DNA from: Camelus dromedarius
Lineage: Eukaryota
Direction: 5' to 3'
Length of the DNA: 64,000 nt
Assembly: GCF_036321535.1 (NCBI RefSeq)
Contig: NC_087436.1
Span: 36,148,001-36,212,000 of the forward strand
The translations under genes were made by a program, and so were the position numbers. Every line of letters starts with the position of its first letter. The first letter of the stretch is position 1. The notes below the pieces were generated by a model that was given only the letters and a program-made list of their open reading frames with translations, was not told the DNA's origin and ran no database searches. Positions 1 to 64,000 of the stretch are shown here, one piece after another.

Positions 1-2595
1 CAGCCTCTTACTTTTTCTTCACTAATGCTTTGGCTATTCTAGGTCTTTTGTGGTTCCATATAAATTTTATTATGATTTGTTCTAGTTCTGTGAAATATGT
101 CCTGGGTAATTTGATAGGGATTGCATTAAATCTGTAGATTGCCTTGGGCAGTGTGACCATTTTAACAATATTGATTCTTCCAATCCAAGAGCATGGAATA
201 TCTTTCCATTTTTTTAAAGTCTTCTTTAATTTCCTTCATCAGTGGTTTATAGTTTTCTGTGTATAATTCTTTCACCTCCTTGGTTAGATTTATTCCCAGA
301 TATTTTATTACTTTGGGTGCTATTTTAAAGGGGATTGTTTCTTTACTTTCTTTTTCTGTTGATTTATCGTTAGTGTAAAGAAATGCAACTGATTTTTGAA
401 CGTTAATTTTGTAACCTCCTACCTTGCTGAATTCTTCAATCAGCTCTAGTAGCTTTTGTGTGGACCTTTTAGGGTTTTCTATATATAGTAACATGTCGTC
501 AGCATATAATGACACTTTTACCTCTTCTTTTCCAATTTGGATCCCTTTTATTTCTTTCTCTTGCCTGACTGCTGTGGCTAGGACTTCCAGGACTATGTTG
601 AATAGGAGTGGTGATAGTGGGCATCCTTGTCTTGTCCCAGATTTTAGTGGGAAGTTTTGAGTTTTTCACCATTGAGTACTATGCTGGCTGTAGGTTTGTC
701 ATATATAGCTTTTATTATGTTGAGATATGTTCCCTCTATACCCACTTCGGCGAGTTTTTATCATAAATGGGTGTTGAATTTTATCAAATGCTTTTTCTGC
801 ATCGATTGAGATGATCATGTAGTTTTTGTCCTTTCTCTTGTTGATGTGATGTATTACACTGATTGATTTGCGTATGTTGAACCAGCCTTGTGTCCCTGGG
901 ATGAACCCCACTTGGTAATGATGTATAATCTTTTTTATGTGTTGTTGGATTCTATTTGCTAAAATTTTGGTGAGGATTTTGGCGTCTATGTTCATCAGTG
1001 ATATTGGCCTATAATTCTCTTTTTTTTGTAGTGTCTTTGCCTGGTTTTGGTAGGGTGATGATGGTGGCTTCATAGAATGAGTTTGGGAGTATTCCCTCCT
1101 TTTCAATCGTCTGAAAGAGTTTGAGAAGGACTGGTATGAGTTCTTCTTTGTATGTTTTGTAGAATTCCCTGGTGAAGCCGTCCGGTCCTGGACTTTTATT
1201 TGTGGGGAGGTTTTTAATTGCTATTTCTATTTCCTTTCTAGTGATCGGATTGTTCAAGTGTTCAGATTCTTCTTGATTCAGTCTTGGTGGACAGTATGTT
1301 TCCAGAAACTTGTCCATCTCCTCTAGGTTATCCAGTTTGGTTCCATATAGTTTTTCATAACATTCTCGTATGATATTCTGAATTTCTATTTTGTTTGTTG
1401 TAATTTCTCCATTTTCCTTTCTTATTTTGCTAATTTGTGCTCTCCCTTTTTTCTTCTTTGTGAGTTTGGCCAGAGGTTTGTCGATTTTATTTACTTTTTC
1501 AAAAAACCAGCTTTTGGTTTGGTTGATTTTTTCTATGGTCTTGTTAATCTCTATTGTATTTAATTCCTCTCTGATCTTTATTATTTCCTTCCTTCTGCTG
1601 CTTTTTGGGGCTTTTTGTTCTTCTTTTTCTAATTCATTCAGGTGGTGGGTTAAATTGTTTATCTGAGATTGTTCTTTTTTGAGGAAGGCCTGTATCGCTA
1701 TAAACTTCCCTCTTAGCACTGCCTTTGCTGTGTCCCATAGGTTTTGAGTGGTTGTGCTTTCATTATCATTTGTCTCAAGGTATTTTTTAATTTCAGCTTT
1801 GATTTCCTCATTGACCCATTGTTTTTTCAACAACATATTGTTTAATCTCCATGCTTTCCTTTTTTTCTCCTTTGTTTCTCTGTTGTTGATTTCCAGTTTC
1901 ATGGCATTGTGGTCAGTAAAGATGCTTGAGATAATTTCTATCTTCTTAAAATTGTTGAGGTTTCTTTTGTGCCCAAGTACATGATCGATCCTGGAAAATG
2001 TTCCATGTGCACTTGAAAAGAATGTACATCCTATTTTGGGGGGGTGTAATGCTCTGAAAATATCCACCAAATCTAGTTTTTCTATTGTAGTATTTAATTT
2101 CTCTGTTGCCTTGTTTATTTTCTGTCTGGAAGATCTGTCTAGTGATGTTAATGCAGTGTTAAAATCTCCAACTATGATTGTATTCCCATCAATATCCCCC
2201 TTTATCTCTGTTAGTAATTCTTGTATGTACTTAGGTGCTCCTATATTGGGTGCATATATATTAACGAGTGTAATATCCTCATCTTGTATCAATCCTTTAA
2301 TCATTATAAAATGTCCTTCTTTATCTTTCTTTATGGCCTTTGTTTTAAAGTCTATTTTGTCTGAAATCAGTACTGCAACACCTGCTTTTTTGGCTTTTCC
2401 ATTTGCATGGAATATCCTTTTCCATCCTTTCACTCTCAATCTATATGTGTCCTTCTCCCTAAAGTGGGTCTCTTGTATGCAGCATATTGAAGGTTCTTGC
2501 TTTATTATCCAGTCTGCCACTCTATGTCTTTTGACTGGAGCATTTAGTCCATTAATATTTACAGTAATTAATGATAGATGTGTGTTTATTGCCAT
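1..2595 (-). pseudogene. L1 ORF2 (endonuclease/reverse transcriptase), frameshifted
   Basis: 528-aa ORF 1009..2595 (APE-type EN, TDHN motif, SPGPDGF Z-domain motif). Continues in other frames (699..1106 NYRPISL, 162..515 YADD), with frameshifts near 1020, 750, 655 and 210. Confidence 0.95.
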
Positions 2596-3001
2596 TTTGA
2601 ACTTATCTTTGTGGTTGAATTGGTATATCTTCTTTGTTCCTTTCTTCTTCCTTTTGTGGTTTGGTAATTTTCCTTTGTATTATCATGGATTTTATTTAAT
2701 TTTTGTGACTCCCTTGTAAGTTTTTGGCTTGTGGTTACCCTTTTTTGTAAATCTATTAGCCCATTACTATAACTGTTTTTATTAAAGTGATAGTAACATG
2801 ATCTTAAACCCATCCTACTGTTAAAAAAATTTAAAAAAGAAAGAAAAAAATATATTCTATATTTCCCTGCCTCCCTCTCCCACTCTCAGTGATTTGTATG
2901 TCTTCTTTTATAATTTCGTGTTTACTTTATCTGTAATTCATGAGTTATTACCTTTCCAGTTGTGAGTTTCTCATTTCTGTAGCATCCTGCTGCTTTTCTA
3001 T

Positions 3002-3901
3002 TTAGAATAGCCCTTTTAATATTTCTTTTAGCATGGGTTTAGTGTTGCTAAACTCCTGCAGCTTTTTTTTGTCTGTGAAACTCTTTATGTCTCCTTCTAT
3101 CCTCAAGGATAGCCTTGCTGGATAAAGGATCCTAGGCTGCATCTTTTTTTCATTCAGAGCTTTGAATATATCTTGCCACTCCCTTCTGGCCTATAGTATT
3201 TGTGTAGAGAAATCAGCTGAGAGCCTTATGGGGGTTCCCTTGTAACTTACTCTTTGCTTTTCTCTTGCTGCCTTTAGAATCATTTCTTTATCCTTGACTC
3301 TGGCCATCTTGATTATGATACGTCTTGGTGTGGGTCTATTTGGGTTCTTCCTGTTTGGGACCCTCTGAGCTTCCTGTACTTGGATATCTGATTCCTTCTT
3401 TAAGTTTGGGAAGTTTTCAGTCATGATTTCTTCAAAAACCTTTTCAATCCCCTCTGATCTTTCTTCCCCTTCGGGGACCCCTATTATGCGAAGATTGGGA
3501 CGCTTTATATTATCCCATAGGTCCCTTATGCTATTTTCATTATTTTTTATTTGCTTATCTTGTAGTTCTTCTGAATGGGTGCTTTCTATTGTCCTGTCTT
3601 CTAGATCACTAATTATTTCCTCTGCATTATCTAGTTGGCTTTGCACAGCTATTAGATCGTTCCTCATCTCTGTCAATGAGTTTACCCATTCTACTTGGCT
3701 CTTTATAGCTTCAATTTCATTTTCGACATATTTTATATCTCTAAACACTATCTCTTTTAATTCCTTCAGCAATTTGATCACTCCTTTTTTGAAATCTTGA
3801 TCTAGTAGGCTATCAATATCTATTTCATTGATCTTTCTTTCAGGGGATTTCTCTTGTTCTTTTAATTGGGAAAGGTTTCTCTGCTTCTTCATCTTGCTCA
3901 T
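3002..3901 (-). pseudogene. L1 ORF1 (RNA-binding/chaperone protein) with one premature stop
   Basis: 236-aa ORF (coiled coil, NLRIIGVPEGE, IRLSADFS) stops at TAG 3191-3193, where Gln is expected. The same frame continues ARREWQDIFK...LKGLF to TAA at 3002-3004. Confidence 0.93.
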
Positions 3902-4379
3902 ACCTCTCTGGCACTGTGGTTTATGGAGTATCAGTTGTTTATTTTGGTCCTTAAGGATTTTATCTATCTAATGCCTATTTAGGAATAGAACTTAGGAAAA
4001 AAAGAAAAAAATAAGAGAGAGAAAGAATTTTAAAAGAAGGGAGAAAGAGGGTTTGAAAACAGTGTATAATGAATAATAGAAGAGTGAGTTGAAGCAGAGT
4101 ATTAATCGGGTTGAGACGTCCTTTAAAACCTTTACAAAAAAAGGAGGGGGGGAAGATGAGTAGATGTATTTGAAACCTGTGTCTAATCAATAACAGGACA
4201 TCAAAACCCAAGAGAAATAGAAATGAATTAAGAAGTAAAAATTAAGAGGGTAATAGAAAATAGAACAGGTAAAAACAGATTAAAAAAAGGGGGGGGGGTT
4301 TGTCGGTGTTCTCCTGGAGTCTGTGTGCTTTTAATGTGAAGTCTTTCTGTCTTCGTCCTGTTTTGGAAGCTCAGCTTGC

Positions 4380-5564
4380 TGTTTTCAGAGGCCCTCCGTT
4401 GGCGCCCTCTTCTGTGCTGCTCCCAGCACCTGTCGGCAAGCAGATCGCGCCTCCTCCCAACACTGGGTCAGGTGCAGCTCTCCTCTGCTGTGGGCGGGCG
4501 GGTCACTGCCCCTCCCGATGCTGCAGTCAGATGTTGCAGACTGGCCAGGTAGGAGGGCGGGTCGTGCCCCCTCCCAGCACCTCGGTCACAGGCTGTGTTC
4601 CTGCCCGAAAGGCGGGGGGCCGCTCTCCCTCTACCTGCGCTGCCGGTATCTCCCCTGCTCTGTGTGGCTGCGCGCTCCGCCCTGGTCGGCGCTCCGCAGG
4701 TGGGCTCGGGGAAGACAGAAGGACAGCTTTGTCCCTGCTCCGGGCCAAAGCTCAGCTCCTTGTTTGTCTTTGTGGAGCAAGTTTTCTGAGGTACCAGGAT
4801 CGAAGGATCCTATCTGCCCCAGGCTGTAGGCCAGTCTCAGTCTGGCCTTTGAGGCTGCTAAGCCCTTCGGCGTGGATGCAGGTTTCGCCCCCACCCCTGC
4901 CTGGATGCTAAGTGCCAGAGGATATGGCGGCTGTGCCTGAGCCCCGCCTCTCTTCCTCCGAAAAGTTTCCGCGGGTTTTCAGAGATGGGGGTATGCACCC
5001 TTTCCCCGAGAGCACATCAACCTTGCTGTTTTATGGAGGGCCCAGATTGTTCTGCCCTGTGCACCCACAGCCACAGCGCGCAGCCCCTTGCGTTCCCCCG
5101 GGGCTGCCTCCGTGCAGCCGCTCCCGTCCTCTACCCAGCGTGTGCAGCCTGGCCCTGCCCGCCGCTGCCAGCCCGCGTCTCAGGCTGGGTGTCAGGGGGG
5201 ACCCTCTGTGCCCGTTTAACTTAGTTCTGTCAGTCAAGGGCTGCTCCGTATAGATCCGAACCTCGGAGGCTCCCCCTCCGTCCCGCTGTCCTCTCAGTTG
5301 TAGAGGGGAGACCCAGCGAGCGAGCGCCAGTCCTCCTTTGCCGCTCCCTCCCCGCGGGACCCGTCCCGCTCTGCTTTGCCTTTTGTTCTTTCTTTTTTCC
5401 TACCAGATTTTTGGCGTCTTTATCTTTTGAAGAGGGCAATGTTCTGTCGGAGTTCTGCAGGTGCTCTGGTTGGCTGAGTGGGTCTGTGGATGTGGGTCTT
5501 GGTGTATTTGTGGGAGAGGGTGAGCTGCGAACGCCCTTCTACTCCGCCATCTTCTCGAGAGTCC
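4380..5564 (-). promoter_or_regulatory. L1 internal promoter / CpG-rich 5'UTR with YY1 site at 5545-5553
   Basis: High GC and retained CpGs. CGCCATCTT (AAGATGGCG on the L1 strand) lies about 11 nt from the 5' end, as in other mammalian L1s. Confidence 0.85.
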
Positions 5565-7440
5565 TATAATATCCTCTTCTTGTATTAAACCTTTATCATT
5601 ATGTGATGTCCTTTTATGAATTTTGTTTTAAAGTCTGTTTTTGTCTGATATGAGTATTACTACCCCTACTTTCTTGTCATTTCCATTTGTATGAAATATC
5701 TTTTTCCATTCCTTCACTTTCAGTCTGGATATGTCTTTCATCTGAAGTGAGTCTCTTGTAGACAGCATATTGTAGGTTCTGGGTTTTTTGTCCATTCTGC
5801 CCCTCTTTGTATTTTGATCAGAATATTTAGTCCATTGACATTTAAAGTAATTATTGAAAGGTATCTACTTATTACCATTTTAAACCTTTTTCCAATTGTT
5901 TTTGTAGTTCTTCTTCGTTCATTTTTTGTTTGTTTTGATGTTTTCTTCTGCAGTATGCTTTGAGGTCCTTTCCTTTTTATTTTTGGGATTCTGTTGTGTT
6001 TTTAATTTGTAGCTACTCTGGTTTTCAAGTATGTTGACCCATAACTTTATCTACTTGCTTTAAACTGATATTTATACAAGTTGAAACTCAATCTAAAGAT
6101 GTACATTTTTAAACTTCCTTTCTCCACATTTTGTGATTTTGGTGTCCTGTGTTATGTCTTCATTCTTATCCTTTTGCTGTTCAAGTAGTTATAATCACTT
6201 TTACAAAATTTTTATTATTTTTTTTAATCTATATACTGGCTTATTTAAGTGATCTTCAGTTCTTTTCTATATTTGCCATTCCTATTGTGATTTTTCTCTT
6301 TCCTGTGAATTCTTGCTTGTTTTCTATGTAGAGAAGACTTTTCAGTATTCTTTTTGGGTAGATTTAGTATTGCTGAATTCTTTTAGTTTTTGCTTGTCTG
6401 AGAAGTTCTTTCTCCTTCTGTTCTAAGTGATGATCTTGCTTGGTGGAGTATCTTTGGTTGCAAGTTTTTTCCTTTCAGGATTTTGAATATATCATGCCAT
6501 TCCCTCTGGCCTACAACATTTCTGCAGAGAAATCAGCTGATGGACTTACAGCAGTTCTCTTGCAACTGACTCTGTTTTTCTTTTGCTGCTTTTAGAATCT
6601 TCTCTATCTTTAACTTTTGCCATTTTAATTATATGTGTTGGCGTGAGTCTCCTTGGAGTAGAAGCCCAGAGGGTTGGGTTTGATTAAGCTCCATTGCCCT
6701 TGAGTGCATGCCCTGCCCCAAGGAGGTGACCACTGAAGCAAGTGAAGCCCTTGCAGTCACAGTGAACTTAGGCACTGTACATGCAGGTGTCTGCAGTTCC
6801 ATCCAGAAGCAGCCCAAGATCATGTCCCTTTCTCCATTGTGTTTGTCCCAGACCTAGTGCTAGGCAGTGGTGTGGAGTAAGCTGGGTCTGGGGGCCAGAG
6901 TGTTGTGGCCGCAGTTGAGGTGGCTGTCCTGCCTCCTGGGACCTGGGCAGCCTCTGTGGCAGACCTCTCCAAGGACTTGTCTGCCCCAGTTCCAGCTCCA
7001 AATTACAGCGTGGAGTGGGTGAAGCTAGAGCACTCCCTTCAGGAAACATGCTGCTGCGCACACTGACTGTGTCTATCTGGTTCCATCTGCCGCCCCTGGG
7101 TGTGCACTGACAGTAGTCTCTACGATTTGGTCCAGATCACACCTCAGGTGCCCTGGTCTGTCTCTGCACAGCTAGACCAAATCTCTTCCGTGATCTCGTT
7201 CCAGGCTGTAGTGTGGAGCTAGCAGGGCCGAGGCTTTGGCCTCTTCAGATTGGGAAGTGCAGCAAGGTGGCAGCCACCAGCTGGTCTCTTTCCACCCTGA
7301 TTGTTAGCAAGCCAGCACAGGCACACTTCTCACAAGTAGAGTCTAGGTGTCTCTCATTTCTATCTGACCCAGCACAGATTTTCCAGCAGGCAAGGGCACT
7401 CCCCAGGGTGAAGGTCTGTCCATGTGGACCTACTCTCCTT
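5565..7440 (-). mobile_element. Older, decayed L1 (ORF2 5' part, spacer, ORF1 3' part, probable 5'UTR remnant) interrupted by the young L1
   Basis: 5565-6640 is similar to 2270-3340 of the young L1 but degenerate. It jumps abruptly at ~6650 into GC-richer, CpG-depleted sequence. Confidence 0.75.
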
Positions 7441-8179
7441 TACAGATGGGAGTGGTAAAATTTGATCTCAAAGCTAGATTGGGAACAGAACGTAAAGAGC
7501 CTCATATACCCAAATAAGAAGTATAGGCAACTAGAAGCAACAGAGATTTTTAAGAGTAGTACCATGATTAGAGATCAGATGTTTTCATGCTCAGGAGTGT
7601 AAGTAAAAGTGAAAGAGAATAATTATTTTGATGCTTTTGGAGACTTCAGTAAATATTGGTGGACAGAGTCAAATATTTTCCCCTATCATGTATGTTTTTA
7701 AATTTGAAACTAATACTCGTAATGGTAGCTAGAAGCAGTATCACGCACTTCTCCAAAAAACTATGTAAAAACATTCTCGTAGTTACAACTTTCAAAGTTT
7801 TAGTTAAGTCAGGGTCCCTGACTCAAAGTAAGCTTTATCTTCAACAGAATTTTTTCAAGTACCTAAAGTAGTATTATGCCTAGCCTTCTGTAAGTTTTGT
7901 ATTTGAATTGAAGCACATATATACACACACACACATATATATATTTGATGGAAATGAGTGGAGAGAAGGAAGCAAGATTAAGTGGTAAAAATAGGGCCTA
8001 GTTATGAAGGGACCTGAGAGCAGGATGAGGAGGTTAGATATGACATGGCAACAGTAATTATTGAAAGAATTTGAGATGACAAACTCATGATGAAGAAGGT
8101 ATGTGGAAAAGATTAAACTAATAGCAACATGCAAATTAATCTGACAAGAGTATGTTGAATGAGAGTTGGTATAAACAAA

Positions 8180-8300
8180 ATGGACATGGGAGTTAGGCTG
8201 ACCTGAGTTCTGATCCCTACACCACTTCTACCTTGACTAAGTCTCTGAGCCTCAGTTTCTTCATTCTTGAAACCAATATAATAATACCTTCCTCATAGAA
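8180..8300 (+). mobile_element. MIR fragment
   Basis: Core motif ...tctctgagcctcagtttcttcattcttgaaa...ataataatacct. Confidence 0.7.
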
Positions 8301-8799
8301 AAAATACATTAGCTGTCTTTTTTAGCTACATTCATACCTAATACCCAAAATACACAAAAGTATAAAACACATAATGTGCAGCAGTGTAAAAACTCTGCTG
8401 GGTAGAATTACCTAAAGTATAATATTAATGCTTTATTTTCTTATTTGTATCAATTTATATTTATATCAGTACACAACAGAATGACGTGCATTATATTTTT
8501 TTAATATAACAAAAAGCCAAGAAAGTTACTTTTTTCTTGGTAAGAATAACATGATAAAGATGTTTATTTACAGAAATATCTAATAATTAGAATAAGGTGC
8601 AGAGTCCTATTTAACTAACTAACCTCAGCAATAGGCTTATAATACATAAACATTTCCAATGCTTACTTAAATTGTGCCATGACATTTCTCTTTTTCAGGA
8701 CCTTTTTCTATATGTAACTTATAAAAGTTTTATTGAGTGTAGCTTATAAAAGTTTTATCCATTAGAATTGTGAAATAGATTTTGAAAAGATCAGTTGTG

Positions 8800-9510
8800 G
8801 TTGGAAAATGGGCCTTATCCTAAGGAAAATCCAGTTAGAAAAGCGAGATGAATTGGTAGAAGTTGTTGAAGCTGACTCGGAGGTCATTAATGACAAAGAT
8901 GATAATGATGAACAGGAAGATGAGGATGCCCGATCTTGGGACAAGAGAGAGGTCTTGATGTTTTTCTGTGATGTTGACGTATATTTCTCAGCCGAATTCC
9001 TTAACAATTAGCTGCCAGTTAAATGCTGAACCAAGTAAGAAGGGGTTTTTGCCCTGTGGTGTTCAGTCTTAATGACCCTGCCATCATTTATGCCAGTAAG
9101 GATGTGCTGCCTGCCACCTGTGGAGCAGCATCTGATTCACAAAAGGGATCTGGCTTTTGGTGAGGTTTTGGCTTTGGAATGACTTATCAGTATCGATCAG
9201 ATTTCCTGATTGGTGGAATTGACATGGAATTAAAATGCTTGGGTGAATAGATGTTCATCTTTATCTAAAATACTACCATGGTGATCTGATTGTGATTCAA
9301 ACTCCAGTTCCTGATCTTTTCCACCTCTGGCATAAGAAACACTGTGCTGATGAGTTGAGCAGTACCCCCAGCAGTACTGCAGGTGCATCCAGTCCAACGC
9401 CATGAATGAGGCCTCTCACTGGCACCTGGGAATGCTGGTCTTCCAGGAGGAGAGGATAGACACATCTTGACAAACAGGCAAACAGGACAGATAGTGAAGC
9501 TGTAGGTTAA
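8800..9510 (+). pseudogene. CSGALNACT2: Processed pseudogene of chondroitin sulfate N-acetylgalactosaminyltransferase 2; 5'-truncated, internally deleted, many stops and frameshifts
   Basis: Translates to KRDELVEVVEA..EQEDE / ARSWDKREVLMFFCDVDVYFSAEFLN, then remnants of GFWxx[45 protein letters not shown], ending SEAVG-TAA (9508-9510). These match the CSGALNACT2 C-terminus as I recall it. No introns. Confidence 0.9.
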
Positions 9511-10500
9511 CGTAATCACTGGCACATTAGTCTGAACCACAAACCAGCACTATTTATTTAGCCTTATTACAATTCCAGATGCAATGCTTTTTTTCAGAGA
9601 AGACATGCTTATCTTTTGTGTTCTTTTTGACATTATTTTACTTTATCAGTTTAACTTGGTATGTTAAATGGAAGAAGCAGGTGTTATGATGCAAAGCCTC
9701 TGCTTTGTGAGAGTACTGCACTATAGAATCACTGACAAATTGAAATCTGCTATTTGTTCCAAAAGTGGTTTTGAGTTAGTCTGTACTCCGCTTCCTAGTC
9801 TGTGTATCCTGGTTGCATCTGGGTTGAGAGATAGAATGTGTTGTACCGATGGTGGGTCCAGAGCATCCTATTCCTGCAGAGATTGACAGTGTGTTACAGG
9901 TGGAGGTTGTGGACAGGGTTCTTCACCTGCTGACTGCTGCTGCTTGGCTTTTAAATGATCTTTGGTCAGTTGCTTAAATAATTCTTTTTCACTGAAGCAA
10001 AGGTAATTAATGACACATGTGAAATTTCCAACCAGTCATGTTGCTTGGCCCCCTGAATGTCTGTTTTTAAATACTTAGGTTAAAATCTTTGACTTGATTA
10101 AAAATAGTGTGTTACTACTTAATCGTCTTGTTCAGGATTAGAAGTCAAAGTTGCTGTAGACTATTTTAAACAAACAGAAGTAAACATAGAAACATCTTTA
10201 ACAGAACAGTTAATTATGCTGGAGTATAGGATACTAGGGGTGCCTGGGAACATCAGATTATGTGAGCCAGGATGCTCTCAGGGCCCTCCTGAGTGGTTCA
10301 GAATTGATGAGCATAGTATGGTGTTGTGTGGTTTTTGCTTCGTATTGTTTCATTTAGCATGGATCCATATGTATTTATTATCCTTTTTTCTAGTGTGTTA
10401 ATTGTACTACATCTGTATTTGCCTTATTATAAGAGGTTGAGTTGAGAGGGAGTTTCACTGATGGGAGAAAAAGCAAACAATTTAATAAAGTATACCATAA
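9511..10500 (+). pseudogene. Probable 3'UTR portion of the CSGALNACT2 retrocopy (right boundary uncertain)
   Basis: Repeat-free, T-rich UTR-like sequence directly after the stop codon, with AATAAA near 10484. No clear poly(A) tail or TSD found. Confidence 0.45.
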
Positions 10501-10699
10501 AATCACACTGATTTGAGAAAAGGGGTTAGAGTGGAAGTTTGTTAAACAGAAATCTGAATTACAGAATATTTTAAAGAAATATATTACTTACAGATAGAAT
10601 GGTGTTTTAATTGAGGTGTAAATTATACTAATGAGACAAAATGAATAAGAAATTATACTCAGATAGGACTGTACTGTGTTATTTATCATGCATGGATCT

Positions 10700-10850
10700 T
10701 TTACCTTAGGGTCAATTGCTAGATCCAAAAATTGGAGATAGGGTGAAAGGCATGTGGAGAGGCTAAGTAATTTACCCAAAACTATGCAGATAATGTAGTA
10801 GTGGAACCAGGATTCTAATCTAGCCAGTCTAATTTCAGGGTCTGTAATCT
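10700..10850 (-). mobile_element. MIR fragment
   Basis: gaggctaagtaatttacccaa...gtagtggaaccaggattctaatctagccagtct, the reverse of the MIR core. Confidence 0.6.
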
Positions 10851-11250
10851 TTAAAAAAAAAAAAAAAAAATCAGCCAAAACCTAAAATAACTCATTTCAC
10901 ATGAGTAGTAAACTCCAGTTCTCTCTGCATTCAATTCCAAGCATCAGGTAAGGATATCAAAGACATACAGCTATTTCCCTACACCCCATGAAATTGTGAG
11001 GGACACCAGATGGTCCTTAACTTATCCTGTTCTAACCTACAGAAGAAAAGTTCCTGTAATCATTATTTTATTATTCTGTCATTCAGATCTCCCTACCCTT
11101 AGGCCAAGGGGCTTGCATATAATTGAGTACCCAAGGTCTGAGAAGACTTATTTAAGATTTTGTTCAATTAAATTGGCTTTGACTGAAAGTGGGTATTATA
11201 ACTGCAATATGGCAGACAGATGATATGCCCAAACATTATGGACAGACACC

Positions 11251-11287
11251 ACACACACACACACACATACACACACACACACACACA
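11251..11287. repeat. (AC)n microsatellite
   Basis: Direct reading. Confidence 0.95.
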
Positions 11288-11499
11288 AAAGTATATACAA
11301 GTAACATAAATTGGTTAACTTTTCCTAAGGTTGAAAAAAAGATCTTATAGTATGTAAAAGTTACTTCTAAAGAGGTATTATAAAAGGTTTGATTATCTTT
11401 TAAGTGTATCCCTTTTACTGTCTTTTCCTTGCATTTAAAGATGCAGCAGTATCACCAAAATTCAGTCTTTTCTAGGCTCAAATGACAGAAGTTGTACAT

Positions 11500-11640
11500 A
11501 TAAAATTGAATTAGGAGACCTGGTTGTAAGATTGGCCCTGCCACTAACTAATTATATGATTCTGGGCAAATTTCTGAGCCTCCGGGAGCCTAGGTTTCTC
11601 TATTTATGAAATTAAGGAGTTAGATTCAGTGATCACAAAT
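11500..11640 (+). mobile_element. MIR fragment
   Basis: ggagacctggtt...ctgccactaacta...tgggcaa...gagcctaggtttctctatttatgaaa. Confidence 0.6.
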
Positions 11641-12883
11641 GAAATACCACAGTACTGTAACTCTCCCATACCAGATAAAATCTGGCTTAAATCACTGTGG
11701 TATTTTGGAAGGAAAAGGGTAAACTTACGTAAGATTTTTAAATGATGCGCTTTTTCAGAAATGACTCTGTCAAATAAAAATTTTATTAAGGACTAACAGA
11801 CTGAAAGACAGCCAGGCTAACATGATTGCTTCCACTCGGAGCAGTTTTCAGGATTGATTGATCTACCAAATAATCTATGTAATTACTCAAATGGGTAATT
11901 AAAACATGGAAATTCATAGAAAACAAACCTAGGTCTGATAATGTTAAAAATTGGGTTGTCATCTGAATAAAAGAACAGAAGGCTCCTCCCTGGCAGTTAG
12001 GCTGGCCCGTCTTAACTTCAAACGTAGACAGAGTGATGTGTTTGTGTTTGTTTTTTTTTTTTCTATATAAAACCTGCCAAGTCAAATGATTTAAGAGGTT
12101 CAGTTTGCAGAAATCAAACTTCCAGAACAATCTGTATTATAGCAATCGAAAAGGAAAGAATGGAGTTGAGCTATATTTTTAAAAGAGGGCAATAGTCAAA
12201 ACTACGTATGCTTAATTTGCCTAAACACTGTAAATGACTGAAAACTTTCATGATCCTCAGTTAATCATGATTGCATTTAATGCTTCTCTAATTTTGTTCA
12301 TCTTAGTTTTAAAGAAGTAATTGCTAGTGTTTTCCAGCGTGGTCAGGAAACAAAGGGAGACCCAAGACTTAATGACTAAAAAAAAAAAACTCCATAAGAC
12401 CTATCCACAGTGGCATTGTTTCCACCATTCATCATCCTGTAACATTTACTTACAAAGGTGTGAATGGAGAGTTTTCCATCCTCCCTAAACTTTAGGGTCA
12501 ATTGAAGGTCATACCTTAAGCTGGGGGAACTTTTGAGTAATTAACCCTAGATAGCTTACTAAATGGTTTATTTGGTGACTCTTGGAACCTACAGCCATAT
12601 CTGAAGAGGATTAAAAACCCGAGTAAAGTAGTAGCACCAGCTCTGCTCTAGCCTCCTAAAAATGTATAGCCAAACATTTGCTAACACTTGATCATTCCCC
12701 AGTCACTTGTTCTTCTGTAACAGAACACATTTCTGATCCTGGTTGATGAGGTTTTCAGTCTAAGAAAATTATTTTAATTCCATCATATTCTGCTATTTAA
12801 TAGAAATAAAATCAGACAAATAATGATAATTCTGGTGACATATGCAAAAATGTCCTCATTTAATCATATTTTTGTATATATAT

Positions 12884-13096
12884 GTTTTTTATTGAAGTAT
12901 AGTCAATATACAATGCTATGTCAATTTCTGGTGTATAGCATAATGCTTCAGTCATATATGAACGTACGTATATTCATTTTCATATTCTTTTACACCAGAG
13001 GTTACAATAAGATATTGAATATCCAAGAGGGGAAGGAGGTAGGAAGGGATAAATTGGGAATTCGAAATTTGCAGATACTAATATACATAAAATACA
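12884..13096 (-). mobile_element. Short L1 3'UTR insertion with 5' inversion (twin priming)
   Basis: 12884-13022 matches the minus-strand L1 3' end seen at 16765-16900. 13023-13096 is the adjacent UTR segment in plus orientation. Flanked by taatcat(a/g)tt at ~12861 and ~13097. Confidence 0.75.
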
Positions 13097-13479
13097 TAAT
13101 CATGTTCATTATTATCTCCACTTTTCAGAACTTTGATTTAAACGGGTTCCAATAACTTATTCAGCATTACACAACTAGATATTGGCAGAATCAAAATTTA
13201 AGCCTAGAGAGGAATCTTTTCACTAAACTTAAAGCAAAGAAAACATTAAATGAATTAAAACTTGGATTTGAAGGAGTCAGTAGTTGTGTGGCAATGCCTG
13301 TATGTACATTGCATAGGATACAAAACACTTGAATGGGGTTTGTTTTTAGGGAGGTAGTTCTTTTGCTTTTTTTAATATGTAGTACAGATGCCACTGTCTG
13401 TTGCTGAAGTTAACAATTTTGTTCAGTTCTGGTGCCAGCAGTGATACTAAGCAGAACATATTTAGTGGCCTAAAACAGA

Positions 13480-14190
13480 GAGGCTAGAATAAAAATGTAT
13501 GGAGAAAAAAGTATTATGGAGAAAAGGTAGATGATTAAATGAAGGGATAAAGAGTAGTTATACGTGTAGCAGCTTCTGATAAAGTATGTGTATGCAGTTT
13601 CTCACCAGATGCTGAAGGTTAGTTTCCTTCCTGGCTGGAAGCTCCCCAAGAAGGGATTTTTGGCAGCTTTGTTGTTAGAAAGCTCTGCCTTTGATCAGAT
13701 AAAGGGAATCTCAGAAAAGTCTTTCTGCATCTTGCTGTATCTCAGATGTCTTCAGTTTAAGGCAGTCTATACCATTCTGGTAGGTTGTGCATCCCTTCAT
13801 TTGTGACTGCACATAGCTAACCAGATCTCTAATAAGGAATGCTGTTCAGCTGCTCTTGATGTCTCTGCGAAGGGGCACAACGAAGTTTATGTTGGAAATG
13901 CTAGAAAACTGCAAACTGGATTGGAGCTGTTGTGATGGGAAGGAACTGCTGCTGCCAGAATGAGGCAGTATGCTGAGGCCATATAGGAACCGCAAAGCAC
14001 ATGGAAAGCCCACAGGAGGCAGACAGGAAGGAACTGATCCCTTCTTCCTCTTCCAGCCTTGCATGTTGGTGGAGCCTAAAAAAGCGTCAGCTGGCAGAGC
14101 AGGAATTGGTTATCAGGGCCCCAGCTCCAGTATCACTAGGCAGAGCATCAAGGGCAAGTTTGGAGCTAAGTGACAGTAACAGCATCAACT
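13480..14190. mobile_element. Degenerate LTR-like sequence (ERV/MaLR-type remnants)
   Basis: Resembles old eutherian LTR consensus motifs; one segment ends ...cccttca at ~13799. Family not determined. Confidence 0.35.
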
Positions 14191-16749
14191 TAATAGAAAC
14201 CACACATTCTCACACCTCTTTCCTGCCCCGAGGCCTGATGAAGCAGACATTCCGGGGATGCTGCTCAACAGTTTGTATGTTAAAAAGCCCTGCATGTGAT
14301 TCAAGTGCACAGTTAAGTTTGAGAACCACCAAAGTAAAACATTGGGCATACAGATGCTCCATTTGCTGATTTTCGAATTTGCCAGTGATTGGTTCTTTAA
14401 GAATGAGGAAGTACTGCTTTTCAGAATCTAATCATGGTCCCCCTGTGCATCTAGGTAGTTGGGATTGGCAGAAGTTAGAGACCAGATACAAATTATTTAA
14501 GACTTTGATTTCCTTATGGATTAAACAGAAGTGATATTCCTTCTTAGGGTTTTGATTCTTTTAAGTTATAGAGACCTATCCAAAGAAGCAGTAAAATATG
14601 AAAGCTGAGTATTAGTGTGTAGCTCAATGTTGTAGTAAAAAATATAAAGTGAGACACTAAATCATATTTAATTTCTGTAAATATTGGTGTTAGGTGGAAT
14701 TTAAGCATAAGTGATAGCTATTAACTGTAAATAGCTAATTAGCATTACTTTCAGACATCTGAGCCAGTTTTTCTCCTTAAAGTGATTCACTCCTCCCAGG
14801 CATTAGTGTCAAGCATTTCTTGTAGATGAGAGTTTAACCCTCACCATGAACAAATGCATAAACTCAAAACTAAAATAATACTTTAAACATATCCTTTATC
14901 CTTTCTGACACATATAGTCAGTCCATTCCTTTGTCTCTGCCCCATGATTTTGAGAAATAAAAGACCTAACAGTGGCTTGACCTTGTAAACTGGGTACTAA
15001 ACAGATGAGTTAATGGGAGGGACCTATTCATTCACTTGCTAAACATTACTGTGTTCCTGTACACACTGTTATAGCTTCTCTTTTAAGTACTAGGTAAACA
15101 TTATAGTGAACAGAGTAGTTTCTACATCTGGAGCATCTATTTAAGTAGGTAAGATACAAATAACAAATGAATAAGTAATATATAAGTGGTGGTAAATGTT
15201 ACTAGGAAAAATACAGTGGTGCAAGGAGAAAGAGAATGACTGGCCTTACTGTATTATGCATTAATTTCTGTATGCCTGCACATGGCACTCAATAAATTTT
15301 TATTGAATAAACAAACTTATTAAGACACCTCTGTGGTAGCTTCTGTCTCTGGTAACAGTGATAATATTATAGCTAATTAGAGTTATCTAAATACAGTGGC
15401 TCTGAATTCTGAAAAGTGAGAGTAGAAGCGTTAAAGACTAGAACAGTGAAAATAAAAGAATGAAATCTCTGGCCTCTAACAAGTTGGAGTAAAGGAAGAA
15501 TGAGAAGGTCAAAAATATGAGAGAGCCAAAAGGAAGAGGTTGGCAAGTCAATAACCTTGTTCTAGTTTCTTAAGATAATTTCTAATTTGAAAGAAATTAG
15601 TAGTCTTTGAGGGGTTCTGTTTGCACAAATTCCTAGGTAGGATTTCTGCAGCCATACCCAGGGAAGATCCTGACGCTTATCATTAGGAAAACAAGGTATC
15701 TGTAGTATTGGAAAAATAGTGAGAAAAAGAATTCGAAAATGAATCATTCCTATTTCCCCATTCTAGAAATGCTAAAATAAACGAGTTTATCTTCAGGACA
15801 AGTTTTAAAAGAAGCAGTGCTACTAAACTTGAAATTGCTTTAACAGAAAATACCTTACACTATGTTAGTATGAAAAATGCGTTAAAATAGTACCCTTTGT
15901 TGATATCCAGAATGCCTACTTCTTGGACTAGCAATTCCTAACACCAAGGAAGGAAAGGTTCCACTGATGGGGCCAATTCACCCCGACAAACACACACATG
16001 AACATCAGATTTGTAATTGATAAACGTATAGGAAAAATTCATCATCACATTCACAATTCCCACAATATGATGGAATTAATCTAAATATGGTTTAAAATCA
16101 CACATTTTTATAACTTAAAATACCTTTTGTAGTACTTAAAAATCAGATATGCTTCAGGAACTAGATGACCTGACTAACTCAAAGCAGGGAAAGGTCATAT
16201 ATGAATGTTGAGTAGCACCCAGAAAGCAACGAGGCCTCAGAATGTTTGAGCAAAATATTTCTTTCAGAAGAGAGTGGAAAGTTCCTTTTTTTTAAGATTA
16301 AGGGGAAAGGATCATGGAATTTTACACTCAAAGCATAGAGATACTTTGTCTTCCTTTATTGGAAGGGAGAACAAAGATGAAAACAGATAATAAACTCAAA
16401 AAGGCTACATATTCAAAACCCCACCTTACCCCTTGCTGAGTGATTTTTCCCTTATGAAATAATATACTGGAAAGATTAGAGTAAATCACTAGCCAAGTAA
16501 TAAATCTCATGCCACTCAGAAGATTCTAGATAGGGAATTCAGGCAAAAGGTAGAAAGAAGTTTGATACCAAACTAGGTTTTAATTCAATGAATTGACAAA
16601 CCTCCGGGGTGTAAGACTAAGACATAGATTCTGATCGGGTTTTATATAGTATGTTCCAAGGAGACCTGAAGAAAAGATCAAAAGGTACATGAAAAAGCAG
16701 TGAACAGTTATAAAGGATTAGTGTGAAAATAGCAAATCACCTTTAAAAA

Positions 16750-19700
16750 TTTTTTTAATTACTTTTATTAAAGTATGGTCAGTTTACTACATTGTGTCAG
16801 TTTCTGGTGTACAGCACAATGCTTCAGTCATAGAGGAACATACATATATTTGTTTTCATACTCTTTTTCACCATAAGTTACTACAAGACATTGAATATAG
16901 TTCCCTGTGCTATACAGCATAAACTTGTTTATCTATTTTATGTATATTAATATCTGCAAATCTCAAACTCCCAATTTATCCTTCCCACCTGCTTTGCCCC
17001 CTTGGTAACCATAAGTTTGTTTTCAATTTCTGTGACTCTGTTTCTGTTTTGTAGATAAGGTGGTTTGGCTTTTTTTTTTTTTTTAGATTCCACATATAAG
17101 TGCTATATGGTATTTTTCTTTCTCTTTCTGGCTTACTTAGAATGACATTCTCCAGGTCCATCCATGTTGCTGCAAATGGCATTATTTTATTTCTTATGGC
17201 TGAGTAGTATTCCATGTATATACCACAGCTTAAAGATGAAAATGGATAATAAACTCAAAAAGGCTACATATTCAAAACCCTACCTTACATGGACATTTAG
17301 GTTGTTTCCATGTCTTGGCTATTGTATATAGTGCTGCCATGAACATTGTGGTGCATGTACCTTTTTGAATTCAGGGTCCTCTGGATATATGCCCAGAAGT
17401 GGGATTGCTGGGTCATATGGTAAGTCTATTTTTAGTTTTTTGAGGAATCTCCATTGTTTTCCATAATGGCTGCACCAAACTACATTTCCACCAACAGCGT
17501 AGGAGGGTTCCCTTTTCTCCACACCCTCTCCAGCATTTTTTATTGTTCATGGGCTTTCGAATGATGGATATTCTTACTGGTGATACCTTATTGTAATTTT
17601 GATTTACATTTCTCTGATAATTAGCAATATTGAGCATTTTTTCATGTGCCCATTGGCCGTTTGTATGTCTTCATCAGAGAATTGCTTGTTTAGGTCTTCT
17701 GCCCATTTTTGGATTGGGTTGTTTGTTTTGCTTATTAAGTTGTATAAGCTGTTTATATATTCTGGAAATTAAGCCCTTGTCACTCTCTTCTCTACAAATA
17801 TTTTCCCGTATTCCATAGGTTGTCTTTTTGTTTTGCTTATGAATTCCTTTGCTGTGCAAAAGCTTATAATTAGATTCCATTTGTTTATTTTTGTTTTTAT
17901 TTCTATTGCTTGTACAGATTGCCCTGGGAGAACATTGTTGAGATTTATGTTGGGTAATGTTTTGCCTGTGTTTTCTTCTAAGAGGTATATAGTGTCTTGT
18001 CTTATGTTTATGTCTTTAAGCCATTTTGAGTTTATTTTTGTGTATGGTGTGAGGGAGTATTCTAACTTCATTGATTTACATGCAACTGTTCAGGTTTCCC
18101 AACATCATTTGCTGAATAGACTGTCTTTACTCCACTGTCTGTTCTTGGCTCATTTGTGAAAGATTAATTGACCAAAAGTCTGTTGGTTTATTTCTGGGCT
18201 CTCTGTTCTTTTTCATTGATCCATATGTCTGTTTTTTTACTGGTACCATGCTCTGTTTATTACTGTAGCTCTGTAGTATTGTTTGAAGTCTGGGAGGATT
18301 ATTCCTCCAGGTTCATTCTTTTTCTTCAGTAATGCTTTGGCAATTCTGGGTCTTTTGTGATTCCTTATAAATTTTAGGATTATTTGTTCTAGTTCTGTGA
18401 AAATGTCTGGGTAATTTGATAGACATCACAGTAAATCTGTAGATTGCTTTGCATAGTATGGCCATTTAAAAATATCAATTCTTCCAACCCAAGAACACAG
18501 GATATCTTTCTATTTCTTTAAGTAATCTAAATTTCCTTAGTCAGTGTTTTGTAGTTCTCCACATATAAGTCTTTTACTTCCTTGTTCAGATTTATTCCTA
18601 AGTATTTTATTTTGGGGGATACACTTTTAAAAGGGATTGTTTCTTCACTTTCCTTTTCTGATATTTCATTGTTAGTTTAATGAAATGCCACTAATTTCTG
18701 TATGTTAATCTTGTATCCTGCTACCTTGCTGAATTCTTATATTAGCTCTAGAAATTTTTGTGTGGAGCCTTTATGGTTTTCTATATATAGTATCATGTCA
18801 TCTACATATAGTGACCGTTTTACCTCTTCTGTTCCAGTTTGGATCCCTTTTATTTCTTTTCTTGTCTAAATGCTGACTAGGACTTCTAGTACTATGTTGA
18901 ATAGAAATAGTGACAGTGTGCATCCTTGCTCCAGATTTTAACAGAAAGGCATTCAGTTTTTCACCATTCAGTGTTATGCTGACTGTAAGTTTACTATAAA
19001 TAGCTTTTACTGTGTTGAGATATGTTCCCTCTATACCCACTTTGGTAAGAGTTTTTATCATAAATTGGTGTTGAATTTTATTAAATGGTTTTTCTGCATC
19101 TATTGGGATAATCATTTGATTTTTATCCTTTCTCTTGTTGATGTAGTGTATCACGTTGATTGATTTGTGTATGTTGAACCATCATTGTGTCCCTGGGATG
19201 AAACCAACTTGATATTGGTGTATGATCTTTTTTTATATGTTGTATGTTTGCTAATATTTTGTTGAGGATTTTTGCACCTATGTGCATCAATGATACTGGC
19301 CTATAGCTTTCTTTTTTTGGTAGTGTCTTTGTCTGGTTTCAGTATCAGGGTGATGGTGGCTTCATAGAATGAGTTTGGGAGTATTCCCTCCTCTTCAATC
19401 TTTTGGAAAAGTTTGAGAAGGGTTGGTATGAGCTATTCTTTGTATTTTGATAAAATTTCCCAGTGAAGCCATCTGATCCTGGGCTTTTGTTTGTAGGGAG
19501 GTTTTTTATTGCTGATTCTATTTCACTTCTAGTGATCGGTCTGTTCAAATGATCTGTTTCATTTTGATTCAGTTTTGGTGGACTGTATGTTTTTAAAAAT
19601 TTGTCCATTTCTTCTAAGTTGTCCAGTTTATTGCCATATAGTTGTTCATAGTATTCTCTTATGATTTTTTGTATTTCTGTGGTGTTGCTTGTAATGTCTC

Positions 19701-20223
19701 CATTTTCATTTCTTATTTTGTCTGTGTGCTCTCTTTTTTTCTTGGTGAGCCTGGCCAGAGGTTTGTCAGTTTTGTTTACGCTTTCAAAAAACCAGCTCTT
19801 GGTTTGATTGATTTTTTTTCTATTTTTTTTAATCTCTATTTATTTCCTCACTGATCTTTATTATTTCTTTCCTTCTGCTGACTTTAGGTTTTGTTTGTTC
19901 TTCTTTTTCTAATTCTTTTAGGTGATAGGTTAGGTTGTTTATTTGAGATTGTTTTTCTTTTTTAAGGAGGGCCTGTATCGCTATGAACTTCCCTTTAGGA
20001 CTGCTTTTCCTGCATCCCATAGGTTTTGTGTGGTTCTGTTTTTATGGTCGTTTGTCTCAAGGTGTTTTTTAATTCTTTGATTTCATCGTTGACCTGTTGG
20101 TTTTTTATTAACACAATGTTTAGTCTCCACGCTGTCATTTTTTTCTCATTTGTTGTTCTGTGGTTTCATTAGTTTCATGCCATTGTGGTCAGAGAAGATG
20201 CTTGAAATAATTTCTATCCTCTT
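16750..20223 (-). mobile_element. 3' half of an originally full-length L1 (3'UTR and most of ORF2, decayed)
   Basis: Multiple ORF2 fragments in the ORF track (16976-20020) and a canonical 3'UTR with T-rich tail remnant. The sequence resumes in register at 23263. Confidence 0.93.
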
Positions 20224-20231
20224 AAATTTTT

Positions 20232-20737
20232 TTAAAAATAGACTAGTCTTTTAGAGCAGTTTCAGGTTCACAACAGAATTGAGCAGAAAATACATAGAGT
20301 TCACACATAGCCCTACCTACCCACACATATATACTCCCCTACCCTCAACATCCCTCATCAGTGTGACATATTTGGTACAGCTGATGAACCAACATGGGCA
20401 CATTATTATCAACCAAAGTCTATAGTTTACATTAGGGTTCACTCTTGATGTTGTACATTCTATGGGTTTTGAAAAATGGATAATGATGTGTAGCCACCAC
20501 TATAGTATCATACAGAATAATTTCATTGCCCTAAATATCCCTTGCGCTCTGTCTATTCATTCCTCCCTCCCTCCTTCTCCCCAAACCCCTGGAAACCATG
20601 ATCTTTTTTTTGTTTCTGTAGCTGTGCCTTTTCCAGAATGTCATTTGGCTGGAATCGTAGTTTGTAGCCTCTTCAGACTGGCTTTCGTTTAGTAATACGT
20701 CTTTTAAGTTTCTTCCATGTCTTACAAGGCTTGATAG
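20232..20737 (-). mobile_element. Ancient L1MC1-like 3' end
   Basis: Characteristic tttagagcagtttcaggttcacaacagaattgagcagaaaa...aaagtctatagtttacattagggttcactcttg. Confidence 0.75.
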
Positions 20738-20972
20738 ATTTTTTTTTTAACTGTACACATTTTTTTTAATTTATCTGTATGTACTATTCATTGTTTCTAA
20801 GAATGTTTAGAGCTTTAGCATTTTAAACTTACAGTTACCAAAGGAATAAAGCCAACCACAAAATAAGAATTAATTCAAAAAGATACATACACTCTGGTAT
20901 TAAAAGCAACATTATTTATGGAAGCATCTTAAGTGCACATCAATAGTTGAAAAGATAATGAAGATGCAGCAC

Positions 20973-21009
<37 letters not shown>

Positions 21010-21057
21010 GGAATACAACTCACCCATAAAAAAGAAGGATATTTTGCCATTTGTGGC
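20738..21057 (-). mobile_element. Short 5'-inverted L1-derived insertion carrying a non-canonical 3' tail, with an internal (GT)n
   Basis: Poly(T) at 20738-20748, then a tail segment shared with 26820-26938, then plus-strand L1 ORF2-end/3'UTR sequence at 20871-21057. Confidence 0.65.
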
Positions 21058-23262
21058 CCTTCATTTACTTTTTTTTTTCCCACTTCAAAAACCAGTATTT
21101 TATAACTGGCAGAGACATTTCCATAACATCAAAAACAACAGAATACCTAGAAATAAACTAAACCAAGGAGGTTACCTATACTCTGAAAACCGAAATATCA
21201 CAAAGAAATGGAAAGATTTCTTGTACTCTTTGATTAGAAGGATCAACACTATCAAAATGGCCACACTACCCAAAGCAATCCACAGATCCAATGCAACCCT
21301 ATCAGAATACTACCGACATTCCTCACAGAACTAGAACAAACACTTCCAAAATTTATAAGGAACCACAAAAGACCCCAAACAGCCAAAGCAATCTTCTGTA
21401 GGTCTCTTTTTTCCCTTCTTTTTGTTCTTTTTTCTTACGGTTTGATGATTAGAGAAGGTCCTTTAACATTTGTTGTAAAACTGGTTTGGTGGTGCTGAAA
21501 TCTTTTAGCTTTTCTTTATCTGTGAAGCTTTTGATTTCTCCATCAAGTCTGAATGAGAGCTTTGCTGGTTAGAGTATTCTTGGTTGTAAGTTTCCCCCTT
21601 GCATCACTTTAAATATATCATGGCACTCTCTTCTGCCCTGTAGAGTTTGTGCTGAAAAATCAGCTGATAACCTTATGGGAGTTCCCTTATATGTTATTTG
21701 TTGCTTTTCTCTTGCTAAGTTTAATATTTTCTCCTCCTTAATTGTTGTCAATTTGATAACTATGTGCCTTGGTGTGTTCTTCTTTGGGTTGATTCTGTGT
21801 GGTACTCTCTGTGCTTCCTGGACTTGGCTGACTGTTTCCTTTCCCAAGTTGGGGAAGTTTTTAGTGATTATCTCTCCAAAAATTTTCTCAGGTCCTTTCT
21901 CTTTCTCTTCTCTGGGAACCCTATAATGCAAATATTAGAGTGCTTCATGTTGTCCCAGAGTTCTCTTAAACTATCCTCATTCCTTTTTTTAATCTTTTTT
22001 GTATTCTGAAGTAGTGATTTCCACTAATCTGTCTTCTAGTTCACTGATCCATTCTTCTGCCTCATTTAGTCTATTCTTGGTTCCTTCTAGTGTGTTTGTT
22101 ATTCATTTCAGTGATTTTATTCTTAAGCTCTGGATATTCTTTATATTTTCCAGCTCTTTGCTAATAAAAATTTCACTATGTGCATCTATACTTCTTGTGA
22201 GTTCTCTAGACATCTTGGCCATCATTACTTTAAACTCTTTCTCAAATAAGTTGCCTGTCTCCTCATCACATATTTCTTCTGGGATTTTATCTTGTGCCTT
22301 GGCCTGGTAGATATTCCTTTGCCACTTCATATCTGTCTTTCTGTATGTTTGTGGATTCCTTCCACATGCTTTGGGATTATTGTTTCCTTATTTCTATTAT
22401 CTGCCCCTGGTGGATGAGGCTGGACTAGAGGCTTATGCAGGTTTCCTGGCAGGAGGAGCCAGTGCCTTCCCACCGCTGGGTGAAGCTTGGTCCTGGACCT
22501 CTGATGGGTAGTGCTGTGTCTAGAGGCCTTGTGGCTTAGTAAGTCTGGTGATGGGTGGGGCTGTGTTCCCACCCTGTATGTTGTGTGGCCTGAGGCTTCT
22601 CTACAGGCTGTTGGGTGGGGCTGGGTCTTGGTGCTAATGATCCAATCAAGATGTCAGCCCCCAGGAAAGTTCATATAGACTAACACTCCCAGAAAGTCCA
22701 GCACCAGCTTTTATGTCTCCTGAGTGAGCCACAGCTGTCCCCCACATCCCCAGGAGACCCTCGAAATCCAGCAGGCAGGTCTGGCCCGGTTCCTATGAAA
22801 TCACTGCCTCTGCCCTTGGACCTGGTGCATGTTTCTGTGTATGCTTCCCAAGTGAATGGAGTCTTTTTTCCCCTAGTCCCGTGAGGCTCCCAGAGCCAAG
22901 CCCCCCTAGCCTTCAAAACCAGATGTCCTGGGGTCTCCTCCTCTTCCCAGTGCCAGAACCTGAGCTGGGGAGCCTGACGTGGGGCTTAGAGCTCTCACTC
23001 CTGTAGGAGGGCCTCTGTGACATAACAAATCTTCAGCTTGTGGGTTGCCCACCCAGAGGGTATGAGGCCCAATTATATCGTGAGCATACCCCTCCTACCA
23101 TTTGTGGTTCCCTCTTTATGTTGCCAGTTGCAGAAAATCTTTTTTGCTAGGTTCCAGTCTTTTTTCAGTGGTTGTTTAGCATTCAGTTGTGGTTTCATTG
23201 TAGTCATGAAGAGAGGCAAGCTCATGGTCCTACCACTCCGCCATCTTGACTGGAAATACCCC

Positions 23263-26200
23263 TCTATCCTCTTAAATCTGTTGAGGCTTCTTTTGTGCTT
23301 GAGTATGTGGTCTATCCTAGAGAATGTTCCGTGAGCACTTGAAAAGAATGTGTATTCTGTTTCGGGAGTATGTAATGTCCTAAAAATATCAACCAAGTCC
23401 AAGTGTTGTATTGTGTCATTAAGTATCTCTGTTGCCTTACTGATTTTCCATCTGGAAGACCTGTTCAGTGATGTTAATGGAGTGTTAAAGTCTCCTACTA
23501 TTCGGTATTCCCATCAATTTCTTCCTTTATGTCTGTTAGTATTTGTTTTATATGTAGGTGCTCCTATATTGGGTGCATGTATGTTAATGAGTGTAATATC
23601 TTCATCTTGTTTTTGCTCCTTTGATCATTATATCTTGTCCTTACTCGTCTTTCTTTATGGGCTCTGTTTTAAAAGTCTTTTTTGTCTGATATGTGTATTG
23701 CTACTCCCACTTTCTTGTCATTTCCATTTGCATGAAAAAATTTTTTCCATCCTCTCACTTTCAATCTATTTGTGTCCTTCACTCTAAAGTGGGTCTATTG
23801 TAGGCAGGATATTTTGGGCTTTTGTTTTATTATCCAGTCTGCCACTCTGTCTTTTGATTGGAGCTTTTAGTCCATTGACGTTTATAGTAATTTTTGACAG
23901 ATGTGTATTTATAATTATTTTGAACTTTGTTTCCCAGTTGATTTGGTATTTCTTCTTTGTTCCTTTCTTTTCCTTTTTGTTTTTCTTTTTGTGGTTTGAT
24001 CATTTTCTTCTGTATTAGCTTGGTTTCTTTTTTGGTTTTTGTGAACGGAATTGTGCTTTTGATTTGTGGTTACCCTGTTTTTGAAGTCTGTTAATCCATC
24101 ACTATATCTTTTTGCTTTATACTGATAGTCATGTAGGCTAAAACACATCCTAAAAAGAATGAAGAGAAAAAAAGAGAGAGAGAAACAGTATCTATGTTCT
24201 CTTGCTCTCCTCTCCCACCTTTTATGATTTTGATTTTTCTTTTTACATCTTCAAGTTTATTCTCTTGTAACTCATTGTGGTTATTGCATTTCCAATTATG
24301 GTTTTCTCATCTCTATAGCTTCCTGTTTCTTTTCTATTTAGAGTAGACCTTTCAGTATTTCTTTTAGTGTAGGTTTGGTTTTTGCTTGGCTGTGAAATTC
24401 TCTCTCCTCTACTCTAAAGGATAGTCTTGCTGGATAGAGTATCCTAGGTTGCAGCTTTTTCTCATTCAGGAGTTTGAATTTATATTGCCACCCCCTTCTG
24501 CCCAGCAGTGTTTGTATAGAGAAATCAGCTGAAAGCTTTATGGGAGTTCCCTTGTAACTAACTCTTTGTTTTTCTCTTGCTGCTTTTAGAATTGTTTCTT
24601 TAACTTTGGCTATCTTAATTATAATATGTCTTAGTGTAGGTCTGTTTGAGTTCTTCTTGTTTGGGACCCTCTTTACCTCATGTACTTGGATAGCTGTTTC
24701 CTTTAGGTTTGGAAAGTTTTCAATGATTTATTCCAATACCTTTTCAATCCTGTTTTCTCTTTCTTCTCCTTTTGAGGCCCGTATTATGCGTAGGTTGGCA
24801 CGCTTTATATTATCCCATAGGTCCCTTGTATTGCTTTCATTGGTTTTTACTTGCTTTTCTGTCTGTTTTTCTGATTGGGTAACTTCTGTTACCCTGTCTT
24901 CTAAGTCACTTATTCGTTCCTCTGCATTATCTAGTCTACTTTTAACTGCGTTTAGCTCAGCTCTTACCTCAGCAGTCGAGTTTTCTGTTTTTAATCGGCT
25001 CTTCTTTATGGTTTAAATTTCCTTTTTAAAGTATTCTGTCTCTATTCGTAGTCTTAGATTTTTCATTCTTTTAACTGAGAGTAGTTCCTCTGCTTCTTCA
25101 TTTCGCTTACATTTCTCTGGCTCTATGGATTTAGGAGTATCAGTTATCTACTGTGGTGTTGAAGGGCTGTTTTTGTTTGTTTTTATTTAAAGTAGGAGCA
25201 TTCCTGTGTAGACTGTGTGCGTCTAATAGTTTTGTTGCAGTGGCTGTTCTTACTATGGATGGTTGCCACATCTTCCATGAGTGCTGGCTGTTCCTTTGAT
25301 TGGGAGTGTGGTTGGTGGTGTGGTGATCAGAGCCTGCCCTGATTGTTGTTGTTGAGCCTGGCCTCCTTTTTTGTTCTCTGGTTGTCATAGCCTTGACAGG
25401 GGCCTTGTCTGCCTCCCCTGTTGCTGGAATAGAGGCTTCTAGATCCATTTCTGAGCTGTGGTGTGTAGTAGGCAGGATTGGAGTGCTTCAGCTGGGAGGA
25501 AGAGTAGGCAGGAGGTGTCCACTAGGAAGTGCCATCTGTGGTTGTCTGTCATTTGTTATGTGGGCTTACACAGTACTCTTTGTTGACACTGCCTTTGTCC
25601 CTGCCTTACGCCTGCTCTGGTGTTCTGAGCCCCAGGAACCACCAGTGCTGATCCACCAATGTCAGGCGCTCAGACCTGCTGTTGTAGCAAGAATGCAGTC
25701 ACACACCTAAATCTGTGGTTTGCCACAGGGTCAGCACAGACCCCAGCCATGCCCCACATGGTATGGTCCACCAGCCCATTGTAAATACCCGTACTCGCCC
25801 CTGCCATGCTTCAGAACTCCACTCACTGCATATTGGTCCCAGAGGCTCGGGTCCACAAAGGGTCCAGAGTGAGCAAATCCACCCTCTCTGCCTGGGGATA
25901 TAAACAAATTTCAGTTCCGTCTGCGAAGTTACAGGGCCTCTGGGTAAGGATTCAGTTTTCAGCCCTCCCTCCGTGCAGCAGTGATGGCTATGACCAAGCC
26001 CCACCTCCCTTCTCACGAGAACACACCAACAATGGCACCAAGCAGAGAAAGCTGCCATGGCGTGGCTGTGTTGCACCCCTCCCCGACATACAAACTATTA
26101 GTGGTGCTTTTTTATGGGGGCCCAAGGCTATTCTGTTCCACACACAACCCCAGCCAGAGCTCACACCACCCTCCAGTCCCCTAAGGCTGCCTGTGTGCAG

Positions 26201-26606
26201 TGGGCTCCTCACCAATCTCCAGCAGCCAGTTCCAGCTCATCCCTGCCGGCTCGCGTCTAAGCCAGGGATTGCAAGGAGCCTCTGTGTCAGTTTCCTTAGT
26301 TCTGTCTTCCAAGTGGCTGCCACTTTCTCCTATGAGCTTCTGAAGCTCCACTTCTGTCCCTGCTGACCTCCCAGCTGGAAAGGGGGCATCCCAACATGAG
26401 GGTACCTTTCTTTCTATGCTGCTCCCTCCGTGCAGGACTAGTTCTGCACTGATTTTTTTTTCCTTCATTACCAGATTTTGTGAGAATCCTGTATTTCGAA
26501 GAGAGAGACACTCTGCCAGGGTTCAGTAGGTGTTCTGTGTGATTCAGTGGGTTTGTAGGTGTAATTCTTGGTGTGAGTCTCTACTCTGCCATCTTGGCTC
26601 AGACTC
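23263..26606 (-). mobile_element. 5' half of the same L1 as 16750-20223 (ORF2 EN region, spacer, ORF1 remnant, 5'UTR)
   Basis: ORF2 EN fragment [11 protein letters not shown]...SRIDHIL and ORF1 similarity at ~24340-25110. The 5' end ctactctgccatcttggctcagactc is homologous to the young L1 5' end. Confidence 0.9.
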
Positions 26607-26641
26607 TTAAAAGATGGTTAGAATCAAGTTGCCTGGATTTT

Positions 26642-29600
26642 ATTTTTTTTTTAAGCTACCCAGTCTATGTTTTGTTTTGTTTTTTTTTAATTATTGCTAC
26701 ACAACCCATGACATTTTGGGGTTTTTTGAAGTTTTGTTTTCATTTTTCAGTTTTATTAGCTAAAATCGATACAATTTGACTGGAACAGATACAATTTATT
26801 GCATGTAAATACATAATATAATGTACTACATATATTTAATTTACATAAATGTATTGTTCATTACTTCTAAGAATAGTTTAGAGCTTTAGCTATTTAAACT
26901 TAGTTATCAAAGGAATAAAGCCAACCACAAAATAAGAACAGAATGCAGTCATCCAATCATAAAGGACAGTCAAATGTGCTTACACATATTCAAGAAATCA
27001 GTCATCCATGTTATAAATGATAAGTAGTTCATTGGTGTCTTTTTTTTTTTCTAGAGTCCACATATAAGTAATACATGGCATTTTTCTTTCTCTTTGTGGC
27101 TTCACTTCGAATAATGATCTCCAGGTACATCCATTTTGCTGCAGATGGCATTATTTTATTCTTTTTATGGTTGAGTAGCATTCCATTGTATATATATATA
27201 CCACTTCTTTATCCAGTCATCTGTTGATGGACATTTGGGTTTTTTCCATGTCTTGGCTATTGTTACTAATGCTGTTATGAACACTGGGGTGCATGTGTCT
27301 TTTTGAATCAAGGTTCCCTCTGGATATATGCCCAGAAGTGGGATTGCTGGATCATTAGTAAGTCTATTTAGTGTTTTAAGGAACCGTCATACTGTCCTCC
27401 GTAGAGGCTGCACCAATTTACATCCCCACGAACAGTGTAGGAAGGTTACCTTTTCTCCACATCCTCTCCAGCATTTATCATTTGTGGACTTTTTAATGAT
27501 GGCCATTCTAACTGGTGTGAGATGATACCTCACTGTAGTTTTGATTTGCATTGCTCTAACAATTAATGATGTTGAGCATCCTTTCATGTGCTTGTTGGTC
27601 ATCTGGATGTCTTCTTTGGAGAACTGTCTATTTAGGTCTTCTGCCCACTTTTTCATTGAGTTGCTTGTGTTTTTTCGATATTAAGCTGTATGAGTTGTTT
27701 TTATATTTTGGAAATTAGTCCATTGTCGGTTGCATCATTTGCACATATTTTCTCCCATTCTGTAGGTTATCTTTTCATTTTGTTGATGGTATCCTTAGCT
27801 GTGCAAAAGCTTTTAAAAAGTTTAATTAATCCCATTTATTTTTACTTTTATTTCCATTACTCTAGGAGCTGGTTTGAAAAAATATATACTGCTGTGTGAT
27901 TTATGTGAGTGTTCTGCCTACATTTTCTCTAGAGAGTTTTATACTATGTGGTCTTACATTTAGGTCTTTAATCCATTTTGAGTTTATTTTTGTATATGGT
28001 GTTAGAGAATGTCTTAATTTCAGTCTTTTACAAGTAGCTGTCCAGTTTTCCTAGCACTACTAATTGAAGAGTCTGTCTTTTCCCCATTGTATATTCTTGC
28101 CTCCTTTGTCGTAGATTAATTGACCATAAATACATGAGTTTATTTCTGGACTTTCTGTCCTGTTCCATTGATCTATGTGTCTGGGTTTGTGCCAGTACCA
28201 TACTGTTTTGATTGTTTTAGCTATGTAGTATAGTCTGAAGTCAGGGAGAATGATTCCCCCATCTCCCTTCTTCTTTCTCAAGATTGTTTTGGCTATTTGG
28301 GGACTTTTGTGTTTCCATACAAATTTAACATTTTTTTGCTTCAGCTCTGTGAAAAATGTTGGTAATTTGATAGTGATTCCATTGAATCTGTATATTGCCT
28401 TGGGTAGTATGGCCATTTTAACAATATTGATCCTTCAAATCCAAGAACACCATATATCTTTCCATTTGTTTACATCATCTTCAGTTTCTTTCATCAGTGT
28501 CTTACAGTTTTTGGAGTACAGGTCTTTTGCCTCCTTGGGTAGGTTTATTCCTAGGTATTTAATTCTTTATGGTGCAATGGTAAATGGTATTGTTTCCTTA
28601 ATTTCTTTTTCTGCTATTTCATTGTTAATGTATAGAAATGCAATGGATTTCTGTGTATTTTGTGTCCTGCAACTTTACCAAATGAGTTCTAGTAGTTTTC
28701 TGGTCACTTCCTTAAGGTTTTCTATGTATAGTACCGTGTTATCTGCAAACAGTGACAGTTGTACTTCTTTGTTTCGAATTTGGACTTTTCTTTTTCTTCT
28801 CTGATTTCTGTGGCTAGGACTTCCAAAACTATGTTGAATAAAACTGGCAAGAGTGGGTATCGTTGTCTTGTTCCTGATCTTAGAGGAAATGCTTTCAGGT
28901 TTTTCCCATTAAGTATGATGTTAGCTGTGGGTTTGTCATATATGGCCTTTATAATGTTGGGGTATGTTCCCACCTTCTGGAGAGTTTTTATCATAAATGG
29001 ATGTTGAATTCCATCAAGAGCTTTTTCTGCATCTATTGAGATGATCGTATGGTTTTTATTCTAAAATTTGTTAATGTGGTGTATCACATTGATTTGCAGA
29101 TACTGAAAATTCCCTGCATCCTTGGGATAAATCCCACTTGATGATGGTATATGGTCCTTTTAATCCATTGTTGGAGTCAATTTACTAGTATTTTGTTGAC
29201 GATTTTTGCATCTATATACATAAGTGATATTGGCCTGTAATTTTCTTTTTTTGTGGTATCTTTGTCTGGTTTTGGTATCAGGGTGATGCTGGCCTCATAG
29301 AAGGTGTTTGGAACTGTTCCTTCCTCTGTAATTCTTGGAAATAGTGTCAGGATAGGTGTTAGCTCTCTTAAATGTTTGGTAGAATTCACCTGTGAAGCCA
29401 TCTGTTCCTGGACTTCGGTTTGTTGGGAGTTTTTTACTGATTCAATTTTAATACTGGTAATTGGTCTATTCATATTGCCTATTTCTTCCTGGTTCAGTCT
29501 TGGTAAATTGTACATTTCTAGGAAATTATCCATTTCTTCTAGGTTATCCTTTTTGTTGGCGTATAGTTGCTCATAGTAGCCTCTTAGGATCCCTTGTATT

Positions 29601-29977
29601 TCTGTGGTGTCGGTTGTAACTTCTTTTTCATCTTTGACAAATTTGGGCCCTCTCCCTTTATTTCTTGATGAGTCTGACTAAAGGGTTATCAAAATTTTTT
29701 TTTCAGAGAATCAGCTTTTTGTTTCATTGATCTTTTCTATTTTTTCAGTCTCTGTTTCATTTATTTCTGCTCTAATCTTTGATTTCTTTTCTTCTACTAA
29801 TTTTGGATTTTGTTGTTCTTTCTCTAGCTGTTCTAGGTGTAAGGTTAGGTTGTTTACTTGAGATTTTTCTTGTTTCCTCAGGTAGGCTTGTATCGATAAG
29901 AACTTCCCTCCTAGAACTGCTTTTGCTGTGTCCCAAAGGTTTTGAATCGTTGTTTTCATTTTCATTTATCTCAAACT
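26642..29977 (-). mobile_element. 5'-truncated L1 (ORF2 fragments) with a ~380-nt non-canonical 3' tail, inserted in a MIR
   Basis: ORF2 fragments at 27387-29965. Degenerate TSD atcaagttgcctggatttt (26623-26641) / atcagattgcctctatttt (29978-29996), followed by aa (TTTT/AA endonuclease site). Confidence 0.88.
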
Positions 29978-30170
29978 ATCAGATTGCCTCTATTTTAATC
30001 CCTAGTTTACTACACACTAGTTGTATCACTCCAGGCAAGTCATTAAATCCTTTTATGTCCTTAATTTCATCACTTCTAAAATGGGAACAATAATAGTTTC
30101 TCATGGGATTACTGTAAAGTTTAAATGTGTATAATTTTAAAACATCTAGAATGGTGTCTGGAATAGTATT
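29978..30170 (+). mobile_element. MIR (split by the L1 above)
   Basis: ggcaagtcattaaatcc...taatttcatcacttctaaaatgggaacaataatag MIR core. Confidence 0.7.
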
Positions 30171-30612
30171 CAGTATACATTACCTAGTATTTATTAGTAT
30201 TACTTATTATATTGGTAAATCCAGTTAATGAGTATCTTTAATACAAAAAAAGTGAGAAGACATACTCATCCCTCCACTGATACATCATATCTATAACATT
30301 AACCAGGTTTTTCAAATCAAATAACTTAGGCCCCTCTATCTACCATTTAGAACTAACCATAAGCTCAAGCTTTTGGCGGGAGGAAGCTTTTTTAAAATAA
30401 GCTTTTTAAAGCTAAGTGGTGCCATTAAATATCACAGTTTACCAGCACAAAAATATACTTAATCTTCCCATACCTAAGATTTATAATTGAATAATCAAAA
30501 TTTGAGCTGTTTTCAATCCTTGTATCTAGCATTTTTCCCCTTCTAATAAGTTTATATCTCCAAATTTAATAATTACCAATTATTTATAATCAAGTCTAGG
30601 TAAAGATTTTTA

Positions 30613-30735
30613 AAATTTCTTGAGGGGGAGTAATTAGGTTTACTTACTTATTTTTAGAGGAGGTATTGGGGATTGAACCCAGGACTTTGTGTATGCTAAG
30701 CATGTGCTCTACCACTTGAGCTATACGCTCTCAAC
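30613..30735 (-). mobile_element. tRNA-derived SINE (camelid Vic-type)
   Basis: A box TAGCTCAAGTGG and B box GGTTCAATCC on the minus strand. TSD taaagattttta at 30601-30612 and 30736-30747. Homologous to 54835-54973. Confidence 0.9.
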
Positions 30736-31454
30736 TAAAGATTTTTAGAAGTTGATTTTTATTGATCTGGGGAAACAGTTGTTTGCCCCATTATAACATT
30801 TCTTTTGTTAGAATTTATAGTAGTGAAGTTTAATATCCTAACAGACAAAAAGACTGCATAGTTTCTGTAGAAACATAACTTCTGAAAGTTTCAAAATGAA
30901 ACCCCCAAAACAGAGAGATATACTTAGATGTTTCTACAATAACAAAATAAAACATAATATGCTTTATAAATTAATCTCAAGTCTGAGCCAGACACGGAAG
31001 GGTGGAAAGCCTCAATTCTGTACCCACATAATCAACAGTCTGTGGAAACTCTGGGAACCATGCCACTGGTGTCCAAGCTGGCATAGTTGGGAAATGACAC
31101 ATTCTTTAAGAAGCTGTTGTCCAGGAAATGAGTAGGTCAGAAAGCACACCAGTAAAAGGTCCATAAACTTGTTTTATGAATGAAGTGTATGAGGTATACT
31201 GGCTCCATGCTGCAGCACCTCCATGAGCGTATCATAATTTCTCATTCATTCTTCAGTTTTTAGCATGGTGATGGATTGAAAGAACTCTAACATGAAAAAA
31301 TGTCAGCCATAAGAATATTATCCCATGCCATTTCATAATTATTTTAAATCACTTTTTCCCATATTTATCTCCATTCTGAGATCAGATCTTCCCACCTGCC
31401 CCTCCTCACCAAAAGAAAGAAATAGAATACAAAAGCCCTACAAATTTAACCAAT

Positions 31455-31460
31455 TTTATT
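31455..31460 (-). terminator. FGF2: Likely distal FGF2 polyadenylation signal (AATAAA)
   Basis: tttatt on plus, followed on the minus strand by a U/GU-rich tract (~31410-31440). The position just beyond the short NUDT6 exon fits the known long FGF2 3'UTR. Confidence 0.65.
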
Positions 31461-31987
31461 CACACTTCCCATGAAAAGCAGTTACATTTTTACATAGTCA
31501 TTAACACAGAACAAAAGAAATCTTAAGATTAATATATCTGATTAGACACAATACAGAAAATAAATGTGAAAATTTAAAATAGCATACTTTAGTGATTAAA
31601 TTTATACTGTATTGTCTACTTATTTATAGCAGCATCAGTAGGATTTCTCTATTTTTTAATAAACTAGCAGCAAAACTTTTTAAACTACACAAATTCAGTA
31701 GATGTTTCCCTCCACTGTTTCACTCATACAGAATTTATCACATTAACCAAACCAAACCACTTCTACTTCCTGAAGAAAAAGGTGGGAAAAGATTTCACAA
31801 GTCACTAGTTTCCCCAAAAAAGAAAGAAAGGGAGGAGTAAGAAAGAAAGCTGCAAAAAATTTGCATACAATTACCAAAAAATAAATTCTCAACCACCTTA
31901 ACCAATTATGGGTAGATTTTGTGGCATCGCCTTGTGTGTGTATTGGTGAATAAAAGCTATGTTAACCTTTCTGATTTTATACTGCAG

Positions 31988-32042
31988 TTGAAAAATATGT
32001 GGAAATTTCCAGGAGGCCTGTCAGAGCCTGGAGAAGATATCG
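31988..32042 (+). CDS. NUDT6: NUDT6 penultimate coding exon (55 nt; [19 protein letters not shown]), first half of the Nudix box
   Basis: Pyrimidine tract + ctgcag acceptor and gtatgt donor. A phase-1 junction joins it in frame to the exon at 35717. Confidence 0.93.
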
Positions 32043-34968
32043 GTATGTATCTTACCTATCTTTAATTGGCTTGAAAATGTTGAGGAAATTCATATATACT
32101 TTTTTGGAGCTAAAAAAAGTATTTTAACTTTTCTAATTGTTTCAGATCAAGAAAATTTCGGTGAAGTTATTTCAAGGCTGATATAAAATTAGCAGCAAAA
32201 CTTGTAATGATCTTATTCCATTAGTATAAATAATACCATTAGGAGCATTACACCTATTTTTCTGCTTAGAACTGCTTCTAGATTAGTTTCAAAATGAGAA
32301 GCTCCGGATATACTTCAGTCAAGTGTAGCATTAAGGGTTATTTTGAATATGACTAAAATTGTTGGAATCAAACTGAGAAAACAAATTTTTGGCCACTTTA
32401 TCACATGAAGATGAATAGTAACATTTTGAACTGTGAAATAAGTATTATTTATAAAATCAGTGATAGAGCAGTGGTGACATAAATCTTCCCTTTATGAAAC
32501 TTTTATCTATTTATTTTGGATAGTCAGGAAGCATAGTAAACATAGTAAAACAGTAAAATGTCTCATAAGAAAGTCTCAAATGAGAGGTAACGTCCTAAAA
32601 CAACTTCCTGAGCTCAATATTTAAGACAGAAATATGAAATTAATAATTGTCACTGATTTTACAGGAAATAGGGGAAAGAACAGAAACTTCTTTCCTACCT
32701 ATTCCTTAAACCATTGGGTCAAATGCAGTCCCATCATAATAAATCATTCAGAGAAATAATACTGATGTCTCCTATTCTCTTTAGCCATCATTTACTTGAA
32801 GGCAATTTCCTAAATTATTTTAAGTATATACATACTTGACTTTTTTTAATGTTCCACGGATTAAAATGCCCTGTACACTGTATAGAGCCAATTCCTAACA
32901 ACCTACAGGTAAATCTCCTACATTCAGATACATCTAGCAAATTGTGGTTTTTAGGTACTTGCCTTTTGCTTAGATTCTGCTAGGTCTTCTTTTGAAATAA
33001 AAGAGGATTTTGTAGTGATGCAGTGCTGAAAGAGAAGGCCATTCATTCTAGAACATCTAATTATTTCACACTGTCCTGATGTGATATGAGATCGTGTGAA
33101 CTAGTTATGGTTTCCTTCCTTACTCAGTCCATATTGGGCAGACAGCAGCCTACAGAGCTCCGTATAGCTTTGTCTTGAGTCTTCTCAAATGGATTTACTT
33201 TTTTCATTTAAGTTTTATGGATCTTCTGAATTTCAGATATATTTAAATTTAAATGAAGAAACACATTTCCAAGCCAAATATGTATAATTATAGGTGAGTG
33301 TATTCCAGAACTCTTCAAGTCCATATAATTAAGAATTCACTACTTTTTTAAAAAGTATTTGTAGTTGTCACAACAACAGATATATTCAGGGAGCGCATAC
33401 AAACGCCTCAACCATGTAGAATTAAGAAAAAAAGCAGCAACTGGCATTCACCATACTGCCTAGAAGTAGTAAAAATTGAAGCCTTGCCTTAGAACTGATA
33501 AAACCCTGAAAGTAGCTAGAAGTGATAACTGACAGCAGATGTCTGTCTGAAAGACTGTCTAGATGAAGGCATTTCTGTTTTGTAACATAGTACAGTAATG
33601 GATGATTTGGCTTCATCATTAATCATCATTAAGAATAAGAATTATTTATTTTCCTTAAAACCTGTTTTTAGGAAAGCGGGTAATATACTTCAGGAATACT
33701 GCCATCACAAATGTGCAAACATTCCTATTGGCTCTTAAGTAGTAAACACTGGTTAACTGAGAAGCACATTTGTTTGGAATCCTTCATTCTTTGATAACAC
33801 ATAAATGAAACACTATTGTCCATAGTGTTTAAAAAAAACATTAATTAAGAGGGCATATACCAATAGAATGCAATCCTCAGGCTTTAATATAATATACCCT
33901 AAGAGTACAAAGTTACAAAGTTAAAAATGGAGTAGCTGCCTTCCTGACAGGAAGAGAATCCTGCATAGCAAAAGGGCTATAAAGCAGTGAGGTCTGATCA
34001 AAGATGATCAGTGTACCAGATTCAGAGGGAAACACCAGGAAAACCCACATTCTGCACAGTTTTTTCCTATTATATTTTATTTCAACCTAATCCTATTAAA
34101 TATTACAAAATAGAAATAACAAATATAAACTCCATTTAAACACACTATGATGTATTTAAACATCTTTCAACCACCAAAAATAAAAACAAAACTCTTGGTT
34201 TTTCTTACGTTTTTCAAACCTATGAAATAGTAAATGTTATTTCAGTTTAGCTTACAGTACATTAAAAAAATAATGGTACAAGAGAATAGAGCACTGTAAC
34301 TAGGTAATAAGTTTAAATTCATGGTAAAATCCTTGGAGAAGAGATTTCAATCTTGAGATGGAAAGGGTTCCTCTAGATACAAAAGCATTACTTTGCCTAT
34401 TCACTTGTTAGTCTAGTCAGTGATACCATGATTCAAATTAAACTGATCAAACTACCCAGGCAGTGCTGATTTTGAATCAGCTGCTGTGGTCACTGCTGAG
34501 CAGGACAGATTGGCTCACTAGCCCCATCCTGTGCTTCCATAACACACAGACTAGACTCAGGAACTAAATGCCAAACGCTTGATTAGTGGTACTAAGCCAT
34601 GGTCAACTTTTCAAAGCTGTTAAAGAATAAAACATTCAAACAATTTTTCAATCTTTAACAAACATGTATACCACTGAAAATAATTTTTTCCTATTAAGGC
34701 AATTTTTTTCTTAACATTTATGTTTATAGTTTAAAAATGTAATTTCTAACCATGTTTAATCTATAGCAAATCTCAGTTATAAGGGGAGTCAGCACATAGT
34801 TTAAAAAAAGACATTTGTCTGCATTTTTAAACTCTTTACTCTTCCTGTGTATATTTCCAGAGCTGTTTCTTGATGGGTGTAAACAAGAGCATATCCAGGG
34901 AATTGGTAAGATAGTCTATTTCAGAGCACACAGGAATTGAGACATTTTCCCCTCACTTTATCTTCCTT

Positions 34969-35001
34969 GCCTATTTACCAGCAGGCCTATTTACCAGCAG
35001 G
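34969..35001. repeat. Perfect 16-bp tandem duplication (gcctatttaccagcag)x2
   Basis: Direct reading. Confidence 0.9.
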
Positions 35002-35716
35002 ACTACTCAAAAGGCAAATATAATTTGCAATTTGACAGACAAGAAAATGGAGGCATTAAAGGGTATTTGAACAAAAATTAATTATGCATGTGGCAATAGT
35101 GAAACTTCCCAACAAACAGGCAAGGAAGGCTTTTTTAAGGACTTCTCATAAACACTCTGGGAGACAGTGACAAAGCATCACAGAGTTAGAGAAGTCCCAT
35201 GGAGGAGGTTCATCTGAATATTTAAAAAAAGCACTACAAAAATATGTTAATGGCAGTAAAAATACTGCCCCAGAAATTTGCATATTATTTAAAAAATCAA
35301 CCCTGTAAAATGTGAAGACCCTTGTATTATAAAATTCTATAAATTGCAGGTTTTTAAAAACTTTTGATGAGATAAAGGACTGTGGCATTTTGAGTACTGG
35401 AGGAAAGAATCCAAGTTCTTTGGAATCTCAAAACACAAAATGCCAAAAGTTACCATGGTGGGACTCCACTGACAGGATAAGCAGAAGAGCATGACCAAAT
35501 GGTTATAAAGGAATCTCCTCTGACTTCAGAAGCTTCTTAGCACTGTACATCTAAGAAAATACTTTGGTATCTCATGATGTCCAGAAGACAGAGTTGTATC
35601 AAAAACTACTTTCCTGGGGTAAAGTTTTGCTTTTGAACCTTTAATAATCTATCTGAAAATCTTGGATGATTAAATTTCTGAAAATGTGACCCTACCTTTT
35701 TCTTTTTTTTCTTTAG

Positions 35717-36114
35717 GAGATACAGCAGTTCGAGAAGTTTTTGAAGAGACTGGTATAAAATCAGAATTCAGGTCCCTCCTAAGTATTCGGCAACAACACA
35801 CCAATCCCGGAGCTTTTGGGAAGTCAGACATGTATTTCATCTGCCGCTTACAGCCATATTCATTCACCATAAATTTTTGCCAGCAAGAATGCTTAAGGTG
35901 TGAGTGGATGGATCTCAGTGACCTGGTCAAGACTGAAAACACAACTCCCATCACCAGCAGAGTTGCTAGGCTGCTGCTGTACGGGTACAGAGAAGGGTTT
36001 GACAAGATAGATCTGACCATGGAAGAACTTCCAGCAGTTTACACAGGCTTGTTCTATAAACTCTATCACAAGGAACTGCCAGACAATTACAAAACTGTGA
36101 CAGGAATGTGTTAA
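35717..36114 (+). CDS. NUDT6: NUDT6 terminal coding exon (Nudix hydrolase 6 / FGF-AS / GFG)
   Basis: ttttctttag acceptor; [18 protein letters not shown]...[24 protein letters not shown]. With the previous exon it gives the Nudix box G-x5-E-x7-REVFEETGI. Confidence 0.97.
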
Positions 36115-36495
36115 ATTCATATTTATAAGTAGTGGACATTTGGATTAAATATCTCACTTTAATTTTCTAATGTCTATGATTTCCATGAAGAAAACTTGTG
36201 TGTGCACATTTTAAAAGCCTCTTTTCAAATGAAGCAAACGTTATCAGAAAGATTGTAGCTCTAAGTAAGCTTCACTGGATAAAGGCAAATGCTATATAAA
36301 AAATGGAAATCTATATATTTTCCAGGAATTTTTTTTAACTAAGGCAATGATTAAATATTTTACTATTAGATAAAAGGTTATCTGGCCAGTTATCCAAACT
36401 GAGCAGGTAGCTGTACACATTTTTCTTCTTTCATTAACAAATTTCTAAAATATACCTCTTCTTTCATGTGAAATGATCAGATGCTGCCATTAAGA

Positions 36496-36681
36496 TCAGC
36501 TCTTAGCAGACATTGGAAGAAAAAGTATAGCTTTCTGCCCAGGTCCTGTTTTGGGTCCAAGTTTGTACTGCCCAGTTCGTTTCAGTGCCACATACCAACT
36601 GGAGTATTTCCTTGACCGGTAAGTATTGTAGTTATTAGATTCCAATCGTTCAAAAAAGAAACACTCGTCTGTAACACATTT
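36496..36681 (-). CDS. FGF2: FGF2 exon 3 coding part (KCVTDECFFFERLESNNYNTYRSRKYSSWYVALKRTGQYKLGPKTGPGQKAILFLPMSAKS-stop)
   Basis: Matches the basic FGF C-terminus; ttttcag acceptor; TGA at 36496-36498. Confidence 0.99.
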   Translation of the reverse strand, partial: KCVTDECFFFERLESNNYNTYRSRKYSSWYVALKRTGQYKLGPKTGPGQKAILFLPMSAKS

Positions 36682-37945
36682 CTGAAAAATAAAGGAAAAA
36701 TCAGTAGTTATTATTCTTTTCATAATAAATATTTGATGACAATACACAGTGCTTTGGGTTTAGCAGACAATCAAACTAAAGTGAGACAGGCCAAAATCTG
36801 ACACGACCTAATTCTGCAGGAAGAGCAGGATGGGAGCACAGCATGTCAGCAGGACAACTTCAAGCACACCTCTCCAGAGGAGCAGTCCAAGGACCATTCT
36901 TCGCCCCACAGGTCAGGTGTAGTATAGGAACCACAGCAGTTCAGACTTGAAACATCCCATGTATGTAGATTTTAGTGTCCCCACAAAGAGGTATATACAT
37001 CCAGTAACAAGCAGCACGCTCCATTGAGGGAAACCCAAAGCAGTAGCTTCTGCTTAGGTATTTACGGCCCATACAACCCCTCTCAGTCTAGTGATGAAAC
37101 ACTCCTGGAACTACAACCCAGGGGTAACCTTCCCATAAAGAAAGGTTTTATTCGTACGTTGCTCACAGAAACAATTCCTTAAATTTGAACAAATGTTTCT
37201 AGTGACTAACTAATGTTGGTTCTAAGGCATAAAAAGAATATTGTAGAGAAAATAGCTAATGTATATAATGCCGAAAATTGTACTGGAACATTATAATATG
37301 GTTAGCATTCTCAAAATCAGTAGATAATGAATAAGTAATGTAGACCCCATTGGTTTCTGGCAGTCTTTCTTGTGGGAAGGGAAACTACCCTGCCATTTTA
37401 CGTCAACTATGTAGCAGAGGGGGAAAAACAGCTAGCTTTACAAGTAGTTAGACCTGGAAATACTATTACAAGTAATGGAGTCCAAAATAGGCTGCCACAT
37501 TATTTCAGGTAAATGTTCAAAAGTCAGTTTCACAAGGGGGCACGTGATACTTAACCTCTGGCACGGGAGTAGTCAACAAACGACCATGCTTTAAGGAAAG
37601 AGAGGAAATATTTTTTTATGTTACAATTAGATGAGAATGATCAACTCATAGAATACCATATATATTTACACATCTCTCCACATGTAAATATAACGTGTAC
37701 ATAGATATAACATGAATCTATGGTTTTGTATTAATGAGCATATCAGATTCCAACTAATTCCTATATATTCAAGTCTAAGAAACCAGGTTTGGGGAAGTCC
37801 ACATTCAAGACTGGAGTATTTTCCCAGATTTTGGTTCTAAGATAAACTAAACAATGGCACAAAGTGTGAGAAAAACACCAGTAAGCAAAACAATGAAAAG
37901 AGATGGCATAATAACCAAAATGTTTTAAAAGTAAAGGACTGAGAA

Positions 37946-40123
37946 GGAAACATAATACTTAATAAAAGATACCTATGACAGACCCACAGCCAACATAGGG
38001 AAAAGTTGAAAAGAAAGCTTTCCCACTAAAATCTAGAACAAGACAAGGATGCGCACTCACCCCTTCTATTCAACATAGTATTTGAAGCACTAGCTACAGC
38101 AATCAGAAAAAAGGGATCAAAATTGGAAGGGAAGAGGTAGAATGTCACTATATGCAGACAACATGATACTATATATAGAAAACCCTGAAGACTCCACAAA
38201 AATGACTAGAGCTTACAAACAAATTCAGCAAGGTAGCAGGTTACAAGATGAACGTACAGAAATCTGTTGCATTTCTTTACACTAATAATGAAATATCAAA
38301 AAAAAATTTTTAAACCACTTTAAAAATTGCATTAAAAAAAACTTAGGAATAAACCTGACCAAGGAGGTGAAAGGCTTATACACTGAGAACTCTAAAACAC
38401 TAATAAGGAAATTAAAGATGATTTAAAGAAATGGAAAGGTATCCCATGCTCTTGGATCAGAAGAATTAATACTGTTAGAATTGGGCATACTACCGAAAGC
38501 AATCTACAGATTTAATGTGCTCCCTATCAAACTACCCAGGACATTTTCCGCAGAAATAGAACAAATAATTATAAAATTTATATGGCATCACAAAAGACCC
38601 AGAATTGCCAAAGCAACACTGAAGAAAAAGAACAAAGCTGGAGGCATAATTCTCACAGAATTAAATCAATACTACAGAGCTACAGTAATTAAAACAGTGT
38701 GGTATTGGCACAAAAAGACATGGACCAATGGAACAGAATAGAGAGCCCAAGAATAAACCCACACACCTACAATCAATTGGTCTTTGACAAAAGAGGGAAG
38801 AATACACAATGGAGAAAAGAGTCTCTGACTAGTGGTGCTGGGAAAGCTGGATAGCCTCATGTAACCAATGAAGCTAGAGCACTCCCTCACACTATATACA
38901 AAAATAACTCAAAATGGCTTAAAGACTAAGTATAAGACAGGACACCGTAAGTCTGGAAGAAAACATAGGCAAAACATTTTCTGACATAATCAGCAATGTT
39001 TTTCTAGGTCAGTCTACTGAGGCAAAAATAAACCAATGGGACCTAATCAAACTTACAAAGAAAAGGAAACCATCAACAAAACAAAAAGACAACCTTGAAT
39101 ATAGGAGAAAATATTTGCAAATGATGCAACTGACAAGGGCTTGATTTCCAGAATATATAAACAGCTTACACAACTCAGTAACAAACAAAAAAAAAAAAAA
39201 AAATCAAAAAATGAGCAGAAGACCTAAACAGACATTTCTCCAAAGAAGACATATAGATGGCCAATAGGCACATTAAAAGATGCTTAATATTGCTAATTAT
39301 CAGAGAAATGCAAATCAAAACTACAATAAAGTATCATCTCACACAGGTCAGAACAGCTATCATTTAAAAGTCTACAAACAAGAAATGCTGGAGAGGATGT
39401 GGAGAAAAGGGAACCCTCCTACACTGCTGTTGGGACTATAATTTAGTGCAGCCACTATACCAAACAGTATGGAGATTCCTTAAAAAAATTAGTTACCATA
39501 TGATCCAGCAGTCCCACTCCTAGGCATATATCCAGAGGAAACTAATTCAAAAAGATACATGCACTCCAGTGTCCATAGCAACACTATTTACAATAGCCAA
39601 GACATGGAAGCAACCTAAATGTCCATCGACAAATGAATGGATAAAGAAGCTGTGGTATATTTATACAACAGAATACTACTCAGCCATAAAAAAGAATAAA
39701 ATAATGCCATTTGCAGCAATGTGGATGGACCTAGAGGTAATAGAAAGTGCAGTAAGTCAGAGAAAGACAAATATTACATGATATCACTTACATGTGGCAT
39801 CTAACAAAAATGAGACAAATGAACTTATTTACAAAACAAAGTGACACAGACAGAAAACAAATTTACAGTTACCAAAAGGGAAGGGAGGGAGGAAGAAATA
39901 AATGAGGAGTTTGGGATTAGCAGATACAAACCACTATATACAGAATAAACAACAAGGTCCTACTGTATAGCATAGGGAACTACATTCAGCATCTTGTAAA
40001 AACCTATCATGAAGAAGAATATATATATAAATAACTGAGTCACTATGCTGTACACCAGAAACTAAAATAAAATTATAAATCAAGTATACTTCAATTTAAA
40101 AAAAGGTTCCATTTAAAAAAAAA
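37946..40123 (+). mobile_element. 5'-truncated L1 in FGF2 intron 2 (antisense to FGF2)
   Basis: ORF2 3' fragments, canonical 3'UTR and poly(A). Perfect 19-bp TSD aaaagtaaaggactgagaa at 37927-37945 and 40124-40142. Confidence 0.95.
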
Positions 40124-41356
40124 AAAAGTAAAGGACTGAGAAAGACCTAAAAGTAAATAACATGTATCTCAGTCTAGATCTAAAGTAAGGATGTGGTGTT
40201 AGCTCCTGTAATCTGCTTCTAGAGTTAAGAATCTTACTGGCTATTTACTTGGCTTTAATATTTCGACCACTGTTAACTGCACTTTTAAAAATTGAAACAC
40301 CAACTTATCTAATTTGCTCATTTTTTTACAACTTACTAAGAAAGCAACTTAAGACTTTCTGATACAAATAAATCACAGGTAGCCTTACAAAGAAGCATAA
40401 AGACCCAGCTATACGATACACAGGACTGTCCTGTGGTGTTCAAAGAGATCCAGATGTGATAACAATGGAACACTTATTCCTAGAGTAATGTGGATATTCC
40501 ATAGCCAATACTTCCACTCTACCTTTGGTGAAATTACTGTGCTGCTTGTGTTAACTGAAGTCAACCTGTTACTTTATCTTATCATTTTTCAGTGCAATCA
40601 ATAAAAATCTTCCTTTTTCCCTATTCCAAGTTTCAGATCAGGAGTAGAAGAGTAAAAAGGAAAAGTCATGTCATCATAAAGATAACATGAAAGGGCAGCA
40701 TTGAGCTTCAGGGGCTAATTCCCCAGAAGCAGACCTAAACCACATCATTCAGTCATCCTCAGGACATTGATATGCTCATTTCTGAGTGTTCAGTCAGACC
40801 TCAGAGTGCCCCCCCTCCCCTTGCTAGCTGGCACTCCCTATGATGCTCGGCCAACTGGGATATGTAATATGCTAATAATATTTGCCTTCTCAGCCAGTTG
40901 CTAATATTTTAGAGAAAAGAAACAGTACCAGGGACTAAATGGATAATACATCATGGAACCCACAATTTTTTTTTTTTTTTTACAGAGGTTACTTGTACCT
41001 TTATACAGAGGGAAGAGAAGGGAACTGTGCATCTGTGCTGAATGCTAAGACATGTAAGTTACTAAACAGCTGTTATGCACTTGAAAACAAATTGCATTAT
41101 TTTTTTAATGAGTAATAGAACCAAAATTCAGCCTCAATAAAAGCAGGCATTTAATAGCCCCATTGTAAGGACAATTCCCAATTCCCTCCATTCTGAGTTT
41201 ACAAGTCATCTTCACCAGATGTGATCTCAGTGTTCCTGTTAAAAATTGATGCAATGTAATTTTATATTTATAAAGATATTTACAGAGCTTTTTTCTTATT
41301 CTCAATGTTTAACAGCTCGCCATTTCAAACTTGAGAAAAGGGGCTCTTCAGAGGAA

Positions 41357-41375
41357 TGACGTCACAGAGGAAGTG
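41357..41375. promoter_or_regulatory. Candidate enhancer core: palindromic CRE (TGACGTCA) adjacent to an ETS/PU.1-type site (AGAGGAAGTG)
   Basis: Both consensus motifs, 1 nt apart, in non-repetitive intron sequence; motif evidence only. Confidence 0.4.
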
Positions 41376-41689
41376 GATATGTAGCTTCTAAAGGTTTTTA
41401 GTGTGCCTTGCCTTCCAGGCCCTATTCTGTATAGGCCCAGGAGCTGGGAAATCCCATAATTCAAAGTTACTGAGTGCTTTCATGCACATCATTGTATTTA
41501 AATACAACAATCCTGTGACATAATTATCATATACTCATTAACAAATGTGGAATCTAAAACTCAAGGCTCTTAGTAACTTATTTCAGATTGTGGACACCCT
41601 TTGCCCATGTATCTGACACCTTTTCATCAAATTAAATTTTTTTTTTAATTTAAGGATAATTTTGGGATACAGAAAGCACACAGTTCAAG

Positions 41690-42620
41690 TAATGCATTTA
41701 TTCATTTAACATATATTTTTTCTTCTAGGCACTGGGATACATCAGTGAACAAAACTGAACAAGGATTCCTGCCTTTGTGCCACTCAGATTCTTACTGGGG
41801 GAGAAACACAATAAACAATAAGCATAACTAAGTAAATTATATGTGAAAATATAATAAATCCTATGGGAAAAAGTAAAGTTGAGTAGGATAAGAGGGATTG
41901 GGAAGGTGGGGGTACAGATTAGGCTGCAATGTTAAATAGCACAGCCACAACAGGCTCCACTGGGACAGCGACATTTGAGCCCAAACTTGAAGGAGGTCCC
42001 AGGATCAGAGCAGAGTATTCCAAGCAGAGCAGGGAAAGCCAGGGTGAAAACCCTACAACAGGATCACGTCTAGAGTGTGCGAAGGGCAGCGAGACGGCCA
42101 GTGTGCGTGAGCAGAAGGTATGAAGGGAAAGGGGTAGGAAATGAGGTCAGACAGGTCAGGAGACAGATTTGTAAGCAACTGTACATATTTTGGCTCCCAT
42201 CCTGAGAAAATGAAAAGCCATTATAGGTGTTTGAGCAGAAAAGTGGCATGATCCAACATTTTTCCAAGGATTACTCTGGCTGTCAAGATTACTCTGGGCC
42301 AAAAGCAGATATAGAGACACCCGTTAGAGGCTTGCTCAGTAACCCAGGCAGAGTGGAGACTGCAACCCCAGTGGCAGCAGCAGAGATGGTAAAAAGCTGT
42401 CTGCTTCTGGATATATTTGAAGGTAGAGTCAACGAAGTTTCCTTATAGATCGATGCACGGTGTGAAAGAAACAGAGGAATCAAGGATGGCACTTAAATCT
42501 ATGTTCTAAATGATAGACTTGCTGAGATGGGGAAGGGAAGGCTATGAGAGGGAACAGGTATAAGGAAAGATTAGGAATTCACGTTTGGACATGCTGAGTT
42601 TGAGATGAACATTAGATGTC
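41690..42620 (-). mobile_element. LINE-2 fragment
   Basis: atttattcattt...ctaggcactgggatacatcagtgaacaaaac...gagatggggaag...tttggacatgctgagtttgagatg, typical of the L2 3' region. Confidence 0.75.
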
Positions 42621-43149
42621 TTACTGGAGGTATTTACTGAGCACATACTATGCAACAGACCTATCACTTAAGCTTCTTTCCTTCTCACTAATGCTAATAA
42701 ACTACAGAATTGGAACTTGAAAAGTACTAATTTATTTGGAATGCTAGAAAGTGTGTTAAGTTCCAATAAGCCATTATTCTCCATCCTAAAAGGTATGGAA
42801 TCTAAAAAATGAATGTAGATGTCACCTGTATGAGAGTAACATAAATCTGTCACGTGCCAGCGGGGGGCCCTACCTCAAGGCTTCCCTGAAGGCTGTCCAC
42901 ATGAACCAGCTCAGCTCCGGGTCCAATAGCCTTTTGTTGACACTGATAACAATTATGCTAATGATTTTAAAGATGATGCTGGGAGTTGAACCTACCCTTG
43001 TAGGGGTGTCTGAATAGGGAAGAATTAAATAGAATTTGAAAAAGCATAATCAGCACTTTAAATACTTCGATTTGTATTTTGTCTAGATATTTAATTTACC
43101 TTGAAATTTCAAAAAGAAAGTAAATTAATGTGAGATATTTATACATATT

Positions 43150-44410
43150 GAAAAACATCCTAGGAGATGGTAGGAACCAGGTTTCTCACTACTGGAGTGG
43201 GAAGAAACAGAAAAGCCAGAGGGGAAGGCTAAAATGGTTCATGTGATACTGGTAGATTAGGACTGAATACATAGTATATACTCATTTTTAGCTTAATACA
43301 GATATTTGAATATAGAAATATTTATAGATATACCCAGGTTAGTATATGCCTGTATTCCTTGCTCTATCAGGTAAAACAGGGCCTGGACACAAACACACCT
43401 CAGTAGCAACAAACACACCCAGATCTTGCTTTCTAATACCATTTCCAACAGAAGGAACTAAGGCTTCTTAGAGAAATGGCTTATTCTAGGCTGGAGTAGG
43501 GAATATACAAAATAAGCCTGGAGCATCTTATGGTCCATGAAGTAAAGAAGTGCTCAAAAAAAACCCACACTGATTGGGGTATGTTTTTAAAGAGTACAGG
43601 AGCCAACTGAAAAAGCTCCCAGTAGCCAAAGCTGAAACAGTGTGAACAACAAAATAACACACTGTTAGATTATAATCCAAAGTATAAAACATCCATGAGT
43701 ATATACAGATACTCATGACTCAATAAATAAATGGAGATTAGACAAATTTCTCACACAAAAGAATTCCAAATAATTAATGGAGATACTCCCTCCTCAAGGA
43801 GGAGCATAATTCCACCCCCACCCACCCCACACACACAATCTCTTAAATATGGACTGTGTATAGTGACTTGCTTCCAAAGAATACAGTATGGAAAGGTGAG
43901 GCTGGGAGCAGCTTTGCAGCTGGGGAGACAAACACTACCTCAGCCAGATAATCAAGGCTATTGCTGTCGGTAGTAAGCACGTTCCCCTACATGATGTGAT
44001 GCAAACAGTACTTAACTTCCGTGACCTCCCTCCCAAACAATCACAACCCCTGTCTAATCACAAGAACACCAGGCAAATCCAAATTGAAGGACACTAAAAA
44101 GGACCTGACCAGCACTCCTCAAACTGTCAAAGTAATCAAAAAAAAAAGTAAAGTCTAGGAGACAGAATGACTGAATGTGGGATCCTGAATGGATTCCTGG
44201 AACAGAAAAAGGACACTAGGTAAAAACTAAGGAAATATGAATAAAGTATGAACTTTAGCTAATGATGATGTATCAGTATTGCTTCATTAGCTGTAACAAG
44301 TGTACCGTATTAAAGTAACATGCTGATAATAGGAGACACTGGGTGCGGAATATGTAGAAACTCTCCATAGAATCTTCACAACTTTTCTGTAAACCTAAAA
44401 CTATTCTAAA
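43150..44410 (+). mobile_element. Ancient L1 (L1MC/L1MD-type) 3' region
   Basis: gagaaatggcttattctaggctggag...ggattcctggaacagaaaaaggacactagg...aacttttctgtaaacctaaaactattctaaaa. Confidence 0.7.
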
Positions 44411-44939
44411 ATCAAGATTTATTTTTTAAAAACCCTGACCTTAGGGCTACAAGTATGACCACACGAAAAGAATCCCTCAAGTAACTGAATTTAATAACCC
44501 TAGTTATACTATGAAGAATAAAAGCATCTCATTTATTTTTATGCTCTACAACATGCAAATACAGATCATTTATTTATATATACATATCAATTTTATTCCA
44601 CCAGACTATAAATGCCATGTGGGTGGAGATTTTCCTCTATTGTTTTCCTCCTCTTCTATTGCTGTACCAGAGCCTGGCACATAGTAAGTGATCAGCAACT
44701 ATTTACTAAATTAAAGAATAAATGAAACTGTTTCAGATAGGCTACAGTAAAAACACCACTCAATGGCCCTGCAACATCTAAATAAGAACTAGAGAACTAA
44801 GACCAAGGAAAATCCAGACTAAGAACTGAAATAGAGAACACAGCCTAACTTTATGCACTATTTAGTCTCTGAGGAAACTAAGCCCGATGGCCCACTGCAA
44901 GAGTTCGACTCTCCTGACGACATCTGTGAGGATCTCTGA

Positions 44940-45080
44940 TGAGCCAGGAGGCCTGGGCTCCACTCTTGCCTTGATCCCTAACTTATATCTTTGAGCAAGT
45001 CGCCTAACCTCTCTGAGCCTTCCTTTTCTCATCTGTAAAACAAAATGGGATTAGATGATCTTTAAGATCCCTCCCAATCT
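44940..45080 (+). mobile_element. MIR fragment
   Basis: gagcaagtcgcctaacctctctgagccttccttttctcatctgtaaaa. Confidence 0.7.
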
Positions 45081-48000
45081 TTAACAATTTTTAAAACTTT
45101 AAGACAATCTTTAAGCCATGGCATAAGAAAAGAAATAAGAAACTCAAGTAAATTCTCCTCCCCGTCCCCACCTCCTTTCCTTATGCACTGGCCTCACAAT
45201 TCTCATCAACTGCTATAAATATTAGATTTGACCCTCCTGACCATTCCCCCATGTTCTGTTTTTTGGACTGTTTATTCCTTTACAGTAGTTTGATTTTGCA
45301 GTTTTGGCTTATGAGGGAGTTTGCTCAACATGAATCCAAAAATGCTTTTGCTTACACCACTTCTGGGAATTAAAAACAGACATGATATAAGTATCAGTGC
45401 TGACTATTTCAGAACAAAATAAGACACAAATTGTGAAAAGTTAAAAGTAAATTTTATCTTCATATTGTAATATAAATAGGTTGCTGTAATATATAAGATT
45501 AGTATCTAAAGGAAGCAATGATTCTTATTAAGCACTAATCTTTGCATTTAATATTTTATCTTTTAAAATGATATACATTCCTCTTTAATTACTGCATTTT
45601 TCTGAAAAATTTGATCAGTATATATTGCCAGTCTGGATAAGTGAACCCTCAAAAACCTGTTTTCCCTACTTTTCTATGTGTAGAAGTTTCATTTCATAAG
45701 GTGCCTTAACTGAGAAAGTTATTTGATAAGTAAGAATTTTACATTTACAGTAATTAAATGTATCCTCAGAGAACATAAACAATTTTTGCATGTATTTTAT
45801 GGGTCAACACAAATCACACATTCTAATACTGAGGTATTTTGCTCAGTTTATCACAATCTTTTGCATAACATAGAAAACAATGTGCAATTTTGTAGCAGAT
45901 GAAGACAGGTAAATATTTTCATACCAATGCTAACACTGAGGTTCTTTGGTGATTTCAGCTTCAAACTACAGTTAACCTCACTATATGCAATTTTTGAACA
46001 CTGAAGAAATCACAAGTCCTAATATTTGTTCTGGGCTTCTGTTGCTCATAGCAACAAAATTTATCTTGCTGTGGAATGGAATAAGGAGTCTGTTGTGTAT
46101 TAAAGTACTCAGCTTCGGCCTCCAAATTTAGGTTTTGGCAGATAAACATAGTTACTTTTTGAACTTTGTATTTTTCTAACTTCGAAGAGGGGGAAAGACC
46201 CTTAAGAAATGTTTCAAACAGTGAGAAATCCTTAGCCTGAATGCATTCATGCTATTAATATGTAAAGGTGTTGGAGGGAAAAAATGGTACAGAACTTAGA
46301 CTTTGTTAATACTCAAGTGGTAGTAATCAACCTAACGTGACTCTTAGAAACCAAAACGTGTTACGTATCCAGAGCACTATTCTTTCTGAGGGGAGACTGT
46401 GATGTTTCACCAGTGCAGGAATCGCACACAGGGCAAAATGCACAAGAACCCAGGGATGTGCCGTAGCTCAGCAGTCTGCAGTGGGGCCCCGCAGAAGAAG
46501 AGTGGGAAGACTTATGCCTTTGGCAAGTGCAAGTTCATAAACCCAAGTTTCTCCAAGTAAATGGGACATCTGCCTGCCCAAATGATGGCTACTGGTCATG
46601 ACACTGGACTTACACCCAAAGTTACTATGGATTGTTTTGTTTTTCTTTTCTATATGCCAGTTGTCTCTTCCTGAGTGAGGTCCCTGCTGACATCCCCAGC
46701 TATGGTGTCTTTCACCATCAGTGATTCATCTCAACCCATTTAATGCTGGCACAGGTGACACTAATAGCCAAGGGTCAAGACTTTTAATTTCTTACCTGAA
46801 AGTTGCTGTTTTTGACAGCTCAGCACCTATGGATCTGACTCAGAGAGAAATACGCCACAACTGAACCACAAACAACCACCTCCTTGGTTCTGGGGTAAAG
46901 ATACTTACTTTTACACCTGAAACTAGACACAGCCCACCCAGACTAATCTGAAAGAGGATAGCTGCTGAAAAGGCAAGGCAGCAAGTCACACAAATTGAAT
47001 GGGAAGACTAGAGATTAACTCGTGAACTTGGCAGGAACAGATCCCATGACGGGAGCTGGAACAGCTGGATCTTGGCTGGTGCCATTCCTCAAAGGAAACT
47101 GATAAATCCTGAATTTTCCATTTATGTGTAACAGCTGTGTCTTTGTCCCTACAGAGAGTTTGTGATAAATTTCTAAGTGTTGCTAAATTAACTCTTACTA
47201 CATCAGCTTGAAGGAAATCTGTTGTATCAGAAGAACTAACACACATCCCAGGGATAGAAATATATTTAAGACTAAACTAAGTAAAATGCTGTGACCTTAA
47301 TCTTGTGAAGGGTTCTACTTAGCTAAGAAAGAAACTAGAAAACAGTTTATTTTAGAGCACTTTATGCTTCTGATAGTACAGAATCAAGAGTTTGGGAAGC
47401 TTAATGCCTGTTTACCAGAAGAGGTCAGAATTCTCGGAATTCTAACGTGTAGAGAAATCTGTAAGAATGAGAAGACCGTTCAGTTTTCAGGTCAGTTGTC
47501 TTAAATTATCTCCTCTGTTATGGACCCCAGTAGTTTCAGGGGTGCACTTTAGAGTAGCTTCTGTTTTCATCACTTTTGACAATTAGGAAGCTTTTTGTTG
47601 TTCTCAAGACAAATGACCCCTCCAATGACCACCTTGCAGGGCCACTGTGATTACTTGGTTACTGGATCTTCTCGTCTCAGTAAGTAGAAAACCACAAGGT
47701 AACAATTTCAAGTCACTCACTAAACCAGATTAAGACAGACACAGCAAAGTCTAGAGCTTTAAAACCATTCTGACTAGTGTCAATGTGACTAGTCTTGCCC
47801 ACAGTTATGACAGAAGCAAACGCTGTATGCATTCTCCTTGCTTTTCTCCGCCACCTTTACTGACAGTTGCCAAATCAACACTACTGTAGAAGACATCATG
47901 ATTCCCACTGTATGTGTTTTGTCACATCTTGAGGTGAGAAGAGTAGGGTTAAACCCCTCTTCTTCTCTCTACAAGATCAAGGTCATCCAAAATTACCCAC

Positions 48001-48169
48001 TATTTCACTGTTCTGGAAATATTTAAAATGCCACTTCAATAGATTCCCCAAGTATGGCATCACCCCTTGAGTTGACAACAGACTGGTAGGAAAGAAAGAC
48101 AAGAACAGTGGAAGAAGTCAAAGTCCCAAGGAGTCAGTCCTTTACAGCTTTATTTTTTTGCCTAGGAAA

Positions 48170-48900
48170 CCTCAGCCATTCCTTCCCCTGATTTAACTGC
48201 TACCTGTACGCCAATGACACCCAGATCAACATACCCGCACAGACCCCTCCAGGCTGCAGACCCATAATCCCAGTGGTGTAGTGAGCGTCTTCACCTCAAT
48301 TTCTCTTGGGCAACTCAAACTAGAGAAGACTAAATCTGAACCTGTATTACTTTTTCTCAGAACTTGCTTTTCTCCTCTTCCCCGTTTCTCATCCAAAATA
48401 GAAACCTACATGTCAGCTTTGACTTCTCCCCCTCCTCAGTCTGATCAGCCTCAGTGCCAGACTTTACTCCATCCCCTCCGTTCTGTTATTGCCAGGTTCT
48501 CATTATCACTTGCTTGGTGTCTTACAGGGCCTTCTAACTGGTCTGTGTCCACCAGTCCTGGCCCCCTCAAATCCATCCTCTACGCTACTGCCAGAGAGAT
48601 CTTTCTCTAATTCAAATCTGATTGTGTCTCTTCTTAAATCTCTTCACGGCTTCCCACTGCTGACAGCAGTATGGTGTAGAAGGCACATATCATAATACTT
48701 CTTGCCTTTCCTAGATTACTGTGCATGTCTGCAAGATATAGAAGGAACACACCAAACCCCTTACACATTATTACAAATACTTACTTACACTTCTGCCTCC
48801 TGGACTGTCACTCATTAAAGGCACAGGCAATTCTGTATTCAGTTTGATAACCCTGATGCCTAGCATAGATACCATCTAGTACACTGTATACTCAAAAGAT
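48170..48900 (+). mobile_element. Degenerate LINE-2 fragment
   Basis: caactcaaac..., cttctaactggtct..., ccagagagatctttctctaattcaaatctgattgtgtc, L2-like motifs. Confidence 0.55.
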
Positions 48901-49904
48901 ATCCGCTATTCTTGAAGAGGGTTCCAAGATTTATTCAACTTCAAAAAGGAGGAGAGAGAGAGCACCACCACACCCAGATTTATTTATCCTGCAAAACTCA
49001 CACGCATATAATATCAATATAAATATACCTTGTCAGATAATCCGTCAAATGGTTGAATATTCCTTTTCTCTGAAGTCTGTTTTAGTCCCTTCAGAAATCC
49101 AAAGGTCTTCACTCAGAAAAAATTTCCAAAAACTATCTGTATAGCACAAAACACCACAACTGCCCAGTACTGCTACATCACTTCTGTGGGGAAGGTTACA
49201 GAGTGCTTATAACTGGCTACTGGTATTGGAATTATGACTGTGGTTTGTGTATATTTGTGTGTATGTATGTGTGTGTGTGTATGTATGTATATATACACAT
49301 ACATACACACACCCTCTTAGGTACATGTCTTATCTACTCCCCCAAAGAGACAGAAGTGGATCTGTGTCCTGTTTACCACTCTACTCCCTATATCATTCCC
49401 CACAGTGTCTGCTCAACAGACATACAATCCCAGTTATAATAATGAGGCATTAATTAATAAGAGTACTGGCCAGGAGCTAGGATCCCAACTGCTGTGATTA
49501 AGAGGTGAAAAAAGAAAAGTCCTTGTCCTTAATGAGCTTATATATAAATGAGAAGTAATATGAGGAGGAAGTAACAATTTTGGCACTTGACATAAATTAA
49601 GTTACCCCTCACAAAAACTGTAAGATAGGATCATTACTGTCTCTACTCTGTAGGTGAGGGAACTAACGCAGAATAATTTGCCCAAGAACACACGCCTCGT
49701 AAGTGGCAGAGCAAGCATCTGTACCTAGGTTGGGAGCCCGCGTTCTCAATTAGTAGTCTATACTGCAAGTGGTTTTGTTATGTCAAATTTGAAAGAAGCA
49801 GCTTAAAAACTGAACATTTTTATATTTCCATCCCAATGATCTTCAGACAACTGCAAAATATAAGGAGGTTTTTTTTTTTTAAACTGTTATTTCATAGCTT
49901 TGCA

Positions 49905-50125
49905 GAGAAGGCAGTAAAGTGCACTGAATTAGAGTTCGTGCTCTGCAGTCCAGACCGCCTGGCGTGCCACCCAGGCTCTGCCTCATATGAGCTGTGTTTT
50001 CTTGGTTACTTTATTACTTCCTCAGAATTTCAGTTTTTGCATCTGTGAAATAAGGAGTATAATGCTCTCTATTTTATAGGGTGAATGTGAAGATTAAATG
50101 ATGTAAAACCTGTAAAATCCTTAAT
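49905..50125 (+). mobile_element. MIR
   Basis: ccagaccgcctgg...ggctctgcc...cagtttttgcatctgtgaaataagg...gtgaagattaaatga. Confidence 0.7.
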
Positions 50126-50209
50126 AAAGACTTAATGAATACCAATACTAGTAAATTCACAGCAATAAAAGCCAACAAAGAAAAAAAACTACAAAAACAG
50201 AAAGCATTA

Positions 50210-51309
50210 TCACAAAAGATCCAGAACTGCCAAAGAAATCCTGAAGGAAAAAAAAAGAAAGCTGGAGGTATAATCCTCCAGAATGTAAACAATTCTACAG
50301 AACTACAGTAATCAAAACAGCCTGGTATTGGCAAAAAAAAAAAAAACAAACAAAAAAACAGATATATGGATTAATGGAACAGAATAGAGAGCCCAGAAAT
50401 AAACCTGCACACCTATGATCAATTAGTCTTCAACAAAAGAGGCAAAAATAACACAATGGAGAAAAGACAGTCTTTTCAGCAAGTGGTGTGGGAAAAGCTT
50501 GACAGCCTCATGTTAATCAATGAAGTTACACTCCCTCACACTATATACAAAAATAAGCTCAAAAGATTTAACATAAGCCAGGACACCATAAAACTCCTAG
50601 AAGAACACAGGAAAAACATTCTGTGACACAAATCATAGCAATGTTTTCTTAGGTCAGCCTACCAAGACAATAGAAGTTTTAAAAAAAATCTAATCAAACT
50701 GAAAAGCTTTTGCACAGCAAAGGAAACCGTCAACAAAATGAAAAGACACAGAATAGGAGAAGATATTTGCAAATGAAGCAACTGACAAAAGCTTAGTTTC
50801 CAAAATATACAAACAGCTTATACAACTCAATAATAAAAAAACAACCCAATCAAAAAAAGGGGCAGAAGACCTAAATAGACATTTCTCCAAAGAAGACATC
50901 CAGATGGCCAACAGGCACATGAAATGATGCTCAACATCACTAATTATTAGAGAAATACAAATCAAAACCACAATATGGTATCGCTCACGTTGGTCAGAAT
51001 GGCTATCATCAAAAAAAAATCTACAAATAAATGCTGGAGAGGATGTGGAGAAAAGGGAACCCTCCTATACTGTTGGTGGAAATGTAAATTGGTGCAGCCA
51101 CTGTGTTCCTTAAAAAACTAAAAACAGAGTTACCATATCCAGCAATCCCATTCCTGGGTATTTATCGGGAGGAAACCCTAGTTCAAAAAGATTCATGCAC
51201 CCCAATGTTCATAGCAACAGTATTTACAATAGCCAAGACATGAAAGCAACCTAAATGTCCATTAACAAATGAATGGATAAAGATGTGTTGCGCGCGCGCG
51301 CGCACACGC

Positions 51310-51344
<35 letters not shown>

Positions 51345-51787
51345 TGGAGTACTACATAGCAGTAAAAAAGTGAAATAATGCCACTTGCAGCAACATATAT
51401 TTTCCCAGATATTATCACACCAAATGAAGTAAGTCAGAGAAAGACAAACATCATATGTTATCACTTATGTATGGAATCTAAAATATGATACAATGAACTT
51501 ATTTACAAAACAGAAACAGACTCACATAGAAAAAAAACTCTTGGTTACCAAAGGGGAAACAGAGAGGGGGATAAATCAGGAGTTTGGGATTAGGAGATAC
51601 ACACTACAGTATGTAAAACAGATTAACAACAAAGTCCTACTGTATAGCACAGGGAACTACATTCAACATCTTGTAATAACCTATAATGAAAAACACTATT
51701 CATATATGTATAACTGAATCACTTTGCTGTATACCAGAAAATAACACAACGTTGTAAATCAACTATACTTCAATTAAAAAAAAATAA
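50210..51787 (+). mobile_element. 5'-truncated L1 immediately next to the FGF2 exon 2 donor (antisense to FGF2)
   Basis: ORF2 3' end, 3'UTR and A-tail. TSD agaaagcatta at 50199-50209 and 51788-51798. Confidence 0.93.
51290..51342. repeat. Compound (GC)n(AC)n microsatellite
   Basis: gcgcgcgcgcgcgc acacgcacacgc (ac)n read directly. Confidence 0.95.
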
Positions 51788-51803
51788 AGAAAGCATTACT
51801 TAC

Positions 51804-51907
51804 AGAAGCCAGTAATCTTCCATCTTCCTTCATAGCAAGGTAACGGTTTGCACACACTCCTTTGATAGACACGACCCCTCTCTCTTCTGCTTGAAGTTGT
51901 AGTTTGA
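51804..51907 (-). CDS. FGF2: FGF2 exon 2 (104 nt; (I)KLQLQAEERGVVSIKGVCANRYLAMKEDGRLLAS)
   Basis: Matches FGF2; ttatag acceptor, gtaagt donor; phase-0 join to exon 3. Confidence 0.99.
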
Positions 51908-54834
51908 CTATAAGTAATGGGAAAAAAATTACCTTTGTAGCATCATGGAAAAAAGAGCTATGTACACATTTATATAGTATATAGGGTACAGACAAGAGAC
52001 ACTTGGGCAATCAACAGATCTACCCTAGAGACCTGGTAGGGGCGGGCAGGGGACAAGAGCCAGATGTCAATTAAACTCTCTTAGAGAGGAGAGGCAGGTC
52101 CACTAGAGCATGACCCCTTGACTCCATACTCATGCCAATGTCAGAGAGCAAAGAAGAGGGACAGGTGAAGATTTTTTCCTTTAATACATTTGGCAGTTAA
52201 CTACTTAAACTTTTTTAAGTTTTAGAGTACATAAACCACCTGTGAGGATTTCCACACTACTGCCTAAGTTTAAACCCTTTAAAAGTTATTTTTAACCAGT
52301 TCTTTAAAAATAAAATATAACTGCTAACTATTATCTTTTAGTTTGTATTTCCTTGAGTTTCTGTGCATCTTATTTTTAGCTTCCCCTTCAATACAATACC
52401 AGTGCATATCCTTGTTTTTGGAGGGGCTGTGATGTATAGATTTTTTTAAATAAGTATCTAGTGGAAAAACAAAATACTTATACTTAATTTGCTTATACTG
52501 TGTGATGAAAGATTTTCAGAACGTAAAATCCTGAAGAGAATGACCTGTGTTACACTACATTATCAATATTAAGCAGATTGTAGGGAAATAAAAAATTGAT
52601 ATGACATGATTATGACAATAATGCCATATGGACAAATAATCACCTAATTAATTAAATTAAAGTTTAAAATTTGTTTTGCTCTTCAGAGGCAGCATTCTCC
52701 TTCCCAAAACAGCATTCCCCAAAATGTATTTTGGCTAACAGAGATGACTTTAAAAACAGATTCTGGGGCCAAATAAATTTAGGAAGTTCTTGGTGAAGTC
52801 AAGTTAACTCTTTATCGTCAAACTTCTCAGAACTCTGCTTCTCATAACCTGTACTGTACATCACCGTAAGAGGATCAGGTATACAGTGTTTATAAAATGT
52901 GCTTGGTCTCAGAACAAGTTTTTCATAGGCCATCCTATAGTATTATTGAGAGCAACAGAAAAAATTATTATTAACTTTGTTAGATATAATTATGTCATAG
53001 TAATTATGCTTTAAGTTTTTCCTATCAGGCTTAGTAAAAAACAAGACATTTAGCCTTAAAATATTCCAGCAACCAATTAATAATGTTTTTATAAAGTGGG
53101 CAAGATAAACAAGATTGATTAACCTATGTCAATATTTATTAGAAGCATGGGAGTTCATTATTCTATTCTCACTACTTTGAGTGTTTGAGAATTTATAAAT
53201 TTTTTTAAAAAGACATTCGTTGTACATTTAATGTCTGATTTTCCTCTATGTACCTGCCAACCCAGGTAAAATTCTACAGTTTTTTGAATCTTAAAAGATA
53301 TACAAAGTTAAAGGAGTATAATCAAGACTTGTAAACTAAACAGAGAGAAGCATAAAGTCTTTTCAACATTACGGGAAAACGTAGAAATCAGCTTTATTTT
53401 TAAAAAAATACAATCAAAATCCCTTTAATGACTATGATTAAATCCTTTTATGTGGCTCTAAAGTGGTCTAGATAAGTCATATTAATTATGAATACATCTG
53501 CATCTCTTTTTAACTCATAAAGTTTATAAATAAGCCAAGACGGCATAATCAATCACTATACTTTATTTGGTGTTTTATCAATAAACTTACCCAAATTCTG
53601 CCCACCATCTTGTAAATGTGTATTACTGGTCACAAGGCAGATTATTAATATTAATCTGTGGCCAATACCAGTGACTCAATACCCAGCGTGAATGTCATTG
53701 TTCATTTATTCATTGATTTTTGACAGATTTCTTGGGTACTCCAAATTAGGATATTGTCATTCAATAAGCCACTAAAAAAAGCATTAATTGTAGATGCTTG
53801 AAAAGTACTTCCATTGCTATATAATCATAAAAATATAAACTTTAAAAATAGCCAGAGCCTAAAACAAGAAGGTAGATAAGCCACAAAATCATAGATTTTC
53901 TTAAAAAAAAAAAAAAAAACCAATTCTGAGATGCAAAGAGACCTAAACGAACTAAATTCCACACACAGATGATTCCATCCCAAAAAAGAGATGACCTGCT
54001 GCTTTCATCTCTGACAGGTGGAAGACCAAATCTGCTCAAAAGGAGAGTTTGGAGAAACCAGCTGAACTTTTAAAAACCTTTAATAGCTGCCAATGTGAGG
54101 AGTTAGAATTCGGTGGAGCCCTAATCAAAGAGCAGCTCCAAGCCACCTGCCAGTTCTCTCCTACAGAGCTTGCACCTAGTGCACAACCAAGATACCAGGG
54201 GCAGGGACAGAACAGAAGAACTGAGAGAGCCTCCTGAAGCACCTAAGGCCTTTCCCGCAAAGCAATAGTCCACCGAAGGCTGGAAGCAGGAAGGAGCTGA
54301 CAGAGAGCCCTCTGAGGTGCACTGAGCCTTTACCAAATGCAAAGCAGGACGAAGGGAGAGCTTCCAAGACAGGGAAAGCACAGGGTAGAGTTCAAGAGCA
54401 AGATGAACTCCAGACCTACCCAGACAGTTAACAGCTGGGCTCTAAGGCAAACAGGGATACAAAAAAACTACTCAATCTAAAAGAAGGCAGGAAAGGAGGG
54501 AACAGAAGGACAAAGAACAGATAGGGGAATTAGAAAACAAATGCTGAAGTGGCAGATTAACACGTTGATTGGGTAACGGCAGTGTTTCCCCAGGGGCACC
54601 GAGTCCACAGTGAGCCATCAACATGTTAAACCCAAACGTATCACTAACTACACTAAATGGAAATGAACTAAACACTCCCGTTTAAAGGAAAAAAATTGTC
54701 AACAATATAAAGAGACAAAACCCAATTGTACTGTTTATAAGAAAACACTTTAAATACAAAGATACAGCCACACTGAAAGTAAAAATGTGGAAAAAATACA
54801 AGATGCACACCCTAATTATAAGAATGCTAGTCTA

Positions 54835-54973
54835 GGGAGGAGGGTATAGCTCAAGTGGTAGAATGCATGCTTAGCATACACAAGGTCCTGGGTTCAATCC
54901 CCAGTACCTCCTCTAAAAAATAAATAAGTAAACCTAACTACCTCCCCCTGCAAAAAAACAAAACAAACAAACG
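54835..54973 (+). mobile_element. tRNA-derived SINE (camelid Vic-type)
   Basis: gggaggagggtatagctcaagtggtag...ggttcaatcccc and A-rich tail. TSD aagaatgct(a/g)gtcta at 54820-54834 and 54974-54988. Confidence 0.92.
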
Positions 54974-54988
54974 AAGAATGCTGGTCTA

Positions 54989-55200
54989 ACACATTACCAT
55001 ATATAAAATAAGCAACAAGGATCTACTGCATAGCACAGGGAACTGTTTTCAATTTCTTGTAGTAACATATAATGGAAAAGAATCTGAAAAGAAAAAATAT
55101 ACATGCATGTGTATATATATAACTGAATCACCTTACTGTACACTTGAAACTAACATTGTAAATCAACTATACTTCAATACAAAATAAAAAGTATTAAAAA
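54989..55200 (+). mobile_element. Short L1 3'UTR fragment
   Basis: caacaaggatctactgcatagcacagggaac...aatcaactatacttcaat + A-tail; same family as 39950-40100. Confidence 0.85.
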
Positions 55201-55393
55201 AAGACTGGTGATCTAGCTATATTAATATTTGCTGATTGGACTTCAAGGTAAGTTCTATAACTAGAGATGAATAGGGTTATTTCATAAGAGGGTCAGATAT
55301 ATCAAGAAGATATTATAAACACATAGCACTAAATAGAACTTTAAAACATCAGAAGCAAAATTAACAAAAGAAATAAATCAATAAGAATATGGA

Positions 55394-55493
55394 CAACGAA
55401 TCTATGTTCACGTGTAACTGAAAAATTGCAGTCTACACTGGAATTTGACACAATATTGTAAAATGACTGTAACTCAATAAAAAAAGTTAAAAA
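55394..55493 (+). mobile_element. ~100-bp L1 3' terminal fragment
   Basis: Ends ctcaataaaaaaagttaaaaa; TSD aagaatatgga at 55383-55393 and 55494-55504. Confidence 0.75.
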
Positions 55494-55533
55494 AAGAATA
55501 TGGAACATATGAATATTATCGACCAACTTGATC

Positions 55534-56980
55534 TTTTTTTTTTTTCCCCCAGTCAGGTAGGTTTTATTTACCTGGGACTTTACTCTCCTCTTAACATCAT
55601 AGTCATTTGAAAATGATATTAAAAAAAAATTAACTGCCAGCATGGTGAGCCATTCTATCCTATTTTCAGCCTAGTGGACTTGAATTATTCAAATCAATTA
55701 ACTCCAGTTGAGAAATTATTTTTCCAAAGTCATCATGATGTTAAGTGATATCAAGGGCTCTTGTCCTGAATCGTTGGTGCCCCTAGTATATTTGTTCTTT
55801 TTTTAATTCTCAGATATAATTCACAGAAAATACAATTCACTTAAAGCGTATACACAATTCAATGGCTTTCAGTTTATTCACAGAGTTGTGCAATCATCAC
55901 CATGATGAATTTTTTTTTATGATGTTTCCATAGCCTTTAGTACTCACATCCCATGTCCTGATAGATCACCGTTCCCAGTCCTAGGCTACTACTAATCCAC
56001 TTCCTGTCTCTATAGATTTACGTGTTCTGGATATTTCATATAAATGGGATCATATACTATGTGGTCTTTTGTGACTGATTTTCTTTTAGCATGTTTTCAA
56101 GGTTCATCTATATAACAGCCATTTATCAGTACTTCACTCCTTTTTATTGCCAAGTAACAGTCCACTAAACAGACCATATTTGATCTACCACCCATCTATC
56201 AGTTGATAGCCATTTTGTTTATTACGAATGTTTAGCTATTGGGAATAATACTTCTATAAACATTCATGTACAAGATCTTTTGTAGACATGTTTTCATTTC
56301 TCTTGCATATAAACCAAGAAGTTAAATTACTGAGTCATATGATAACTCTATGTTTAATCATTTGAAGAATTATCAGACTGTTTTCCAAAGCAACCGTTTT
56401 ACATTTCCACTAGGAATTGAGCATTCCAATTTCTCCATATCCAGGCCACAGTCATTATAATCTTTTTTTTTAAATTTTTTAACTATAGCCATATTAATTG
56501 GGTGTGAAGTGATACCTCATAGTTCTGATTTGTATTTTTCTGGTGGGTAATGATGACCAGCATCTTTTCATGTGCTTAATGACTATTTGTATGTCTTTAG
56601 AAAAACATCTATTCAGATCCTTGGCTCATTTTTAAATTAAGTTGCCTTTTGATCATTGAGTTGTGAGAATTCCTTATATGTTCTAGAGACAAATCCCTAA
56701 TCAGATACCTGATTTGCAAATATTTTCTCCCATCCTGTGGGTTGTCTTTTCACCTTCTTGATGTTGCCCTTTGAAGCATAAACATTTTTAATTTTCATGA
56801 AATTCAATTTATCAATTTTGCTTTGGTTATTTATGCTTTTGATGTCATGTCTGAGAAACTACTGCCTAATCCAAGGTCATACACCCACTCTTTTCTCTCA
56901 AGAGTTTTAGTTTTACCTTGTCCATTTAGGTTTGATCCATTCTGAGTTAATTTTTATATGAATTCTTTTGCACGTGAATA
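55534..56980 (-). mobile_element. Old L1MA/MB-type 3' fragment (~55797-56980) with a ~250-nt 3' extension and second poly(A)
   Basis: gatataattcac...attcacagagttgtgcaatcatcacca 3' end; poly(T) at 55534-55545 with minus-strand AATAAA at 55563-55568. Confidence 0.7.
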
Positions 56981-58264
56981 TGCCTAAACTGACACTACAT
57001 CCAACAACATCTAAAGAATAGACATTCTTTTCAGAGAATACTCCCAAGAATAAATCATAAGCAGGCCAAAAAACAAGTCTCAATACATGTATTAAAACAA
57101 GTCTTAATATAGAGTACTATATTAGAAATTAGTAACAATAAGATATCTAGAAAATCCCCCAAATATTAGGAGATTAAGTAATACATTTCTAAAAAAAACA
57201 CAGATAAAAGGAATCACAAGGGAGATTAGAAAATACTTTTAATCATATAATGAAAATTCCACATGCTTAAAAGAAAAAATATAGCTTTAAGTGTTTATAT
57301 TAGAAAAGCAAAAAAAAAAATTATGAAAATCTAAGCTTCTACCTTAAGAACTAAAAAGGGAAGAGCAAATTAAGCCTAAGGTTAATAGCAGAGGGAATAG
57401 TTACTACATAACAATTATACACTTGACTATATACAGATTAGTAGAAAATAATCCTCAAAAGTTAACAGGTATTTTCAGGGTGATTCAACAAAAATAGTTC
57501 TACTTTCATGTTTTTTGATACTTAAATTTTTTTCTTGGTTGAACATGTTGCTTCTATCATAAGAACATGACAATGTTAGCATTGCAGAAGTTTTAGGCAA
57601 TCTAGAATAAAATACCAAGTGTATGCCATATTAAACATGACTATGAATATAATCGCATTCATGAGTTTCAAGAGGGAAAGTAAATTTCTCAATTAAAAGA
57701 GATGTAAGAAGCATATCAATCAAAAGCAGTGTGTGAACTTGAATCCTGATGCAAGCAAGCCAACTTTAAAAATTATTGTAAGGCCATAGGGAAAATTTTT
57801 AACAGTAACTGGATGTCTCATGTGTCTAAGGGAATTTTTTACATTTTTAGGCATGGAATTATAATTATTTTTTAAAGGATCTTTTATAGATACGTATCAA
57901 TCATTTATATATCTAATAGGTACTAATACATACATATCATCCATGTAATAATTTATATAATCTTTTTTTTAATTATTTGATGAAATGGCATGATGCCTAG
58001 GATATACTTCAAAGCAATCCAGTAGTAGGGAGGGGGAAAGAGCTAAGGCAGGTATAGATGAAACAAGATTGGTCATGTGATGATGACTACTGAGGCTGGG
58101 TGATGGGTACATGGGGTTCATTAAACTGGTCCTTCTATATTTTGTATGTATTTGAAACTTCCCTTAATAAAAAGTTTTTTGGGTTTTGAAAGAACAAAAA
58201 AGTAACCAAGGCAGTTCATTGAGCAATTACTGTTAAATCTGGGTAGCAGTTTATTGAAGCACAG

Positions 58265-58617
58265 TGTCTTAGACAATTCAGGTTGCTATAACAAAAATAC
58301 CACAGACTGGGAGACTTACATGACAAACATTTCTCACAGTTCTTAGAGTCTAAAGACTCCAAGATCAAGGTGGTGTTAGATTCAATGTCTGGTGAGAGCT
58401 CTTTTTCTGGTTCACAAACAGCTGTCTCCCCTCAGTGTCCTCACATGCCAAAAGGGGTTAGGGAGCTCTGTGGGGAACTGATCCCATTCATGAGGGCTCT
58501 ACCTTCATGACCTAATCACCTCCCCACAGCCCCATCGCCTAAGACCATTACATTGAGGGTTAGGATTTCTGCATATTAATTTGGGGTGGGTGAGGCACAA
58601 ACATTCAGTCCATAACA
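58265..58617 (-). mobile_element. MaLR solo LTR (MLT1A-like)
   Basis: TG...CA ends, ~350 bp, typical motifs gctataacaaaaataccacagactgg / catgacctaatcacctccc / aacattcagtccataaca. Confidence 0.85.
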
Positions 58618-61189
58618 GGTATAAAACCTGTGTTAATGTCCCAGAGTGAGTCCCTGAGATATTTGTGGATTCTACACAATGTGAAACCTTAGCCAATATT
58701 CAAGGACATTGGACAGTCCAGGCCAGTGGAATTAAATTTGGTTACCTTCAGCCTTTTAGTTGTCACTGTTTCATGTCAGACTGGCTTCATGGGGAGGAAA
58801 GATACAACAATCATACTTGAGATTTAGAAGACTCTTAATAAGCAAAGCCACTGGATCTTACAATATAGTAAAGGCATAAGCCAAAGACATAGTCCATTTG
58901 CTGGCAGAGGGGGCAGTGGGAATGGGGGAGAGGGAAGAGGGTCTTCTTGAAAGGAGTAGCTTTAAATATCAGGTACTTCAAGGCCGGGAAGGAAAGGGAT
59001 TATACTACATTTCCATGTAAAGAACACAATGTAAAATTTTCCATACTTTTCAGGAAACGAAACAACATAATAACCAGACAAGCTAGCAAAAATTCATTCT
59101 GAAAAATGGAGGATGACTTTATCATCGACTCTTCTGAACCATATTATTCTTGCCACCTAAAAGGAAGCTTGCCACCTAAAAAGTGCTTAATGACTATGAA
59201 ATAGAAAATTAATTTTTGTAGTATAAGTAAGTACCTACTCCCTTGCACACACACTGAGCTAGACTCCAGAACTACAGTCTACCTTCTGTGGTCATTTCCT
59301 TGTTCCCTTTCTCCTCGGTCTAGGCCAAGAATCCTCTCCTCTATATTTTCATGTTAATCTGCTTTCTCTACTCAGGACAATTCTGTACCATACCTGTCTG
59401 TCCCTCCTTGATTGTGAGCCTCCTGAGGGCGGGAACTGCACCTTATCCATCCCTATAACCCATGCACTAGCACAAAGCCAGGCCCGTAGAAGGATCCTGT
59501 GAGTGTTTGGTGGACTGAAAGCATCTCATGCAAGAGAAGAAAACAGGTAAAGGAACCACTGCAGCAATGTCCTCGGTGTCACACTGAAGTATTATACGGG
59601 TGCTATGAGACAACAGAAAATGATCTCTTTTATTGGGTGGAAAATCCGAGAACCTTTCTAGGAGGGATGAGGTTCGAGCTGAGTTTTGAAGGATAAATAG
59701 GAGATAATCTCATGAATAAGGTAAAGGGTGGGGAGACTAGAAGGAATGATATTCCAGGTAGAATGTCATTCCAGGACTGAGACATGAAACAGCCACACTT
59801 GTTCTAAACAGTCATGTCCAAGACAGGTAAAGGAACCAGCAAAATCCAGACTGAGAAATTCCAATGGTCAAATAATCCAATTTCCTCAGCAATCAGTTAT
59901 TAAGGAGAAAACAGGACCGAAGGAGGACCAGAGGCTAAAAAAAAAGCTTAAAACTCACATATTTTTCAAAAAGCAAAACTAAGGCAGAATATTTAAGGAT
60001 GTCTGTCAGTGTGATGAAACTATAAACAAATGCAAAGAGGTGGTATAAATAAAAATCTGTACTTTTATTGGGGAGGCAAGGGACTGTGATTGGAACAGGG
60101 GACACAGAGAGGGTTCCAGGGTGGCTGGCAATGTTCTGTCTTCTGATCTGAGTGACAATTACAAGAATATTCACCTAGTAACAATCCATTAAAGTATAAA
60201 TTTGTTTTATGTGGTTTTCTGTATCTATGTTACATTTTACATTTTGAAGGTTTTTAAATTTTTTTTTTTTTAAATCTACACTGAAAGACCTTTCTAAATT
60301 GGATCTTGGACACTGATGCAGCCCAGGTCATTTCAGTAAGCTGGAGACCACCCACTACATTCAGTTCTGGGAGGCACAGAAGTCAACAATTTTGATTAAC
60401 ATAGACTTCTGATGGCTTACTAATGTTTATATTAAATCCAAGTAAGAAGTAAACTTGGAAAAATAAACTGTGTTATCCAAGCTTAAGACTCAATTCTTTT
60501 TCCTCTGTTGTAGCATAAAAACAAAAGCTATAAACTATAAAACTGAAGAATCTCATCATTAGGCAAGATCTTACTGGTCAACTGGCCCCATCATTATACA
60601 ATCACGTCTTAATCCCACCTACAGCATCCCCGAGAAACAGCTGTCTGTTACTTGAAAATCTTTAGCAAATGAGAATTTACAATCTTTCTAAAATGATTTA
60701 GATATGTAAACAAATGAACAGAAACTCTGATCACAGTAAGTAAACCACTCAAATGTTCAAGGGCTCAGAATATTACCATCTGACACATTTAGTTACGCAG
60801 TATAACCAAAAAGCCAAATTATTATTTCAGTGTGACCACCATTGCTCAAAATATTTTGCAACTCCTTTTTTGGAATTCCCTCCAGAATCCGCATCACTTT
60901 CTTTTATATATATATAAATACAGATGGACTTTTGACATTTAATATTGGTGATGCTTGCTAAGATTTAAGAGCTCCAATATGCATCATTTTCTCTTGAATA
61001 GGATCAAGGATGACAAACCTTAAAATCGTAAATACCAGTCTGTTAGAACTCTGAAGGACTTCAGGGATCATCCAGGGCCCTGTCCTAGTTTATAAATACG
61101 GAAGCTGACATTTAGAGAAGTTTGTCCCTGGTGAAAGAATATGGTTTTTGGAAACAGACAAGTTGGTGTTTCCAAGAACGGTGAATACA

Positions 61190-62300
61190 TTTATTCATTC
61201 ATTCAATAAACATTTGTTAGTAACAGCTATGTGCCAGGTTCTGTTCTAAGCAATAGGAAGCACAAAGGGAAATATAACATCAGTCTTCGACTTTGAAGAA
61301 CACACAGCATCGCCGAGAAGAGGGTGGTACCCAGATGAACAACTAAATGAGCTCAATACTGAAAATGCCATGAGAGAAATGCACACAAGCTACCTGAGAG
61401 CACTCAGAAGGTACACCTAACCCAGCCTGGGAGCTGAAAGGTTTCCTGGAAGCAGTGACAACTGAATGGATACCAAAGGAATTAGCAGGAATTAATAACG
61501 AAGAGAGAGAGTAGGAACAACAAAAAGCACACTTACATAACCTGCAAAGGAGAAAGGGAGAGAAAGCATGGCACAGCCAAGGCAGGTCAGGTACTTGGGT
61601 GTGGCCAGCACAGAGTGAGGGTGTTGAGTGTGCTGTGCAAGAGGGCATCACAGGACAAGATGAGGAGAGGCTAGGGGCTCTGAATACCATGGTAAGGAGT
61701 TTGATAGTATTAAGATGAAAGAATGAGAGCTTTGAATGAAATAGTTGGGATGGAGAGAAGTGATAAATGTGTGACAAATGAAGGAAACAGAATTAACGAA
61801 AGTAAATATGAAGGGAATGAAGGAAATGGAGGTAAGAAGGACGGAGGGAAGAAAGAAAGGAAGGAAGGAAGGTTTCCTTCTGAGCCACAGGTTTCTCTGT
61901 CTTGGATAACTGGGTGACTGCTGAGATGAGAAGTACAGGAGGAGGGTGAGGTTGGCAAGACAAGGCAATCAGATATGTGCCCTTAAGACATATTGAACGT
62001 GCGGAAAATCCAGACAGAGATATCCAGAAGACAGTCAGCTAAACAAATCTGGAGCTCAAAAAAAACCTATGCTAGAAATAAAGATTTAGTAATTGCAGCA
62101 AACAGTGGCTACCTTGGGCAAATAGACTGCCCTCAGCCCACAGAGGAAGATATTAAAATGGTTGAGATGCTCCAGAACAGTGTGTAGCAGACGTAAATTA
62201 AACAGCAAGGGACAGAACCCTGGGAAGCACCAATACTTATGGGAGGAGTAGAGGGTGTAGAGCAAGTAGAGCCTGGAAAAGAGTGGTCAGGCCAAGCCAG
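61190..62300 (-). mobile_element. Degenerate LINE-2 fragment(s)
   Basis: tttattcattcattcaataaacatttgtt...tatgtgccagg...ctaagc, the L2 3' terminus, followed by purine-rich L2-like body. Confidence 0.65.
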
Positions 62301-62419
62301 CGCAAGCAGCGGTGTGCTACAGACACACTACACACACACACACAGAGATTTGGAAACTAAGGAACAGAACTGCTACTATTTGCAGATGATACAATTTTCT
62401 GCATTAAAAATCAAGAGAC

Positions 62420-62690
62420 TAAATGCAACGTAATATTCTGGACTGGATCCTGGAATAGAAAAACGGTGTTAGTGGAAAAAGCGGTGAAATCCAAATGAAG
62501 TCTGTAGTTTAGTTAACAGTAATGTACCAGTATCAGTTTTTTTTTTAAGTTTTGACCAAAGTGCCACAGTTATGTAAGATGTTAACCTTAGGGAAAGCTG
62601 GGTAAAGGATATAAGGGGCCTCTGTAAAATCTTTGCAACTCTTCTATAAATCTACAATTATTCTTAAATGAAAAGGTTTTTTAAAGTCAA
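62420..62690 (+). mobile_element. Ancient L1 (L1MC/ME-type) 3' end
   Basis: ctggactggatcctggaatagaaaaa...tttgcaactcttctataaatctacaattattcttaaat. Confidence 0.65.
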
Positions 62691-64000
62691 AATAAAATGC
62701 AAATGAACTATTGGAAATACTTCAGTAAGGTTGCTTCATACAAGATTATATAAAAACTAATTGAGTTTCTGTAATCCACAACAAGCTGTTAGAATATACA
62801 ATTACTTTCAAAAAGATAACATTTGAGATAATAACTAAATGTACATAGGACTTATATGGAGAAAACTATAAAATCTGATTGAAAGTCATTTGGAAGACTT
62901 CATGGGGGAGCTATATATGCTTACAAACGGGAAGACTGAATATAGTTAAGATGTAACTTCTCGCCTCAAATAATCTATAAATATAATAAACCCACAAGAC
63001 AATGGTCAGAAGTAGAAAACCAAGGAAGAGTAAAAACCAAATGAAGACAGAATCTCAAGTGGGACCTTCTAATGTTAAATGGTACAAAGGAGGTCAGGTA
63101 ATATAAGACTGAAAAGTAACCTTGGATTTAACCAGAGTAAGAATTTGGGAACAGTGAATGCAAACAACTTCCTAAAGAGGTTTGACTGAAATAAACCACA
63201 GAAATTAGATTGTAGTGCTCAGAAAAAATAACATGATGTCAAACGCATAGATTCTGGGGTCAGACGGAATTGGACTCAAAAAATCAGGTTTCACCACTTA
63301 CTGGCTGAGTTTACCGCTCCACCTGCACAATGGAAAATAATTGCTATTGCACAAGGCTGTCATGAAAATTAGATATTAGATCTCTCTCCCAATGTAAACG
63401 TTTTAGCATACAATAATCAAAGATGTTGGCCTCCTACTCTGCCTTCTTTTCTAATGCTTTGTTTTGAGATTTAAGGAATTATATGCATTGTTAGGAAACC
63501 TTGTACTTAACCAAGGACATGAGGATATCTAGGAAAGGGCAAGTATGACCTACAAAATGTGGCTCAGGCATCTTTCAAAACATATGTCATTTATGCTGTA
63601 TATAACATCTTACCATAGTGAGGCTGATTCTTTACCTCTAGCAAATAAAGTTATGGTTTCACTATTCTTAAGGGAATGTAAACGGTACTTACTGCAAAGA
63701 AGACACAGACCTTATACAACTTGTCAATCTATTATCTTGTGTTTACACTCCACAAAATGGTATCCGTTGCCTTTTATGTGTGAGGAACTATTCTAGGAGC
63801 TAGAAATACAATGGTAAGAAAGAACAAAGTCTCTGCCCTCACAGAGCTCATGTTCTAGTGGCAACTGCATGGTATTTCTTTAGTTGGGCCACCATTAATG
63901 TTATTTCTCATTTAAGTAATCTAAAGCCGAAGCACAGGGAAACTTTTAACTTAGAACATGCAAATAATTGGAAAGCAGCTATCAAACACTATTTCAAGGT

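What the first reader, a model, noticed from the sequence alone, without database searches (positions are those of the whole stretch)
2586..2813. Candidate third ORF in the L1 inter-ORF spacer, ending on the ORF2 start codon, shared by two diverged L1 copies
Seen: the ~400-nt spacer of the young L1 holds an ATG-initiated 75-codon basic ORF in strong context (AGGATGG). Its end overlaps the ORF2 start (AAA-ATGGCAA-TAA). The older L1 has a homologous 77-codon ORF at 23915-24148, starting at the same ATG position. Shared blocks are YSxGLxD, RVTTxQK, NTxENxQTTK and RKEQRRxTxSTxKxSSK, with a 12-nt in-frame indel, although that copy's ORF1 and ORF2 are broken. Established: human L1 ORF2 is translated by termination/reinitiation over a short spacer, and long spacers in other mammals are poorly explained. 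Inference: this ORF may relay ribosomes to ORF2 by stop-start coupling, or encode a small basic peptide. Caveats: the strand is T-poor, so stops are rare by chance, and the middle of the alignment appears to contain compensating frameshifts.
Basis: partly seen in the sequence, partly recalled or inferred. Interest (0 to 1): 0.7.

Follow-up and report, generated by a model that had tools for sequence, protein, structure and literature searches.

The report
Conserved bridging ORF in L1 spacer
The long gap between the two genes of this mammal's LINE-1 jumping gene holds a third reading frame that ends on the start of the second gene and has stayed open across distant mammals while its amino acids drifted, which suggests it carries ribosomes to that gene.

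Summary
The 75-codon ORF (2813-2586, minus strand) is real; its stop lies 7-9 nt past the A of the ORF2 ATG. It is not a composition effect: stops are expected at about 8% per codon and shuffles reproduce it in about 1% or less. Database searches returned over 1000 predicted proteins from other L1 families in this frame (selected for being open). Published elephant and hyrax spacers, read by eye, hold 88- and 85-codon ATG ORFs in the same register; opossum and rodent-type spacers do not. The peptide shows no amino-acid constraint (dN/dS 0.80 against 0.28-0.32 for ORF2/ORF1). Copy B is weaker support than claimed: it has compensating frameshifts and its stop comes from a mutated ORF2 ATG. A third copy is broken. 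Best reading: a bridging ORF that delivers ribosomes to ORF2 by termination-reinitiation; published megabat spacer mutants fit (AUG removal 3.3-fold down). Translation was not shown. I found no description of this ORF in six literature searches.

The parts
2586..2813 (-). Bridging ORF ('ORF3') of young L1 copy A, 75 codons
   Evidence: shuffles; relatives
2586..2595 (-). Overlap of the ORF2 ATG (2595-2593) with the last ORF3 codons and its stop
2814..2850 (-). U-rich tract ending in CAG/TAG just before the ORF3 ATG (acceptor-like; use untested)
   Evidence: 4th of 283 AGs in 2596-5560 by upstream pyrimidines, best among YAG
2851..3001 (-). 5' part of the spacer, with three ATG ORFs of 4-8 codons just after the ORF1 stop
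3002..3901 (-). ORF1 of copy A, interrupted by a premature stop at 3191-3193
   Evidence: (PF02994, PF17489)
1..2595 (-). ORF2 of copy A (endonuclease, RT), broken downstream, cut by the window end; N-terminal 100 aa read as L1-1_Vpa (alpaca)
   Evidence: compared by eye
3902..5560 (-). GC-rich 5' UTR of copy A (5' end approximate)
   Evidence: read directly
23915..24148 (-). ORF3 of older copy B, 77 codons, with internal compensating frameshifts
24149..24180 (-). Pyrimidine tract plus TAG before the ORF3 ATG of copy B
   Evidence: best of 117 AGs
5870..6095 (-). Decayed ORF3 homologue of a third L1 copy C (no ATG, 3 stops, frameshifts)

Best explanation
The 3' half of the long placental L1 spacer is a bridging ORF. 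Shown: an ATG about 190 nt after the ORF1 stop opens a 75-88-codon frame that runs without a stop to the ORF2 ATG and terminates on or just past it, in camelid, pig-type, older L1 families, elephant and hyrax, while its amino acids change at about the neutral rate. Inferred: ribosomes reach this ATG after ORF1 (reinitiation, or internal entry at the U-rich tract), cross the rest of the spacer as elongating ribosomes, stop on the ORF2 start and reinitiate there. Selection acts on start, openness and stop position, not on the peptide. Lineages that shortened the spacer to about 40-60 nt no longer need it.
For: Open frame beyond chance (0.002-0.004 for A and B from composition; about 0.001 each for elephant and hyrax from published composition). 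Randomly placing the 62 A-B substitutions leaves the frame open in 2.9% (A) or 1.6% (B) of 20000 trials. The A lineage has an internal branch of 0.69 amino-acid changes per site with the frame open (quick tree). Hits ending at K-W-(x): 22 of 63, 78 of 113 new, counted; 33 of 99 new. Elephant 88 and hyrax 85 codons in the same register, other two frames closed, read by eye; elephant ORF2 starts M-T, giving an AUGA overlap. ATG kept in 18 of 18 pig consensus passages seen (18 of 31). dN/dS 0.80 versus 0.32 and 0.28. Megabat: all AUGs mutated 3.3-fold down, 3' third deleted 6.9-fold down, shuffled 8.8-fold down (PMC4072516 section 10). 20 of 20 rodent-type loci measured have 40-59-nt spacers and no long ORF.
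Against: No translation data. Protein hits are chosen for being open in this frame and top-scoring lists favour full length; no alternative-frame search was run. Afrotherian and pig readings are by eye on consensus sequences. One published pig consensus stops at codon 49 after an A-run, as does 1 of 5 youngest-type pig consensuses counted. B's intactness is partly luck (P about 0.17 at its own decay rate, and it has internal frameshifts); C is broken. I could not see the megabat spacer, so I do not know it has this ORF; in that study the whole spacer is inhibitory and dispensable, and the middle third alone, with the same junction as the 3'-deleted mutant, was not impaired. The model does not explain why 75 or more codons are kept when a short ORF near ORF2 would also give stop-start coupling. 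Opossum has a long spacer without it.
Confidence: 0.55

Rival explanations
1. ORF3 makes a useful small basic peptide (for example RNA-binding in the L1 particle) that evolves fast, as parts of ORF1 do.
For: Explains the kept length; ATG in strong context; some residues recur across families (VTT-QK, KEQRR, KWQ); slight third-position excess in A-B (16, 14, 21) and A-C (20, 24, 29).
Against: dN/dS 0.80, higher than arbitrary frames of the non-coding 5' spacer half (0.52-0.61); no invariant column in 31 sequences; pLDDT 65, pTM 0.24; frameshifted middles occur; basic composition follows from 50% A; lost in short-spacer lineages.
Confidence: 0.13
2. ORF3 is an overlapping inhibitory upstream ORF: it captures ribosomes and carries them past the ORF2 AUG, keeping ORF2p low.
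For: Explains why the frame must stay open up to and past the ORF2 ATG; long spacers lower retrotransposition in megabat (26-40-fold) and pig.
Against: Removing all megabat spacer AUGs lowered activity 3.3-fold instead of raising it; the overlap is only 1-13 nt, within reinitiation range.
Confidence: 0.12
3. The tract plus AG before the ATG is a splice acceptor; splicing from a 5' UTR or ORF1 donor makes an ORF1-less or ORF1-ORF3 mRNA whose first long ORF ends on ORF2.
For: Best AG of 117 in B and best YAG of 283 AGs in A; Arg (AG-containing codon) precedes the Met in 30 of 62 hits with upstream sequence; hyrax has pyrimidines plus CAG directly before its ATG (by eye).
Against: AG within a few bases of the ATG in only 6 of 18 pig passages (by eye) and no tract in elephant, though the ORF persists; no RNA evidence obtained.
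Confidence: 0.1
4. No function: a frame that happened to be open in the ancestor stayed open through inertia, helped by nucleotide-level constraints of another kind (for example DNA motifs).
For: Families are related, so cases are not independent; ascertainment in protein hits; synonymous sites in ORF3 are more conserved (pS 0.29) than in ORF1/ORF2 (0.38-0.39) on 68 codons; AACCACA occurs 3 times in A's ORF3 and once in 2747 nt upstream; broken in C, some pig consensuses and opossum.
Against: Neutral retention 2-3% for the A-B pair alone; elephant and hyrax spacers barely resemble each other or A, differ in length, and keep register and ATG.
Confidence: 0.1

Closest known systems
Human L1 ORF2 translation by unconventional termination-reinitiation (Alisch et al. 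2006; not read, seen only as cited in PMC5972666, PMC4072516, PMC5860796)
   Same: ORF2 start depends on a translated ORF terminating close upstream.
   Different: There ORF1 itself stops 63 nt upstream; here a separate 75-88-codon ORF spans the last 220-260 nt of a 400-520-nt spacer and overlaps the ORF2 ATG.
Megabat L1 lineage 1 long spacer (Yang et al. 2014, PMC4072516; sections 9, 10, 14, Table S2, part 1 of Text S2 read)
   Same: Long spacer; authors mutated its AUGs and linked the 3.3-fold loss to reinitiation after 'small ORFs'.
   Different: In the parts read no single long ORF is mapped or shown to be conserved across species.
SART1 UAAUG stop-start coupling and viral termination-reinitiation (caliciviruses, influenza B; passages of review PMC5972666)
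   Same: Stop of the upstream ORF overlaps or abuts the downstream AUG.
   Different: The upstream ORF there is a functional protein gene and coupling needs RNA structure or a TURBS; no structure is seen here (z +0.65).
Predicted IRES in long L1 spacers (Boissinot and Sookdeo 2016, PMC5381506; passages and supplement parts 1-2 read)
   Same: Places the function in the 3' part of the spacer next to ORF2.
   Different: A structure-based prediction with no ORF; the same paper treats the pig spacer as independently regained, whereas the shared motif and register point to common descent.
Primate L1 ORF0 (Denli et al. 2015; seen only as cited)
   Same: Short third ORF in L1.
   Different: ORF0 is antisense, in the 5' UTR and primate-specific.

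Membership tests
Mammalian L1 (host element) | ORF1 with L1 RBD/trimer domains, then ORF2 with APE endonuclease and RT | tested here: met
   PF02994, PF17489, PF03372, PF00078; ORF2 N-terminus reads as L1-1_Vpa
Termination-reinitiation coupling | Upstream ORF stop overlaps or lies close to the downstream AUG | tested here: met
   Stop 7-9 nt past the A of the ORF2 ATG; AUGA in elephant
Termination-reinitiation coupling | Upstream ORF is translated and ORF2 output depends on the stop position | not testable with these tools
   Only indirect megabat data
TURBS/SART1-type coupling | Structured RNA element near the stop-start site | tested here: not met
   2580-2830 folds no better than shuffles, z +0.65, 149 of 200 as stable; sequence downstream of the ORF2 ATG, where SART1 has its structure, was not folded
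Protein-coding gene under purifying selection | dN/dS well below neutral frames, conserved residues | tested here: not met
   0.80 on 68 codons versus 0.28-0.32; no invariant column; small sample
Spliced ORF2-only L1 mRNA | Acceptor used in RNA | not tested
   Sequence ranking only; no reads were laid
ORF0 | Antisense ORF in the 5' UTR | tested here: not met
   Sense strand, between ORF1 and ORF2

The most novel reading that the evidence does not exclude
The ancestral placental L1 was tricistronic: a translated third gene between ORF1 and ORF2, about as old as the split of Afrotheria from other placentals, both hands ribosomes to ORF2 and yields a fast-evolving basic peptide, and was lost repeatedly when spacers shrank in rodents, primates, cattle, dog and horse. 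Its decayed copies would then be a very common unannotated small ORF in mammalian genomes.
Probability: 0.2. Interest if true: 0.85.

Novelty: new variant of a known kind. Interest (0 to 1): 0.66.

Why it matters
How ORF2 is translated across a 400-500-nt spacer, and why such spacers persist although they lower activity in HeLa assays, are stated as open in PMC4072516 and PMC5381506. A conserved ORF ending on the ORF2 start gives a specific mechanism in place of the predicted IRES and can be tested with three point mutants. It also suggests that the long spacers of pig, camelids and Afrotheria share descent.

Tried and rejected
No whole genome was held, so no camelid family alignment. IMG/VR scan with the ORF2 N-terminus: 0 relatives among 13 pattern matches. 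Metagenome scan: 33 loci, none with a spacer similar to A, B or C; 20 of them measured, all rodent-type with 40-59 nt. Pfam: only a sub-cutoff Laminin_I match for A, nothing for B. ESM Atlas: no usable hit for a family member. AlphaFold2: one low-confidence helix, not used for a fold search. RNA structure: none. Twenty public runs hold part of the element, 6 of them RNA; none was laid, so they are not evidence and the splice question stays open. Perissodactyl consensus FASTA files could not be read; Alisch 2006 not held; the supplement of PMC9252281 was listed, not read; these may bear on conservation and novelty. First classification of hit ends was too crude and was replaced. The careful tree did not finish; the quick tree has 68 of 93 inner branches unresolved and holds 93 of 176 hits (those ending at K-W with a findable start) plus A, B and P0001. 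Rejected: 'T-poor strand' as explanation; ORF2 N-terminal extension as the general reading (ORF2 frame open only 28 and 25 codons in A and B; closed 5 codons upstream in elephant).

Full report
Observation. On the minus strand, copy A has an ATG at 2813 and 75 open codons to TAA at 2588-2586; the last codons overlap the ORF2 ATG at 2595. Pfam identifies the flanking ORF1 and ORF2, and the first 100 residues of ORF2 read as alpaca L1-1_Vpa in Text S2 of Yang et al. 2014 (by eye), so A is a young camelid-type L1. Its ORF1 carries a premature stop and ORF2 is broken further on. Copy B has a homologous 77-codon ORF. Self-comparison showed a third spacer, copy C, with no ATG and 3 stops in this frame.

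Chance. The strand is 50% A, which makes TAA common: 0.082 stops per codon in A and 0.069 in B, so 72-77 open codons have probability 0.002-0.004 in a given frame. Of 5000 dinucleotide shuffles, 0.96% (A) and 1.9% (B) give an ATG ORF of 70 or more codons anywhere; shuffling only the last 220 nt leaves some frame open for 70 codons up to ORF2 in 1.3% and 5.9% (B's anchor there was a few bases off). Placing the 62 observed A-B substitutions at random leaves the frame open in 2.9% and 1.6% of 20000 trials. B counts for less than it seems: its middle (about residues 31-48) matches family peptides in another frame, its stop is made by ATA at the ORF2 start position, and at its own decay rate a 77-codon frame survives with probability about 0.17. 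The stop on the ORF2 start is largely supplied by ORF2's own first codons.

Other L1 families. The A peptide finds 2 close relatives (91% and 88%; one with an in-frame two-codon deletion). A four-sequence profile finds 63 clusters at 50% identity, a 31-sequence profile 1055 proteins (best 120 listed) and a profile of 6 older-type hits 839 (best 120). None carries a name or Pfam domain where these were shown. They look like gene calls on host DNA in assemblies; some tails resemble pig or ruminant SINEs (recalled). Most start at a Met in the same column after a Phe-rich run when extended upstream. Ends at K-W-(x): 22 of 63 and 78 of 113 new, 33 of 99 new; others run through, end 1-4 codons early, or leave the frame at scattered places, as decayed copies of open ancestors would. 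A graded series reaches an oldest type that still has the Met and the KWQ end (7 of 99); its likeness to L1M is recalled. These hits were selected for being open and no alternative-frame search was run, so they show that the frame was open in many families but do not measure how unusual that is.

Unselected sequences. Supplement 4 of Boissinot and Sookdeo 2016 prints four mammalian spacers. I read them codon by codon by eye; their lengths are the table values minus one, the same offset as for human, so they end at the ORF2 ATG. In the register of copy A, elephant has an ATG at nt 196 and 88 open codons, including the VTT motif; ORF2 starts M-T, giving an AUGA overlap; the other frames close at nt 365 and 444. 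Hyrax has an ATG at nt 169 and 85 open codons; the other frames close at nt 378 and 410. Composition-based chance is about 0.001 each (using table values and taking G as half of GC). The pig spacer has the ATG but stops at codon 49 after an A-run; opossum has stops at nt 669 and 696. In 18 of 31 pig consensus passages from Chen et al. 2019, all 18 keep the ATG. Among 5 youngest-type ones counted by eye, 4 stay in frame through the first A-run and end between about 24 nt before and 13 nt after the ORF2 ATG, depending on a second A-run of 22-24; 1 stops at codon 49. A-run lengths in consensus sequences are unreliable. Twenty rodent-type loci have 40-59-nt spacers without a long ORF.

Peptide or frame. 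Between A and B, amino-acid identity is 51% and dN/dS 0.80 on 68 codons, against 70-72% and 0.32/0.28 for ORF1/ORF2; arbitrary frames of the non-coding 5' half give 0.52-0.61. No column is invariant in 31 sequences. A quick tree puts 0.69 changes per site on the internal branch to A. The model is one helix of low confidence, and the RNA folds no better than shuffles. What is kept is start, openness and end.

Mechanism. Shown: the anatomy and its persistence. From the literature: ORF2 is thought to be made by termination-reinitiation (PMC5972666, passages). In megabat L1, mutating all spacer AUGs lowers retrotransposition 3.3-fold, deleting the 3' third 6.9-fold and shuffling 8.8-fold, while the whole spacer is inhibitory compared with the human one (PMC4072516); the pig spacer is also inhibitory (PMC6501411, passages). 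Inferred: ribosomes enter at the ORF3 ATG about 190 nt after the ORF1 stop, cross the spacer in elongation, terminate on the ORF2 start and reinitiate (0.55). How they reach the ATG is open. A U-rich tract with AG precedes it in A, B and hyrax, but the AG is near the ATG in only 6 of 18 pig passages and elephant has no tract, so splicing is not the general route (0.10); no RNA was examined. An overlapping inhibitory ORF (0.12), a useful fast-evolving peptide (0.13) and inertia (0.10) remain. I have not seen the megabat spacer, and its middle-third construct was not impaired, which the relay model does not explain.

Known and new. It works like stop-start coupling (human L1, SART1, caliciviruses) but failed the structure test for TURBS/SART1 type in the stretch folded and is not ORF0. 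Searches of the held library for such an ORF returned nothing; some searches returned papers of which I read passages of PMC4072516, PMC5381506, PMC5872511, PMC6501411, PMC5972666, PMC9252281 and PMC5860796, none describing it in those passages. Subscription papers, Alisch 2006 and RepBase notes were not seen. Two earlier AI notes of this scan reach the same relay idea in other genomes; they are not independent evidence and came after my own reading. Verdict: a real, old and apparently undescribed feature; new variant of a known mechanism; interest 0.66.

Noticed in passing
window 36496-36723 (-): 75-codon ORF matching Pfam FGF (E 1e-17), probably an exon of a fibroblast growth factor gene or pseudogene.
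   Followed up: no
window 2174-2719 (+): 181-codon ORF antisense to the spacer and ORF2 start of copy A; the matching region of B has only 68 codons.
   Followed up: no
window 4130 and 3991 (-): Two strong pyrimidine-tract AG sites in the 5' UTR shortly before ORF1, so both ORF1 and ORF3 follow U-rich tracts.
   Followed up: no
window 2586-2813 and 23915-24148 (-): AACCACA occurs 3 times in A and twice in B, once in 2747 nt upstream of A's ORF3; it matches the RUNX site as recalled and includes the motif shared with elephant.
   Followed up: partly
window about 2947 (-): Donor-like AAG-GTAATA about 50 nt after the ORF1 stop in A; B and C have GC at this place.
   Followed up: no
window 6200-6280 (-): Copy C has about 80 nt in the 5' half of the spacer that A and B lack, so spacer length varied upstream of the ORF3 start.
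   Followed up: no
window 21380-21450 (-): A fourth ORF1 end whose following sequence is not similar to the long spacers and which joins ORF2 sequence after a large deletion.
   Followed up: no
PMC6501411 additional file 1, passages 14-18: Youngest-type pig consensuses are one base shorter just before the ORF2 ATG, which turns a nearby in-frame ATG into a 15-codon ORF ending on the ORF2 start (by eye).
   Followed up: partly
L020-L023: Rat-type spacers (59 nt) hold an 18-codon ATG ORF that ends 22 nt past the ORF2 ATG; 16 mouse-type spacers hold none.
   Followed up: no
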